The notes under the pieces: model-generated
What the model saw: only the letters and a program-made list of their open reading frames with translations
Databases searched by the model: none
Told to the model about the DNA's origin: nothing
Assembly (NCBI GenBank): GCA_050485185.1
Contig: JBJHAW010000003.1
Span: 27,653 to 91,652 of the forward strand
DNA length: 64,000 nucleotides
DNA from: Planctomycetaceae bacterium
GTDB taxonomy: Bacteria > Planctomycetota > Planctomycetia > Planctomycetales > Planctomycetaceae
Direction: 5' to 3'
Shown here: positions 1 to 64,000 of the stretch, piece after piece
Position numbering within the stretch: position 1 is the first letter of the stretch
How the letters are laid out: every line of letters starts with the position of its first letter
Translations under genes and position numbers: made by a program

Positions 1-1
1 T

Positions 2-1618
2 GTGGATTATCCACAACGGGGAGCCATGGAACCGGAGGTGATCGAGTTGCGGGATGGTCGCGTGTTGATGCTGTTCCGCACGCAATTGGGCCACATCGGA
101 GCCAGCTATTCCAATGACGGAGGCGAGACCTGGAGCGAACCAGGCTCGTTCGGTGTCCGTGCTCCAGAGTCCCCCGCCACACTCCGCAGAATTCCAGCCA
201 CGGGGGACCTGCTGCTGATCTGGAACGACAATCACGAACCGGGACAGGGACACAGCGGCAAGCGAACCCCGCTGAGCGTGGCGATCAGCAGCGACGAGGG
301 AAAAACCTGGCAGCATCAAAAATCGCTGGAAACCGATCCCACACTCGGCTACGCCTACACCAGCTTGATGTTCACACAGGGACGCGCCGTGCTGACGTAT
401 TACATCCTCGATGCGGGCAGCAAACACATCTCCTCGCGCTTTCGCTCCATTCCGGTCGGCTGGTTTTACGAAGCAACGGACGCAGAGTCGGTCTCGGCTT
501 TGGATGCTGCTGATGTATCCCCAGCCGAGCCCTCTGCTCTATTTCAAACGCCTCCCACTCCTCCCGAACGAGTGCTGACGCTGGCTCCCCGCGAGAACAA
601 TCCGCGCAACAGCGAGGGGGATTTCATCGAGTTGGCGGACGGGCGGTTGATGTTCATTTACAGCCATTTCGAAGGCGGGGCCGGCGATCATGCCTCGGCC
701 AGTTTGAAGGCGCGGTTCTCCAAAGATGGGGGGAGCACCTGGTCCCAAGAGGTTCGCGACATTGTGAGCGACGAGACGGGCATGAATGTGATGTCGGTCT
801 CTCTGCTACGACTCCACAGCGGAGAGATCGCCCTGTTTTACCTGCGCAAGCACTCCCTGACCGACTGTCGACCACGCCTGCGGCTCTCACGCGATGAGGG
901 AGCAACCTGGAGTGAGCCGATTGATTGCATCACCGATGAAGTCGGCTATTACGTGATGAACAACGACCGGGCGGTGCAACTGCAGAGTGGTCGCCTGGTG
1001 TTGCCGGTCTGTTTGCACCATAGCGAACGTCATGCCGAGCCGGACTGGAAAGGCGAGGTGACGACTTATCTTTCGGATGATCAGGGACGGACCTGGCGGC
1101 GTGGTCAAAGTCTGTTGCGTGCCCATTCGGAAGACGGTCGTCGTTGGACCGCCCAGGAACCGGGCGTGGTGGAACTGTCCGATCAGCGGGCTCTGCTGTA
1201 TGCCCGCTCCGATGCCGGGTGCCAGTTGGTTTCTTTCTCCGAGGATGGCTGTGAAACCTGGTCCCCTTTTCGCGAATCCTCCATACGCTCTCCCCTCTCC
1301 CCTGCGACCATCGAACGGATTCCTCAGACGGGAGAGCTACTGCTGGTTTGGAATAATCATGCCGACATCCCCGCTGAACTCAAGGGGAAGCGGACTCCCC
1401 TGACAGCCGCCATTTCCCGCGACGAGGGTGAGACCTGGGAGCAAGTACAAAACATCTGGCAAGATCCGCACCGCCATTACTGCTATACGGCCATTACCTT
1501 CGTGGGCGAACATGTGTTGCTGGCTCATTGTGCGGGGGACCGACGGGAAAATAATGGGCTGGCGGAGACCCATCTCACTCGCTTTCCCGTTTCCTGGCTG
1601 TACACTACCGGGGAGTAA
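2..1618 (+). CDS. BNR/Asp-box sialidase-family (exo-alpha-sialidase-like) protein, two tandem domains, 5' end outside window
   Basis: Seven Asp-box motifs (SNDGGETW, SSDEGKTW, SKDGGSTW, SRDEGATW, SDDQGRTW, SEDGCETW, SRDEGETW); duplicated EPxV, PATxxRIP and KRTPL motifs. Confidence 0.85.
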   Translation: MDYPQRGAMEPEVIELRDGRVLMLFRTQLGHIGASYSNDGGETWSEPGSFGVRAPESPATLRRIPATGDLLLIWNDNHEPGQGHSGKRTPLSVAISSDEGKTWQHQKSLETDPTLGYAYTSLMFTQGRAVLTYYILDAGSKHISSRFRSIPVGWFYEATDAESVSALDAADVSPAEPSALFQTPPTPPERVLTLAPRENNPRNSEGDFIELADGRLMFIYSHFEGGAGDHASASLKARFSKDGGSTWSQEVRDIVSDETGMNVMSVSLLRLHSGEIALFYLRKHSLTDCRPRLRLSRDEGATWSEPIDCITDEVGYYVMNNDRAVQLQSGRLVLPVCLHHSERHAEPDWKGEVTTYLSDDQGRTWRRGQSLLRAHSEDGRRWTAQEPGVVELSDQRALLYARSDAGCQLVSFSEDGCETWSPFRESSIRSPLSPATIERIPQTGELLLVWNNHADIPAELKGKRTPLTAAISRDEGETWEQVQNIWQDPHRHYCYTAITFVGEHVLLAHCAGDRRENNGLAETHLTRFPVSWLYTTGE

Positions 1619-1764
1619 GCCATCACTCCCACAGACATTCCGCGTGTGGATTTTCGCTGGGTGACAGCGAGTTCGGCAGCAACGCCAGATTCGCAGTGTG
1701 ATCCACGAACACAATCAGGCATTTCACGCCCTGCTCAGATCCGCCAGCCCCTCGTACCTGCACA

Positions 1765-2055
1765 CAGGCTGTGAATTTTCCGTAGGGTCCGCTGTGCGGA
1801 CCGTTTATGTGGTATCGATTCCATATTTGTATCACAACGGATCGTACCGGGTTCCACGCAAATTCCTGCGACTCAAATTGTGACTTTAACTTTGTTGGGA
1901 CACCACAGTAATGGTCAGCACAGAAGCTGTGAATTTTTTGAATTTGCGGACATTTCTACACAATATGTTGTGGCCGAAATGCTGCGTGGAGACCACAGAA
2001 ATGGTCCGCACAGCGGACCCTACGAAAAATTCACAGCCTGACAGCGGACCCTACG
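1765..2055. repeat. REP-like element family A, copy 1 (GTAG-tagged palindrome GTAGGGTCCGCTGTGCGGACC with 90-bp module)
   Basis: 38-bp terminal inverted repeats 1765-1802 / 2003-2040 (1 mismatch); module 1923-2012 is very similar to 34111-34200. Confidence 0.85.
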
Positions 2056-2124
2056 AAACATTGATCGCCACACAGCGTTCCTCACCGAAGCATCGAGACG
2101 ACGGGATACGAAAGGAAAGATCCG

Positions 2125-3480
2125 ATGAACGAACAATTTCCCGAACATCAGACGGAATTCCAGGAATTGCTGTTGCGTGAGGACTGGGATGGCATTGTGA
2201 CGCTGTTCGAACGCTTGCATCCCCATCTCATTGCAGAGTCCCTGAGCCCGCTACGAGATGAAACCGTCTTGGCGATTATCCACAGATTACCTCTGCCCAA
2301 GAATGCGGAGGTGATCAGCTATCTGGATTTCGAGCAGCAGATTCGGTTGATGTCTGCTTGTAGTCCGCAAGAAGCCGCCGCTTTTTTGAATCACATGGCG
2401 GCTGATGACCGGGTCGATTTGATGCAGAAACTCGATCCTGCCACCCAGCGAGCCATCTTCGAGGAACTCGATCCTGTGGTCCGTCGCGATATTGAACGGT
2501 TGGCGATGTACGAGGAGGGCTCGGCTGGGGCCGTGATGAGCACCGATGTGGTCACGCTGCAGGCGACACAAACTGTCGAACAAGTGCTGCAACGTCTCCG
2601 CAGCCTGGCCAGCAAGCAGGAAACGATCTACTACAACTACGTGGTGGATGAGCGGGGCAAATTGCTGGGGATTGTCTCGCTACGTGCGCTGATCCTGGCC
2701 GATCCTCAGACGACCATGGCAGATCTGATGAGCACCAACCTGGTGTTTGCCTGGGTGAATGACGATCAAGTCGAGGTGGCCCGCAAAATTCGCGAGTATG
2801 GATTGCTGGCCCTGCCGATTCTGCATGGGGATCATCGGTTGGCGGGCGTGGTCACCGTGGATGACGCCCAGGAATTCAACGAGGAGGAAGTGACCGAAGA
2901 CTTCCACCGCATGGCCTCCATCGGGCATCTGGAGATGGGACTCCGCGAGGCCGGGGTGGCTTTGTTGTATCGCAAGCGAATTCCCTGGCTGATGGCTTTG
3001 GTCTTTTTCAACATTTTTTCCGGGGCCGGGCTGGCCTATTTTGAAGACACCATCAAAGCGTATGCGGCATTGGTCTTCTTCTTGCCTTTGTTGATCGACA
3101 GCGGCGGTAATGCTGGGGCACAGTCGGCAACCCTGATGATTCGCGCCTTGGCCTTGGGAAATGTGGGATTGAAGGACTGGTTCGGGCTGCTCATGAAAGA
3201 GATGGCCGTTGCGATCCTGATTGGTGGTACCATGGCCCTGGGGGTCGGATTGATCGGCTGGTTCCGGGCTCCCGAGGTCATGCTGGTGATCTCTGCCACC
3301 ATGATCCTGACCGTCTTCGTGGGAAGCCTGGTCGGCATGCTGTTGCCATTCCTGCTGACTCGCTTGAACCTCGACCCGGCCACCGCCTCCGCACCGCTGA
3401 TCACCTCGGTGGCGGATGTGTTCGGAGTGTTGATTTACTTCAGCATCGCCACCTGGTACCTGGGCCTTCCCTTCCCATGA
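2125..3480 (+). CDS. mgtE: Magnesium transporter MgtE
   Basis: MgtE_N + CBS pair (YEEGSAGAVM, IYYNYVVD) + TM domain with SGGNAGAQSAT and LDPATASAPLITSVADV. Confidence 0.95.
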   Translation: MNEQFPEHQTEFQELLLREDWDGIVTLFERLHPHLIAESLSPLRDETVLAIIHRLPLPKNAEVISYLDFEQQIRLMSACSPQEAAAFLNHMAADDRVDLMQKLDPATQRAIFEELDPVVRRDIERLAMYEEGSAGAVMSTDVVTLQATQTVEQVLQRLRSLASKQETIYYNYVVDERGKLLGIVSLRALILADPQTTMADLMSTNLVFAWVNDDQVEVARKIREYGLLALPILHGDHRLAGVVTVDDAQEFNEEEVTEDFHRMASIGHLEMGLREAGVALLYRKRIPWLMALVFFNIFSGAGLAYFEDTIKAYAALVFFLPLLIDSGGNAGAQSATLMIRALALGNVGLKDWFGLLMKEMAVAILIGGTMALGVGLIGWFRAPEVMLVISATMILTVFVGSLVGMLLPFLLTRLNLDPATASAPLITSVADVFGVLIYFSIATWYLGLPFP

Positions 3481-3500
3481 AGGTACTTCCCATCCACTGG

Positions 3501-3708
3501 CAGGCTGTGAATGATTCGTAGGGTCCGCTGTGCGGACCATTTTTGTGGTATCCACGTAGCATTTCGGCCACAACATATTGTGCCGAATTCCCCGTCAATT
3601 CCAAAAATTCACAGCTTCTGTGCAGACCATGCATGCGGTATCCACGCAATACATTCTACCCAAAGTAGCGTGCCGCATTTCATTTGCGCACGACAAATTC
3701 ACAGCCAT
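3501..3708. repeat. REP-like family A, copy 2 (two 90-bp modules, reverse orientation)
   Basis: caggctgtgaatgattcgtagggtccgctgtgcggacc followed by modules 3529-3618 and 3619-3708. Confidence 0.85.
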
Positions 3709-3738
3709 TGGTCGTGGGAGCCTGGGGCTATTGGCCTC

Positions 3739-5073
3739 TTAACAGGCTTTCAGAGCCCGGGTTAAGCGGGCGATTCCCTCGGCGAGTTGAGTCTCGTTCT
3801 GGACGCCGAAACTGAGGCGCATAGTGCGCGAGGCCTCTGGGTGATCGCGGTCCGCATAGAACAGTTCCCCCGGCACATACATGACTTGTTCGCGATTGAC
3901 GCATGCGTGAAACAGAGGCCCATCGAACCGGGTGTTGCAAGCCTCGGTCTGCGGCAGAGTCAGCCAGACATACAGTCCTCCGTTCGGCCAAGTGGCGGAA
4001 ACGCCGGGCATATCGAGAATTTCCTGCTGAAGCGCTTCCCAGATGGCGTTCCGCTTGCTTTCGTAAGAGGTCCGTAACCGCGCGACGTGTTGCTGGTAGC
4101 GCCCCGTGCGAATCAGATCGAGCACCAGGAATTGGGCTAGGTGGGGCGATCCGAAATCGTGCACCGACTTCAAATCCGTGACCGGCTTGACCAGTGCCGA
4201 GGGAAGAATTCCCCAACCGGTGCGCAGCCCCGGGGCCAGCGATTTTGAGAAGGTTTGCGTGAGGATCACCCGTTCCCCAGAGTCATCAAGCAACAGGCTT
4301 GAGGGGGCCGGGGCAGACTCGAACCACAACTCGCGGTAAGCGGCATCTTCCAGCAAATAGATGTACTGGCGGTCCGACCAGTGTTCAAGCACGCCCAGCA
4401 GGTCTCGCTTGCGTTGCTCCGAGAGACTGGCTCCACGTGGATTATCGAAGTAGGAGACCAAGTACAACAGCTTGACCCGCTGGAGTTCACCCGTTTCCTG
4501 GAATTGTTCGAGTTGCTTATTCAGTGCGGCGGGGAGCATCCCCTGTTCATCGCAATCCACTCCCACGGCCTGGACACCGGCGGCTTCCAGAGTGCTCAGA
4601 TACACGAAATACGTCGGGTTGCCCACCAGGCAGATGTCTCCGGGATTCAACACCGCTTGCGTGACCAGATCGAGAAACTGCTGCGACCCGGTGGTGATCA
4701 GGCAGCGTTCGACGGGGATTGTCCAGTCCCCAGGCGAGCCCCCTTCCAATTCGCGGAGGTACTCAAGCAGAGTCCGTCGCAATTCCAGGGAACCAGATGT
4801 GGTGCCATACTGCAGTGCTTGCCGGGCCAGGGAGGGATCGCTCAATAAACGTTCCATTCCCACGCGAGCGGCCGTGATCGGCAGAGAATCGTAATCGACC
4901 AGGCCAGCCGCCAGCGATAAACAGTCCGGATGATCGACTCCCTGCTGCATGAGATAGCCGATCTGCTGCCGAGCCGCCCAGGCTCCACGCAAACTCCCCG
5001 GTGTCTCTCCGGTTGCAAATCCCGAGGAGGCCTCCTTGACTAACGCTGGCTGTGTGTCGTCCGAATTTTTCAT
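3739..5073 (-). CDS. PLP-dependent class I/II aminotransferase (LysN/ARO8-like)
   Basis: LQYGTTSG, ITTGSQQFLDL, YFDNPRG, EDAAYREL, TFSKSLAPGLRTGW (PLP lysine). Confidence 0.88.
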   Translation of the reverse strand: MKNSDDTQPALVKEASSGFATGETPGSLRGAWAARQQIGYLMQQGVDHPDCLSLAAGLVDYDSLPITAARVGMERLLSDPSLARQALQYGTTSGSLELRRTLLEYLRELEGGSPGDWTIPVERCLITTGSQQFLDLVTQAVLNPGDICLVGNPTYFVYLSTLEAAGVQAVGVDCDEQGMLPAALNKQLEQFQETGELQRVKLLYLVSYFDNPRGASLSEQRKRDLLGVLEHWSDRQYIYLLEDAAYRELWFESAPAPSSLLLDDSGERVILTQTFSKSLAPGLRTGWGILPSALVKPVTDLKSVHDFGSPHLAQFLVLDLIRTGRYQQHVARLRTSYESKRNAIWEALQQEILDMPGVSATWPNGGLYVWLTLPQTEACNTRFDGPLFHACVNREQVMYVPGELFYADRDHPEASRTMRLSFGVQNETQLAEGIARLTRALKAC

Positions 5074-5175
5074 GCGTTTCTTTCCATTTTCTCCGTCCCC
5101 GAACTCACCAAAGGATGATGGACCCAGATCGGCCCGGGATGTTCACGAGAAAAGTGGAAAACCTGTTTCCCGCAG

Positions 5176-6024
5176 TCAATTCCAGCGGGTGACTTCGCTG
5201 AATGCCAGCCGGATTTGCTGCTGCAGTGTTTCCTGTTCCGGTTCGGGAGCGCTGGGGAGTAACCGCCGCAACAACGCCAGAGCCTCGCCAGGACGACCAG
5301 CTTTCAAGGAGATCAGGGCTAAGTCCCTGCGCGATGCATACTGGGCCGGATTCAGCAACAACAAGCGATTCTGGATTCGCAACGCATGTGCCCATTGGTG
5401 TTGTTCGACGTACAGCACCTTTAAATTGTTGAGCATGCGGTGAATGATGGCTCGGTGCCCGACCGGTTTCATGCCAGATCGAGCATCTCGGCGGGAGCAG
5501 TCTGCAATGGTTTGAATCCAGTCCACGCATTCGTCGTAGCTGAGGAAGTGCCCGGGCGTGTAGGCATCGACAAACACAGGCCCCTCGATTGTTTCCAGTC
5601 GTGTCAGGAAGTGAGCCGGAGTTGCCACTCCCTGTAGATCAATCCCTGCCCGCCGCGCCACCGCCAGGTAGGCGATGCTCAGGCTAATGGGAATTCCCTG
5701 CCCGGTCTCGATCACGGAATTCAGAAAACTCCCTTCGGCATTCAGGTAGGCCTGACTGGCTCCCCTTAAGCCGTGTCTTTGTCCCAGCCACTCGGCCAGA
5801 ACTTCCGCTTGCCCTGCAGGAGTGCGGCAGGCATACAGTTCCCGACGAATTTCATCGGCCCGCTCGTCAATCCATTGCAGGGAATGATCGAAGTCCAGGT
5901 CCGTGTAATAATCGCGCGCCAGTTCCAACGCCGCCAGGGTCAGGTCCACCTCATCCTGGCGATCGCACAACTTGAGAAATTCACTGTCCTCGCGAAACTG
6001 CTCGCGAATATCGGAAAGGTTCAT
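5176..6024 (-). CDS. SirB1-family transglutaminase-like/TPR protein
   Basis: Y..AEGSFLNSVIETGQGIPISLSIAY, GVATPAHFL, RMLNNLK, C-terminal TPR-like helices. Confidence 0.8.
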   Translation of the reverse strand: MNLSDIREQFREDSEFLKLCDRQDEVDLTLAALELARDYYTDLDFDHSLQWIDERADEIRRELYACRTPAGQAEVLAEWLGQRHGLRGASQAYLNAEGSFLNSVIETGQGIPISLSIAYLAVARRAGIDLQGVATPAHFLTRLETIEGPVFVDAYTPGHFLSYDECVDWIQTIADCSRRDARSGMKPVGHRAIIHRMLNNLKVLYVEQHQWAHALRIQNRLLLLNPAQYASRRDLALISLKAGRPGEALALLRRLLPSAPEPEQETLQQQIRLAFSEVTRWN

Positions 6025-6229
6025 GATAACCCGTGAATCCTGTTCAATCCCTTGGGAAACCCCACAGAAGCCTCCGCATCCCCTGATGCAGACGTCGTTT
6101 CCGCGGAAGAAAAACCTTGGCTCCCTCCACCTAGCATCCTACCGCGAAAAGCCCGGCAAGACAATTCGACTTTTTCCTCCCCCTTCCCTACAAATGGCCA
6201 ACTCCAGCGGGGAGGAAGCCTGCCCTGAG

Positions 6230-6607
6230 TTAATGGGCTGAATTTCCGCCTGCTGAAAAATCGCTGGGAGTCAACGGGAGTGGATAGTCCGTGATGGGGA
6301 CCCGCTGATGAATGACCTCCCGCAACCGCACCCAGGCGGCAGTGACTTGGGATTCCCGAGCTTGGCGGTCGGCTGGTGATAACTGGAATTTGCTGGCTGG
6401 GCCACTCACTGCGGGAGTCGCGAATTTCTCATGGACGATGTACTGTGCCAATTCGGGATCGCAGAGCAGATGGCGTTCACGGCGGGTGAATAATTCGTGC
6501 AACGGAACTTCCCGCAGGACATACCGCACATACAGCGCGCTATCGAGCATGTTGGGAACCGGTTCGCCGCACACTTCGCACCGATACCCCTCGTCACAGG
6601 CAGCCAC
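6230..6607 (-). CDS. Conserved-looking hypothetical protein with N-terminal Cys cluster (MAACDEGYRCEVC)
   Basis: GTG start at 6607 with AGAGGA RBS upstream; the longer ORF-track start runs through repeat DNA; resembles planctomycete hypotheticals from memory. Confidence 0.65.
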   Translation of the reverse strand: MAACDEGYRCEVCGEPVPNMLDSALYVRYVLREVPLHELFTRRERHLLCDPELAQYIVHEKFATPAVSGPASKFQLSPADRQARESQVTAAWVRLREVIHQRVPITDYPLPLTPSDFSAGGNSAH

Positions 6608-6793
6608 AATTACGTCCTCTATTCGAAACTCACCAGGGAAAACCGAGGGGCCAAGTCGCCTCGACGAAACGCCCCGCAGCCTCATTGTAACGGGTTCGTC
6701 ATTAGGCCCCCTCTCACCTGCAAATGTTACCCGGGCAACGCTCGCATGCCCAGCGCGGCTTAAGCCACAACCAAGAGGGTCCCTTTTTTCAGT

Positions 6794-6851
6794 GAGCCGC
6801 GGGTGTTTGTGGATAAAGACTGGCTTACCAGCGGCTAGCGCCTTGCCGCTC
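6794..6851. repeat. Palindromic repeat family F, copy 1 (left-truncated)
   Basis: agccgcgggtgtttgtggat...ttaccagcggctagcgccttgccgctc matches the reverse complement of 44868-44936. Confidence 0.7.
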
Positions 6852-6873
6852 AGGTAGGCTGCAGAAGTTGGAA

Positions 6874-7004
6874 GGCACGCCACTGGGGGCAAGTTGTTGG
6901 GCTAGTTTCCAGAACCAGCGAGAGCCACCAGCAACAACTTGACCCCAGCCATCCCCCCGGGCGAAAAATTTGCGCAAGCAGCAAAGCCTTAGAACGTTCG
7001 TGGC
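6874..7004. repeat. Repeat family B, copy 1 (131 bp; internal inverted repeat ctgggggcaagttgttg / caacaacttgaccccag)
   Basis: Colinear same-length copy at 12688-12818. Confidence 0.8.
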
Positions 7005-7007
7005 ACA

Positions 7008-7121
7008 GCAGCTGTGAATTTTTTGAATGCGGGTGGAATCTGTCACAGTATCTTGTGGTTGAGATGCTGCGTGGATGCCACAGGAATGGTCTGCACAGCG
7101 GACCCTACAAAAAATCACAGC
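7008..7121. repeat. REP-like family A, copy 3 (one 90-bp module + REP)
   Basis: Module 7008-7097 ending ggtctgcacagcggaccctac. Confidence 0.8.
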
Positions 7122-7152
7122 TTCACAGCAGATCTTGTCTGCTGTGAAGCTG
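7109..7152 (-). terminator. Rho-independent terminator of icd
   Basis: Perfect 15-bp stem cagcttcacagcaga / tctgctgtgaagctg followed by a T-run on the minus strand. Confidence 0.7.
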
Positions 7153-7181
7153 TTGATATGGACCGGAGGTGGAGGCGATGT

Positions 7182-8666
7182 TTACTCGCCTTGTCCTAGG
7201 GAGTAGGTTTTTTCGCCGTCGAATTTGCAGAGGTGCTCGGTCTTGATGAAATCGAGCCCTTCATCAAGCACACCCTGCAGGCAGCTGATGATTTCCTGAT
7301 GCGTCATGGTGGAGTCGTCGGCTTTCAACACGCGGCAGCGCCAGTGATCGGTGCAGAAGGTTTCGGAGAAGCCTTCGGGGTACACTTTCACGCCCCGGTT
7401 GCTGATCATTTTCAGGGTGGTGCCCGGCACTTTCGAGATGGCCCGTTCCATCCGTTTTCCGATGACGTTGGCGTCCCGGTTTTCTTCGTCCCAATAAACG
7501 AAAATGTCGCAGCCGATCAGCTCTTTGTTCTTGGGCTTGGCGGTGGCTGCTTTTTTAGCCAGGGATGTGGTGGCATTGTATTTCACCGGATTCAGAGATT
7601 CCGGCAACTGACCGAGGCGGCTGATGACGGCATCGGCGAATTCCTTGGTGCCGACTTTCTCCTTGCTGATCCCTTCCTGGAAGATGTCGTACGTATGGAT
7701 GCCATCCTCGAGGGTTTTCAGCCAGGCGTTGTGCACTTTCTCGGCGACATCTGTCTGACCGATGTGCACCAGCATCATCACGCCCCCCAGGAGCAGACCG
7801 GAGGGATTGGCCAGGTTCTGGCCAGCGCGGCGTGGAGCCGACCCGTGAATCGCCTCGAACATCGCACATTGTTCGCCGATGTTCGCAGAGCCTGCCAGAC
7901 CCACACTCCCCGCGATTTGGGCAGCCACGTCGGACAGGATGTCTCCGTAAAGGTTGGGCATCACGATGACATCGAAAATCTCCGGAGTATCGGCCAGCTT
8001 GGCGGCACCGATATCGACGATCCAGTGCTCTTTTTCGATGTCGGGGTACTCGACACCGATTTCATCAAACACCTTATGAAACAGGCCATCGGTCAGTTTC
8101 ATGATGTTGTCTTTGGTGAAACAGGTGACCTTCTTGCGGTTGTTCTGGACGGCATAGTCAAACGCGTACCGAATGATTTTCTCGCAACCCGGTCGGGTGA
8201 TCAGTTTCAGACACTGCACCACTTCCGGCGTTTGTTGATGCTCAATCCCGGCGTAGCAGTCTTCTTCGTTCTCGCGGACAATGACCACATCCATCTGCGG
8301 ATGCTTGGTGTCCACATACGGATGGTAGCTGACACAGGGGCGAATGTTGGCATACAGGCCCAAAGTTTTACGGGTGGTGACATTCAGAGATTTGACCCCG
8401 CCCCCTTGCGGTGTGGTGATGGGGGCTTTGAGGAACACCTGGGTCCGCCGCAGGCTATCCCAAGCCTGCGGGGCAATGCCCGCAGTATTGCCCTTGGCGT
8501 ACACTTTTTCACCGATCTCGATTTCCTCGATATCCAGTTGAGCACCTGCGGCCTCGAGAATCCGCAAGGTGGCATTCATGATTTCCGGGCCAATGCCATC
8601 CCCATGAGCCACGGTAACGGGAACTTTTTTGTGAGTGCTGTCTGCTGCCATCGATTTCTCTTCCAA
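7182..8666 (-). CDS. icd: NADP-dependent isocitrate dehydrogenase (long C-terminal type)
   Basis: GDGIGPEI, LKAPITTPQGGGVKSLNV, NLYGDILSDVAAQIAGSVG, FEAIHGSAP. Confidence 0.93.
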   Translation of the reverse strand: MEEKSMAADSTHKKVPVTVAHGDGIGPEIMNATLRILEAAGAQLDIEEIEIGEKVYAKGNTAGIAPQAWDSLRRTQVFLKAPITTPQGGGVKSLNVTTRKTLGLYANIRPCVSYHPYVDTKHPQMDVVIVRENEEDCYAGIEHQQTPEVVQCLKLITRPGCEKIIRYAFDYAVQNNRKKVTCFTKDNIMKLTDGLFHKVFDEIGVEYPDIEKEHWIVDIGAAKLADTPEIFDVIVMPNLYGDILSDVAAQIAGSVGLAGSANIGEQCAMFEAIHGSAPRRAGQNLANPSGLLLGGVMMLVHIGQTDVAEKVHNAWLKTLEDGIHTYDIFQEGISKEKVGTKEFADAVISRLGQLPESLNPVKYNATTSLAKKAATAKPKNKELIGCDIFVYWDEENRDANVIGKRMERAISKVPGTTLKMISNRGVKVYPEGFSETFCTDHWRCRVLKADDSTMTHQEIISCLQGVLDEGLDFIKTEHLCKFDGEKTYSLGQGE

Positions 8667-9024
8667 GGCTGTGTGCTTAAAGTGACGGTTGCTGAAGGTT
8701 TGATTTTTCGTGTTCGAACAGTTTGAAGCAAGCAGTATTAACGCTCACCGGACCCTCGTCAAGGAAGGGGACCCGACCGGCGGTGTTTACACTCCCTTCC
8801 GCAGAACCATCTCGCAAAAAATGCCCGCATTCTCCCCTTGGGCGATTCCTCGGCAGGCTGCGTGAAATACAGTGCTATTAAGACCCTCCTCGACATCGGC
8901 ATCGCACCTGCATTCCTGCCCGGGAGGGATTTTTATTGTACAGGTGATTGCGTGAGGGTATCCGCCGGCGTAATTTAGGGGCTTCGACCAACATCTGACG
9001 AGACATCTACAGGAACGAGACGGA

Positions 9025-11661
<2,637 letters not shown>

Positions 11662-11707
11662 AGGAACTGATACCCAGCGTGGCAGTGCTTTGTGACAGCT
11701 ATAATTC

Positions 11708-11783
11708 GTGTGCCACTGGCTATGCCAGTGCTTCGCAAGTTGGGCTTCCACAAATAGTTGCACTGGCGGAGCTAGTGGCACAC
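11708..11783. repeat. Inverted REP doublet, family E
   Basis: gtgtgccactggctatgccagtgc ... gcactggcggagctagtggcacac. Confidence 0.7.
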
Positions 11784-12055
11784 GGCCCCGAAATTAAGTT
11801 GTAACAAACCAACAAACCACTAGGGGCCGTGTTGGAGATAGCGGAGCGGGGCTCGCGCAAAGCCGATGGGCGTCCTCTGCGGGGGAGACTCCGGCCTCGC
11901 GAGTTCGCGAGGAGAGTCGTCCCTCGTGTGAGGACGCCCATTTGTAGGCAGAACAGTGGCGAATTCCGCGATTCCACTTTTGGCTCAACGGGGATCGGTC
12001 GGACTGTTCTCGAAAAGCAGTCTGGCAGTGGCCCCGCCGGGTGTCGCCCCGTCGA

Positions 12056-12355
12056 TTAGAACACGTCCAGATGGAAGTGGTACCCTTTGTAGTAGGGCTT
12101 TTCGGTCGGATAGAAGTTGTACCAGTTTTTGTTGTACACCGGAATTTGCATTTCGGGCGAATACCTGTAGTACATGTGGTCATGACTTTGGTACTGCTGG
12201 AAGTTCTGCGGATAGTACAGGTAGGGGTAGTAATAGAAGCGGTTCCAATCCGTGGGCTGGCCACGGCCTTGGGCGTTGGCCTCCGTTGCGGACAGACCAC
12301 CCACCATCAGCATCGTGCCTGCCAGCAGGCAAGCCAGGGCCAATCGACGAAACAT
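12056..12355 (-). CDS. Small secreted Tyr-rich protein
   Basis: ATG 12355 with AAGGAG upstream; signal peptide ending EANA; 16 Tyr in the last ~64 residues. Confidence 0.8.
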   Translation of the reverse strand: MFRRLALACLLAGTMLMVGGLSATEANAQGRGQPTDWNRFYYYPYLYYPQNFQQYQSHDHMYYRYSPEMQIPVYNKNWYNFYPTEKPYYKGYHFHLDVF

Positions 12356-12616
12356 CCTTGTTCTCCTTGGGTACGGGACCATCCCTGCGGTCAAGCGATG
12401 GAGCCAGAAACAAAACTCGGACGGCAGATGCCGTGATATTCGCAGTCTTCACGTATCATCGACCATTCGCCCGCCCCTACATCAGGAAAGTTTCGTACAA
12501 CCGTTAATCTCAGCAGAGGGACGCCGCAGGGACTTTGTAGAAAATACACCCAGGTAGCAGTGGCAAACAGCCGAACGCACAGCGCGGCTTGAGCCGTAAC
12601 CCAATTGCCTAGGGGG

Positions 12617-12818
12617 TGGCTGGGGTCAGATGGCCGCCATGGAGATACCGATATAGATTTCTGGTTCCAGCCATCTGCCCCCAGGATGGCACGCCACTGG
12701 GGGCAAGTTGTTGGGATATTTTTCATGACCAGCGAGAGCTACCTGCAACAACTTGACCCCAGCCACTCCACGCACGAAAAATTTGCTCAAGAAGCAAAAC
12801 ATTAGAACGTTAGTAGCC
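12617..12818. repeat. Repeat family B, copy 2, preceded by a related inverted pair
   Basis: 12688-12818 matches 6874-7004; tggctggggtcagatggc / gccatctgcccccagg pair upstream. Confidence 0.8.
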
Positions 12819-12832
12819 CATGCCGATGGCAT

Positions 12833-14107
12833 TCAGAAGGTGCTGCCGCCACGGAGAAAGATGGTGGGCGACTGCGAGAAATCCCCCTGCTGGGAGGCAT
12901 AGTTGATCTCCCGCCCGATCACCAGGCCCCCTTCCCAGAACAGAGAACGCTGTTCTTGATAGCGAATTTCCGATCCGATGAGCAGACGGTAATCCCGCAG
13001 AGTGAGCAGATCGTTGGTCCCGTCGGCCCGTTCCACGGCCCAGGTACCGCCTCCAAATTCCGCAGCCAGGTATCCCCAGCGTTCGGAATTCTCGTTGCAG
13101 CTCAACTGCCGCAGATAGCGGGGACGGGGGAAGGTTAGCTCCCACTTGGTTCGCTCGTTAGGGGACCAGTTCAGGCCAACCGCCGGGAGCAGTTTCACAT
13201 CATCCCGATTCAAATACACCACGCCGAACATCCATTGCACCTCGGGGGAAGGCATGAAAATCAGCATCCCGGCCCCCGTGGTCCGCCAGGCCTCCGAGCT
13301 GAGATTCTGGTAATCGCTGTTGATCCCGGGCGCGACAATCACTTGCCCGATCCAACGTTTCGACACAGGCAACATCCCCATGAACGAGACCGCCGCCTGA
13401 TGCAAAGTATTGGGGACATCGGTTCGCTGGGGCCCGTTGAGGAACGTCATCTGATATTTGGGGGAGGCCGTCAAGAAAGGGACCCGAGGACTGGTCAGCC
13501 GCAACCGAAAATGGAGATCGGTCAGGCCGTAATCGTCCCCGCTGCCAGGTAGCCAAGTGGCGGTCAGACTGGTTGATTTCCAGACGATCCAGGGTTTATG
13601 GTCATCGGTCTCTGTCAGGCAGTCCGCTGAGAGAGGACTCTCCGCTGAAGCCCCCGGCAATCCGTGCTCGTTGTACTCCCGGAGTTCATCGAAGGGGAGG
13701 CGATCCTCGTCATAACTGAGCAATTCCAGGTCACCCTCGAAAGGGCGTTCCGGACGAAGTGGCTGCATGAACACCCCAGCTGCCTCCCTCTCAGCCAACT
13801 CGCGGGAGCCTTCCTCTCCAGGCAGAATGACACCTTCCAGCCAGACCCCCAGGCCCGAATCGAAATCATTCATCGTCCGCGCGTCGGGAGGGCTCAGCGA
13901 CTCGCTAAAGGGACTGACCGCTTGAAAATCGGCAGGGATTTCCTGCACGCGCACAATTCGAAAGCTGGAGAGGGGATCACGTTCGCCCCCCAGGGAATTG
14001 CCTTCGTCCGCAGAGCCGATTTGCCCCGTCGTCACGGACAATACACCGGCCAGCAACATCAGTAGGCTGAGTTGCCAGATCCATCGAGGAAGGGGAGCAC
14101 AGGCCAT
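12833..14107 (-). CDS. Secreted protein with C-terminal outer-membrane beta-barrel (DUF6268-like)
   Basis: Signal peptide; amphipathic strands (VAPGINSDYQ, LLPAVGLNW, WELTFPRPR, AEFGGGTWA); C-terminal F. Confidence 0.65.
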   Translation of the reverse strand: MACAPLPRWIWQLSLLMLLAGVLSVTTGQIGSADEGNSLGGERDPLSSFRIVRVQEIPADFQAVSPFSESLSPPDARTMNDFDSGLGVWLEGVILPGEEGSRELAEREAAGVFMQPLRPERPFEGDLELLSYDEDRLPFDELREYNEHGLPGASAESPLSADCLTETDDHKPWIVWKSTSLTATWLPGSGDDYGLTDLHFRLRLTSPRVPFLTASPKYQMTFLNGPQRTDVPNTLHQAAVSFMGMLPVSKRWIGQVIVAPGINSDYQNLSSEAWRTTGAGMLIFMPSPEVQWMFGVVYLNRDDVKLLPAVGLNWSPNERTKWELTFPRPRYLRQLSCNENSERWGYLAAEFGGGTWAVERADGTNDLLTLRDYRLLIGSEIRYQEQRSLFWEGGLVIGREINYASQQGDFSQSPTIFLRGGSTF

Positions 14108-14369
14108 GCGAGAAACTGCGGAGACTCATAGGGGAAGCGGGCCGCGCGGTTCGAGACCGCAGACAACGCTCGGGAGGGGAGGAAGTCGTGGAAGTCTTGC
14201 AGCTCAGGCCAGAACGGGTCAAGACGATTTTTTATCAGGGAAAATTTGCAAATCGAAGAGACTGCTGTTTCGTACGGGATGTTAGCTGTTGGATCAGCGA
14301 ATCACAGCCTTTATGCGGACCAATTTTTGTGTCAGCGCAAGGTTTCGATCACCAATGCGGTGCCGGAAT

Positions 14370-15461
14370 TTACTCCCAGTACAGGGATTCAGGATCGATA
14401 TTCAGCGGGAGGGGGCGGAGTGGTTTTCCGGGCGGGGGAGGGGGCAGCAACAAAACGGAAATTTCAGGATGAGCCGCGCAGTAGCTGATGGTTTCCTCAA
14501 GCGACATCACCGAAAAAGCGGTCGAAAGGGCATCGGCCTGGGCAGCAGTGGGCGCCGTGACGGCCACACTCAGCATGTGCTCCACCGGCCAACCGGTGCG
14601 GGGATCAAAAATGTGTCCGTAGCGTTTCCCGGCATATCGAAAATACTGCACCGCGCTGCCGCTTGCGGAAAAACCGCGGTTCGTCAGCACCCAAGTCGCT
14701 AGGCGCCTTTGTGGGAATTGCGGATGCCGAATCCCGATCGGCCAGCCTGCGGAATGATGCTGACCGCGCACCAGGATGCTGCTGTGCCCCCCATACACCA
14801 TGAAATCCTCGACCTCCTCGGCAGCCAGGTGCGCGGCCATTTGATCGAGCGCATACCCTTTCCCCATGCCTCCCAAGTCAAATCCCATGCCTAGCTGCGG
14901 CAGGGTGATGGTCAGGCCGTCGGTGTCGAATTCCACGCCTTGCGGATCACTCAACTGCAGCGCCTGCGCGAGTTCCTGGTCAGTCGGCACACGCCCTACC
15001 CGGCGACATTCCCGCCAGAGTGCATTCAAAGGTGCGGCCAGGGGATTGAAGGCCCCGCCCGTTTCCTGGGAAAGGGTACAGGCTCGTTGCAGCAGTTCGA
15101 ACAGTTCCGGAGTGACCGCGCGGGCTTCCGAACCTGCCGTTCGGTTGAGTTCCAGCAGGTCGCTCGTCTCCCGATACACCGTCAATTGGGATTCAACGGG
15201 ATGCACCATCTCCAACGCATCGGAAGCAGTGATCAACGCGCGGCGTTCCCGAGAGGGGTTCAGAACCACCGCGAACTCACAGTTCATCGCCTGAGTCGCC
15301 AAACGGACGGTATCACGCGATGGTGGCGGGATTCGCCGAGAATCAGACGTCAATTCATCCGCCAGCGCATCTCCCCGCCGTTCGATCTCATGGCGAATCG
15401 CCTTACCAGTCAGAAAATCCCGGCGATTGGCTCCCGGCTTGTCCTCCGCAGAATCGGTCAT
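14370..15461 (-). CDS. apbE: FAD:protein FMN transferase (ApbE family)
   Basis: [47 protein letters not shown]; start placed at MTDSAE (NRRDFL motif). Confidence 0.9.
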
Positions 15462-15523
15462 GCGTGGGTGCCTCCCGGATGATGCAGACTCGGTCCCGTC
15501 CGCCATACTTTCCCGACTGGAAT

Positions 15524-16114
<591 letters not shown>

Positions 16115-16235
16115 GAGTATCGTTCGCGTTTTCTAAATTATTGATATCTCTATTTTCAGAGACTCGAAAGGGGTTGTCACATGTCGAAATTTCAGCCCAG
16201 ACCGTTTTTTATCGTAGTGGAGAGAGTAACAAACC

Positions 16236-17657
<1,422 letters not shown>

Positions 17658-18071
17658 CGTTATTCTGCTTCACTCTCTAATGAAATTCTGTTCCCCCCAG
17701 GAGCCCGATCGACACCCCGTCAACCCGCCACCGAGAGAACCCCTGCCAAAAACCAGCCATCTTCCTTCCACTCTACAAAAAACCCCGCCAAGAGCAAGCA
17801 GCGTGCAACCTGGCCTTGTGGTAATCAGCAGACGTGAATTCACTGGACAGGTTCGTTTTTATTTCCACAGAGCAGTCTCCCTCTCCGGTCTCGTTCAAGC
17901 GAAGCAGACCACAAGCTTGCCGAATGGTGCGGGGGTGGGTAGGCTGAGAAATCAGCAAGGGTTGATGTCTCGTGGTTTCTCGGTGGGCTGCGGGGGATGT
18001 TGAAAGCCGGGTGGGTTGGCGGTGTTGAACAGGGGAAACAGCGGTACGTTATTCACATAGCGAGGTGGAGC

Positions 18072-20762
18072 ATGCGGGGGAGTTCGATGGGAATGGTCCG
18101 GGGCCTGGTGCTGGGTTTGGGGTTGGCGATTGGTTTTGCCAGTTCCCCTGGCGTGCTGTGGGCCGAGGATGTCTGGCCGCAGTTGCAGGGGGATGCCCTT
18201 CGGTCGGGGAATGTGGAATGGGCCGAGCTGCCTCAGAATTTGGGGCTGTTGGGGGCGATTCCCTGCAGCGATGCGTTGTACGCGGCTCCGGTTGTGGGGG
18301 GCGGTCGCGTGTATGTGATCGATGGCTCGGGCGTGGTCCGCGCGATTGATGAATCCAGCCAGCAAGTTCTTTGGACTTTTGCCACTCAAGGGGGAGCCGG
18401 CAATTGCAACAACGTGGCGGCCCCGGCTTTGGTGGGGGATTATCTGCACGTCGGCACGATGGCCGGATTTTATTATGTGCTGAATCGCGAGGATGGCTCG
18501 GTGGTGGCGGAGATCGATTGCCAGGAGCCGATTTTCTCCGCTCCGGCTGTCGGGAATGGGCGAGTCTATTTTGCGACTTTGGGGGCTCGTCTGTTTGCCC
18601 TGGAGCCAGCCGGGAAAGTGGTCTGGGAATGGGATTTCGTCCGGGAAGTGGTCGGGTTCGAGGGGGATCGCTGGAGTGGAGCCGACTGGTTGAAACACCG
18701 GGGAGACCGCGTCACCTGGCGGGATCATTTCGTCTGTTCGCGCGATATTAGCCTCGTGGAAAAGACCGTGGTCATGCCGGCCGGGGGGAGAACCATTTTT
18801 GTGGAGGATGCCGGGGAAGAACCGAAACTCCGCACGGTGGGCGAAATCCCGGCTTACGCGGGCTCGGAATACCCGGCCACATTCGGACAGAGTGCCGATG
18901 CGGCGGGGAATGTGTATGTGCAATGGCATCGCCGGGACAACGCCGGGCGGGTGGACATCATGAGCTGGCAGGGGGACGAACTGCAGCACGACTTCGTCCC
19001 GGGCACGGAAACGGCCATTCATCTGCCGGGCTTGTTGAGTTTCGCTGCGGTGGCGATTCGGGATGCCGATGTGTATCGGGTACGGCCCGAACAAGGACTG
19101 GGACTCTGTCGGCATCGGGTCGGCTTGGCAGCCGATGAAGAGGCGACCACGGTTTTGTGCGCAGCCCCCGGAATAAGTCCACCGCTGTTGACCCGCGCGC
19201 ATGTGGTGTATGGAGATTTGACCGGTCGGCTGGTGATCGTTCCGTTGGCGGGCGGGGAACCAACCTATCTACCGACAGCCGGAAATGTGCCGATTTCGGC
19301 TCCGCTGGCCATCGCGAATGGGCGAATTTATGTCCCCAGTGAAGACGGGTATTTGTATGTCTTCGGAGAGAATGGTTCCGCCCCTGTGCCCGAGCAGGAT
19401 TTGGGGGTGACGACCATTCGGAATCCCCTCACCGGTCCGTGGGCAGGCTCCGAGTATGACTGGTACACCAACTACGGCGATTTCAGTGGCACCAATGCGA
19501 ATAATCAGGGACTGGAGACTCCCTTGCGGATGCGGTGGGCTCGTCGGTTAGAGGGGACCATCAAACACCTGCCAGTCTGCGGGGGGGGCCGATTGTATGT
19601 GCACACCGCCGAGGGGCAGATCATCGCGTATGAACAGGACACCGGTCGTCAACTCTGGCGCCGCTACTGGCCCGACGTCTATCTCTCCTTCACCTCGCCG
19701 TTGTTTCATCAGGGAAAACTGCTGATTCCCCAGGCTGGCATCAAACAATCTCAGGTCCGTTGCCTGGATGCAGCGACTGGCGAACTGCTGTGGGATGCCC
19801 CGTTCACCGGTTCCCCCAGTTGGAGTCGGCAGTTTCCTCCCGTGGTAGCAGGCAACGTGGCCATCTATGCCTCGGGCTCCGGAGAATACGCGGCACAAGG
19901 GACCGAAAAACCGTTCACTTTCAAGGGAGACCCCATCCCCACGGAAGATGGCCGCGAAGTGATGAGCTGGATTTACTCCAACGACAACCCCTACTACCCG
20001 AAGGACAACCGGCCTCTGCTGTGGGCGTGGGATATGGAGACGGGCGAACTGCTCTGGCAGCGGGATTTCTCCGAGTACGGTCGGGGCGGGAATGATTGTG
20101 GCATCTGCCTGCACGATGGCAAACTCTATTACTCGACCTTCTTCGGTTATGCGGCCAGTCAACGGGAACGCCGCGGCCTCCCGGCGGAAAACAACGGCTT
20201 GACCGCCTGCCTGGACCCCAAAACCGGCGAAGTTCTCTGGCTCACGACCGATTATTACGTCACCGCGAAATGCACCCTCAGTGCGCGGGACGGCCGACTG
20301 TATATTGGCGGCTTCAACCGGGCCGTCGAGGGGACGAATGACCGTTTCGTCTGGTGCCTGGACACGGCGGATGGCTCTCTGGTCTGGAAGTCGGAACCGG
20401 TCACTTCGGCTCTCAACGTGGTCACCGTGGGGGAACGCTTCATCTTCTCGAACGCGCTGCGGGGACGGGGAAATGTGTTCGATCGGGAGACTGGCCAGGT
20501 GGTGGGGACGGTGGGGCACAACTACGCCTGCTGCCGTTTCACGCTGTCGGAACCGTACGTACTGGGAGCCAACATGGACATGATCGACCTGTCGCAGGAT
20601 GGCAAACTGGTCTCGACCGGCCCGGCCATCGATTCCCGCGAATGCCTCGGCGCAGTCGTCTCGAACGGTCGCATCTTCTACGTCTCCCAAGCCAGCGGCT
20701 TCCTGGTCTCCCAAACCTACGGCCCAGAGTCCTCAGAACTCCCCGCCGTGTGGGAACGGTGA
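18072..20762 (+). CDS. Secreted PQQ-like (BamB-type) beta-propeller repeat protein, two propeller regions
   Basis: Signal peptide; WPQLQGDALRSG and WYTNYGDFSGT propeller starts; many D..TG...W repeats. Confidence 0.8.
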   Translation: MRGSSMGMVRGLVLGLGLAIGFASSPGVLWAEDVWPQLQGDALRSGNVEWAELPQNLGLLGAIPCSDALYAAPVVGGGRVYVIDGSGVVRAIDESSQQVLWTFATQGGAGNCNNVAAPALVGDYLHVGTMAGFYYVLNREDGSVVAEIDCQEPIFSAPAVGNGRVYFATLGARLFALEPAGKVVWEWDFVREVVGFEGDRWSGADWLKHRGDRVTWRDHFVCSRDISLVEKTVVMPAGGRTIFVEDAGEEPKLRTVGEIPAYAGSEYPATFGQSADAAGNVYVQWHRRDNAGRVDIMSWQGDELQHDFVPGTETAIHLPGLLSFAAVAIRDADVYRVRPEQGLGLCRHRVGLAADEEATTVLCAAPGISPPLLTRAHVVYGDLTGRLVIVPLAGGEPTYLPTAGNVPISAPLAIANGRIYVPSEDGYLYVFGENGSAPVPEQDLGVTTIRNPLTGPWAGSEYDWYTNYGDFSGTNANNQGLETPLRMRWARRLEGTIKHLPVCGGGRLYVHTAEGQIIAYEQDTGRQLWRRYWPDVYLSFTSPLFHQGKLLIPQAGIKQSQVRCLDAATGELLWDAPFTGSPSWSRQFPPVVAGNVAIYASGSGEYAAQGTEKPFTFKGDPIPTEDGREVMSWIYSNDNPYYPKDNRPLLWAWDMETGELLWQRDFSEYGRGGNDCGICLHDGKLYYSTFFGYAASQRERRGLPAENNGLTACLDPKTGEVLWLTTDYYVTAKCTLSARDGRLYIGGFNRAVEGTNDRFVWCLDTADGSLVWKSEPVTSALNVVTVGERFIFSNALRGRGNVFDRETGQVVGTVGHNYACCRFTLSEPYVLGANMDMIDLSQDGKLVSTGPAIDSRECLGAVVSNGRIFYVSQASGFLVSQTYGPESSELPAVWER

Positions 20763-20925
20763 GGCTTTGCGGCGTCATTCCATCGCTGTGAATTTCTCGT
20801 CACCTGGAATTGTAAGCATATTGCAACTGCCAATAAAATGGGCATATACGCCGCGTTAATGGTATACTTGGCTTGGGGAACCCTGCGTTGGTAACTCCGC
20901 TTGAATTGTTGAACGAGGACATACC

Positions 20926-21141
20926 ATGAATGACAGTTACAGTGAGGTCCGACGTGTTCGCCATGCGATGTCGGCCTCTGTCGGCCACGATATCAGGAAG
21001 TTGATCGCCATGATCAACGAGCGACGCCCCGAAGTCATGCACCGTATTATCGATCCGGGGACAAAGGCAGAACAATGCGATGCACACAGAACTGCCGACA
21101 GCACGGATTCAAATGGAGAATCCTCATCGACCGCACGGTAA
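20926..21141 (+). CDS. Small hypothetical protein, gene-cassette-like; resembles small PIN-toxin partner proteins
   Basis: GAGGA RBS; MNDSYSEVRRVRHAMSASVGHDIRKLI resembles the MNDPIVEEVRRIR... type (recalled similarity, unsearched); C-terminus reads through a hairpin. Confidence 0.5.
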   Translation: MNDSYSEVRRVRHAMSASVGHDIRKLIAMINERRPEVMHRIIDPGTKAEQCDAHRTADSTDSNGESSSTAR

Positions 21142-21150
21142 TTGCTAACC
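21066..21150 (+). mobile_element. Degenerate attC-like recombination site lacking the 3' GTT core
   Basis: AAC-aat-GCGAT-G-CAC ... GTA-ATTGC-taac pairing with one extra G; internal ggattc/gaatcc stem; GTT replaced by CCG. Confidence 0.4.
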
Positions 21151-21522
21151 CGGCAGGTCCCGGATGCTTGCAACCATTGGGAACCGAAGGCCAGAGAGGT
21201 TTCTGCCATGGAATTTTCTGTGCTCAAGATTCTTTCCAATGGAGTTGGTCAAGCAGTTTACTCAGTAACAAACCAGTACAAAGAGTTTGAGGTGGAATTG
21301 CTCAGCGGGTAGGACCGTTCCGACGAGACGAATCAGTCGGGTTTCAGAAAGCTGCTAACAAATGGAAACCTACCGGGTTTTGGTACTCGCGGCGTAATTT
21401 ACGCCGCCGGTTAAGAAAGCGACTGACACACGAGAACCTTCCTACCAATTTCAGCAGGGCAGATGAGAGCTTGATCTGCGGATATCGTTGGGCTTGCTGT
21501 TGAATTCAGTGAGGGGTGCGTT

Positions 21523-22683
21523 ATGCAACGTTTTGTTTGTTTTGCTGTCTTACTGTCGTGGTCTCTGGCAGTTGGTGGGTGGTCTGGTTCGTTGAGTGGT
21601 GAGGAAATCACGCGGGTCTGGCTGACGCATCGCACGAACACGCCGAGTCATCTGGTGGTGAGTTGGATGTCTTCCGAGCCGGGGGATTCCGTGGTGAAGT
21701 TCGGCCCGGCTGCTGATCAGTTGGAGACCATCCGAATCCAGGGGAAGCGGACATTGCATCATGTCGAAATCCCCCTCGTCGAGCAGGACAAACTGTACCA
21801 TTACCAGGTGCGAACTGGAACGCAGGAGTCGGCATTGGCCACTTTCAAGGGCTATCCGACCGATGTGTTGCGTGTCGCTGTGGTGGCAGATTGGCAAGGT
21901 CAACCCGACCTCTCGGCCCTGATGCAGGACGACCCTCATTTGCTGCTGACGGCTGGGGACAATATCTCGCAATTCTGGCGGTTATGTGAGGAGGGCCAAA
22001 AGGATTGCGTCGAACCGTATGCCCGCCTGGTGGATGCTTATCCGGCCCTGTTCCGCTCGATTCCATTTATGCCAGCCCAGGGGAATCATGATCGGGAGAT
22101 ACGCCCGCGTGGTTCTCAGCCTCCCGAAGAACCGGTGTATGATCTGGAAGCGACCGCTGCCCGCAAATTTTTTGCATTGCCGGATCAGGGCTGGAAGTGG
22201 TCTTTTTCCGTGCCCAATTTTCAGGTGCAGTTCGTGGCCCTCGATTTTCATCACATTTCCGATTTCGGCACCACCTGGCAAAGTTGCCAGCCCTTCGATG
22301 CAGACTCCGCACAGTTCCGCTGGTACCGGAAATTGCTCACGGAACGTCAGCCGCATTTGGTTACACTTTACAACGAACGGAACGCCAGCATCCGTGGACA
22401 AGTCCAGGGAGCATGGCACGAGATGTTCCGTCAGGGAACCTGTTGCATCACCGGTTTCGGTCATTATGCGGAGCGAGCCGAGGTGGATGGCTTCCCCTAC
22501 TACAACACCTCGCTGCAGGGACGGGGGAATCAATATCCCGATCCCCACTCCCGCTTCCTGGCCGGCGCAGACAACTATCTCCTGTTGACCTTCCTCCAGG
22601 ACGGAGCCCTGCGCGTGGAAATCAAATCTCTGACAGGCAAAGTCCTCGACCGTCAGGAATACCAGACTCCCGTAGTCGATTGA
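21523..22683 (+). CDS. Secreted metallophosphoesterase (purple-acid-phosphatase-like, N-terminal FN3-like domain)
   Basis: Signal peptide; VVADWQG, TAGDN, GNHDRE. Confidence 0.78.
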
Positions 22684-22698
22684 GTGTATGTTACGAAC

Positions 22699-23361
22699 TC
22701 AAATGCCGCTGCCGGAGTCGGGATCGGAGTGGGCGGGCCAGGCTTGTTGGCCGATGAGCTTCACGAAGCGGCAGGGGCAGAGTTCTCGGGCGTCCCAGCC
22801 TTCCCGTGTTTTGCGGAAAAGCATGAGATTCTGCGAGTATTCATCCCCGATCGGGATGACGAGCCGACCGTTCAGTTTCACCTGCTCCCAATAACAGGGA
22901 GGAATGCGTGGAGCGGCGGCGGTCACCAGGATGGCATCGTACGGGGCATGCATCGGCAGGCCCTGTGTGCCGTCGCCGGTGAAGTAGGAGATGTTGTCAA
23001 TGCCTTGTTGTCTGAGTGCCTCACGGGCCGCGTTCGCCAGCCGAGCCCAGCGTTCGATGGTGTCAACATGGCTGCAGAGCCGGGCCAACACGGCAGTCTG
23101 GTATCCGCTGCCCGTCCCGATCTCGAGGACCCGTTCGTTACCGGTCAACTCCAGCGACTGTGTCATCAAAGCCACAATGTAGGGCTGGCTGATCGTCTGA
23201 TCGCAGTCGATCGGCAAAGCCCGGTTTTCATAAGCTTCCCCGGCTTGGTCAGCGGACAGAAATGCCTCCCGGGGGAGGGACTCCATGGCTGCCAATACGC
23301 GGGTATCGGTAATGCCCTGGCGGGTCAATTCTTGTATGAGTAAATCCACTTCAGAGCGCAT
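22699..23361 (-). CDS. pcm: Protein-L-isoaspartate O-methyltransferase
   Basis: [39 protein letters not shown]; start moved to avoid overlap with recJ. Confidence 0.94.
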
Positions 23362-23381
23362 CTTTTCCTCACGACTGAAAC

Positions 23382-25184
23382 TCAGGCGGTTCGAGATTCG
23401 TTCGGTCGTGCAGCGGACGCGTCCTTGTCCAATTGGAAAACCTCCTGATCGCTTTTCCAATCAATTAACTGCAATTCCACGTTTAGTTGTCCACGAAATT
23501 CATTGATGCCGGGCTTGAAACACAAAGCCAGCGAACCGGGAACCTGGGCCAACGGTTCGGCCCATTCTCCCCGTCCAAATGCGATTGCCCGCAAAACTTG
23601 TCCATGCTGGCGGACTTTTAAGGAGAGATGCCGGCCCCCTTCTCCCATCGTGCGGGGGGGCTCGACAAGTTGGATGCCAGTCGCCACGAAGACGGGCCTT
23701 TCGTTCGCGCAGCCGAAGGGGCCCAGGTACTCCAATTCCTGAATGGCGCGGACGGACAATTCCTCCAGCACCACCTCGGAATCGATTCGCCGGGGAGCCT
23801 TGATCACCTCAGCACCTGCTTCCGGGCAGGCTGCGGTCTGCAGCGCTTCTCGGAAGGTATTGATCTGTTCGGCCTGGACCTTCACGCCCAAGGCCGCAGG
23901 GTGCCCGCCAAATTGCACCAGATGTTCTGCACAGCGGGAGACAGCGGCATGCAGGTCGAACCCCGCATGACTCCGCCCCGAACCCTGACCGATGCCAGTC
24001 CCGGCCCCCAGCGTGATGAGGATGGCTGGTTTCTCGAATTGTTCGGCGATCCGGCTGGCGACAATACCGATCACGCCGGGATGCCATTCGTGATGAGAGA
24101 CGACGAGCACGGGATGTTCGAGCCATTCGGGATGCTTCTGAATTTCCTCGCGCGCCTGCTTGAGAATTTTCCGCTCGACCGTCTGCCGTTGTTTGTTGAG
24201 ACCATCGAGATACTCGGCGAGTTGGGCGGCCCGGGATTCGTCCTCGGTGATCAGCAGTTCGACAGCCAGTCGTGCCTGGCCGAGTCGTCCGGCAGCATTC
24301 AGACGGGGGGCCAGGCTAAAGCCGATATCCTCTGCACTGAAAGCCGATTTCTTTGTCAGTTCGCAAACTCGCAACAACGCCCGCAAGCCTGCGCCCGCCT
24401 GTTTCTGCAGGGTGCTCAACCCATACTTGACGATCAGGCGGTTCTCCCCCACCAAAGGGACCACGTCGGCCACGGTGCCGATCATCGCCAGACCCACTGC
24501 TGATTTCAAAAACTCACGCAACCGCTCGTTGGCCCGTTGTCCATTGCCGAGTTGTTTGCTGACTGCCCAGGCCAGTTTCAAGGCGACTCCCGCTCCACAC
24601 AAATCTGGAAAGCAGTCTGCTGCGGGGTCAATCCGCGGATGCACCACCGCGGCTGCCTCCGGGAGTTCTGCCCCGAATTGATGGTGATCGGTGATGATCA
24701 ACTCCAGCCCCAATTCGCGGGCCAGGCGGGCTTCTTCTAAGCTGGCGACGCCACAATCGACCGTGATCAACAACCGCTCGGGGTCCTCCCGATGCAATTC
24801 CCGGATGGCCTCGCTGTTCAACCCGTAACCTTCCTCCATTCGGCAGGGAATGTAGTAGTCGGTCCGGGCATCGACGGACTGCAGACAACGGGTGAGAATG
24901 GCCGTGGAGGTCATCCCGTCCACATCATAATCGCCGTAGATGGTGATCCGGCGTTTATCCCGAATGGCGCGGACAATCCGCTCGGTGGCGGCTTCAATGC
25001 CCGGGGTTTGCTCGGGGTCCAGCAGGTGTTGCAAATTCCCGGTCAGAAACGCCTTCGCTTCCACGGGATCCCCCAGCCCACGCGACAACAGCACCTGTGC
25101 CAGCAGCGTTGAGCAACGCATCTGTCCGGCCAGCGCGCGAGTGCGCCCGCTGTCATGAGTGGTGAACTGCCAATTCCGTGGCAT
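23382..25184 (-). CDS. recJ: Single-stranded-DNA-specific exonuclease RecJ
   Basis: [48 protein letters not shown]. Confidence 0.96.
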
Positions 25185-25292
25185 GTCGCTGGTTATCTCC
25201 TGTCAGGCTTGAACCGTCCGCGCTCCGTGTCCCGTGACCGGATGAGGCAGACGGCCTGCTGATGATGTGTTGTCTAGGGGGATTGTGTTGCT

Positions 25293-25437
25293 GTGTTACT
25301 GAAGTACTGACGTTTTCAAGTTTGCTTCTTGCGTAAATTTTCTGCATCGTCGCGGGAAGCATGTGCGATTTCCTACTCCGCACTTTGATCAATATGTAAC
25401 CATCGTCTTCGTTCACGTTGCGTCAGGCGGGAGCCTG
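25293..25437. repeat. Repeat family C, copy 1
   Basis: Matches 45076-45249, including accatcgtcttcgttcacgttgcgtcagg. Confidence 0.75.
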
Positions 25438-26067
25438 ACCTACTTTTCTCTGAGCCCTCTGTGGCTATTTTTTCTGCGATCCATTTGACTGACAACGGAT
25501 TGGCGATGGTAACCGGGTTGGCACATTCACTGGCGGACAAGCCGACCAGTGCCACCCGAATTGAACAAGGTCTTCAACAGGCCCATCCAACCGCAACGGC
25601 CAGGGGACTGACGCCCCCCGCTCGCCTCTTTCTGAAACCCCAAACCCGATTGCGGCCCAAGGCCGGGGGGCGGGCGGGGAGTGTAACAGATACCGGAAGG
25701 GGCATTCAACGATGCTCCCCCCAGCCCGTAACTCAGTGGCATATTTTCGCCACTGGCTGTCCCCGATTCATGACCTGCGGATCGACATTCGCGAAGCGTC
25801 AGTGTCTCAAGTCGCCAGCTGATTGACAAGCTCCCCCCGCATACCCAACAATAACTGTTGATCGGTCGGCTGCGAAACGAGCCGCGGACCCGACTGTCTC
25901 TCCCAGATTTCCAGTTCTGGTATGATCGCGGACTGTCTCTGGAATCAGGCCGGTTTGCCCCTAACCTGCAGGCTGAGGCCCCCTCGATGGGACCTCGGTT
26001 GTCTGTGGTTTTCTGTCGGCAGGGGCTCTCTGGTGATAAGATGTGGTGCGCTCAGAAAGGCTGCAGA

Positions 26068-29000
26068 ATGCAGGTCCGATCGCATTCAGAAAATGTTGTT
26101 TTCACTGCTCGACAAGGGAAAAATCTCGTGCGTAAATCATTATGGCTGTCGGTTGGACTCTGCTTTCTTGCCTGGGGCCTGACTTCGGAACAGACGTTGC
26201 CTGCCCAGGATCAGAAAGCTGACGAGCAAGGGTTTGTCAGCCTTTTCAACGGCAAAGATCTCACGGGATGGGACGGCAATCCCGAGCTTTGGACCGTCGA
26301 AGAGGGAGTGATTACGGGCCGCACCAAAGGGCCCGACCACCTCAAATACAACGAATTCCTCATCTGGACGGGAGGCGAACCGGTCAACTTCGAACTGCGT
26401 CTCGAATTCCGCCTCGAAGGCGACAACAACTCGGGCGTGCAGTACCGCAGTTTTCTCAAGCCGGATGTGGGCAAGTGGTCGGTCGGGGGCTATCAGGCCG
26501 ATATTCACCCCAATCCGAACTACCTGGGAATGCTGTACGATGAGCGCCGCCGAGGCATTCTCGCACAACGCGGCCAAAAGGTGACCATCACGGCTGAGGG
26601 GGAGAAAACCACGGAAAAACTCGATGTCCCCGTGGATCAGAAGGATCTCACCGAGTGGCATGAAATGACGATCATCGCCCGCGGGGCACGTTTGATTCAC
26701 AAGGTCAACGGGGTGGTCACTGCGGAAATCATCGATCGCGACCGCAAAAACCGCGATGCGAAAGGGATCATCGCGTTTCAGGTACATCGTGGACCAGCGA
26801 TGGTCGCACAGTTCCGGAACATCCGCCTGAAAACGTTCCCCGTCAATGAGCGCAAGCCAACCGAAACAGCCGCAACGCCGACTCCCGCACCAGAAAAATC
26901 GCTGCCCGAACCGACCGCCACACCCGTTTCCGATATGAAAGTTGCCAAGGATTTTCAGGTGGAGTTGCTGTATTCGGTTCCCGCTGAAACAGAAGGCTCC
27001 TGGGTGGCAATGTGCACGGATCCCCAGGGACGCTTGATTGTCTCTGACCAGTACGGCGGATTGTTTCGCGTGACCTGCCCACCAGTAGGGGAGTCCACTC
27101 CTGTTGAGGTGGAGAAATTGAATGTCGATATCGGCGAAGCACAAGGGCTCTGCTGGGCTTTCGACTCGCTGTATGTCTCCGTCAACAAGGCGAAGAATTA
27201 CGAGGGAGGCCTGTACCGGGTGCAGGATACGACGGGTGATGGCGAACTCGACACCGTCACCAAACTGCGACCGTTGCACGGAACCGGAGAGCATGGTCCG
27301 CACGCCGTCTTCCCCACCGAAGATGGCCAGGGACTCTACATTGTGTGTGGCAACCGGACCGAACTGACGAAAATCGATGAGTCTCGTGTTCCGCGACACT
27401 GGGATGAAGACCTGCTGATTCCCCGGCCTTACGGACGCGGCTTCATGAAAGGGACGCCTGCACCAGGAGGCTATGTCTGTCGGATCGATCCGGAAGGGAA
27501 GCACTGGGAATTGATCGCCACCGGGTTTCGGAATCAGTACGATGCCGCTTTCAATCTGTCTGGCGACCTGTTCACATTCGATGCCGATATGGAATGGGAC
27601 ATGAACACCCCCTGGTATCGGCCCACGCGTGTGAATCATGTGGTGAGTGGGGCCGAGTTCGGCTGGCGAAATGGGGGAGGCAAATGGCCCGAACACTACG
27701 AAGATAGTCTCCCGGCAGTCATCAACATCGGGCCCGGTTCACCAACCGGGGTCACCTTCGGATACAATGCCAAGTTCCCGGCGAAGTATCAGGCCGCTTT
27801 CTTCATTTGCGACTGGAGCTACGGCAAACTCTACGCGACGCACCTGCTGCCGGAAGGGGCTTCCTACTCGGCCACTGCAGAAGAATTCATCACGGGCACG
27901 CCACTCCCGTTGACGGGGATTCTCATCAACCCGCACGACGGAGCAATGTACTTTGCGATTGGAGGTCGCAAGGTGCAGTCCGGCTTGTATCGAGTGACCT
28001 ACACTGGTGCGGAATCGACCGCGCCGATTGAGCCGGCCACCAGCTTGCCCGAACTCCACCAGATTCGGCGCGATCTGGAAACGCTGCATCTAGGGGACCA
28101 TGCCGATGCCGTTGTGAAGGCCTGGCCTTATTTGAGTCACCAGGATCGTTACATCCGTTTTGCGGCTCGGATTGCACTGGAACATCGCCCCATTGAAGAA
28201 TGGCAGGAACGGGCTCTCTCGGCGACCGACAACTGGACGGCGATCACTGCGCTGCTGGCTTTGGCACGCACCCAAGAGCGGGAAGACAAAGGGGAAGGGG
28301 AGGGAATCGACCGCCCCCTGCCAAACTGGAATGAACTCCCCGAGGAGGCTGGAAAACACGAATTGCAGACCGCGATTCTCGAGGCCCTCAATCGTCTGGA
28401 ATGGCGTACTCTTAATGAGGCCCAGAAACTGGCGTTGCTGCGGGCCTACACGGTCGCCTTGATTCGTATGGGCCCCTGTTCGGAACAGATGCGGCAAGAG
28501 TTGATCGCCCGCTTTTCGCCGGTTACGCCGGATCGCTCCGCCAAGGTGAATTCCGAACTGGCCCAGATGCTCGTGTATCTGCAGGCCCCCGAGGCAGCCG
28601 GTCAAGTTATCGCTTTGTTGAATGCCGCTCCCTCGCAAGAAGAGCAGATCGATTACGCGAAAACCGCACGGAAACTGGAAACCGGGTGGACTCCCGAACT
28701 CCGCGAGGCTTACTTCAAATGGTTCAACCGCGCAGCCGGGTACCGAGGGGGAGCCAGTTTCGCCCTGTTTGTGGAAAACATCCGCAAAGATGCCCTGACA
28801 CGATTGAACGACGAAGAGAAACTGGCTCTGCAGCCCATTCTGGAAGCCGAGAAACCGGCCGATAGCCCATTCTCGCCCGAGCCCCGGGAGTTCGTCAAAG
28901 AGTGGACGATGGAAGAACTGACTCCGCTGCTATCCGAAAAACTGCATGATCGCGACTTTGACAACGGTCGCCGGATGTTTGGGGCGGCCAGTTGTTTTGC

Positions 29001-29412
29001 CTGCCATCGATTTGATCAGCAGGGGGGAGCCATGGGGCCAGACCTCTCCGCATTGGCAGGCCGCTTCAGTCCCCGGGACATCCTGGAATCGATCATCGAT
29101 CCCAGCAAGGCTATCAGCGATCAATATGCTGCCGTCCAGATCGTCACAGTGGAAGGGAAAGTGATTGTGGGACGGATCGTCAACCTCGCGGGAAATACGT
29201 ATCGCATCAACACCGATATGCTCAACCCGGATATGATGGTCACCGTGAAACGGGAGGACATCGAAGAAATGCAGCCTTCCAAAACCTCGATGATGCCCAA
29301 AGGGTTACTCAACACCCTGAACGAGGAAGAAGTGCTCGACCTCATGGCCTACCTGTTGTCTCGGGGAGATCGCGATCACCCCATGTTTCGGCAGTCCGCC
29401 TCCTCTGAATGA
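26068..29412 (+). CDS. PVC-type DUF1080 + glucose/sorbosone-dehydrogenase-like propeller + HEAT + heme-c protein
   Basis: [20 protein letters not shown] (DUF1080); GFRNQYD, WYRPTR; CFACH heme motif, GPDLS; start uncertain. Confidence 0.85.
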
Positions 29413-29939
29413 GCGGACCAGCCGGTCAACCCGGCCCGCAAAAGCAGGGCTGGTTTCGGACTGCCTTGCTCTCTATCCGGATGGGCGCCAATGCGTTGCC
29501 ACATGTTCGACAACATGTGGTTGCCTTGGCGTGGCCAGTGGGATACGAGCGGCGAGGTTTATCCCCGCTGCAGCACATGCGGAACAGTGATTTCTCCCGG
29601 AAATTCGATTACGATAGCGAAATCTGCCAGAGGTCACCTGGACAAGGATTGGTCGAATCAGGGTGTTCCCGTCCGTTTGAATAAGACTGGTCGGGGCGTG
29701 CCGTGATCGGAGGCCATTCATTGGCTTTCAATTTTCCTGTTGGCAACGAATTCCTCATGCCTTGATCGGCGGGGGGCAATTCGCCCCTCAGCGGTTTGCC
29801 AAGTGAGGCCGCTGGACAGAACAAGACATTTTCCACAAGGGGCGATTTTCCTCTTGTGGGATTGTATAATCCCCCTGCATGCCGACCAGGAATCCTGGCA
29901 TGCAGGACAGAGAGGCTGGTCAACAGTCAGGTTGGTTAC

Positions 29940-31688
29940 ATGATCATTCGCAATGGAATCGCGGTTTCCCCAGGTGTGGCGATCGGTGATGCGCTGGTGA
30001 TTGGGTCGGAGGATTTCCGCATCCCACAGCGTTTCATTCCCCGCCGCCTGGTCGATCAGGAATTGACTCGTTTTCGGCAGGCGTTGGAGCATGTCTCCGA
30101 GGAAATTTCCGAGAACGAACGTCTTGCCAACGAGGCCATTGGTCTGCAGTACGGAGCCATTTTCGCGGCCCACCTGCAAATGGCACAGGACCCGAAACTC
30201 ATTTCCGAAGTGGAAATGCTGATCCGGGATCGCTGCTACAGTCCTGAGTTCGCTTCCAGTCGTACACTCCGCAAGTATGCCAAGCAGTTCCAATCGCTGG
30301 GGAATGCCTACTTCGCAGAGCGTGCTGCCGACATTTACGATCTCGAAAAGCGGATCTTGCGGCATCTGTTGGGGGAACGCAGGGAGAGTCTGGCCGAACT
30401 GACCGAACCGGTCGTGGTGCTGGCCCACAACCTGACCCCCAGCGAAACCGCTGGGCTGAATCGGGAGTTCGTTCTGGGCTTCGTGACGGAAGCGGGTGGT
30501 CGGACGAGCCACACCGCGATTCTGGCAGCTGCCCTGCAGATACCGGCCGTGGTGGGGGTGGGCCCCTTCCTGGCGGATGTCTCGGGCGGGGAAACCGTCA
30601 TCGTGGATGGCAAGAGCGGAGAGTTCATCATCGACCCCGATGACGACACGCTGTTTCGCATCAATGCGGCCAAGGTGAAGTACCATGACGCAGATATGCG
30701 TCGGCAATTCCTCAGCGACCTGGTCCCCGAAACCAAGGACGGAGTCAGGATTCAACTGCTGGGGAACATCGAATTTCCGCACGAGGCTCAGCAGTGCGAA
30801 ATCCGGGGCGCTGACGGCATCGGACTGTATCGCACGGAGTTTCTGTACCTGGGTCGCGATACCATTCCGACCGAAGAGGACCATTTTCAGGCCTACTCCG
30901 AGGTGATTCAATCCTTCCCGAATCACCCCATCATCATCCGCACACTGGACCTGGGGGCCGACAAAATTCCCGGGCACATGTATCGGCATCTGGCAGATCA
31001 AAGCAATCCGGCACTCGGTCTGCGGAGCATTCGGCTGAGTCTGCACGACATGAAAATGTTCAAGACGCAGATCCGAGCTATTCTACGCGCGTCGGTCGGC
31101 GTGGAATTGGGGATTATGTTCCCGCTGGTCTCCTCCCTGCTGGAATTTCGCCAGGCGCGGATGACGGTCCGCGAAGTGATGGAGGATCTCGATGAGCAAT
31201 CGATCCCTTACAATCGAGACATTTCGCTGGGAATCATGGTCGAAGTTCCCGCCACCGTGATGATGGCCGAGGAGTTTGCCCGAGAGGTCGATTTCTTTTC
31301 GATCGGCACCAACGACCTGATTCAGTATTCGCTGGCAGCCGATCGGTCGGATCCGATGGTGGCCAAATGGCATAACCCAGCCGACCCGGCCATTCTCCGC
31401 ATGATCGAAATGGTGATTGTGGCGGCGGCCCGGCATAACGTGACCGTCTCCGTCTGCGGACAGATGAGTTCCGACCCCAAATGCGTCCCCCTGCTGATCG
31501 GCCTGGGAATTCGGCAAATCAGCGTCAGTCCGCACACCATCCCGGAAATCAAGGAGGTCATCCGCGCTCTCACGTTGGAAAAGGCGGAGGCGATTGCCGA
31601 GTACTCGAAGTCTCAGGAACTGGCCCGCGATGTGGAAAGCTACCTGAATCGCGAACTCCGTCTGCTCATCCCCGAAAATTCCCGCTAA
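29940..31688 (+). CDS. ptsI: Phosphoenolpyruvate-protein phosphotransferase (PTS enzyme I)
   Basis: [10 protein letters not shown] (phospho-His), [36 protein letters not shown]. Confidence 0.94.
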
Positions 31689-32140
31689 GCCAGATCGCGT
31701 TGGGGCAGTCTTCCGTCTGCCGATCGATCCGAACTTGGGGAGCTGCAAGACATGAACCGCTCGCCTCGGGTGTTCTGAGTGCTCATGAAGTGGCCGATTC
31801 ACTGCTACTGAACACGGTCCCTGATCATTGGCACGGATGGGGAGCTACGGAATATGGATATCGACATCTGGATTCCAGGGTTGATCAGCTTTCTCGCTCC
31901 GCACAACCGGGTGAGCAGCACATCCGAATTGCCTGGCAGCCATGAATGCAAATTATGAACGTCAATTTGGTGAATTTTGGCCAAAGACGCAGGCAAATCC
32001 TCGTGATATCAACGTTTGAGAGAGAGTTCGCGGCCCCTGGAAAGCAGCGGCATTTCAGGGGAAATGCAATCGATATGGGAATGCTGCATAATAGGACGAA
32101 TAAAACGTTAAGCATGGTTGAGCAAATTGTGTCGATTGGG

Positions 32141-32169
32141 TTGACAGCTCGCGGCGGTGTACATACAAC
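32141..32169 (+). promoter_or_regulatory. Sigma-70-like promoter
   Basis: TTGACA-N17-TACAAC, 66 bp upstream of the ATG at 32235. Confidence 0.55.
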
Positions 32170-32234
32170 AAACGTGATCACGCCGAGCAGTTCGGCGGCT
32201 TTTTGGAGTGTTTCGTGAGACAAGGGAGATTGTT

Positions 32235-32474
32235 ATGAAGATGCGCGTGAAAGTGTTGGCCTGCGTTGCTGCCCTGATGATGTTCGCAGGAACCATGGTG
32301 CCGGAAGCGGATGCCGGTCGTCGTTGCCGCCGGGCTCGTCGCTGCTGGACCCCTTGCTACGTCGTGTGCTGCAAGCCGGTTTGTCAGCCCGTCTGCTGCA
32401 AGACCGAGTGCAAGCCCTGCTGCAAAACCGAGTGCGCCACTGAGTGCAAGACCGAAGAGAAAGAAGAAAAGTAA
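32235..32474 (+). CDS. Small secreted Cys-rich protein
   Basis: GGGAG RBS; signal peptide ending EADA; 13 Cys in the ~53-aa mature part; own promoter and terminator. Confidence 0.75.
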   Translation: MKMRVKVLACVAALMMFAGTMVPEADAGRRCRRARRCWTPCYVVCCKPVCQPVCCKTECKPCCKTECATECKTEEKEEK

Positions 32475-32560
32475 TGGGCAGGCCTCACGCAGAGGGGCTG
32501 GAGCAATCTCTGGTTAAGCCCTGAACGTGCTGGCCCCCTGAAGCATCGCTTTCAGACCGC

Positions 32561-32602
32561 AAAGGCTCTTCAAAACGTCGTTTTGAAGAGCCTTTTGCCT
32601 TT
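32561..32602. terminator. Bidirectional intrinsic terminator
   Basis: aaaggctcttcaaaac-gtc-gttttgaagagccttt between convergent genes. Confidence 0.8.
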
Positions 32603-32603
32603 T

Positions 32604-33704
32604 TCAGATAGGCTCAGGGAAAGCTCCGAAAGGGGCACTTCGCTCGTTTGTTGCGTCCGTTCCTGTTAACGGGAGTTGAGGATTCCGCAGATATTGCCAG
32701 AGCGCCTGTTGAAACCGGGGGCCTTCAGATTCCTTCAGCAATTCGTGATACCAACCCGAAAGCAGATGGAATTGAATGAGCGATTCTCCCTGCGATTCAT
32801 TCACCCGTTCGGCCCAGGCACGCGCGGCCAGGGGATCGACGATGACATCCTCTCCCGCCTGGAATATGTCGGTCGGGATGCGGTAGTGCGCGCTCTCCTC
32901 AAATGCCTCGGCCAAGGCACGCTCCACCTCAAGATACCAGCGTGCTGTCACCGCGCGGCGAATCTTCTGATCCAGTCGGCGTTGCCGTGTCACCTCCTCG
33001 TCATGGGAAAGATCCTCGGCGCGAATCGTGCTGCGGAATTGAGTGCGGGGCAGCAGATGACCGATCATGCTAGCCAGCATTTTCTTCCAAGCGGCAATCG
33101 GATGCCGAATTCCGAGCAACGGCGACAACAGACAAACCCGGTGGCAAGGAGCCTCGCGTCCCTGTCGCGCCAGGTGTTGCAGCCAACGAATGACAATCAG
33201 GCCGCCCATGCTGTTGCCCATCAATACCGTTCGCGCGGGATCGAAACCTTTTTCCTCGCACAACGCCTGCAGATCCTCGAAGTAGTGCTCGAACCGATCC
33301 ACGTGGACCACGTCGCCCGTCGAATTTCCGTGACCCCGCAAATCGGGAAGCCAAACCCGCCAGCCGACACTGGCTCCCCGCTCTGCAAATTCGACATGCC
33401 GCCCCCCATATTCGCAGGCACCATGCACAAACAAAACTGTCTCGCCCGGCCACTCGGCTGAGGCGTTTTCCGGGGCAATCATCGAACTGAACTCCGATGA
33501 AAGCCCAACAGCCGCATGGTTACTGGTTTCAACGGGCGTCTCTACAGGTTTACCGTTCCCAGCAGCGGTTGCCAATTGCTCGGACGCCAACAGACTGTCA
33601 CTGGGGAAGATTTCGCGACAATGCAGCGTGATTCCCCCCGGACGGACCAAGTGGTGCTCCGCGAAACGAATATCCTGAATTGGCTGCGACGCGGTGTCTT
33701 CCAT
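32604..33704 (-). CDS. Alpha/beta hydrolase (lysophospholipase / Hydrolase_4 family)
   Basis: VHGACEYGGRH, DLRGHGNS, GNSMGG nucleophile, GWYHELLKE; start uncertain. Confidence 0.85.
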   Translation of the reverse strand: MEDTASQPIQDIRFAEHHLVRPGGITLHCREIFPSDSLLASEQLATAAGNGKPVETPVETSNHAAVGLSSEFSSMIAPENASAEWPGETVLFVHGACEYGGRHVEFAERGASVGWRVWLPDLRGHGNSTGDVVHVDRFEHYFEDLQALCEEKGFDPARTVLMGNSMGGLIVIRWLQHLARQGREAPCHRVCLLSPLLGIRHPIAAWKKMLASMIGHLLPRTQFRSTIRAEDLSHDEEVTRQRRLDQKIRRAVTARWYLEVERALAEAFEESAHYRIPTDIFQAGEDVIVDPLAARAWAERVNESQGESLIQFHLLSGWYHELLKESEGPRFQQALWQYLRNPQLPLTGTDATNERSAPFGAFPEPI

Positions 33705-34020
33705 GTTCTGTCCCTTCAACAACTGACTCCTGACCCCTCTCACGTGGCCTGTCGGCCACTTCTTCCCGAAGTTCCGTCGCGGAATTTTTGAAAGTAGGAC
33801 GGAATCCCGTGACACCAATCTCAGCTGAATCGTAACGCTTTTTCGATGAACTGACGAACCCTTTGGGGAGTCTGGCGAAGATTTTTCAGCCGATGTCCGC
33901 CACTCGCCGGGTGCCATGCTCTCATACCGTAGGCGGGTGAGCATGCCGGGTCAGCGCATGAACCGCAACTGCCAAGTGGCTAACGCTCCCCCGCTCGCCG
34001 GGAGTTGTTGTAGCCGCTCG

Positions 34021-34256
34021 GAAGCTGTGAATAATTTCAATGTGAGTGGAAACCGGCGCAATATGTTGTGGGACCAACGCTGAATCGATACCACAGAAAT
34101 GGTCCGCACAGAAGCTGTGAATTTTTTGAATTTGCGGACATTTCTGCACAATATATTGTGGTCGTAATGCTGCGTGGATACCACATAATCGGTCCGCACA
34201 GCGGACCCTACGATTAATTCACAGCCTGACAGCGGACCCTACGGAAAATTCACCGC
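34021..34256. repeat. REP-like family A, copy 4 (two 90-bp modules + duplicated REP end)
   Basis: Modules 34021-34110 and 34111-34200, then gcggaccctacgattaattcacagcctg and a second partial end. Confidence 0.85.
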
Positions 34257-34607
34257 TTGTCGGGAATTGTTACTGGGTTGTCAAACTGGGGTGTCTGCGC
34301 AAGCACAGCCTCTTTTTCTGGCTGGAGTTGATATTCCGACGAGAATGTTCGTCCCGGTCTCACGGATTGAATGTGTCTTGCCCGATTAAAATGAGTGAGT
34401 CGATTTCGCTTGCGCGCGGCACGATGTTTGCGCTGGCAAGTGAAGTGAGATTTGAGCCCTGGGGGACTGGCGGAGGAACGCCAACACAGTCTCCGTGCGG
34501 ACAGCACAGAATCTGAGTGCTGGGTCGTGGGGCTGAGACGCATGGACACCCGATACGAAGTTCCTCGGACAGAAAACTGCACCGAGACATCGAGAGAGGC
34601 CGAAGGG

Positions 34608-35912
34608 ATGCGGCAAAGCACGATGAAAAACCTGGCTTGCGTTGTGATAAGCGGATTCGCAGGGCTCAGTTGCATAACCAATTTGATGGCCAGCGACGAA
34701 TATCTGATGCTGAATCCCGCTGGGACGCATCCCTGTCCGTTCGAGGATTCGGACTGCCCTCCGTTGTGTCTGGAACCGGGCTATTGCGGTCCTTGCATGT
34801 ACTTCGGAGCCGAGTATCTGTTCTGGACGCGCAATTCTAATGTGAGTTCCAACTTGGTGATCGGTGGCCCGGATGCCTTCTCGTATCATGATTTGGGATT
34901 CGGATTCGAAGGGGGCTATCGCCTGCGTGCGGCGGTTGCTTTTGAATTTTTGGAATTCGAATTTTCCTGGGCGGAGATTGATGGCTGGAACTCCAGTCGC
35001 GGGGGGCAATTGACCAACGGCGTCGGCTTTGATGGCGGCGCTGCCTTCGCGGGAGCGAATTTCATCAATCAGGGAACGTTCTTCCAATCCATACACCATG
35101 CCTCGACGATTGACGCCGGCGGGGTGAACATGACGTTCGAGGATCACGGTTTGGGACCTGCGGGTGGCTTCGATGACTTGCCCCCCGTCTATAATATGGA
35201 ATACCGCAGCACGCTGCGCGACCTGGAATTGATGGCCAAATACGCCCCCTTCCATGAGCGGGTCAAATTGGGAGTGGGCTGGCGTCGTGTGACATTAGAC
35301 GAACTGGCCGGCGTTTCTATGACCGGTACGTTCCGCGCCGTCGATAACGATCCGGCCGCACCGGGAGGACTCTCGCACGCTGCTTTGACCAGCCCTCAGG
35401 GGGGCAACCTGATGCATCTGGGCGGAGCAGCGGATGGCTTCGATGATGAAACGGGCCTGCTGGGAGGAGTTGGTCCAGACACATTGTTGTTGCGGAATAT
35501 GGCTACCACCGACAACACCCTCAACGGGGTGCAGTTCTCGATGGAAGCCTTGCTGATCGAGGGAGAACGGTTTCTGATCGACTCCAGCATCAAGGCGGGG
35601 ATTTATCAGAACCGGGCCACGGGACGGGTGATCGAGACCTACTCCGGCATCGCCAACGATGATTCCGTGTACGGTCGCTCGTTGACCAGCAACAGCAGCA
35701 ACGTCGCTTTGGTGGCGCAGCTTGGCCTGGGAACCACCTATCGAGTGAATGATTACATTCGCTTCCGCTTTGGTTGGGAAGTTCTGTTCCTGTCTGGTGT
35801 GGCCTTGGCCCCAGATCAGGCTGCTCAACCACTCTCCAACAGCTATCAGATCAACAACGACGGCAGCCTGATCGCCAACGGCGGCCATGTCGGTCTGGAA
35901 TTCACCTACTAA
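34608..35912 (+). CDS. BBP7-family planctomycete outer-membrane beta-barrel protein
   Basis: YFGAEYLFWTR, NTLNGVQ, KAGIYQN, RFGWEVLFLSGVALAPDQ, GGHVGLEFTY C-terminus. Confidence 0.78.
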   Translation: MRQSTMKNLACVVISGFAGLSCITNLMASDEYLMLNPAGTHPCPFEDSDCPPLCLEPGYCGPCMYFGAEYLFWTRNSNVSSNLVIGGPDAFSYHDLGFGFEGGYRLRAAVAFEFLEFEFSWAEIDGWNSSRGGQLTNGVGFDGGAAFAGANFINQGTFFQSIHHASTIDAGGVNMTFEDHGLGPAGGFDDLPPVYNMEYRSTLRDLELMAKYAPFHERVKLGVGWRRVTLDELAGVSMTGTFRAVDNDPAAPGGLSHAALTSPQGGNLMHLGGAADGFDDETGLLGGVGPDTLLLRNMATTDNTLNGVQFSMEALLIEGERFLIDSSIKAGIYQNRATGRVIETYSGIANDDSVYGRSLTSNSSNVALVAQLGLGTTYRVNDYIRFRFGWEVLFLSGVALAPDQAAQPLSNSYQINNDGSLIANGGHVGLEFTY

Positions 35913-36293
35913 GGACTGCTGGCATAATCACGGTCCGACGTGTTGCTGTTGTCGATATTCTGAATGCCCTCCGCTTGTCTAGAGGGTGAAATGCTGGTGG
36001 GAGCTAATGCTGCGATTTTGCGGTGAAGTCTAGTGATTTTCTTGCGGACTGCATACAATGCCAAATGACGCTTCCCGGCTGTGGTCTCTTCGGTCGGTCC
36101 TTGGCTCATGTAACCCTCGTGGAGTCTCAGTGTGGACTCCGTAGCGGTGTGCCAATGCAGCGGGCGATTGACACCGGGGAGTTGCGTCGAGGTGTGCAGT
36201 TGGGCCGAGTCCTGGGTGGTGTCGCAAAGCCCCGGGCGGGCGGTCTGTTTCATTTGAGCAGCAGTAACAGCAACGAAAAAGGAAACGGTCTCG

Positions 36294-38318
36294 TTGGACG
36301 GTGAATCCTTAAGACGGCCGGATGTGACTTATCAGCTCATCATGGCAGATTCCAGTGGGGAAACTCAGCAGTACCCGCTGCATGATGATCAGGTCACCAA
36401 CATTGGCCGCGCTTCTACGAACCGCATCGTGCTCAGCGATGAAAAGTGCAGCAGGCACCACTGTGAGGTCTTTCTTGCCTCCACTGGCTGGAAACTGCGG
36501 GATCGCAACAGCCGGAATGGCACCTTCGTCAATTTCGAGCCGGTGCAGCAAGATTACCCTTTGAACGACGGCGACCTGATTCGCATCGGGCATACTCTGT
36601 TGAGGTTTACCAGCGATGCCGAGGCGCATCTGCACGAGCCCCCTGCGACCCTCGATGGCGATACCTCGCCCGACATGCCGGTTTATCAGGAAGAGGACAG
36701 CAAGGCGGAGATCATCCGTCGGCAACGCCACTCCAGCTACCGGGAAGCGGCTGCCGAGTATTCGGGAGGGGAACATTCCCGCGCCCAACTCTCGCGGCTC
36801 TATCAGATGGCTTTGGCGATGGGGAACACGAACTCCGTACAAGAACTGGCCGATGTGGTTTTGGATGGTCTGGTCGGTATCACCGGAGCCAACATCGGAG
36901 CGGTCCTCACGCGGCAGGATTACGCCAGCGCCAGGCCAGGCGAGACGCCGCAAGCGCAGCAACTCAATATCAACAGTTATCGCAGTCTCAACGGAGGCAA
37001 CTATCACCGGGTTTCCCGCAGCCTGACGGAGTTGGTGCTGGAATCGGGGGAAGCCATCCTCGCCTACGATGTTACGATTCACGAAGGACTCACCGGGGCC
37101 CGCGACAGTTTGAACGATCTGCAGGCGCAAAGTTTGATTGTGGCCCCCGTCCATGCCGAAGATCAGACCTTCGGCTTGATTCATCTCTACTCGACGAATC
37201 CCGACAATCCACTGGATGGGGAGGGGCTGGATTACACTTTGGCAGTGGCCGATCAACTGGCCGTGGCTCTCAAGAATCTGCATCAGCGACAGCAGTTGCA
37301 AGAGGGCCTGAAGCGGATGAAGTCGGAGAATCTGCAACTCCGGGAGCAACTGGCGATCGAAAGCGAACTGGTCGGGCAGAGCGCGGCCATGCAGCGTTTA
37401 CGGGAAACCATCTCGCTGGTGGCACCCACCGATACCGTGGTTTTGATTCGAGGTGAAAGTGGCGTCGGGAAAGAACTGGTGGCTCGGGCCATCCATGCCA
37501 ACAGTCAGCGCCGAGACGCGCCCTTCATCTGCATGAATTGTGCCGCATTGAGCGAAAGCCTGCTGGAAAGTGAACTGTTCGGGCACGAAAAAGGTTCCTT
37601 CACAGGAGCCACCGGACAAAAAGCCGGGAAATTCGAGCAGGCCCATCAGGGGACTTTATTCCTCGATGAAGTGGGAGAGATGAGCCCCACGATACAGGCC
37701 AAGTTTCTCCGCGTGCTGGAAGGGCATGCATTTGAGAGAGTAGGGGGGGCAGTCAGCATTCATGTGAATGTCCGTCTGGTGGCGGCGACGAATCGCAACC
37801 TGGAAGAGGCGGTCCGTCAGATGACGTTTCGCAAAGATCTCTACTTCCGATTGCAGGTGCTGGAAATTCAGGTTCCCCCCTTGCGCGAACGGGCTGAGGA
37901 TGTCCCCTTACTGGCGGAGTATTTCGCTCAGCGGTTGGCACTGAAAACTGGTCGTCGGGTTCGCGGATTCACACCTGCTGCCATGGCACGCCTCACCCGA
38001 TACGACTGGCCGGGGAATATCCGCGAATTGCAGAACACGGTCGAGCGTGCCGTGGTTCTCTGCACGGGAGACGAGATCGAGCCTCAGCACATCCAGCTTT
38101 CTCGGTTGGAACTGGACGAGCGGGAAAAGCCAGTCGCAACCGAGGCCGCAGTCAGTAGCGAAGAACTGACCATCGAGGAAGTCGAGCGGGAACACATTTT
38201 GAGAACTCTGGAATTGACCGGCGGAAATAAATCTCGAGCCGCACAAATCCTGGGCATCGAACGCTCGACACTCGACCGCAAACTAAAAAAATACGGCTTG
38301 AAAACACCCCGTTCCTGA
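36294..38318 (+). CDS. Sigma-54-dependent activator, FHA-GAF-AAA+-Fis HTH
   Basis: IGRASTN...SRHH...SRNGT (FHA); GAF; [34 protein letters not shown]-terminal HTH; start may be GTG 36324. Confidence 0.92.
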
Positions 38319-38325
38319 GTCCCGT

Positions 38326-40032
38326 TCAGCCGGGGCCTCGCAAGAACCAGGCGTAATCGAAACCGTCGATGCTAGTGACGGTGACGGCAGTCACCAACGC
38401 TTGTGCTGCCCCCAGGAGCACCCAGGGAATATTGGCGAACCGCGGGGAAGTGGGGTCTGCCAGCGTGGGGTTGGGATTGCTGTCAGGCCCGGTGGTCATC
38501 CGCTGATAACGCTGCATTCCGCCGGTGAGTCCACTGACGCCTGCCAGCATCAACAGCGGAAACAGGAAGATCCACAACCGGGCCGCCTCTCCCATGTTCT
38601 TGCCGCTCAGCCAGAGTAACGCCCAGGTGATCAAGACCGCCAAGGCCAAGCGATCAAACGCCTCGCCTGATTGCAATCGGCCCAGTCGAGTGCAAGGTAA
38701 AATCAGCAGCAGGCTGACCGGTGCCCCCAGGCTGAAAATTAACTCCAGAGGATTGACCAACAGCCATGCCAGATAAGTCCGTGTGTTGTGCTCGTAAAAT
38801 TCGCCATGCTTGGCCAGGTTGATGCTCCAGACGTTCCCCATGTTGAGGTCATAACACCACCAAACAAATAACGTCGGCAGTAGAATTCCAGCCATACCAC
38901 CCGCTACCATTTCCCAAGGGAGAAAACGCATCCAGGGTCGGTTCAGAGATCTTTTCCAGTCGGACCGCCAAACTTGCCAAAAGGGCTTCCCGATAGCCGC
39001 AGAATCTGCTGCGGACGCGGACGATGGAGCAGGGAGGGCTCGTTGCCAACTTTCCAGCAGCGTCCACAAGGCCAGAATGACGCCCACGACCAGCAGCGCC
39101 AGGGATAACATCAGCCCGATCCACAAGACGGCTCCTGCCAGCAATGCCCACAGCCCCCGTTGCCAGGCACGCGGCGCGATCAAGCCCAGGGCATACAGGC
39201 AGACGGTCCAGGCGGACAGCAGGGGGAATAAGACGTCCGATTTCGGCATGAAGACCAGCACCCCCGGACACAAAGGCCACAGACCAGCCAGCCACCAGGC
39301 CACGTAGGGTCCGCGAAAGTGCAGCGTCACGAGGAAGATCGGCACCAACGTGAAGGCAGCCAGCAGATGCGTCAACGCCACATTGCCCCACAGCACGGCA
39401 CGATACTCCGGTCGGAATCCGGCTGATCGGCCTCCGCCGTATTCTTCGATGACATCGATCCCATCCTGAATGGCCAACGGCTGTGTGGCCAATAGCCCAT
39501 CCCGTAGCGTGGGGAACTGCTCGCAAAGATTCAGCCAAACGTAAAAGTAAATCGGCAATCCCGGGGGATGCGTCCCCTGATGCAGGTAGTCTCCTTCACG
39601 CACGGTCTGTTCGTAGTCAGCCAGCAGGTCCTGCAAATTTCCTGTGTGCTGAGTAGCCTGCGTGAAATAGCCGGACATTCGCGAGTAATAGGTCACCCAC
39701 GGCAGCCCCGCATGACCGTACACGCCATCGGACTGCCCCCGCATGGTCCACATGGATAAGCCAGCCAACACCAGCAAGCCAGCCAACCAGCCGAGACGCT
39801 CGCCACGCGAGGCCATCGGGACGCGCTGACTCCCTCCCCACACAAACGCCAGGTAGCAGCCCAGGCACAGCAGATTCACCAACACACCCAACAGACTGGA
39901 AGCCCCCGCAGGGACCCGACTCCAAACCCATTCCTCTGGGATTCCCAACGGCAGGGCTGAACTCAGCAGACCGATCTGCAAGATCACGGCGAGGATCAAC
40001 CCTGTCAGCCAGAACAGGCGACCGAACTGCAT
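38326..40032 (-). CDS. Polytopic membrane protein, GT-C-fold glycosyltransferase-like
   Basis: Multiple TM helices; periplasmic loop with GTHPPG; DVLFP; EAARLWIF. Confidence 0.55.
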   Translation of the reverse strand: MQFGRLFWLTGLILAVILQIGLLSSALPLGIPEEWVWSRVPAGASSLLGVLVNLLCLGCYLAFVWGGSQRVPMASRGERLGWLAGLLVLAGLSMWTMRGQSDGVYGHAGLPWVTYYSRMSGYFTQATQHTGNLQDLLADYEQTVREGDYLHQGTHPPGLPIYFYVWLNLCEQFPTLRDGLLATQPLAIQDGIDVIEEYGGGRSAGFRPEYRAVLWGNVALTHLLAAFTLVPIFLVTLHFRGPYVAWWLAGLWPLCPGVLVFMPKSDVLFPLLSAWTVCLYALGLIAPRAWQRGLWALLAGAVLWIGLMLSLALLVVGVILALWTLLESWQRALPAPSSASAADSAAIGKPFWQVWRSDWKRSLNRPWMRFLPWEMVAGGMAGILLPTLFVWWCYDLNMGNVWSINLAKHGEFYEHNTRTYLAWLLVNPLELIFSLGAPVSLLLILPCTRLGRLQSGEAFDRLALAVLITWALLWLSGKNMGEAARLWIFLFPLLMLAGVSGLTGGMQRYQRMTTGPDSNPNPTLADPTSPRFANIPWVLLGAAQALVTAVTVTSIDGFDYAWFLRGPG

Positions 40033-40064
40033 CTGCTCTGCTCCCTGGGAGAAGTGATTCTGCC

Positions 40065-40802
40065 CTACTCCACCCGCACCACAATGCAGGAGATGTTATC
40101 GCGGGAACCGCCATTCTGAGCCGCCAGGACAATCTGATCGGCCATATCCTGGGGAGCCGCCGACGAGGAGAGCAATTCCAGCAATTCCGGATCGGCCAGC
40201 CCATCCGTCACGCCATCGGTGCACAGAAAATACACGTCCCCCGATTGTGGAGTCGAGCTTACCAGAGCAGCCCCCTCGGCCCCCTCTTTCGAACCCAGAT
40301 ACCGGTACAACACATTCTTATAGCGATGGGACCGGGCCTCCTCCTCGCTGATGGTTCCTGCATCAACGAGAGCCTGTGTCAAAGAGTGATCTTTGGTGAG
40401 TTGCGTGAGTTCGTTGTTCCGCAGCAAGTAGCAGCGGCTGTCTCCCACGTTGCCGATGTAAAATTCGTCCCCCACCTTCACGATCAGCACAATGGTGGTG
40501 CCCATGTTGTTGAAATCGGGCTCCACGCGACCGAGCGCCATGATCTCGCCATTCGCATAGCAAACGGCTTGATTGATGGCGCTATGCACGTTTTCGGCGG
40601 CATCTCCCAGGAAGTCGATCGTGGAGACCAGTTTCTTGGGCACCAGTTCCACAGCCAGTTGGCTGGCCTTTTCACCGGCGCTTTGACCTCCCATGCCATC
40701 GGCGACAATGAAGAAGCGGTGGTTCTCGTCCACATGAAGATTGTCTTCATTGTTTTGCCGGAAATTCCCGGTGATACTGAGCTGGCCGACTTGAAGCTTC
40801 AT
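40065..40802 (-). CDS. PP2C-family Ser/Thr protein phosphatase (PrpC/Stp-like)
   Basis: [40 protein letters not shown]. Confidence 0.92.
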
Positions 40803-40885
40803 GATGAAATATGGCTGAAAGGCGTGTGCGAAGAAATGGCCGTCGATAAAAATTCATTGTGACCGCCTTCCCCACGGAAAGCAAC

Positions 40886-41617
40886 TTACAGCAGCGTTTC
40901 GAACAGGTCTTTTACACCGATCGCCGTCGGGCTGATCAGCAGTTCGCCCGCCCGAAAACCGGCACAGGCCCCGTAAAATCGATTCTGACTCTCCAGCAAC
41001 TGAAAAATATGTTCCTTGGACGGAGGGAACTGAGACTGATAGGCACGCACCGCCTCCAGCTTGCATTGCAGTGTGTCGGAAATGTCGTGAATGAACTGCC
41101 CTGCAGCTTGAGGCAAGGACATATTGCGAATCCCCAGATGATACCACAGCTGGCGGGAAACGGTGTGCACGGGCAAATGATCGAAGTGCTCCTCCCACTT
41201 CGTTAGCCGGGAGTAGAACACGGCGGCATCGGTGATTTGCATGGCCTGCCAATGATCCGGCGAGGCGAGCGGCGTTTTGTCCGCAATCCCGATCACCAAC
41301 CGGGGGCGAAACCAGCGGAACAGCTTGGCCAATTCCACGCGTGCCTCGAAGCTGTCGAACAGTCGGCGATTGGGCAAAGCCAGAGTCCGCCGTTCGTGCA
41401 CGCCCAGCAAGCGAGCGGCCTCGGCTGCCTCAGCCAAACGGGACTCCGGGCCCGGACTCAACGGTGTCGGCTCACCATCCGTTAAATCGACGATCCCCAC
41501 CCGATACCCCTGCAACGACAGTTTCGCCAACGTCCCGCCACAGCCGATTTCCACGTCGTCCGGGTGAGCCCCCACGGCAATCACATCCAGCGGTTCGGGC
41601 AATTCGCGTGCGTCCAT
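40886..41617 (-). CDS. bshB1: PIG-L family deacetylase, BshB1-like
   Basis: [39 protein letters not shown]. Confidence 0.75.
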
Positions 41618-42456
41618 CTCAGCTCCCCCCTCATCCTCATTTTCTGAACCTGTTCACTCCCCTGGTGGTGGAGTCCATGACCTGATTCTATGGAATCTCC
41701 CGCAGGAAGGTAGGTTGCCACAGGCGGACCTGCAAGAATTCAGTCTGCCTGGGGCTGGCTGGTGTCTGCCCGGAATGGCCGTATTTTTCAGGGGAAATCC
41801 AGAGGAGGCCGCGGACGCATCAATGGGTTTTCATGGTTGCCTGTTGGGTGGATCAGGAGGCGGAGGGAAATTATCACTTTTTTCTCGAATGGGCATTTTT
41901 TTCATGGACGAGATGACAAGTTCTGGTATGGTGGCAGCAAATCCAAGGGGGGGAGTCAGTCACCAACAGGGTGAATGTTCCCTGCTTGTGCATCTCTGGT
42001 TCTGGGCTTATTGAGAGTGAGTGCTAGGCCTGAGGTCATCGGGAGTGTGGGTTCGAAGGATCGAACTGCCACGCATCACCGTTCTCCAGGAAGAGAGGAT
42101 TGCTCCGGTGAATGAATACGACAATGATTGTCTTGCTGCCGAGCCGATTCTGGCCCGCGTGAATTGTGGTCGAATGACGCCCAATGCTTTCCGACCACCC
42201 GTGTTTCCCATCTCCACTGCATAAGTGCATTGGCACATCGCCCCGCGACAATTCCAGCGGAGTTCGGGGGCAAAATGCTGTGTTTATACCGGGAAACGTG
42301 GTTATCGACCCATTTGCACCGGGTTGACTTGTATTCCGAAACAATCCTTGGCATGGTGTGAGGTTTTCCCGAACATTTCGTGAAAGTCCTCGGGGTAGGT
42401 CGCGTGATGGACTTACGCGATTTCGCGTCTCAATTTCTTCAGAGTAAAGGGAGTGT

Positions 42457-44187
42457 ATGGTGTCTCGATTCAGCGAATCGATCCAGCCGTTGATGAATGA
42501 AGCCTTGAAAGCCGGGCGACTCAGCTTTCAAAAGATGGATGATTTCCTGCCTGACGAAGGGGGAGATCCCACGCTCATTGATCAAATCGTGCTTGCTCTG
42601 GATGAACTCGGTCTCGACATGTTCGACGATCCCTCGAGCCGAATTCAAAAACTCCCGGAAAAAATTGGTCTGCCCGGCCAGCAGCATATCGAGGAGGAAG
42701 ACACCCCCGAAGACGAGTCCATCCCGGCGATGATCGGGCCCGAAACGCCCGTTTCGTCCCGCGATCCGATTCGCATGTATCTCAGCCAGATGGGGAACAT
42801 TCCTCTGCTGACCCGGGCTGACGAAATTTACCTGGCCAAACAGATCGAAGTGACACGCAAGCGTTTCCGCCGCACGGCGATGGAGTCCGATTTCACGTTG
42901 GACATCGTGGTCGATATGCTCGAAAAAGTTCACAGCGGTGAACTCCCCTTCGAGCGAACTCTGCGGACCTCAGAAACAGAGAACGCCCAGAAGGAACAGA
43001 TTCTGGGCCGTATGGAACCGAACCTGCAGACGCTGCGGCATTTACTGGCCCGCAACCGCGAGGACTTCCAACTTCGCCTGTCTGAAACGGCCAGCCCCGA
43101 AGAACGGAAAGCCGCCCTGGAGCGAATGGTGCTCCGCCGCCGTCGAATGGCGACGTTGTCCGAGGAACTCAGTCTGCGTACGCAACGGCTGCAACCCATC
43201 ATCAAGCGGATGGAGCAGTTGGCCGACAAAATTTCCCAACTCTTGCGGGATATCAAGCGCCTCAAGCGGATGCCCTCGGCTGCCGGAGACGTGTTGCTGA
43301 TGCAGGAGGAACTCAACGAAATCATTCAGGATACTTTGGAACTGCCCGAGGAGTTCATCGCCCGGGTGAAGGAAATCAAGCGGCGTTTCTCCTTCTGGAC
43401 AGAAGCCAAACAGAAACTGTCGGGGGGCAACCTGCGTCTGGTGGTTTCCATCGCCAAGAAATATCGTAACCGGGGCCTCAGCTTCCTGGACCTGATCCAG
43501 GAAGGGAACGCCGGCCTGATGCGGGGCGTGGAAAAGTACGAGTATCGTCGGGGCTACAAGTTCTCGACCTACGCCACCTGGTGGATTCGACAAGCCATCA
43601 CCCGGGCCGTCGCCGACCATGCCCGCACGATCCGCATTCCGGTGCACATGTTCCAAAGCATTTCCACATTGAAAGCGAAAGCGGAACAAATTCGCCAGGA
43701 AACCGGTCGCGAACCGACCATGGAAGAACTGGCTGCCGCGATTGATATGTCGGTCGAAGAAACCGAGCGGATCATGAAGACCTGGAAGCATCCGGTCAGC
43801 CTCGATACTCCGGTCGGCGAAAGTGAAGACAGCAGCTTCGGAGATTTCCTGCAGGACGATTCCGAAAACACCCCTGCCGACACCGCGATGCAACAAATGC
43901 TGCGGGATAAAATCAATCATGTACTGAAAAGCCTGACCTACCGGGAGCGGGAAATCATCAAGCTCCGCTATGGCCTGGGAGATGGTTACAGTTACACGCT
44001 GGAAGAGACGGGCCGCATCTTCAAGGTGACCCGCGAGCGAATTCGGCAGATTGAATCGAAAGCTCTACGGAAATTGCAGCATCAAACCCGCAGCAATCAC
44101 CTCAAAGGTTTTGTGGACGCTTTGTACCCTCTGCTCGATGGGGAAGTCCCGCTGCCGATCGAGGAGTCGGAGATCGTCCCCGCCTGA
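42457..44187 (+). CDS. rpoD: RpoD/SigA-type sigma-70 factor
   Basis: DPIRMYL, NLRLVVSIAKKY, DLIQEGN, KFSTYATWWIRQAITR, TRERIRQIESKALRKL; may be one of several paralogs. Confidence 0.88.
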   Translation: MVSRFSESIQPLMNEALKAGRLSFQKMDDFLPDEGGDPTLIDQIVLALDELGLDMFDDPSSRIQKLPEKIGLPGQQHIEEEDTPEDESIPAMIGPETPVSSRDPIRMYLSQMGNIPLLTRADEIYLAKQIEVTRKRFRRTAMESDFTLDIVVDMLEKVHSGELPFERTLRTSETENAQKEQILGRMEPNLQTLRHLLARNREDFQLRLSETASPEERKAALERMVLRRRRMATLSEELSLRTQRLQPIIKRMEQLADKISQLLRDIKRLKRMPSAAGDVLLMQEELNEIIQDTLELPEEFIARVKEIKRRFSFWTEAKQKLSGGNLRLVVSIAKKYRNRGLSFLDLIQEGNAGLMRGVEKYEYRRGYKFSTYATWWIRQAITRAVADHARTIRIPVHMFQSISTLKAKAEQIRQETGREPTMEELAAAIDMSVEETERIMKTWKHPVSLDTPVGESEDSSFGDFLQDDSENTPADTAMQQMLRDKINHVLKSLTYREREIIKLRYGLGDGYSYTLEETGRIFKVTRERIRQIESKALRKLQHQTRSNHLKGFVDALYPLLDGEVPLPIEESEIVPA

Positions 44188-44213
44188 CCCCGCCCCTTGG
44201 GGCGTCGCACGAT

Positions 44214-44251
44214 AAGCCGCAAATCTATATGGGTTTGCGGCTTTTTCTTTT
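44214..44251 (+). terminator. Intrinsic terminator after the sigma factor
   Basis: aagccgcaaa...tttgcggctt followed by a T-run. Confidence 0.7.
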
Positions 44252-44308
44252 GCATGACTGAGTGTTCGGTATTTCTCGCAAGTCGAAATTTCCAACCAAG
44301 ACAAGAAG

Positions 44309-44508
44309 TTGGGGAAAATCACTTGCCCGGTCTTGGCGTGTGGGGTGAGAATAGCTCAATGATTCCCGTTGAACATGCCGACATGCTGGTTTTGGCGGCT
44401 GGAAACGGGCGAAAGGTTATCGTTCCCGGCGGAAGTCATGCTCCCTACATGAGCGACCCAACGACGTTCCACCCGGAACTGTTGGGGTTCTTGAAGGAGT
44501 TGCAGTGA
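44309..44508 (+). pseudogene. Frameshifted C-terminal remnant of an alpha/beta hydrolase
   Basis: LGKITCPVLA then a frame change at ~44338 to VWGENSSMIPVEHAD...GGSHAPYMSDP (catalytic-His region); no N-terminal part. Confidence 0.6.
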
Positions 44509-44524
44509 GCGACCGACGAAATGA

Positions 44525-44770
<246 letters not shown>

Positions 44771-44867
44771 CAACTGAGGGTGGGCATCCGCGGGGTGGCC
44801 CCGGTTGCTTGCAACCGTTGGGGGCCGCAGGCCAGGGAGGTTCCCCTTTGACCTCTACTATCTCCCT

Positions 44868-44936
44868 GAGTGGCAAGGCGTTAGCCGCCGGTAACTCTCA
44901 ATCCACAATCACCCGCGGCTAGTGCCTTGCGGCTAA
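44868..44936. repeat. Palindromic repeat family F, copy 2
   Basis: ggcaaggcgttagccgc ... gcggctagtgccttgc inverted pair. Confidence 0.7.
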
Positions 44937-45007
44937 TCTGATTTGACGTGTGACAAGTGATGATCCCTTGCTAGCCCATTGCACTGGCAGACAAGCCGAT
45001 CTGGCTG

Positions 45008-45048
<41 letters not shown>

Positions 45049-45075
45049 TGTACGAGATTTTTCCGCGAAATCTCC

Positions 45076-45249
45076 GTGTTACTCAGATGTTAAAGTTTTG
45101 TCTCCTGCGCAAATTTCCTGCATCGTCGCCACATTCTCAGACAAAGCAAGTTAGGGCACTGTTGCCAGAAGCATGTGCAATGTCATCCTCCGCATGTTGA
45201 TCAATAAGTGACCATCGTCTTCGTTCACGTTGCGTCAGGGGGGAGCCTG
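45076..45249. repeat. Repeat family C, copy 2 (with ~37-bp internal insertion)
   Basis: Colinear with 25293-25437 apart from the insert between catcgtcgc and gaagcatgtg. Confidence 0.75.
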
Positions 45250-45582
45250 CCCTGCTCGGATCGCTGACGTCCGTGTCGGCTTTTTACGGGTTCCGTTCCT
45301 CTGCAACCGGTCAAATGTTGGTCTGTCGCTTTCCGGGTGATTGTTGTCTTTGGGCTGCGTTGGCCGACGGGGACGTCGGCGTTTCCAGGGGACAGCCCAA
45401 TCTGCTCTGCTTCTCCTCTGCGCTACTAGGCGTGTCAATGTGAACAGTTTTCATATTGCGCGGAATAGAGCGTTTACACTGGATTTGCGGATCGAAGTCG
45501 CTATTCTAACTTGAGCAAATTTCCCATTTGCCGTTAACGACTCAACTGCACCCAAAATCCCAGTTTTCCAGGAGAGGCCATC

Positions 45583-46728
45583 ATGACGTTGAGATCCAGT
45601 CTGTTTTGGAGCGTATTGCTCTTGTTGTCCGGAATGATCGACAGCGAAGCGGAAGCGCGGCCTCGGCGTGCCTGTCGTCTTTGGCATTGTGGCGTCGGTC
45701 CATATACCTGCATGGACACCTTGCACTGCCAGCCGATTTGCCCTCCCCTCTGTCCGCCCATGCAGTTCCAGGATGTGGAATGCCAAGTGTTGGTGCCACA
45801 AACTCACTATGAAACCCGCAAAATCTGGGTCACGCAGTACACCCAGGAAATGCGCGAACAAGTTGTTGTCACTCATAGACATGTCCCTCGTGAGGTTGTG
45901 CACCAGGTGAACCGCGTGGTCTGCGATCCGGTGGTCCGCGAACGGGAAGTCCCCGTCGTGCGTTACCGTCCTGTCTGGGAAGAGAAGTTAGTCAACTATC
46001 ACTACTGCGAACCCGTTTACGAACAGCACGAGGCGAAACGGGTGGTTTACGATCCCGTCTGGGAAGACATTCAGCGTCCTTACACCGTGATGGTCCCCCG
46101 CCAGGAATGGCACGTTGGACAGCGCATGGTTTGTCGCATGGAGCCGGTGCAGACAACGCGTCCTGTCTGGGTTGATCGGGGCCATTGGGCCGACGTGGTC
46201 GTCGGGACGGCTCCCGTCTGTTTGCCCTGCGGTCCTGGTGGTCCCTGCCACTTCGCCTGCCGACCCATCACTTGCCGCGTCTGGAAACCCTGCCTGGTGA
46301 CGGAACACGTCCCGTGCACCACGTTCCGTCCCGTTCAGGTTCCCGTGGAATTCCGCTACTGCACGACCAGGTGGGAACCACAACAGCATGTAGCCGTGCA
46401 ACGCGTCTGCCGCATGCAACCCCGCGAAGTCCCCTTCCAGTACACCACGTGCCGCATGGTTCCTCGGGTGGGGCAACGTACCATTCAGGTCTGCAGGCAA
46501 GTCATGGAAACCGATGTCCGCGTGGAACAGTACACGGAATGGGTTTCGCGCGTGGTTCCCCAGGAAGTCCGCTCCATCGTTTACGACTGCGTTCCGGAAG
46601 AACGAAAAATCCAGGTCCCCGTCTGTGTGCCGGTCCAGGTCGAACGGGAGATTCAAGTCCCCGTCTGCCGCCTGGTCCCCCAAACCGTGGTCAAGCGAGT
46701 GCTCGTTCCCGGTGCAGGCCCTCTGTAA
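45583..46728 (+). CDS. Secreted Val/Pro/Cys/Arg-rich periodic-repeat protein
   Basis: AGGAG RBS; signal peptide ending EAEA; 14-residue Pro-led repeats. Confidence 0.8.
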   Translation: MTLRSSLFWSVLLLLSGMIDSEAEARPRRACRLWHCGVGPYTCMDTLHCQPICPPLCPPMQFQDVECQVLVPQTHYETRKIWVTQYTQEMREQVVVTHRHVPREVVHQVNRVVCDPVVREREVPVVRYRPVWEEKLVNYHYCEPVYEQHEAKRVVYDPVWEDIQRPYTVMVPRQEWHVGQRMVCRMEPVQTTRPVWVDRGHWADVVVGTAPVCLPCGPGGPCHFACRPITCRVWKPCLVTEHVPCTTFRPVQVPVEFRYCTTRWEPQQHVAVQRVCRMQPREVPFQYTTCRMVPRVGQRTIQVCRQVMETDVRVEQYTEWVSRVVPQEVRSIVYDCVPEERKIQVPVCVPVQVEREIQVPVCRLVPQTVVKRVLVPGAGPL

Positions 46729-46794
46729 CCGTTTCGCTGCAGCAGTGGAGCCTGCGTAATACACGAGCCCCATTGCACTGGAACCACAAGAAAA

Positions 46795-46835
46795 CAGGCT
46801 TGCCGACGGAAACATCGGCAAGCCTGTGATTTTTT
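46795..46835. terminator. Intrinsic terminator between convergent genes
   Basis: caggcttgccga...tcggcaagcctg followed by a T-run. Confidence 0.7.
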
Positions 46836-46892
46836 ACATGGTGGAGTAAATCTGAATGGAATGGGGCCAGCACCAACAGCCCGCAGCAGGCA

Positions 46893-47330
46893 TTATTGGG
46901 ATTCCAGCTCAAAGTTGATTTCATTCGCTCCCGACTGCACCTCTCGAGTGAGAGAGGTTTCCGTGTTGTAGCGTGCGGGAATTTGCTCAGGAGATTCCGT
47001 TGTCGATCCGTCCGGTTGTTGCTTGTACCCCCCTGTCGAGATGCTGACGGTGTGCTGACCAATCACCGCTCCGTTGACATTTTCAGAAAATATCAACGTG
47101 TACCGGCCTTGAGCATCGGTGACACCGGAAGAGGGACGACCACCGTCAACAGGCCGGAATTGCAATTCAGCCCCTTCAACGGGAGAGTTATCGAGCGTGA
47201 CTTGACCTGAGACCCTGCCCAGCGAGGGACGATCACCGACTCCGCCGCCACAACCCGCCATCCCCACCAGGAGTACGAGCATTAACAAATCACGCGTGAA
47301 CAAGGTCTGTGAAAATCGGATACGGTGCAT
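46893..47330 (-). CDS. Lipoprotein with carboxypeptidase-regulatory-like domain (usual DUF1559 partner)
   Basis: Lipobox MAGC; VSGQVTLD, SSGVTDAQGRYTL, GAVIGQHTVSI, IPARYN. Confidence 0.82.
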   Translation of the reverse strand: MHRIRFSQTLFTRDLLMLVLLVGMAGCGGGVGDRPSLGRVSGQVTLDNSPVEGAELQFRPVDGGRPSSGVTDAQGRYTLIFSENVNGAVIGQHTVSISTGGYKQQPDGSTTESPEQIPARYNTETSLTREVQSGANEINFELESQ

Positions 47331-47436
47331 ACGCAAGAGCCCTACATTCAACAGGGAACGGCAAACATTTTGCCAGAGGAATGAACAATAAACCTCTGGC
47401 ATGCTGCGGGGAGACCAGCAGAGACCTTCACAGACC

Positions 47437-48366
47437 TTAGAATTCCCCAAGGACTTCGCCGTCATTGCGAATGCCCAGTTTCTGGTAGGTACTCAGAGGA
47501 CTAACATTGTTCACGGCGTCAATGTTCTCACTCACGAAGCGAACGGCTCCGTCAGCCATCAGGAATTGGGCTCCCCCTTTGTGAACACTGCTGGGCCCAA
47601 ATTGATAAGTGGAAACGCCGTTGATCAAAGCCCAACCATTGCGGGTGGGGATTGAGCCATCCCGGATGGTTTCATAGTTGTTGGGGCCACAAAAATTCGG
47701 TGGAGTGGCTCCATTGGAGTCTGCACGGACTGCAGCCCACGTGCCCCCCCGATGATGGCGTTCCGAGGTCCGCTCCCCATAAGCAAATGTGTTGGAAGTC
47801 CCGTCAGAAACGTCTTTGAATCGGATTTTGCTGTTGACGAAGAAGATACCATTCTGGGCCTGCTTGTTGCTGGTGCAGCGCAGGTCATTGCCTCCACTGA
47901 TTGGCAAATAGTTGGTTTTCGCAATGCGGTGGGTAACGCCAGCAATCACCACAGGAATGTCCTGGTTTTCGTTCGGATTGGGATCAGAACTGGAAGGACA
48001 GGAAAAGGCTGGGAGTTCCTGCCGACAAAGTTGCAGAATCAGTGGGTCCGCCAAGTTGATCGGCCCATTGACCCGTAATTGATCGTATATGGCAGGTTGC
48101 TCCAGAAACGGCAAAATCAATACGTTGGTCGTCCAGCCATGCCCTTCGATGTTCGCCGGTGGGAAGACATTATGGGTGTCATGGTAGTTGTGGAGAGCCA
48201 GCCCGATCTGCTTGAGATTGTTTTTGCAGGAACTGCGTCGCGCCGCCTCACGGGCCTGCTGTACGGCTGGTAGCAGCAAAGCTACCAAGATGGCAATGAT
48301 CGCAATAACGACCAATAACTCGATCAGAGTAAAGGCCGAACGTTTCGTCTCTGCGTGGTTTAACAT
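47437..48366 (-). CDS. DUF1559 prepilin-type N-terminal cleavage/methylation protein
   Basis: [64 protein letters not shown]. Confidence 0.95.
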
Positions 48367-48755
48367 GTGCAATTCCAACAAGTTAAGGGAGTTTCTGAAA
48401 ATACCACCAGCAATCAAGAATACTAGCGAAGACATATCTGCACTTAAGCAATCAGCATATAACGGCTCAGCAGAGAAGTAAAGGGAGAATCGACACTTTC
48501 CCCAGACATGATGGGTGTTTGTTTGTGTGCATTGCGGGGGGCACCCCAGTGTGATTTTCACTCACACAGGACTTATGAGGGCGTGCGGCGTGAATCTGCC
48601 GAGAGCATCGACGTCTCTGTCGGTCAGGTCAGCGCAGCCATAACAGGCCGGCATCACTCGAAGAGTGACAAGCGAACCATTGACTACTCCTCTGAGAAAT
48701 GGGAGTTATCCGCGGAAGCGATGCCGACGGACAGGACGGCGTTCCGATTCAGCGA

Positions 48756-50153
48756 TCAGGCGAGGATTTCTTGGACAATGCGGCCGTGAACGTCGGTCAG
48801 ACGGTAATCGCGGCCGGCGTAGTGATACGTCAGCCGTTCATGATCCAACCCCAGCAGATGCAGCACGGTGGCGTGCATGTCATGGACGTGCATTTTGTCC
48901 TGCACCGCTTTGAAGCCAAATTCATCCGTTTCGCCGTAGGTCATCCCGCCGCGGATTCCGCCGCCTGCCATCCACATCGTGAAGCCGTGATGGTTGTGGT
49001 CGCGTCCGTCGCCATTTTCCGAGGTGGGGGTCCGGCCGAATTCACCGCCCCAAATCACCAGGGTATCTTCGAGCAGTCCCCGTTGTTTCAGGTCAGTCAG
49101 CAGGGCGGCTGTCGGTTGATCGATGGCCTTGCAGAGTTTCTGGACCTGCTCATTGTGCTTGGAGTGGGTATCCCAGGGCTGACCGTTGCCGTAATACAGT
49201 TGCACAAAGCGAACGCCCCGCTCGACGAGTCGCCGCGCCAGCAGGCAACCGCTGGCAAAATGCCCCTCGCCATAAGCTTCCCGCGTTGTTTGCGACTCTC
49301 GGCTCAGATCGAAGGCTTCGTGTGCCTCCGTCTGCATGCGATAGGCCGTTTCCAGGGAAGCCATGCGCGCCTCGAAGGCGCGATCCGCCCCCCGAGATGC
49401 CAGATGCAGGGAGTTCATTCGCTGCAACAGATCCAGCTGACGACGCTGGCTGGAGAGATCCTGACTTGCATTTCGCAGGAACGGAATCAGTTTTTCCGGA
49501 TTCAGGTCGGAATGATTCACATAGGTTCCCTGATGAGACGAGGGGAGGAAAGCACTGTTCCACAACACCGAAAACCGAACCGGACGCCCCGGGCAGAGCA
49601 CGATGTAACCAGGCAAGTTCTCGTTTTCCGTTCCCAAGCCGTATTGAAACCAAGCCCCCATGCTGGGACGGGTCGGGAGGATGGTGCCGTTGTTCATTTG
49701 CAGCAGTGCCGGTCCATGATTGGGATTGTCGGAATGCATCGAACGCAGCACGCAGATATCGTCGATACAGGCCCCCAGATTCGGCAACAACTCCGTGACG
49801 GGCACACCGCTTTCGCCCCGCTGGAGAAACTTGAAGGACGAGGGAAGCAAGCCCCCCGTGGGCCGTTCCGTCCGCAAATCGGCCCCCTCGGGACGCTGTC
49901 CCGCATATTTTTCCAACGCCGGCTTGGGATCGAACAAATCGGCCTGAAATGGACCACCATTCATGAACAGGTGTATGACTCGCTTGGCACGAGGCAGGAA
50001 ATGCGGCCCTGGTGCCTGATTGCCAGTGCTCGCCCCCTGTACCGGTTGTGACAACAACGACGCTGCTCCCAGCATCCCCAACCCTCCCCCCAGATACTCC
50101 AGCAAGGTTCGGCGGGGAATGCCTGGAAATGCAGTCTGTTCGGTCTGACTCAT
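48756..50153 (-). CDS. DUF1501-domain protein (Tat-like signal)
   Basis: PRRTLL; AKRVIHLFMNGGP, DLFDPKP, WDTH, GGEFGRTP, GRDH, HVHDMHAT. Confidence 0.93.
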   Translation of the reverse strand: MSQTEQTAFPGIPRRTLLEYLGGGLGMLGAASLLSQPVQGASTGNQAPGPHFLPRAKRVIHLFMNGGPFQADLFDPKPALEKYAGQRPEGADLRTERPTGGLLPSSFKFLQRGESGVPVTELLPNLGACIDDICVLRSMHSDNPNHGPALLQMNNGTILPTRPSMGAWFQYGLGTENENLPGYIVLCPGRPVRFSVLWNSAFLPSSHQGTYVNHSDLNPEKLIPFLRNASQDLSSQRRQLDLLQRMNSLHLASRGADRAFEARMASLETAYRMQTEAHEAFDLSRESQTTREAYGEGHFASGCLLARRLVERGVRFVQLYYGNGQPWDTHSKHNEQVQKLCKAIDQPTAALLTDLKQRGLLEDTLVIWGGEFGRTPTSENGDGRDHNHHGFTMWMAGGGIRGGMTYGETDEFGFKAVQDKMHVHDMHATVLHLLGLDHERLTYHYAGRDYRLTDVHGRIVQEILA

Positions 50154-50313
50154 GAGATGTTCCTCTGCCATCAGGGGGGCCACAACTCTCCACACTGGCG
50201 GGCTACGATCAGGAGAGTGGTAAGAGACGTTGTAAGCTGATTGTAAAATGGACGGTCCGATCTGTGTCTCGGACTGAAATCCTCAATTAGGTGTTAGGCG
50301 TTAGGCTCTTGTT

Positions 50314-50502
50314 CCGTAACATGCGTGCATGTTGTAAGTACTTCTCAGTTGCGGTGTTGCCGCGTTAGGAATGAAACGTCGCATGGCCGTTACTCAACCG
50401 TGAAGTGCAAAATATCCAGTACGACGGACTTCTAGTCCGTCGCTTACAAACTCCGACGGACTAGAAGTCCGTCGTACTTGGTTGCGGCGTTGCCGCGTTA
50501 GG
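50314..50502. repeat. Inverted REP doublet family D, copy 1
   Basis: gtacgacggacttctagtccgtcg (50419-50442) - 11 nt - cgacggactagaagtccgtcgtac (50454-50477), then ggttgcggcgttgccgcgttagg. Confidence 0.85.
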
Positions 50503-51039
50503 AGGATGGTGGGGCACGTCGCCCAAAAAGGGACAGTGATCACTTGATTGCACTGCCGGGATATAAAAACACTTCCACCGACGCTTGCTCCTTTGACCGG
50601 ACTGGCCAGGAGATTCCTTGCTGGCCGAAGCACTCTCTGTTGTACCCGGGATCACGAGACTTTTCCAGATGAACCAGCCAGAATCACACGAGAAATCAAT
50701 TCCGGCCGGCTCCTGCTGATCGATTCCGTTCAGGCCACCAGGTTTTCGGGCTCGCGAAGACCGCTCGTGAGTTTGGCGTGGTTGCCGATTATGCCGGGCT
50801 GCGACCAATCGTCTCCCCTTTTTCCGGACGGAGCACTTTTCCCGGAGCCGATTTCCCGGTAGGTTGGAACAAAATGCGAACTGGCTGAGGATCGACCTGA
50901 CTGTTCGGTTGATCCCCTGCCAGCAATTATGGCGAAACAAGCTCTCTACTCATCTCCCCCTTGTCGTTGAGGCAGCGGGGCGTTGGGGCAGACAATCTTC
51001 ACGGATTCCACTTCAGAGTTAACTCCAGGGTAACACACC

Positions 51040-52335
51040 ATGCGTAACGTAGTTGGACTGATTCTCGGCGGGGGCAAAGGAACCCGACTGTTCCCATTGA
51101 CCGCACAACGCTCGAAGCCCGCCGTCCCGCTGGCTGCCAAGTATCGCATCATCGATATTCCGATCGCCAACTGCATCAACAGCGACATCAACAGCATTTA
51201 TCTGTTGACGCAATTCAATTCGGTCTCGCTGCATCGACATATCCGGCAAACCTACAATTTCGATGGGTTTCACGGGGGCTTTGTGGAGATTCTGGCCGCT
51301 CAGCAAACGACCGAGGGAGCCAACTGGTATCAGGGAACAGCCGACGCGGTTCGCAAGAATCTCCGCTATGTACAACAACCGGGCATCGAGTACGTACTGA
51401 TTCTCTCGGGAGATCAACTGTATCGCATGAATTATTCCGAGATGTTGAAGACGCATCAGGAATCCGGGGCCGACGCCACCATCGCGGCATTGCCGGTCAC
51501 TCGTGAGGCAGCCAAAGGCTTCGGCATCATGCGTCTCGACGACACCGGGCGAGTGCTTGGCTTTCTGGAAAAGCCGCAGACCGACCAGGAAATGGAAATC
51601 GTGAAAACCGATCCTAGTTGGATCGATGCCCGTGGCATCAACAGTCAAGGACGAGACTGCCTGGCCAGCATGGGGATTTATCTGTTCAACCGCGATGTGC
51701 TGGTCGAACTGCTGACGAAAAACGATTACGAGGACTTCGGGAAAGAGGTCTTCCCCATGTCCATCCGCACGCATCAGGTGCAAGTGCATCTGTTCGACGG
51801 GTACTGGGAGGACATCGGGACCATCAAATCGTTCTTCGAATGCAATCTAGATCTGGCCCAACCGGAACCGCCGTTCGAGTTTTACCGCCCCGATTCCCCG
51901 ATTTACACGCGTCCCCGGTTTCTTCCCGCCAGCAAGTTCAGCGGCGTGCATGTCGATACGGCCCTCATCGCGGATGGCTGCCTGATCGGCAAAGGGACAA
52001 CCATTGAGAATAGCGTGATCGGCCTCCGCTGCCGCATCGGTGAAAACTGCACGATCCGGAATTCGGTCATTATGGGGGCTGACTATTTCGAATCCGAAAC
52101 CTCTTCGCACAGCCATCAGGAGCAGGGGGTCCCCTCGATCGGCATCGGCGATCATTGCGTGATCGAAAACGCCATCATCGACAAGAACTGCCGCATCGGG
52201 AACGGCGTGCACCTGGCCCCCAATGGCCAACAGGAAGCCGACATCCCCGATCCGGAACTCTACATCCGCGACGGCATTCTCTGTGTTCCCAAGGGAGCCA
52301 CCATTTCCAGCGGCTGGAAAAGCAGCCCTCAATAA
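51040..52335 (+). CDS. glgC: Glucose-1-phosphate adenylyltransferase
   Basis: LGGGKGTRLFPLT..RSKPAVP, WYQGTADAVR, LSGDQLY, LASMGIY, YWEDIGT. Confidence 0.97.
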   Translation: MRNVVGLILGGGKGTRLFPLTAQRSKPAVPLAAKYRIIDIPIANCINSDINSIYLLTQFNSVSLHRHIRQTYNFDGFHGGFVEILAAQQTTEGANWYQGTADAVRKNLRYVQQPGIEYVLILSGDQLYRMNYSEMLKTHQESGADATIAALPVTREAAKGFGIMRLDDTGRVLGFLEKPQTDQEMEIVKTDPSWIDARGINSQGRDCLASMGIYLFNRDVLVELLTKNDYEDFGKEVFPMSIRTHQVQVHLFDGYWEDIGTIKSFFECNLDLAQPEPPFEFYRPDSPIYTRPRFLPASKFSGVHVDTALIADGCLIGKGTTIENSVIGLRCRIGENCTIRNSVIMGADYFESETSSHSHQEQGVPSIGIGDHCVIENAIIDKNCRIGNGVHLAPNGQQEADIPDPELYIRDGILCVPKGATISSGWKSSPQ

Positions 52336-52395
52336 ATCATCGGTCCCATGATCCCCGGCAGGTGCGATTTTCCATTCGAAAATCAAGCCGCACAT

Positions 52396-53250
52396 TCAGC
52401 TTGAAATTTTATGCGGGAACCGCGGGGCTTTGGTCTTGCTGGCTGCCTGTGTGTTGGAATCCGTGGGATTCGCTGTTCTGCGATTCCACTCGGAAAGTTC
52501 CTTCTGGGCTGGCTGAGAAGTCGGTTTGGCCCGTCGGAAGTGGATATTACGAGCCTGAATTCCGGGCGTTGCGTACGAGAATCGCCAGTTGCCCCAACCA
52601 TACGTGAAACAGGTCCCCAATACCTGGTACCCCAGTCGCTCACAGCTTTTCAACGAAGCCTGGTTCGTCCAGTCCACATCCGATAGCAACGCCCGAACTC
52701 CCTGAGCGGAGAGTTCACGCAAGGCCCGGGCCATCCCGATGCCGTGCAATCGCAGCCCCCGATAATTCGGATGGGTATAACCGTGATGCATGTAGGCCGC
52801 CTCCGCAGGAACCTGCATGATCAAGCCGAAATCATCCGCAGGTACCTCCGCCTGCACACCGTACCAGCCATAAGCAGCCAATTCCCCATGAATCAGGCAA
52901 GCATAGCAACGATCCGTTCCCTGCTCAGCCTGTTTCACCAGTTGCTCCGTCAACGGAAACTCTCCACTCTGCGCATACTCAGCGACTTCAGTTGCGGTCA
53001 AAAAGCGAAATTCAGCCCCGTCGGGCAAATTCTGTTCGTCCGCTGCGTTTTCCAAGGGGAGCCAGACAATCCGATTCGCCTCAAAACCAAAACACGGATA
53101 GAGCAACCGATTCAGCGTCAAGCGGGCCAGCATGCCCCAACCCATTTCGCGATAGACTTGTCCCGTGCGACTCAGCTTATGCCTGATTTTTCCGACGATC
53201 CCCATCAGTCCGGTTCCTTTGCTTCTCTTGGAAATGTCCACATTCGCCAT
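52396..53250 (-). CDS. GNAT-family acyltransferase
   Basis: YMHHGYTHPNYRGLRLHG (motif A), NQASLKSCERLGY (motif B). Confidence 0.75.
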   Translation of the reverse strand: MANVDISKRSKGTGLMGIVGKIRHKLSRTGQVYREMGWGMLARLTLNRLLYPCFGFEANRIVWLPLENAADEQNLPDGAEFRFLTATEVAEYAQSGEFPLTEQLVKQAEQGTDRCYACLIHGELAAYGWYGVQAEVPADDFGLIMQVPAEAAYMHHGYTHPNYRGLRLHGIGMARALRELSAQGVRALLSDVDWTNQASLKSCERLGYQVLGTCFTYGWGNWRFSYATPGIQARNIHFRRAKPTSQPAQKELSEWNRRTANPTDSNTQAASKTKAPRFPHKISS

Positions 53251-53286
53251 GATCTGCCTTCAACTCTGCTCGGTTCAAATCATGGG

Positions 53287-54273
53287 TTAAACCTCGAGCA
53301 GGACGCCTCCCCACGACAGCCCCGCACCAAACCCCAGCAATAACAGTCGGTCTCCCGGTTGTACTCGCCGTTTACGATACAATTCGTCCAAGGCGATCGG
53401 CACACTCCCTGCCATCGTGTTCCCGTACTGATCGATGTTGATCACCACCCGGTCCTCGGGGATCCCCAGTTGACTGGCGGATTCCAGCAGGATGTTGCGA
53501 TTGGCCTGGTGGGGAATCAACCAGTCGATCTCCCGCGGCAAGATACCGGCCTCAGCACACAATTGCCGGACGGTTTCGGGGAAGACACGCGTCGCGAATT
53601 GCCAAATCGCCTTGCCATCCATCTGCATGGTCCCTCCCACCGGGACACTCAGCGGTTCGTCATCCCCCTCGGAATAGACTTGACTGGCGAGCACTCGACC
53701 GGAACCACCTGTTCCCAACACCACAGCCCCTGCCCCGTCGCCAAAGAAAATCGAAGTTAACCGATCCGCGGGATTCACCAGGCGGGTCCCGAGGTCAACT
53801 CCTACCACCAAAGCCGTCTGCACGCCCGTCTGAAAATATCGGACAGCCACATCGAACGCGGTGACGAACCCATTGCAGGCATTCACAACATCAAACGCCA
53901 TCGCCCGCCGGGCACACAGATTCCGTTGCAGCAAACAAGCCGTGGCGGGCATGGTGTAATCGGGAGTGGAGGTTGCCACAATAAACAACTCGACATCTTG
54001 CGGAGTAATTCCACTTCGCTCCAGCGCCGTCAAAGCGGCTTCCGTCGCCAAGTCACTCGCGCGCACCCCCGCCTCGGCTACCCGCCGCCGTTCAATTCCC
54101 GTCTTGCTCACGACCCACTCCGCCGAGGTCTCCAATGCATTTCGCTGAATCAACTCCGCATTAGAAACTCGCCCCACAGGCAAACCGGCCCCAGTCCCCA
54201 GAATGTTCACTCCTGCACACCAGCGCCCCCGTGCCGAATGCACTTTTCCCCGTACCCGCAAATCCCCCATCAT
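53287..54273 (-). CDS. fabH: 3-oxoacyl-ACP synthase III (FabH/KAS III family)
   Basis: Cys-His-Asn triad: DVVNACNGF, PHQAN, YGNT; FFGDGAGA, GFGAGLSWG; role in primary fatty-acid synthesis not established. Confidence 0.88.
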   Translation of the reverse strand: MMGDLRVRGKVHSARGRWCAGVNILGTGAGLPVGRVSNAELIQRNALETSAEWVVSKTGIERRRVAEAGVRASDLATEAALTALERSGITPQDVELFIVATSTPDYTMPATACLLQRNLCARRAMAFDVVNACNGFVTAFDVAVRYFQTGVQTALVVGVDLGTRLVNPADRLTSIFFGDGAGAVVLGTGGSGRVLASQVYSEGDDEPLSVPVGGTMQMDGKAIWQFATRVFPETVRQLCAEAGILPREIDWLIPHQANRNILLESASQLGIPEDRVVINIDQYGNTMAGSVPIALDELYRKRRVQPGDRLLLLGFGAGLSWGGVLLEV

Positions 54274-54597
54274 CTCCCACTCCTACTGAATCTAAAGAGT
54301 GCCAGCATTCAACTCCAGACTCAGCAAACCTACGCCATCCTCGCCTCAACCCCAGTAAATTCTCCCCATTCCCTTGCTCCCACTGTACCAATCCCGGCAA
54401 AAAAACCGCTTGTAGCGATTACGCCAATCAGCGGAGAGCCAGGCAAAGCCTTGTGAAATCAGTACATTCCCCCCAGCATGTTTATTTTTCTTAATGTGTC
54501 TTTACCCCGCCCATTGCCTGGAAATTCATAAAATGCTTGATTAAAGTGCATCAGTCGATTTGCGTGCGCCAGTGGAGGCGCATCTACTTTTGGGGAT

Positions 54598-54614
54598 TTG
54601 GCCAAAAATTTGCG
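54598..54614 (+). promoter_or_regulatory. Sigma-54 (-24/-12)-like promoter
   Basis: TTGG-CCAAAAATTT-GCG: GG at 54600-01 and GC at 54612-13, exactly 10 nt apart. Confidence 0.45.
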
Positions 54615-54632
54615 ACCACAATGGAGATACAC

Positions 54633-55784
54633 ATGAGTTCTCATCGCTTGAAAAGAGGGATTTGCGGATTGGCCTTCATTCTGATCTCAATTTTTGCACC
54701 CGTCCCTTCGCCTAACAGCGGTATGATTTGGGGGCAAGTGGCTCCACCACCTGAGACTTTACCAGAGCCGAATTTACGCGAGGAAATACGAAACTCATTT
54801 ATTCACATACATGGTGGGTTGCAACAACTCAATGAAGCTATTGAAAAGAACAGTAAGATCCTTGAACGAATCGAGAAAAAACTGGGCGAGACGGGTCCCA
54901 AGCCTGGGGCAGGCGCAGCGACTCCAGCAGCAGACGATCAGGAAGGAGATCAGCCGACCATCACGCGAGCTGATAAGGTGCACGTCATTCTGATTTGCGA
55001 CACTCAAGATAGCGATCTTGGAGTGGGTTTCGGAGCAGGGCAATCGATGATGTCAGACTTACTTGCCGATCAAGGGGGTTGCCTCAATGAAGATGGAACC
55101 CAGTTAAATCCGAGTGTGATGATCATCAATGGGGCGTTATGCAGAGCGTCGATTGTAAGGAATCGGATTACCAGTAGTAATCCTGCACTGCAGGTTGGCA
55201 AGAATGATACGGTATTTTGCTATATTGCTTGCCATGGTTACTTCTCTCCAAGCGATGGACAAATATTTGACTTTTTTCATGACAGACAGCAAGATCGTCT
55301 GTTGAGGTCCAGGCTGTTTGGATTGCTGAAAAGCCTGGGAGCCCGACAAACGATACTTATCAGTGATTCCTGCACTGCGTTTGTCCGAGATACGCAGGCA
55401 TCGAGTGCAGCCCGGGCAGCCGTCTTACCCTCAGCTGTGACAAAAACAGACTACCTCTGCATGCTATTGTATTTCGGGCGTGGAGACATCAGCATCAGCG
55501 CTTGCGAAATCCCCAGCGATCGCAACAACCCGGGTCAATTTTCCTGGTATCCCACAGGCCGGGAGGGCATTTTCACCACGGCTTTTGTCCAGCATGCAAA
55601 ATACTTGCCACCCAAGCCTGGCAGAGTTGTTAACTGGAATCATTTTTTCCAGAGTGTGCAGAATACAACAAGGCTAGAAATGGAAGGAATTATACGAACC
55701 ACGGGAGTGAATCTACCCATAGGATACAGGCATATAAATCGTGCAGATGTAAGGCAGATACCGACATGGGTACTCGGGAACTGA
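54633..55784 (+). CDS. Probably exported caspase-fold (clan CD, peptidase C14-like) cysteine protease with N-terminal coiled coil
   Basis: GGAG RBS; signal-like N-terminus; TVFCYIACHG (His codon 55233) and ILISDSC (Cys codon 55371); GQFS...GIFTTAF and terminal QIP motifs. Confidence 0.75.
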   Translation: MSSHRLKRGICGLAFILISIFAPVPSPNSGMIWGQVAPPPETLPEPNLREEIRNSFIHIHGGLQQLNEAIEKNSKILERIEKKLGETGPKPGAGAATPAADDQEGDQPTITRADKVHVILICDTQDSDLGVGFGAGQSMMSDLLADQGGCLNEDGTQLNPSVMIINGALCRASIVRNRITSSNPALQVGKNDTVFCYIACHGYFSPSDGQIFDFFHDRQQDRLLRSRLFGLLKSLGARQTILISDSCTAFVRDTQASSAARAAVLPSAVTKTDYLCMLLYFGRGDISISACEIPSDRNNPGQFSWYPTGREGIFTTAFVQHAKYLPPKPGRVVNWNHFFQSVQNTTRLEMEGIIRTTGVNLPIGYRHINRADVRQIPTWVLGN

Positions 55785-55887
55785 TAGCAGGCAGTTGCTA
55801 GCCAAGCTTGCGTAAACCATTTGGAGAAAATCAGCAGATCGAGTCGGTTGTCGGCCTTTGTTATTTTGTAGTATTCAGGAGCGAATC

Positions 55888-56325
55888 ATGAAAAAACTGC
55901 TTGTACTCACTCTTCTGCTCAGCCTGTTACTGGTGACGGGAAGCGTAGAAGCCAATTACCGCTTTCGCATGCAAATCCGTGGACGGGGTCCCATGTTGCC
56001 ATTCGCACCAGCCCCGATGTTTCTGGTTCAGCCCCCCAGTCAAGTACACCAGCGAGACCAGTCTCATGAGGACTCGTTATCCAGAATTGCCCGCAGGCCT
56101 GTGGATACCTCTCGCTTCCGGGACACCCTGAATCACACGCGTGTCATCCTGACTAAATTGAACATCGAAGAAGACACCTACCCTGAAATGCAGACCATTG
56201 AGCGCCGACTGGCCAATTTACAGGAGGAAACCGGTGGTGATCGAAGGTTTATCCCTCAGGAGGTCATCTCGATCAATCCCGATCAAGGTGACATCCTGAT
56301 TCCGAGCAACTTCAGAACGAGATAG
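55888..56325 (+). CDS. Secreted hypothetical protein (145 aa)
   Basis: AGGAG RBS; MKKLLVLTLLLSLLLVTGSVEA signal peptide; Pro-rich segment; short heptad IERRLANLQEE. Confidence 0.75.
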   Translation: MKKLLVLTLLLSLLLVTGSVEANYRFRMQIRGRGPMLPFAPAPMFLVQPPSQVHQRDQSHEDSLSRIARRPVDTSRFRDTLNHTRVILTKLNIEEDTYPEMQTIERRLANLQEETGGDRRFIPQEVISINPDQGDILIPSNFRTR

Positions 56326-56374
56326 AAAGTTTACGTTTCGTCTCAGGCAATGAGTAATCGACTGTACCGATTAT

Positions 56375-56407
56375 GCGGCTCGGCTTAACAGCCGAGCCGC
56401 TTTTTTT
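56375..56407 (+). terminator. Intrinsic terminator
   Basis: gcggctcggct-taac-agccgagccgc-ttttttt. Confidence 0.85.
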
Positions 56408-56506
56408 GGGTCTGATGCCTATTGAGGTAACAATGTGTGCACGTGAAGCCGATTCCAGTACAGAGACTTGGAGCATGTTAAATCATCTCGCCGAAGGGGC
56501 TGAGTT

Positions 56507-57043
56507 ATGGGACGCGTGGCAATCTGGGGGCTTTGTCTGGGGACTGTGCTGATCCTTTCAGAACCGCAAGCGGCTGCACAGCAAAGATTCTGTTTTGACA
56601 TGCCCTCTTGTCAAACCTCCCAATCCTGCAATCGGGGTGGAGATCAGGGATGTGGTCGCTGCTGTAAGATCATCATGCGACGCAACGTTTTTGGCTCGAC
56701 TTGCTTTGGACCACCGGCTCCCGCTGCAGGCGTGGTCGTTTCCAGCGTCCCGGCTTTGACGGTAGCCACTCCTGCCCTTCCGCTCTCTTTTGGAGCGGTC
56801 TCTGCGGGGGGGATGTCTGAAAGTGACGTTGCCCGGGTTGCTGCCGCCGCCGCCCGAGATGTGCTGGCTGCGTCAGGAGGGGATCGTGCGGGGGCAGCCT
56901 CTGCCGGGGCAGTCAGCAATCGCTGCGATGATCCTTGCGCCGACATTAAGCAACTGCAACACGATGTGGAACATCTCAGGCAAATCACAAGGAATCTAGC
57001 TGTCGCAGTAGATGCTTTAGTGGACCGGCTGAATAACGAATGA
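56507..57043 (+). CDS. Secreted hypothetical protein: Cys-rich head, Ala-rich linker, CDDPC + C-terminal coiled coil
   Basis: Signal peptide ending AAA; IKQLQHDVEHLRQITRNL heptads. Confidence 0.75.
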   Translation: MGRVAIWGLCLGTVLILSEPQAAAQQRFCFDMPSCQTSQSCNRGGDQGCGRCCKIIMRRNVFGSTCFGPPAPAAGVVVSSVPALTVATPALPLSFGAVSAGGMSESDVARVAAAAARDVLAASGGDRAGAASAGAVSNRCDDPCADIKQLQHDVEHLRQITRNLAVAVDALVDRLNNE

Positions 57044-57168
57044 GCAGGAGCTGAAAATTCGCTCGCCGAGTTTCCAAGGTCGCATTCTGGCACACAGATT
57101 CCAATTGATAGAAATCACTATATATCCCCTCTGGGAAACAAGAAGCATTCCACCAGGGAAGGTTGGTT

Positions 57169-58170
57169 ATGTGTGGGTTGAAGCCTGAATACTGTTTTGC
57201 AGCCATTGTTTGCAGTGCTTGTTTTCTGGGAGAGATGAGCCACGCGCAAACTCGCCAGTCGAACATGCGACACTGCGTACAACAGCCCTGTGTGCCGGAG
57301 GTTTATCCGGCTCCTGGGGAACCAGTCACGGCAGCACCGGGGCGGCCTCAAGAGGAGCCTCAGGCTGATCAGCCAATGTATGCGGCACCGGCTCCGCCTG
57401 CGATGTATGTGGCTCCTTCCCCGAGTGGCGAGCGGGTCGGGGAAACGCGGTCGTTTGGTCTGCCGGAAATCACATTCACGCTCCCCTCGCTGTCCTTCAG
57501 CACTCCTGGAATCCGCATTCAGGGATTCCGTCGTGGCGTGCGTGATTCTCACATGCGGCTTGATTCCGCCTACGCTCCCCAGACGGCCGGCCAACCTGCA
57601 GTCTATGGCCAGTTGATGGGGGCGACCGTTGGGCAAGTCCATGCGGCTGCGCCGATGAGCGCATCTGCTGGTGGCCCGCGCGATCCCGATTCAGCAGGTG
57701 CAGCCACTCGGCAAGATCGAGATGAGGAACCAGCATCCCCCGCCACTGCGCCTCCACGTGCTCCGGGATACTATCGGGATCCTTGCTCGCACGTGGAGGG
57801 GGCAGCTTCAGAACTTTATTCAGCACAGCAAGAACTGCAGCAACTCAGGCTACAACTGGAATTGCTGCAGCGACAAATTGAAAGTCGTCAGCAGGAGTTG
57901 AACTCCCAGGCCAACCAGTCAAGTCAGCCACCAGCACCTCAACACATTCAGCAGGCCGCCGCGCACTCTTTTCACACAGGCCCTCAGCAACCAGCGCCCC
58001 ACCCCATGATGCTGCAGGAACAGGCTCGACAATTGCCACCTGAAACTCAACGCATTCTGGAAGCACAAAAACAGCGCGAAGCTGCAGAAGCCGCCTTTGA
58101 GTCATACGAACAGAAAAACCCCGCGCCCAAAGGTTGGAAACGCATGCTGCCAACGGGTTTGTTTCCCTGA
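57169..58170 (+). CDS. Secreted hypothetical protein: Pro-rich, beta-rich segment, DPC + Gln-rich coiled coil
   Basis: GGAAGG RBS; signal-like N-terminus ending SHA; LPEITFTLPSLSFSTPGIRIQG; QQELQQLRLQLELLQRQIE. Confidence 0.75.
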   Translation: MCGLKPEYCFAAIVCSACFLGEMSHAQTRQSNMRHCVQQPCVPEVYPAPGEPVTAAPGRPQEEPQADQPMYAAPAPPAMYVAPSPSGERVGETRSFGLPEITFTLPSLSFSTPGIRIQGFRRGVRDSHMRLDSAYAPQTAGQPAVYGQLMGATVGQVHAAAPMSASAGGPRDPDSAGAATRQDRDEEPASPATAPPRAPGYYRDPCSHVEGAASELYSAQQELQQLRLQLELLQRQIESRQQELNSQANQSSQPPAPQHIQQAAAHSFHTGPQQPAPHPMMLQEQARQLPPETQRILEAQKQREAAEAAFESYEQKNPAPKGWKRMLPTGLFP

Positions 58171-58241
58171 TATTCTCATGCCGATTCATTGTCTCGATGG
58201 TGTCGAACAAAACCTGAACCTGGCCAGCGACGGTTTCTATC

Positions 58242-59081
58242 CTAGCGACGCGGAGTTTGTGTTCGGATCTCGGTTGGAAAAATCACGGATCTTCCCTGAT
58301 CGGCAGAGACGCGCAAGTGGTCCAGGGGAATCCAGCACATGAGGTCTTCGCGAAATGTGCCGCCAATGAAGGGCATGCAGTGTGCCTCTCCTCCCCGGAT
58401 CTCCATGCACTTGACGATTTGCCGACCTGGAATCGTGACCGGGATACCGGAATCCTTAGCTATTTGGATGTCTTGAGTCAGTTCATAGACTTCCCCCGCC
58501 TTGTATTGGGGCCCCTCTGGTTGTGTTAGGCGGACTGAGGGGGTCTGCTCCAGACCTGGGCGCCTGAAGGTCGCTCCTGGGATTGGTCTGGGCGTCTCCC
58601 CGGTGGCATGGTGCTGGGGGCTTACTCGTGTTGGCAAATGATCACCTCTCCGGGGAGGAGACCACTCAGAAAGTTCGTGATCGTAGTCTCGTCCTGAGGG
58701 CCTGGCTGTCGAGGGAATCAGGGTGTTGTAAACCGCCTCAAAGTTCTCAATTCTTACCACGTCCTGCTTGGCAACCCAGCCGATTCGAGGTTGCGTCCCA
58801 GGTACGATAGCAACGATGTAATCTTGATTGCTTCCTTCTTCAAATACGACAGTCCCCGCCGGTAACTCCGGGGACGTCTCTCCCTCTGGGAGTTGGATAC
58901 GCTTTCGTGTTTTAAAATCATGCTCCCAGAACTTGGTGTTCTGCGTGGTGACCCACAATCTGTCGGGACCAAATATCATCCCCTCTTGGGCCATTGCAAG
59001 CGGGCTCGTAATGAAGCCAACCATCAAAGTCGTAACGAGCAATATCCCGCTGAGCCCTGATTTGTTACAGATCATGATCAT
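58242..59081 (-). CDS. Secreted hypothetical protein with two putative SH3-like domains
   Basis: Signal peptide ending AMA; LPAGTVVF...RIGWVAKQDV and PGRQIV...MCWIPLDHL resemble SH3b C-termini. Confidence 0.55.
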   Translation of the reverse strand: MIMICNKSGLSGILLVTTLMVGFITSPLAMAQEGMIFGPDRLWVTTQNTKFWEHDFKTRKRIQLPEGETSPELPAGTVVFEEGSNQDYIVAIVPGTQPRIGWVAKQDVVRIENFEAVYNTLIPSTARPSGRDYDHELSEWSPPRRGDHLPTRVSPQHHATGETPRPIPGATFRRPGLEQTPSVRLTQPEGPQYKAGEVYELTQDIQIAKDSGIPVTIPGRQIVKCMEIRGGEAHCMPFIGGTFREDLMCWIPLDHLRVSADQGRSVIFPTEIRTQTPRR

Positions 59082-59314
59082 GCTTCCCGGTAATGAAATG
59101 CTGGCCAGCCTGATGCTTTTCGCCCAGGCATAAATCTAGAAAACCCTCGTGAACACACCCCCCAGTGCCCACTAACTTAGCGAGACTGCCACTTAGTTAC
59201 GAACACCTCGCGTGCTGATGTACATTTTATCCATACCTGAAGAGATGGTAAAGTAAGAATCAGCAAATGCCAGAAAGAAAAACAAACCAGCAAGTGACGA
59301 CATCACCCCATACC

Positions 59315-59944
59315 TCAGTCTTTTATCAGCTGCACGAGTTGGGGGAGGGCGGATTGAAATGCGCGGGCGCGGTGGCTGAGGGTTTGTTTGATGATGGGGG
59401 GGAGTTCGCCGAAGGTTTGGTGGTATTCGCGGATCAGAAAGTAGGGGTCGTAGCCGAAGCCATGGGTGCCGCGGGGGATGCGGGTGATTAAACCATGGCA
59501 GGTCCTTTCCACGGCCAGGCGGATTTCACCGGTCGGGTCGGCCAGGGCCAAGTGGCTGACGTAGTGGGCCGTTCGCTGGGAATCGGGGATGTCGTGCAGG
59601 CGTTCCAGCAGCAGGGCGTTGTTGGATTCGTCGGTCGCCTGCGGTCCACTGAAGCGGGCGGAGTAAATGCCGGGGGCTCCTTGCAAAGCGTCCACACACA
59701 GTCCGCTGTCCTCGCCGATGGCCCAGTGTGCGGTGGCCCGTGCGGTTTCTCGAGCTTTTTTGGCCGCGTTTTCTGCGAAGGTGGTGCCGTCCTCGTCCAC
59801 CTCTGGCACTTCGGGAAAGTCTGCTGCACACAATACCCGGATGCCATGCGGACGCAGCAATTCCTCCATTTCACGGACTTTTTTCGCATTCCGACTGGCC
59901 AGCACCAGCGTGGGAGGAGAGTCTGAAACTGCGGAGTTTGTCAT
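59315..59944 (-). CDS. rdgB: Non-canonical purine NTP pyrophosphatase (RdgB/Ham1)
   Basis: LASRNAKK, EDGTTFAENAAKKA, EDSGL, APGIYSAR, GFGYDP, LSHRARA. Confidence 0.95.
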   Translation of the reverse strand: MTNSAVSDSPPTLVLASRNAKKVREMEELLRPHGIRVLCAADFPEVPEVDEDGTTFAENAAKKARETARATAHWAIGEDSGLCVDALQGAPGIYSARFSGPQATDESNNALLLERLHDIPDSQRTAHYVSHLALADPTGEIRLAVERTCHGLITRIPRGTHGFGYDPYFLIREYHQTFGELPPIIKQTLSHRARAFQSALPQLVQLIKD

Positions 59945-60037
59945 GTTGAGTGGTTGATTAATCGTTTGTTTTGGGGCGTTTGCGTTTGGCTGTCCGAATT
60001 GATGATTCAGACTGGAGTTTTGCGTTAGAGTCTCACT

Positions 60038-60179
60038 CCGTAACATGCGCGCGTCGTGCGCGCATGTTGCAAGTCCTTCTTGTGCGAAATATCCTGTACG
60101 ACGGACTTCTAGTCCGTCGCTTACAAGCTCCGACGGACTAGAAGTCCGTCGTACATGGTTGCGGTGTTGCCGCGTTAGG
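60038..60179. repeat. Inverted REP doublet family D, copy 2
   Basis: Same 24-bp REP pair (60096-60119 / 60131-60154) and flanks as 50314-50502. Confidence 0.85.
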
Positions 60180-60215
60180 GGGGCCGATGTAGGTCTTCAA
60201 GAGATGAGTGGCTAT

Positions 60216-61283
60216 TCATGGAGTGGTTTGCTCGTCGGTGCGGGCGGCTAGATCGTTGGCGGTTTTCAGGATTTCCTGGATCGGAACGGTGAAGGTATCC
60301 GTGCGGCCGGCCCGAGCGATGTTTACGCCGACCAGTTCCCCGTTGAGGTTGACCACCGGTCCGCCACAATGGCGAGGATGCATGAGTGTGTCGTGCTGAA
60401 ACACGCTGCGGAATCCAGTGCGGCGGGGTGAAACATCGCTGCCGAAACGGTTCATGAGGGCCTGGCGGTCCACGGATTTGTCCCAGGAGACACCAATCCG
60501 CAGATGCACATCCCGGATTACTCCCTCGCGTGAAGCATGAAAACTCCACCAGTCTCCCGGTTCGAGTTCCTTCAATTTCTGTTCCAGTAGAGTCCGCTTG
60601 TGCATGGGGGAATCGGGGGTTTCGTACAGGAGATCCCCTTTCCTGATGCCGGCCTGAGAAGCCCCGCTGTTCGCCAGGACTTGAGTCACCAGCAGACCAT
60701 CCGCAGTTTCTTCCACGGCCATGCCCAGATAACCAGACGAGGTGGCAATTTCCCGAGGCTGAGCCCCCAATACTCCTACCCCCAAGGGGAGGCGTTCTTC
60801 GAAACCGAGAGAAATGACCCATTGGCCGGGCTTGAGTTCCTGCGCGATGGGGACTTCCTCTGGTAAACGTGCCCGCGACTCCAGCTCAAGAAAGACCAAA
60901 TCGAGTTCTGGTTCATATCCGACATACCGGGCAGCGACCCACTCTTCCACGGAGATGCGACAGCGGAATTCATCCTTGGGCAATACCACCTTGCCCATTT
61001 CACTGGCCTTGGCGACCACCCAACCCCGAACCGAGTCGATGAGAGTCCCCGGGATGGTGTGACCGCTATTGATTTCCACCTGCAACGCCAACACTCGCGT
61101 CTCAGTGATCAGTTCCCGGAAGGCTTCCTTCAACTTCACTCCGTGACGGGTCGCTTCCTGTTCCAGGATGTCGGCTGCATGCACATGTCCCCGAGGAGCC
61201 ATGGCCAGCATCCCCGATAAGACGACACAGAAAACCAACAACGGCAGAACCAGCCTGCCTTGGCGAGATGGCTTGGTGGTCAT
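60216..61283 (-). CDS. Secreted trypsin-like (S1C/HtrA-like) protein with internal PDZ domain
   Basis: Signal peptide; DLVFLEL, GYLGM...VTQVLANSGASQAGIRKGD (PDZ), CGGPVVNLNGELVGVN. Confidence 0.75.
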   Translation of the reverse strand: MTTKPSRQGRLVLPLLVFCVVLSGMLAMAPRGHVHAADILEQEATRHGVKLKEAFRELITETRVLALQVEINSGHTIPGTLIDSVRGWVVAKASEMGKVVLPKDEFRCRISVEEWVAARYVGYEPELDLVFLELESRARLPEEVPIAQELKPGQWVISLGFEERLPLGVGVLGAQPREIATSSGYLGMAVEETADGLLVTQVLANSGASQAGIRKGDLLYETPDSPMHKRTLLEQKLKELEPGDWWSFHASREGVIRDVHLRIGVSWDKSVDRQALMNRFGSDVSPRRTGFRSVFQHDTLMHPRHCGGPVVNLNGELVGVNIARAGRTDTFTVPIQEILKTANDLAARTDEQTTP

Positions 61284-61567
61284 GATGCGAGTCTTCTCCG
61301 GAAAACATCTAGGCTGAAACATGCAGAACTTCCCCCATCAGAGCGAGGATTGAGCCGCCTGCGAAATCGCGTGCGCGTGGACACTGAATTATACCCCGCC
61401 TCCTTGAGTAGGGACGAGTCCCGGCTTGTGTCGGAAGCGATTTTTCTGGAAAGTCCCTTGGGGGACTGGTCGTGAAATGACTGTCCGAGTTGTGCCCCGA
61501 CTGAAACCCGGATCACACGCATATTCGCTTGGTCAGAAAGGCAGGCGGGAGCACTGCCCTACTTTCC

Positions 61568-62509
61568 TCAGTCTGTGACGGTTTCGATGGTCGGGATCTC
61601 CGTCAGGAAATCGGCGAATTCCTGGGCAGGGTCGAGTAGGAGGGGATAATACGGTTCACGCATCGGTTCTCCGCGAGGAAATTCGGGGTAGGTGCCTGCT
61701 CCGGGACGGTTGGTTTCGTCCACATTGCAAACCACGCCATCTGCGAAGACGTTGATCACCGTGGCGCGCCGCATGCGATCGGAACGATTTTCGTAGGAGC
61801 CGTGCATCAAGGCCGGGTGATGAAAACTGGCCTCTCCCCGAGCCATGACGATCGGGATTTTGCGGTCGAAATCCTGCTGCTGCTCAGGAGACAGCACATC
61901 TCGCACGGCGTACATGTCCCCAGCCAACGCCGTCTTTTCGACCAGCCCCCAATGATGACTGCGAGGAATGTAATGCAGACAGCCGTTGCTTTCGTCCACA
62001 TCGTCCAGTCCGATCCAGCAGGTGAGGTGGGACATCGGTTTCGTCCAGGTCCAGTAGGAGTAATCCTGGTGCCAGGCAACCACTCCTCCGTGCTGGGCCG
62101 GTTTGCTGAAGAGTTGGTCGTGAAACATGCGAAAGCCCTGCCCCAGCAGTTGATAGGCCGGCATCAAGAAAGCCGGATTCCACAGCAGATCATGAAATCC
62201 GGGGCGGACTCGCCAGGCTCCCAACGCATGAAACAACGTCGTCTCCTGGGCAGCCGATTCGTTGCTGTGATACTCATAAAAGAATTCACGACCCGCATGC
62301 TCGGGCTGCGCCATCTCGGCCAATTCCTGCTGCAATTGCTCGATTTGAGTATCCTCCAGCAAACGGATTCCGCGTAGGAATCCCTCGTCCCGAAAGTGTC
62401 GGATTTGGTCGGGAGTGAGCAGATAACGCTCCCACTCCGCCCGACTTTCGGGCCAGGAAAATAACTCCGTGATGAGTCCATGCGTCAAACCCAAATCCGC
62501 GGCGCTCAT
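61568..62509 (-). CDS. Phytanoyl-CoA dioxygenase (PhyH) family Fe(II)/2OG protein
   Basis: WHQDYSYW, WIGLDDVDESNGCL, FHHPALMHGS..NRS..RR. Confidence 0.88.
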   Translation of the reverse strand: MSAADLGLTHGLITELFSWPESRAEWERYLLTPDQIRHFRDEGFLRGIRLLEDTQIEQLQQELAEMAQPEHAGREFFYEYHSNESAAQETTLFHALGAWRVRPGFHDLLWNPAFLMPAYQLLGQGFRMFHDQLFSKPAQHGGVVAWHQDYSYWTWTKPMSHLTCWIGLDDVDESNGCLHYIPRSHHWGLVEKTALAGDMYAVRDVLSPEQQQDFDRKIPIVMARGEASFHHPALMHGSYENRSDRMRRATVINVFADGVVCNVDETNRPGAGTYPEFPRGEPMREPYYPLLLDPAQEFADFLTEIPTIETVTD

Positions 62510-62742
62510 GGAAAGGGTCTCCTGCTTGTGCAATATCGATTTGATGTTCGTGGAGTTGTACGAAAGAGGACTGTCCAGAGTTCGCCCCGCTGTGGGAGCA
62601 CTGCGTACGCCCCAAGTTTACCACAAGCAATCGTCAGGCACAGCCCGGGGGGACGTTTCCTATTTCCCGGGGGCTACGTTACCATTCAAAGCCGAAATGA
62701 GGGGGAGACGACCCAGGGGTTCGGTAACGTCTGCGCGGACAC

Positions 62743-63507
62743 ATGATCGAAGTTCAACAGCTTTCAAAATACTTTCAGGACTTGCGGCTGGGCAAGGTGT
62801 ATGCCCTGCGGGAGGTCAGTTTCGAGGTTCGTCCCGGCGAAATTTTCGGCCTGCTGGGCCCCAACGGAGCCGGCAAAACCACCTGCCTGCGAATTCTCAG
62901 CACTGTGTTACGCCCCTCTGAAGGGCATGCCCTGGTGGCGGGCTTCAACGTGGCCGACTTCCCAACCCAGGTGCGGCAGAACATCGGCTTCATGTCAGGC
63001 AATACGGGCATTTACGATCGCATGACCGCCTGGGAACTGGTGGAGTACTACGGTCGCTTATACGGTCTGCCCGAGGATTTGTTGCAACTCCGCCTGCGCG
63101 AGGTCTTCGAGACGCTGCAGATGGAGGAGATTCGGGATGTGCTGGGGGCCAAAATGTCCACCGGGATGAAACAGAAGGTCTCGATTGCCCGCACCATCAT
63201 TCACGATCCCCCCGTGCTGATCTTCGACGAACCGACCTCGGGGCTGGACGTCCTGGTGGCTCGAGCCCTGCTGAAAGCGATTGAATCTCTCCGCTCGCAG
63301 GGGAAATCAATCATTTTCTCCACCCACATCATGCGTGAAGTCGAGAAGTTGTGCGACCGGATCGCCATCATTCACAAGGGGCACATACTGGCCCAGGGGA
63401 GTATTCCGGACTTGAAGGAAGAACACTCTCAGCCAGACACCGAGGAACTGTTTTTCGACTTGATCACCCACCACGAGCAACAAACTCAGCCCGAGCCGGA
63501 GTTGTGA
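62743..63507 (+). CDS. ABC transporter ATP-binding protein, NatA-like
   Basis: [29 protein letters not shown]. Confidence 0.92.
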
Positions 63508-63660
63508 GTTCCCGGCAGGAGTCACTCTGGGAGACTCCGTGTGGTGGCGTTTGCCGACATCTGTAGCGAAGTGTGCTATGCTGGCGACGCGGAGCAGAAC
63601 AGTTGGCACGGAGAGTTCCGGATTCAGTCTGCAATCGGTTGAGGGAAGAAGGCGCACGTA

Positions 63661-64000
63661 ATGAGTTGGCGAAACATCCGCTTGATCTTTCGACGCGAGG
63701 TGAGCGATCAGCTGCGGGATCGCCGCACGTTGTTCATGGTGGTGGTGCTCCCCCTGCTGCTGTATCCCGCGTTAGGGATCGGCATGCTGCAGATGTCGCT
63801 GCTGTTTTCCGAACAGGCCCGGACAGTGGTGATCCTGGGAGCCGACGATCTTCCGCGACCGCGTCTGCTGAACAATCGCCAGGACCGTTTTCGGGGACGC
63901 TGGTTCGTGAATCCGGGGGATGCCTTGACGTTGAAGGTGGTCAGCGATCATGCCCCAGCCTTGCGGACTCAGGAGGAAACGGCAGCCGCTGATGCGCAGA
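63661..64000 (+). CDS. ABC transporter permease, NatB-like, truncated by window end
   Basis: ATG 63661: [36 protein letters not shown]; downstream of the ATPase; not in the ORF track. Confidence 0.85.

Follow-up and report, generated by a model that had tools for sequence, protein, structure and literature searches.

A caspase-fold cysteine peptidase, g1, and two secreted proteins, g3 and g4, are encoded side by side in the window, the 64,000-nucleotide stretch of DNA from a Rubinisphaera-like planctomycete analysed here. Judging from the genomes compared, they probably represent a real envelope proteolysis module, because the pairing of this peptidase with g3 and g4 recurs in four genera. 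An envelope module peculiar to Planctomycetaceae is the best explanation we can offer for the data. For the narrower proposal, that the peptidase is an accessory periplasmic enzyme for processing or regulating a coiled-coil complex of the envelope, we put the chances at about even.

Organization of the gene cluster

Four co-oriented genes had been proposed between positions 54633 and 58170 in an earlier note made from the sequence, and four forward-strand open reading frames (g1 to g4) do lie where it placed them. All four are real genes, with dN/dS values against the metagenome-assembled genome L001 of 0.40 (g1), 0.16 (g2), 0.056 (g3) and 0.16 (g4). The features are as follows.

54633..55784, + strand: g1, caspase-fold (C14-like, clan CD) cysteine peptidase, predicted exported, 383 aa
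54633..54740, + strand: g1 signal peptide or signal anchor, residues 1-36; basic n-region HRLKR, then hydrophobic ICGLAFILISIFAPV
54774..54890, + strand: g1 long amphipathic helix, residues 48-86, putative "prodomain" or docking stalk (AlphaFold2, pLDDT ~77-83)
54909..54923, + strand: AGAAT motif in the g1 disordered linker before the catalytic domain; also at g3 residue 128 and g4 residue 178
54969..55703, + strand: g1 catalytic domain, residues ~113-357; His201 at 55233-55235, Cys247 at 55371-55373
55888..56325, + strand: g2, small secreted protein (predicted), C-terminal amphipathic helix, 145 aa
56375..56407, + strand: intrinsic terminator in the g2/g3 gap; 11-bp stem (9 GC pairs), then T7
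56507..57043, + strand: g3, secreted protein (predicted), 178 aa
57163 or 57169..58170, + strand: g4, secreted protein (predicted), 335/333 aa; the start may be the ATG at 57169
58242..59081, - strand: g5, convergent to the cluster; canonical signal peptide by eye

The terminator between g2 and g3 (dG -24.2 kcal/mol, z -6.0) is a feature absent from the earlier note. L001 carries a hairpin at the same position (dG -14.2), and Planctomicrobium piriforme (G141) has one of unrelated sequence at the equivalent position (dG -21.2, z -5.1). Because this terminator is strong, the cluster is predicted to split into two transcription units, the protease with g2 and g3 with g4. It is probable that g2 is co-transcribed with g1, and that the two adjacent units are co-regulated. 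Matches to sigma-70-type promoters were no commoner than in shuffled sequence, and a search against Rfam gave no matches. The membership of g5 in the module is doubtful; it is absent from the other linked loci and kept only in L001 (63% identity, dN/dS 0.37). We also considered g5 as a counterpart of the SH3-serpin found in relatives (see below) and rejected this, as the two share no similarity.

The peptidase and its secreted neighbours

The caspase fold suggested earlier for g1 is borne out by structural comparison. The core of the AlphaFold2 model has a pLDDT of 84-94, and the best 50 Foldseek matches in the PDB all belong to clan CD (E from 3.9e-5, probability 1.00, target-normalised TM up to 0.59), being caspases, MALT1, metacaspase-9, legumain or the GPI transamidase complex. 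A family profile restricted to the catalytic domain, the full profile being dominated by the PDZ domains of some homologues, gave metacaspase-9 as its best PDB match (E 0.006), while phmmer of the g1 sequence itself against the PDB returned nothing significant. The domain shows the strand order and motifs VHVILICDTQD, NDTVFCYIACHG, ARQTILISDSC and EGIFTTAF. The expected dyad is present as H201-G202 and D245-S246-C247, with His and Cys 46 residues apart; it is invariant or nearly so across homologues and kept in all linked relatives, and both residues are lost in one distant paralogue (G006b). The loop after the Cys is conserved and modelled with low confidence. An acidic residue (D/E) two positions before the Cys is also kept in all linked relatives. 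Such a residue is a feature of Arg/Lys-specific metacaspases, known from their structures, and we infer an Arg/Lys-type P1 specificity for g1.

At the sequence level g1 scores 13.0 bits (E 0.083) against Pfam PF00656, below the gathering cutoff of 21.4, and is linked to this family only via its homologues, 8 of 14 of which match it at E<=0.1 (best 1.7e-8). We therefore class it as a divergent C14-like subfamily. The NCBIfam model "caspase_w_EACC1" gave no significant match to g1 (E 0.086), and two relatives of g1 match Pfam C25 weakly (E 0.0055). The coiled-coil segment reported ahead of the catalytic domain corresponds to the modelled helix at residues 48-86, and the N-terminal coiled coils of g1 relatives differ greatly in length. 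Several non-linked cousins carry C-terminal PDZ domains, which are also found on periplasmic proteases such as DegP.

Export signals, which the earlier note saw on all four proteins, were judged by eye for g1 to g5, and we agree with two reservations. Those of g2 (..VEA/N) and g3 (..AAA/Q) are canonical Sec signals. That of g4 (..SHA/Q) is weaker, but canonical in g4 homologues, and signal peptides occur in ~119 of 145 listed g4-family representatives. The ATG start of g1 at 54633 is kept in L001 (60% identical), where an upstream TTG extension is not. Its N-terminus has an N-in hydrophobic segment, with a helix at residues 10-21 in the AlphaFold2 model, and may be a signal anchor since a clear AXA site is missing; seven other members of the g1 clade have clear signal peptides.

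The short beta segments quoted for the neighbours are present (PMFLVQP in g2, VVVSSVPALTVATP in g3 and ITFTLPSLSFSTP in g4), and none of the three proteins matched a Pfam or NCBIfam family. g2 is an orphan, its sole homologue among 5.8 billion proteins being that of L001. In G141 and G145 the protease is followed by positional analogues of g2 that show no detectable homology to it; the G141 analogue was tried as a homologue and rejected, only the signal peptide being alike (hhalign probability 0.4%). The g3 family alignment shows an N-terminus rich in Cys, followed by the conserved segment APPxAxVVxSVPA, a linker rich in Ala and, at the C-terminus, the helix CDDPCxDIKQLQxDV.

In g4 a core of 83 residues (57376-57627) is conserved; the protein also has a CxxxxC motif, a region rich in Pro and Ala, a disordered linker and a long helix at 57784-57921. 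AlphaFold2 models residues 97-120 as a four-strand meander and, with high confidence (pLDDT >90), residues 208-253 as a helix, with the remainder disordered, and a near-invariant dibasic RxRR motif lies just after the meander. The core family numbers 491 representative clusters at E<=1e-3 among 1.84 billion (~350-490 clusters at 50% identity). Every named member examined is annotated "hypothetical protein" and comes from Planctomycetota; in our genome sample the family is confined to Planctomycetaceae and a second family within the same class. Most loci examined have a g3-like gene immediately before g4 on its upstream side, with a 4-nt overlap in two, and the pair is usually accompanied by an unrelated third secreted coiled-coil gene further upstream. 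g3 and g4 are the conserved core of the cluster and make up an independent module. We considered g3 and g4 as paralogues, but this is not demonstrable because the similarity between their profiles is weak and confined to the coiled coil (probability 11%).

The 5-mer AGAAT, common to g1, g3 and g4, arises in 0-1 of 5000 composition-preserving shuffles, and the sharing of AGAA[ST] among the three proteins is non-random. The motif is kept in L001 and missing from the other linked loci examined (three other genera); beyond the window's lineage, motif sharing was not significant or the motif was not shared.

Linkage of the peptidase to g3 and g4

To this we can add a census of 401 Planctomycetia genomes, in which the g4 core was found in 19 and the protease profile (E<=1e-5) in 137, a count that includes weak generic C14-like matches. 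The protease and g4 lie within ~3.5 kb of each other in six of the 19 g4-bearing genomes (G000, which is the window's genome, G141, G002, G038, G156 and G111), spanning four genera. The linkage is also seen in the metagenome-assembled L001 (adjacent) and in G145, whose cluster is interrupted by a contig edge; P. piriforme is a cultured host with the full cluster. The expectation that partners would be conserved beside homologous proteases thus held for g3 and g4. Gene order varies, being co-directional in G000 and G141 and divergent in G002, G145, G038, G156 and G111, and the adjacency spans protein identities of 20-34%. A maximum-likelihood tree has a branch (support 87/88) that separates the eight linked proteases, together with one from a metagenome contig (P0003), from nine unlinked proteases, a clustering matched by none of 500 label shuffles.

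A search of genome contigs with a three-sequence g4 alignment found no relatives. By its GlgC the window belongs to Planctomycetaceae, where UBA2671 is nearest at 75% and Schlesneria reaches 66-68%; synteny with the GlgC-matched contigs ends at glgC. Same-genus FabH homologues were considered as orthologues and rejected; they are paralogues, given an identity of only 38-40%.

These data disfavour a chance or historical adjacency of four genes without a shared function. Two things speak for such a reading: planctomycete genomes abound in secreted hypothetical proteins, and g2 and g5 are lineage-specific. Against this, adjacency occurs in six of 19 g4-bearing genomes, compared with an estimated chance expectation of ~0.1-0.4% for each, two orientations are seen and the linked proteases are monophyletic. 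Given the census and the tree, we regard chance as extremely improbable.

An adjacent caspase-like gene is missing from 13 of the 19 g4-bearing genomes, including four other species of the window's genus. For this reason g3 and g4 would not need the protease, and the protease is best read as an accessory to their module rather than a core part of it. The idea of four genes forming one system therefore survives in the recurrent linkage of the protease to g3 and g4, but not in its original form, as the cluster is divided by a terminator and the protease is optional. The same observations could suggest that g1, like its cousins with PDZ domains, is a housekeeping protease of general use in the periplasm or envelope, placed beside g3 and g4 through shared regulation of envelope genes and not acting on g2 to g4. 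Its family is widespread (the 137 of 401 genomes above, generic matches included), most members sit in other contexts (C-terminal PDZ domains and different partner genes among them), the units are separated by terminators, and g3 and g4 so often occur without it. What speaks against such a role is that the linked proteases are a clade of their own and that their adjacency outlasts inversion of gene order across four genera at 20-34% protein identity, which would be hard to explain other than by functional coupling. We consider the housekeeping role unlikely.

In two relatives the protease has a further neighbour. A secreted SH3-serpin adjoins it in P. piriforme, where the serpin gene lies 25 nt upstream (Pfam Serpin, 1.5e-50), and on the P0003 contig, and the two serpins are homologous (E 3e-17). 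Serpins are suicide inhibitors of caspases and metacaspases (PMC2213432, PMC2064784, PMC10609998). By eye, the reactive loops have small residues (Ser/Thr) near the predicted P1. The window's genome has one serpin, an SH3-serpin, unlinked and on another contig.

This neighbour raises the prospect of a conflict module, in which g1 would be an exported caspase-like effector or toxin, the SH3-serpin (secreted or lipoprotein) its immunity protein, and g2 to g4 unrelated or accessory. The much faster evolution of g1 (dN/dS 0.40, against 0.06-0.16 for g3 and g4) could point to a different selective regime, for example conflict; the g1-g2 stretch has a GC content of 48-50%, below the 55-58% of its flanks, and the cluster is missing from four same-genus genomes. 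However, g1 carries only a Sec signal, with no toxin-delivery domain found, and PADLOC gave no matches for g1 to g5 or the G141 serpin, so that neither a polymorphic toxin nor a known anti-phage defence system was matched. The protease has no serpin beside it in the window or in the genera labelled g39 and g3, and four of the seven linked genomes searched lack a serpin altogether. The clade-wide linkage to g3 and g4 would also be left unexplained. A conflict module is, in our view, quite improbable.

Proposed mechanism and known systems

Taking an accessory role in envelope proteolysis as the preferred reading, g3 and g4 would be exported by the Sec pathway and assemble, in the periplasm or cell envelope, into a coiled-coil complex that is hetero-oligomeric. 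The two are built alike, with an N-terminus rich in Cys and Pro, a short beta-type segment that is conserved, a disordered linker rich in Ala and Pro, and an amphipathic helix at the C-terminus. The peptidase, exported or membrane-anchored, would dock on these partners via its helices and cleave them in flexible regions, the candidate sites being the RxRR motif of g4 and the Ala-rich linkers; cleavage may serve to mature the complex, to remodel it or to remove it. As g4 proteins without a protease neighbour keep the RxRR motif just as well, its conservation does not point specifically to cleavage. Clan CD enzymes usually have Arg, Lys, Asp or Asn at P1, and AGAA[ST] contains none of these. The peptidase would be an optional regulator added by some lineages, the g3-g4 module working without it elsewhere, and in some relatives the adjacent secreted SH3-serpin may restrain it, although the small residues around the serpin P1 would misfit an Arg-specific target.

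A bolder extension, which we consider rather improbable, is that g3, g4 and the variable third secreted helical protein form an envelope lattice or scaffold specific to planctomycetes, perhaps as part of the Cys/Pro-rich proteinaceous wall. Its assembly state would be set by a dedicated protease, recruited from unrelated folds in different lineages (caspase-like here; trypsin/NAL1-like in other Rubinisphaera and relatives), with the caspase-like enzyme possibly a sortase-like transpeptidase under SH3-serpin control. Clan CD does include transpeptidases, namely PorU and GPI8.

We know of no exported bacterial caspase homologue with an assigned substrate or role. The linked clade offers candidate substrates encoded next door and a candidate natural inhibitor in the SH3-serpin. 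The analysis also delimits two unannotated secreted families, g3 and g4, that could bear on the planctomycete cell envelope. If the role proves to be ordinary periplasmic turnover, the value lies mainly in better annotation.

The likeness to the Pseudomonas Fap operon (FapD, FapB/FapC) drawn in the earlier note holds at the level of function only, in that a periplasmic cysteine peptidase gene lies beside genes for secreted non-enzymatic proteins. FapD is a C39 papain-like enzyme of clan CA, in contrast to the caspase fold of g1, and the partners here match no Pfam family. Among the neighbouring genes examined no FapF-type outer-membrane channel was recognised, and g2 to g4 lack amyloid-type imperfect repeats, g4 being predicted mostly disordered and helical. 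The fibre, amyloid or budding structure once envisaged drew no support from anything we tested.

Another parallel is the type V pilus of Porphyromonas gingivalis, in which Arg-gingipain (C25, clan CD) trims exported FimA/Mfa1 precursors and so permits polymerisation. Both cases pair an extracytoplasmic clan CD cysteine peptidase, probably with basic P1 preference, with secreted subunits, cleavage being a proposal in ours. They differ in the protease family (C25 there, C14-like here) and in the substrates, which have two beta-sandwich domains there and are mostly disordered and coiled coil here, with neither a lipobox nor a T9SS context.

The serpin gene beside a caspase-fold protease in P. piriforme and one metagenome contig recalls the pairs AtSerpin1-AtMC9 and CrmA or PI-9 with caspase-1. 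Here, both partners are bacterial and exported, the serpin has an N-terminal SH3 domain, its predicted P1 is small rather than Arg or Asp, and none is adjacent in the window.

The nearest relatives of g1 itself are the prokaryotic metacaspase/orthocaspase homologues (MEROPS C14, clan CD; PMC3501461). Exported or N-terminally anchored forms, including those of Planctomycetes, were catalogued in 2012 (Asplund-Samuelsson et al., PMC3501461), so an exported prokaryotic metacaspase homologue is not a new element. The novelty claimed in the earlier note is thus limited to the partner families and their linkage to the protease, which appear undescribed; our literature searches found no description of the linked protease clade or its partners. 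g1 shares with these homologues the caspase/hemoglobinase fold, the HG...D-x-C dyad, the acidic residue two before the Cys and, at the N-terminus, one hydrophobic helix, with the domain predicted outside the cytoplasm. It differs in scoring below the Pfam C14 threshold (13 vs 21.4 bits), in its N-terminal coiled-coil stalk, and in belonging to a clade within Planctomycetaceae whose neighbourhood is fixed and consists of two secreted proteins that are unannotated.

Gene order and predicted transcription units

The assembly (6.0 Mb, 183 contigs) carries the window on contig C3. By its GlgC the genome falls in Planctomycetaceae, and the names borne by relatives assigned to its genus point to Rubinisphaera (G306 is R. 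italica). The earlier note had described four co-oriented genes, and four plus-strand ORFs (g1 to g4) do lie between the KAS III and Ham1/RdgB genes, with a fifth (g5) convergent to them.

Genes of the cluster and its flanks (window coordinates)
53287-54273, minus strand: KAS III (FabH-like) gene, one flank of the cluster
54633-55784, plus strand: ORF g1, putative exported caspase-fold protease
55888-56325, plus strand: ORF g2, putative secreted coiled-coil protein
56507-57043, plus strand: ORF g3, putative secreted coiled-coil protein
57163/57169-58170 (two possible starts), plus strand: ORF g4, putative secreted coiled-coil protein
58242-59081, minus strand: ORF g5, convergent to g1-g4
59315-60046, minus strand: Ham1/RdgB gene, other flank of the cluster

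The same order of g1 to g5 is found in a metagenome relative, L001, with protein identities to the window of 60% (g1), 84% (g2), 91% (g3), 87% (g4) and 63% (g5). The dN/dS values for this pair are 0.40, 0.16, 0.056, 0.16 and 0.37 respectively (flanking housekeeping genes in the same comparison, about 0.09-0.10), and g1-g5 are therefore all real genes. Judged from these ratios, evolution is fast in g1 and g5 and constraint is tight on g3. GC content in the g1-g2 stretch (54500-56000) is 48-50%, as against 55-58% in the flanks, and the cluster is missing from four genomes of the same genus, which together suggest that this stretch may have been acquired horizontally.

Past the end of g2 the window has a strong intrinsic terminator (dG -24.2, z -6.0). 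L001 has one there too, and so does Planctomicrobium piriforme, in unrelated sequence (dG -21.2, z -5.1). This predicts two transcription units, g1-g2 and g3-g4. The single four-gene module proposed earlier holds only in part: the terminator parts g1-g2 from g3-g4, but linkage of the protease to g3-g4 recurs in four genera.

Compared by eye, the g2-g3 intergenic DNA past the terminator (window 56420-56506; L001 3235-3321) looks highly conserved, to a degree that seems to exceed that of synonymous sites (dS about 0.45). Within it lies the palindrome TGTGCACGTG, and the region is probably the promoter or 5' leader of g3-g4.

The caspase-like protease

The caspase fold claimed for g1 is borne out by its AlphaFold2 model (mean pLDDT 68.6; core blocks 84-94), for which the top 50 Foldseek matches are exclusively clan CD structures, including caspase-3/7/1/4/11, MALT1, metacaspase-9, legumain and the GPI transamidase complex. 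The proposed His-Gly/Asp-Ser-Cys dyad also stands, with H201-G202 and D245-S246-C247 conserved and placed at the expected strand ends. In the model, a hydrophobic N-terminal helix (10-21), a long helix (48-86) and a disordered linker (88-107) precede the catalytic domain.

Against Pfam C14, g1 itself scores 13 bits, under the cutoff of 21.4; PF00656 is matched by 8 of 14 aligned g1-family members (best 1.7e-8), and four of the 14 carry C-terminal PDZ domains. The best PDB matches of the family's catalytic-domain profile are metacaspase-9, metacaspase-1, metacaspase-4 and MALT1 (E from 0.006). A word-based search of 5.8 billion proteins returned just two further g1 relatives, and whole-genome searches found homologues of 25-34% identity in 12 of 200 other genomes of the family.

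The residue two positions ahead of the g1 cysteine is acidic in all linked relatives (D, or E in another genus, g39). In metacaspases an acidic residue at that position goes with a basic P1 preference, and the analogy suggests that g1 may share it. Prokaryotic metacaspase homologues that are exported or anchored were already reported bioinformatically in 2012 (PMC3501461), and g1 is a divergent addition to them.

Partner families and their linkage to the protease

Pfam and NCBIfam searches with g2, g3 and g4 matched no family, and public annotation of the partner families reads "hypothetical protein", apart from one automatic name, "Smc", given because of the coiled coil. The conserved core of g4 spans 83 residues (GExxGESxSxGxRG..RIPE..LELP..QLPSF.R.RR..EM..DSARAP..G..A.YGQ); AlphaFold2 places a four-strand meander over part of it, after which the model shows a disordered linker, then a long, confidently predicted helix. 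An exhaustive profile search over 1.84 billion found 491 clusters (50% identity) at E<=1e-3 and 349 at E<=1e-10, typical members having 260-480 aa and a signal peptide followed by a Cys-rich stretch (signal peptides of all proteins were judged by eye). A handful of very large AHNAK-like repeat proteins from eukaryotes also match the profile; in these the beta-meander motif (..LPxhxhxLPxh..) recurs (23 stretches in P0004, 11 in P0019), a resemblance between repeats that probably arose by convergence.

In most of the loci examined, g3 immediately precedes g4 (4-nt overlap in two). Its family has in common a signal peptide, an N-terminus rich in Cys, the segment APPxAxVVxSVPA and, at the C-terminus, a helix reading xDPCxDIKQLQxDV. 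The g2 position upstream of g3 often holds a third secreted helical protein, with no detectable homology between those of different loci. An AGAA[ST] motif is common to the g1 linker, g3 and g4; such sharing was reached in 0-1 of 5000 shuffles and is non-random, and the motif is conserved in the closest relative only.

Among 401 sampled Planctomycetia genomes, to which the neighbourhood census is confined, the g4 core occurs in 19 (16 Planctomycetaceae, three of one other family) and the protease profile matches 137. The two lie no more than about 3.5 kb apart in the window's own genome (G000), P. piriforme (G141), G002, G038, G156 and G111, representing four genera; linked genomes from the same genus are not independent of each other. 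The metagenome-assembled L001 is a further linked case and G145 a probable one, its cluster being broken at a contig edge. Protease and g4 are co-directional in G000 and P. piriforme, and divergent in G002, G145 and genus g39. A maximum-likelihood tree built from the catalytic domains puts the eight linked enzymes and one of unknown context in one group (support 87/88), apart from nine unlinked enzymes; no label shuffle out of 500 reached the observed clustering, so that chance adjacency appears very improbable. The grouping, the shuffles and the occurrence of both orientations indicate that the association is old and has outlasted rearrangements, an argument for functional coupling.

The linkage is real but facultative. 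The expectation that partners stay beside homologous proteases was upheld for g3-g4 in four genera, but no caspase-like gene lies alongside g4 in 13 of the 19 genomes that carry it, and the single g2 homologue is that of L001. Among the 13 are four further species of the genus to which the window belongs, and identity between their g4 and that of the window is only about 31-34%. Considering the retained association together with these 13 genomes, we regard co-regulated neighbours with no enzyme-substrate relation as an unlikely, though not negligible, account.

Neighbouring genes and a possible role

A gene for a secreted SH3+serpin protein stops 25 nt short of the protease gene in P. piriforme, and a homologous SH3-serpin lies upstream and divergent beside P0003, the only other metagenome-derived clade member. 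The one serpin of the window's genome (SH3_3+serpin; contig C47, L154 4418-6028) shares the architecture of the protease-adjacent serpins of P. piriforme and the ENA contig. It carries a lipobox-like HLSGC and is probably a lipoprotein, with a reactive loop of about ..GVT/SAPV. Inhibition of caspases and metacaspases by serpins, across protease classes, is well established (PMC2213432, PMC2064784, PMC10609998). Such pairs could also be read as an exported toxin with serpin immunity, but we found no PADLOC match and no delivery domain, and consider this improbable.

At least nine g4 loci with no caspase-like neighbour have a trypsin/NAL1-like serine protease gene within a few kb.

Trypsin/NAL1-like protease genes near g4
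L146 8591-9769
L147 3228-4301
L152 about 4000-5050
L052 3298-4503
L055 3789-5021
L059 9317-10585
L058 10778-11998
L144 685-1650

The catalytic His and the Ser of the GDSG motif do not vary in this protease, which also has a candidate Asp; at E<=1e-10 it is absent from G000, P. piriforme, G038 and G111. These distributions hint that the two enzymes are alternative protease partners of the g4 module. The trypsin/NAL1-like protein has a Lys/Ala-rich N-terminus and no signal peptide, so its proximity may reflect ancestral synteny only.

In genus g39 the gene just downstream of the linked protease encodes an unannotated protein of ~250 aa, with no Pfam match, whose conserved region opens near the N-terminus with MCCF..; it also adjoins the trypsin-like protease near g4 in G051.

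Genes for the MCCF.. protein
L025 6418-7170
L141 5380-6114
L142 5100-5927
L147 2082-2876

Within the window, 60216-61322 (minus strand) encodes a trypsin-like protein (Trypsin_2) that is exported and has a PDZ domain. Its version of the GDSGG catalytic serine motif appears to be HCGGP, which may point to a Ser-to-Cys variant or else to a pseudo-protease.

The reading we favour, at roughly even probability, is that g3 and g4 would assemble as a secreted coiled-coil complex of the envelope, and that a dedicated clade of exported caspase-like peptidases, probably co-transcribed with a small helical protein, would have been taken on by some Planctomycetaceae for processing or regulating it, with a serpin as brake on the peptidase in certain lineages. 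Everything said here on cleavage, specificity, complex formation and the role in the cell is inference, and we found no supporting evidence for the amyloid, fibre or budding role once suggested. The closest mechanistic precedent known to us for such a module would be Arg-gingipain, likewise of clan CD, which trims secreted type V pilus subunits.

Follow-up and report, generated by a model that had tools for sequence, protein, structure and literature searches.

In the current study, computational analysis of the window (the whole stretch of 64,000 nucleotides of Planctomycetaceae DNA under examination) makes it reasonably likely that four adjacent genes, g1 to g4, represent one copy of a gene module that recurs among Planctomycetaceae and comprises two probable transcription units, with the g3/g4 assembly and the linker peptides being as proposed below. 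The first unit would encode an exported caspase-fold cysteine protease (g1) together with a small exported orphan protein (g2), and the second an adjacent pair of exported orphan proteins (g3 and g4). Export of all four products is suggested by their signal-peptide-like N-termini, and g2-g4 are putative substrates of g1. The g3 and g4 families are always paired, occur in approximately 10% of the sampled Planctomycetaceae genomes, appear to have a cysteine-capped helix architecture in common and are repeatedly linked to the divergent exported caspase-fold protease, which is itself usually paired with a serpin. If these parts act together, the module would offer a tractable bacterial system in which extracytoplasmic processing by a cysteine protease is under serpin control.

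Organisation and recurrence of the locus

All features mapped in the window are located on the + strand. Gene g1 (54633-55784, 383 aa) is followed by g2 (55888-56325, 145 aa), g3 (56507-57043, 178 aa) and g4 (57169-58170, 333 aa), the assignment of g3 and g4 as orphan protein genes being based on dN/dS and family searches. A terminator-like hairpin with an 11-bp stem (9 GC) plus T7 is situated between g2 and g3 (56375-56410) and is conserved in L010, a syntenic ortholog locus which has its fabH and rdgB flanks in common with the window. It is probable that g1 and g2 form one unit and that g3 and g4 form a second unit behind this hairpin. Identity between the window and L010 amounts to 61% for g1, 85% for g2, 94% for g3 and 87% for g4, with dN/dS values of 0.40, 0.16, 0.056 and 0.155, respectively, and all four genes are under purifying selection.

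The module was found again, together with a serpin gene, at L016, L017, L018, L019, L025, L027, L033, L040, L088 and L090. The gene order of the window, in which g1 is followed by a g2-like gene with the g3-g4 pair nearby, is the same as that of L025, L033 and L090, and g2 follows g1 in most related loci, its homologs lying directly downstream of g1 at L016, L017, L018, L025, L027, L033 and L090. The g4 family is present in 42 of 398 Planctomycetaceae genomes, and g3 and g4 are co-oriented neighbours in at least 15 loci. This pair is commoner across genomes than the protease: 25 of 41 genomes with a g4-family gene contain no g1-family gene, so that the two units need not act together. Searches of g1-g5 against Pfam, NCBIfam and PADLOC returned no match above cut-off, Rfam gave no relevant match over 54200-58400, and examination of the rdgB neighbourhood in four genomes of the same genus for an empty site or island borders revealed no synteny.

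The caspase-fold protease

The g1 product is predicted to be an exported cysteine protease of the caspase fold (clan CD, C14-like), in which an N-terminal signal or anchor segment and a long coiled-coil helix (residues 52-90 in 387-aa numbering; 54774-54890; AF2 pLDDT ~76-82) are connected to the catalytic domain by a disordered linker. Its start at 54633 agrees with the L010 ortholog and with the called protein P0001. In the AF2 model the catalytic domain, with pLDDT mostly of 85-94, adopts the caspase-hemoglobinase alpha/beta fold, and a Foldseek comparison with the PDB placed caspase-7/6/3, MALT1 and AtMC9 at the top (probability 1.0, TMt ~0.6). Alignment A2, comprising 17 g1 homologs, revealed residues Y201, H205, G206, D249 and C251 to be invariant. 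The catalytic His-Gly (YIACHG, 55233-55238) and the D-S-C with the catalytic Cys (ILISDSC, 55365-55373), the coordinates of both having been checked, occur in the conserved order of the clan CD dyad, i.e. His within H-G and Cys within D-x-C. Model and alignment together show the protease fold and its catalytic dyad. Against Pfam PF00656 (Peptidase_C14) g1 scores 12.7 bits, below the gathering cut-off of 21.4, and nine of the 17 homologs match this family (E<0.01; best 1.3e-9).

Cysteine-capped helices in g3 and g4

The g3 family comprises 63 clusters (E<=1e-3) among 1.84 billion representatives, and no match was obtained for g3 in Pfam, NCBIfam, PADLOC or, using sequence profiles, the PDB; a g3 match at L035 (G405) was judged spurious and left out. 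From its Cys-rich N-terminal part the predicted protein passes through a hydrophobic/Pro segment and a helix into an Ala-rich linker, which is followed by CDDPC and, at the C-terminus, by an amphipathic helix. The most conserved block, both in alignment A3 and in the 51 representatives, is this C-terminal region, ADIKQLQHDVEHLRQITRNLAVAVDALVDRL (56939-57034), whose helical nature is suggested by heptad-like spacing and by alignment to the g4 helix. The strongest signature of the family, C-x-D-P-C-G-D-I-x-Q-L-x-x-D-V, is the consensus of the 51 representatives; it opens the predicted helix and, together with the helix, is found in the g3 of the window as CDDPCADIKQLQHDV. Within the C-D-D-P-C (Cx3C) cap (56924-56938), the first Cys is retained in 42 of the 51 representatives, Asp in 41, Pro in 34 and the second Cys in 48, and DPC is present in g3 at 11 of 14 loci.

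In the predicted architecture of the g4 product, a conserved N-domain is joined by a disordered linker rich in Ala and Pro to a single Cys and two helices, the first of which is long. The N-domain (57385-57579), which extends over the invariant columns A75...P139 of alignment A4 and would include a small beta-meander, is the part through which distant genomes match g4. The AF2 model has a mean pLDDT of 49, with confidence restricted to strands 98-119 and two helices, 207-253 and 282-318; the first of these helices (47 residues in 335-aa numbering; 57781-57921) has a pLDDT of 72-92. Comparison of g4 with PDB sequence profiles yielded weak coiled-coil noise only, and the members of the g4 alignment had no match in Pfam. 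At the start of the long helix lies D-P-C (57778-57786), which is DRC in L010, and the Cys falls within the first turn of the modelled helix. In 16 of 24 g4 homologs the first coil-like segment has a Cys no more than 20 residues away, against an expectation of 22% (binomial P = 3e-6, a value that ignores shared ancestry).

The sequence-only reading had linked g3 and g4 through the tripeptide DPC, written with identical codons just before a coiled coil. These codons, GATCCTTGC, are present in both genes (56930-56938 and 57778-57786) and the g4 Cys is indeed placed at the helix start by AF2; given codon usage, such an identity has a probability of 0.08, and L010 does not retain it. The coupling of cysteine and coiled coil was borne out insofar as CxDPC is the g3 signature and a Cys before the coil recurs in the g4 family, whereas the g4 DPC itself, found in only one of 26 homologs, is not kept. 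Alignment of the g3 and g4 profiles by hhalign was in register at DPC and helix with a probability of 37%, coiled coils being prone to match easily. As judged from the alignments, the Cys before a predicted helix is the only one of the noted motifs that conservation shows to be non-random, and the element truly common to g3 and g4 is this cysteine cap, which takes the form of Cx(D)PC in the former and of one Cys in the latter. Both proteins would thereby run from a conserved N-terminal part through an Ala/Pro/Ser-rich disordered linker to the cysteine(s) and an amphipathic or coiled-coil helix. After the signal-like N-terminus g3 has nine Cys and g4 three, both odd numbers, and g2 has none following its signal peptide. 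The cap would most likely set the g3/g4 coiled-coil register via disulfides formed after export, and a disulfide-locked g3/g4 coiled-coil hetero-oligomer fits the observed conservation.

Given that the C-x-x-x-C of g3 is accompanied by a conserved Asp and Gly-Asp, and that these proteins appear to be exported and are Cys-rich, the g3 pair and the lone Cys of g4 might instead constitute a metal (e.g. Cu or Zn) or redox-active site at the helix start rather than a structural disulfide. We regard such a site as improbable, since the C-x-x-x-C pair before the helix is missing in 10 of 51 g3 representatives, the signature offers no His or Met partner, and the residues around the single Cys of g4 vary between homologs.

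Linker peptides, serpins and the question of cleavage

The peptides AGAA[S/T] and GGDR/GGPR had been put forward as common recognition or cleavage sites. As regards their presence and position this description is accurate: AGAAT occurs in the disordered linker of g1 (54909-54923), AGAAS in the Ala-rich linker of g3 (56888-56902) and AGAAT in the disordered linker of g4 (57694-57708; pLDDT ~33); g2 and g3 carry GGDR, and g4 carries GGPR. The g1 copy falls within residues 92-112 of the model, a linker of low confidence that connects helix 52-90 to the catalytic domain. A DNA-level repeat as the source of the AGAA matches was rejected because synonymous positions vary among the three 15-mers.

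The proposed role is not supported by the comparison with orthologs, as the motifs are absent at equivalent positions beyond the close ortholog L010 and, assessed against the linker background, AGAA[S/T] is kept only in L010. AGAA[ST] was counted in 3 of 24 g1 homologs (one misplaced), at 2 of 14 g3 loci and in 2 of 26 g4 homologs (window and L010), and in only one of the 51 g3-family representatives, whose linkers are 30% Ala across the family; more distant relatives keep an Ala/Ser/Thr-rich disordered linker at the motif places. Conservation in g3 and g4 of L010 is uninformative because of their identity of 94% and 87%. The L010 g1 keeps AGAAT as an island in an otherwise ~30%-identical N-terminal region, and a lineage-specific functional site is on this account conceivable. 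In L010, GGDR is changed to DGER in g2 and GGPR to GAPR in g4; GGDR is found in one of eight g2 sequences and, as a 4-mer common to two proteins, is unremarkable, and both peptides would be chance matches. The AGAA[S/T] peptides look like this lineage's spelling of small-residue, Ala-rich linkers and not like a conserved cleavage site, and the motif-level finding is mostly ordinary in that it reflects flexible-linker composition.

In approximately ten related loci a serpin gene directly adjoins the g1 homolog, usually preceding g1-g2. Such an adjoining gene is absent from the window cluster and from L010, and the sole serpin of the genome lies on another contig (C47:19390-21027). The canonical P1 residue of seven linked serpins is Ser in six and Ala in one, and their reactive centre loops (RCLs) provide only a hint of a small-residue specificity of g1. 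The RCLs (P7-P3') of these seven serpins scored no higher than shuffled RCLs in comparisons with g1-g4 from their own loci (lowest p = 0.19) and hence indicate no AGAA-like or other site; the loops resemble their neighbours in composition only. A literature search, judged by titles, retrieved no account of a planctomycete serpin-caspase module.

These data also bear on the proposal that AGAA[S/T] is a lineage-specific recognition and cleavage site of g1, serving in prodomain removal of g1 and maturation of g3 and g4 and co-evolved in the serpin-less lineage of the window and L010. The cluster holds three of the 11 occurrences of AGAA[ST] in 4562 crude ORFs genome-wide, all three lie in linkers predicted to be disordered and accessible, and the motif persists as an island in L010 g1. 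The Ser or Ala P1 of the linked serpins and the Ala/Ser-rich loop after the g1 catalytic Cys (which has AGAAS in L019) fit a small-residue preference. Set against this are the lack of the motif at equivalent sites in all other lineages, the uninformative conservation in L010 g3 and g4 and the RCL scores, in addition to the preference of characterised clan CD peptidases, whose P1 is mostly Asp, Arg/Lys, Asn or Leu. Furthermore, a 4-mer plus residue class common to at least three of four adjacent proteins was found in 21 of 4016 windows (0.5%), which with free choice of motif counted in corresponds to ~0.3 such patterns expected per 64-kb window. We therefore hold a lineage-specific cleavage site to be unlikely. 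Similarly doubtful is a bolder scenario in which the Ala/Ser/Gly-rich linkers are true cleavage sites and g1, with a small-residue (Ala/Ser) P1 preference and checked in most lineages by a dedicated serpin having Ser/Ala at P1, matures a disulfide-locked g3/g4 envelope assembly; if true, it would amount to an extracytoplasmic protease-serpin-substrate cascade in bacteria. That all matches, DPC included, are chance likenesses of low-complexity proteins with no function in common is very unlikely: tripeptides and 4-mers common to two proteins are frequent, the DPC codon match has P = 0.08 and GGDR and GGPR are unconserved, but the g3 DPC lies within the best conserved block of a family of more than 50 members, more g4 homologs than expected have Cys before the coil, and g3 and g4 are always neighbours. 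For the Cys/helix element, the first two of these observations already contradict a chance origin.

Comparison with known systems

The interpretation preferred here, a recurrent two-unit module with a cysteine-capped g3/g4 pair, may be set beside several characterised systems. With the metacaspases and orthocaspases (MEROPS C14, clan CD), g1 has in common the caspase-hemoglobinase fold, the dyad of His-Gly and D-x-Cys and, following the catalytic Cys, a loop that is disordered. It differs in its signal-peptide-like N-terminus and N-terminal coiled coil and in scoring below the Pfam and NCBIfam cut-offs, and its sequence revealed no conserved charged candidate for S1.

Disulfide-stabilised coiled coils are known from COMP and laminin, and Cx3C helical proteins from the small Tim proteins with their twin Cx3C. 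In common with these, g3 and g4 have cysteine(s) at the end of a predicted amphipathic helix and, if exported as their N-termini suggest, would be proteins of an oxidising compartment. They differ as bacterial orphan families without a PDB sequence match, and in place of the two Cx3C (or Cx9C) on antiparallel helices of small Tim/CHCH proteins, g3 has one Cx3C before one helix and g4 one Cys.

Bacterial gasdermin operons encode a caspase-like protease beside putative small substrates. The present locus has no gasdermin and no PADLOC match, and all of its products appear to be exported rather than cytoplasmic; as in those operons, however, the caspase-like g1 is encoded next to small candidate-substrate proteins. 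Cross-class pairing of serpins with caspase-family proteases is exemplified by CrmA with caspase-1/8 and by AtSerpin1 with metacaspase 9. Although g1 of the window and of L010 has no adjoining serpin, and the linked serpins carry Ser or Ala and not Asp or Arg as canonical P1, the direct adjacency of serpin and g1 homolog in approximately ten related loci recalls these pairs, with inhibition as its putative basis.

Results

Genes of the cluster

The motifs under study lie in four neighbouring plus-strand genes, a caspase-fold protease g1 (54633-55784) and the orphans g2 (55888-56325), g3 (56507-57043) and g4 (57169-58170), the last three having zero matches in Pfam, NCBIfam, PADLOC and PDB sequences. 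The ORF-list version of g1 reaches further 5' to a TTG at 54537; the start was placed at the ATG at 54633 because it is backed by the ortholog and the called protein. The cluster was not found in 13 same-genus genomes, and one syntenic ortholog locus, L010, also flanked by fabH and rdgB, was recovered from metagenome assemblies. Comparison with L010 gave dN/dS values of 0.40, 0.16, 0.056 and 0.155 for g1 to g4 (dS 0.44-0.69) and amino-acid identities of 61%, 85%, 94% and 87%, respectively, from which we conclude that all four are real genes under purifying selection. By this sequence comparison g2, g3 and g4 are under tighter constraint than the protease, which evolves much faster than its neighbours across 54633-58170, and the conservation of g3 exceeds that of the adjoining housekeeping gene fabH. 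Convergent with g4 is g5 (58242-59081, minus strand), an orphan of 279 aa whose N-terminus resembles a signal peptide; its homolog was found in L010 only (63% identity, the last ~35 residues, HLRVSADQGRSVIFPTEIRTQTPRR, being nearly identical), and at other loci it lies outside the module.

The modelled g1 has a caspase fold, its best Foldseek matches in the PDB being caspase-7, -6 and -3, MALT1 and Arabidopsis metacaspase 9 (probability 1.0). His205-Gly206 and Asp249-x-Cys251 are invariant across 17 homologs, nine of which reach Pfam Peptidase_C14, while the window's g1 itself falls below that cut-off; it is a divergent member, predicted to be exported, of the C14/clan CD kind. PDZ domains are present at the C-terminus of two of the 17 aligned homologs, and tandem g1-family paralogs occur in some genomes (L036, 2343-6806, on contig C235 of genome G019; L021; L022).

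Occurrence and conservation of the motifs

The motifs described in the sequence-only reading are real: AGAAT in g1 (54909-54923), AGAAS in g3 (56888-56902), AGAAT in g4 (57694-57708), GGDR in g2 and g3, GGPR in g4, and DPC with the codons GATCCTTGC in both g3 (56930-56938) and g4 (57778-57786). In the AlphaFold model of g1, AGAAT falls within a low-confidence linker (residues 92-112, 387-aa numbering) that joins the long helix 52-90 to the strand with which the catalytic domain begins, and the AGAAT region of g4 has a pLDDT of ~33.

A crude proteome was derived from the genome that contains the window (4562 ORFs, 1.71 million residues). Of its 11 copies of AGAA[ST], three belong to this cluster, which is the sole set of four adjacent genes with the motif in three; the remaining eight occurrences have no theme in common. 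As the motif had been picked after reading, a broader test was applied, in which every 4-mer followed by a fifth residue of a given class counted if three or more of four neighbouring proteins had it. Such sharing was observed in 21 of 4016 windows (0.5%), or ~0.3 expected per 64-kb window, and the statistic by itself therefore does not decide between chance and function. Identical codons in two independent DPC tripeptides have a probability of 0.08 under genome codon usage, and the ortholog codons differ. GGDR is found in 34 proteins across the genome, and a 4-mer common to two proteins, as here, is unremarkable.

All three AGAA[ST] motifs are retained in L010. At 87-94% identity this says little for g3 and g4; in g1 the otherwise divergent N-terminal region has two conserved islands, and the motif is one of them. 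GGDR of g2 has become DGER there, GGPR of g4 GAPR and DPC of g4 DRC. Distant relatives were gathered from encoding contigs, from related loci in collections of genomes and metagenomes, by searching whole genomes, and with a single profile run against 1.84 billion representative proteins; motifs were tallied over non-redundant loci. AGAA[ST] was present in 3/24 g1 (the third, in L019, at another position), 2/14 g3 and 2/26 g4 homologs, DPC in 11/14 g3 and 1/26 g4, and GGDR in 1/8 g2. Among 51 g3-family representatives, only that of the window's own cluster carries AGAA[ST], and Ala accounts for 30%, Ser for 10% and Thr for 7% of the 35 residues that precede the Cys motif. By these tallies and this composition, the property conserved at the three AGAA sites is a small-residue disordered linker and not a pentapeptide. 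The proposal that AGAA[S/T] and GGDR are common cleavage sites is thus not supported by alignment of orthologs and homologs, the former being kept in place only in L010 and the latter lost from g2 already there. In the g1 homolog at L019:1187-2422, AGAAS stands not in the N-terminal linker but in the loop that follows the catalytic Cys and is presumed to be the intersubunit linker.

Serpins and protease specificity

A serpin gene adjoins the protease in about ten lineages; none lies beside g1 in the window or L010. The genome's single serpin (L041, contig C47:19390-21027, a 545-aa ORF) lies on another contig, unlinked to the caspase-like gene, and its reactive-centre loop reads GTEAAAATGIVVGVTSAPVD. 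Counted canonically from the hinge, P1 of the linked serpins is Ser in 6/7 and Ala in 1/7; their reactive-centre loops and the neighbouring proteins have no segment alike beyond composition. No line of evidence supports AGAA[S/T] as a cleavage site of g1; a small-residue specificity is possible, because of these P1 residues and of the Ala/Ser-rich loop following the catalytic Cys in g1 homologs.

The Cys-helix element of g3 and g4

The cysteine before the coiled coil, noted in the same reading, proved to be a genuine conserved family feature. In g3, DPC belongs to the block that its family conserves best, a signature just ahead of the conserved helix. With counts out of 51 representatives, it reads C(42)-x-D(41)-P(34)-C(48)-G(33)-D(35)-I(44)-[KLR]-Q(42)-L-x-x-D-V. 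In the g4 family a Cys recurs at the end of an Ala/Pro-rich linker, adjoining the first coil-like segment, and the residues preceding it vary (DP, DR, EG, SG, PP, AG and others); in the window's g4 it lies in the opening turn of a helix of 47 residues (207-253) that is modelled with confidence (pLDDT 72-92). A Cys lies within 20 residues of the first coil-like segment in 16/24 g4 homologs against 22% expected from Cys content (binomial P = 3e-6, relatedness of homologs ignored). Profile-profile comparison of g3 with g4 gave one weak match (37% probability) in which DPC and helix of each aligned in register. Following the signal-peptide-like N-termini, g3 has nine and g4 three cysteines, both odd numbers, and an interchain disulfide may reasonably be inferred from the sequences. 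Throughout its family g3 has a Cys-rich N-terminal part, which is not alignable; two homologs (L025:8251-8862 and L033:4187-4828) have tandem CVAPS repeats (SCVAPSCVAPSCVAP) directly after the signal peptide.

Organisation and spread of the module

Serpin-g1-g2-g3-g4, all co-oriented, is found at L025, L033 and L090; L017, L027 and L088 have these genes arranged differently. Serpin-g1-g2 or g1 plus serpin alone occurs at L016, L018, L019 and L040, and g4-g3 divergent from g1 at L020. Between g2 and g3 (56375-56410) lies a strong terminator-like hairpin that ends in a T7 tail. It is conserved in L010 and fits the two units, (serpin)-g1-g2 and g3-g4, that emerge from this comparison. Over the ~80 nt leading up to the g3 start (within 56375-56506), identity to L010 is ~90%, while synonymous sites of the flanking genes differ by 33-51%, which suggests that g3 has a conserved leader or promoter; Rfam gave no match for 56375-56506.

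Of the two units, g3-g4 has the wider spread. Genes of the g4 family occur in 42/398 Planctomycetaceae genomes and 18/92 genera, and directly upstream of g4 in most loci checked is a g3 homolog or a small ORF with a terminal amphipathic helix. A g1-family gene is present in only 16/41 genomes with the g4 family, and in nine or more of the 16 it shares a locus with g4. Same-genus genomes without g1 (L096 in G008, L095, L097, L106) carry a g4-like gene matching in the N-domain only; in the two whose upstream sequence could be read (L096, L106), this gene follows a small ORF ending in a helix, the ORF of L096 bearing ADCDED ahead of the helix.

Discussion

Signal-peptide-like N-termini suggest that all four products would be exported. 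The g3 and g4 proteins may join by way of their C-terminal helices and be locked together by disulfides of the capping cysteines, an arrangement suggested by conservation, adjacency and the odd cysteine counts. With its fold and dyad in place, g1 is predicted to be an active protease, which in most lineages would be controlled by the neighbouring serpin, as gene linkage suggests. More speculatively, g2-g4 might be substrates of g1 or a scaffold, perhaps joined via helices found in all four proteins.

The module around the motifs would represent a new variant of the protease, inhibitor and partner-protein arrangement. A full-text search (Planctomycetes, serpin, caspase) found no planctomycete serpin/caspase module, and the papers found by searching for bacterial serpins with metacaspases, or for serpins with orthocaspases, do not by their titles concern such a module. 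The Cys-capped helices of g3 and g4 are alike in principle to disulfide-stabilised coiled coils and Cx3C helical proteins, although they differ from twin-Cx3C helical proteins in lacking the twin motif that defines these. Certain serpins inhibit caspases and metacaspases in a cross-class manner, and it is this inhibition that the serpin linkage of the g1 loci resembles.
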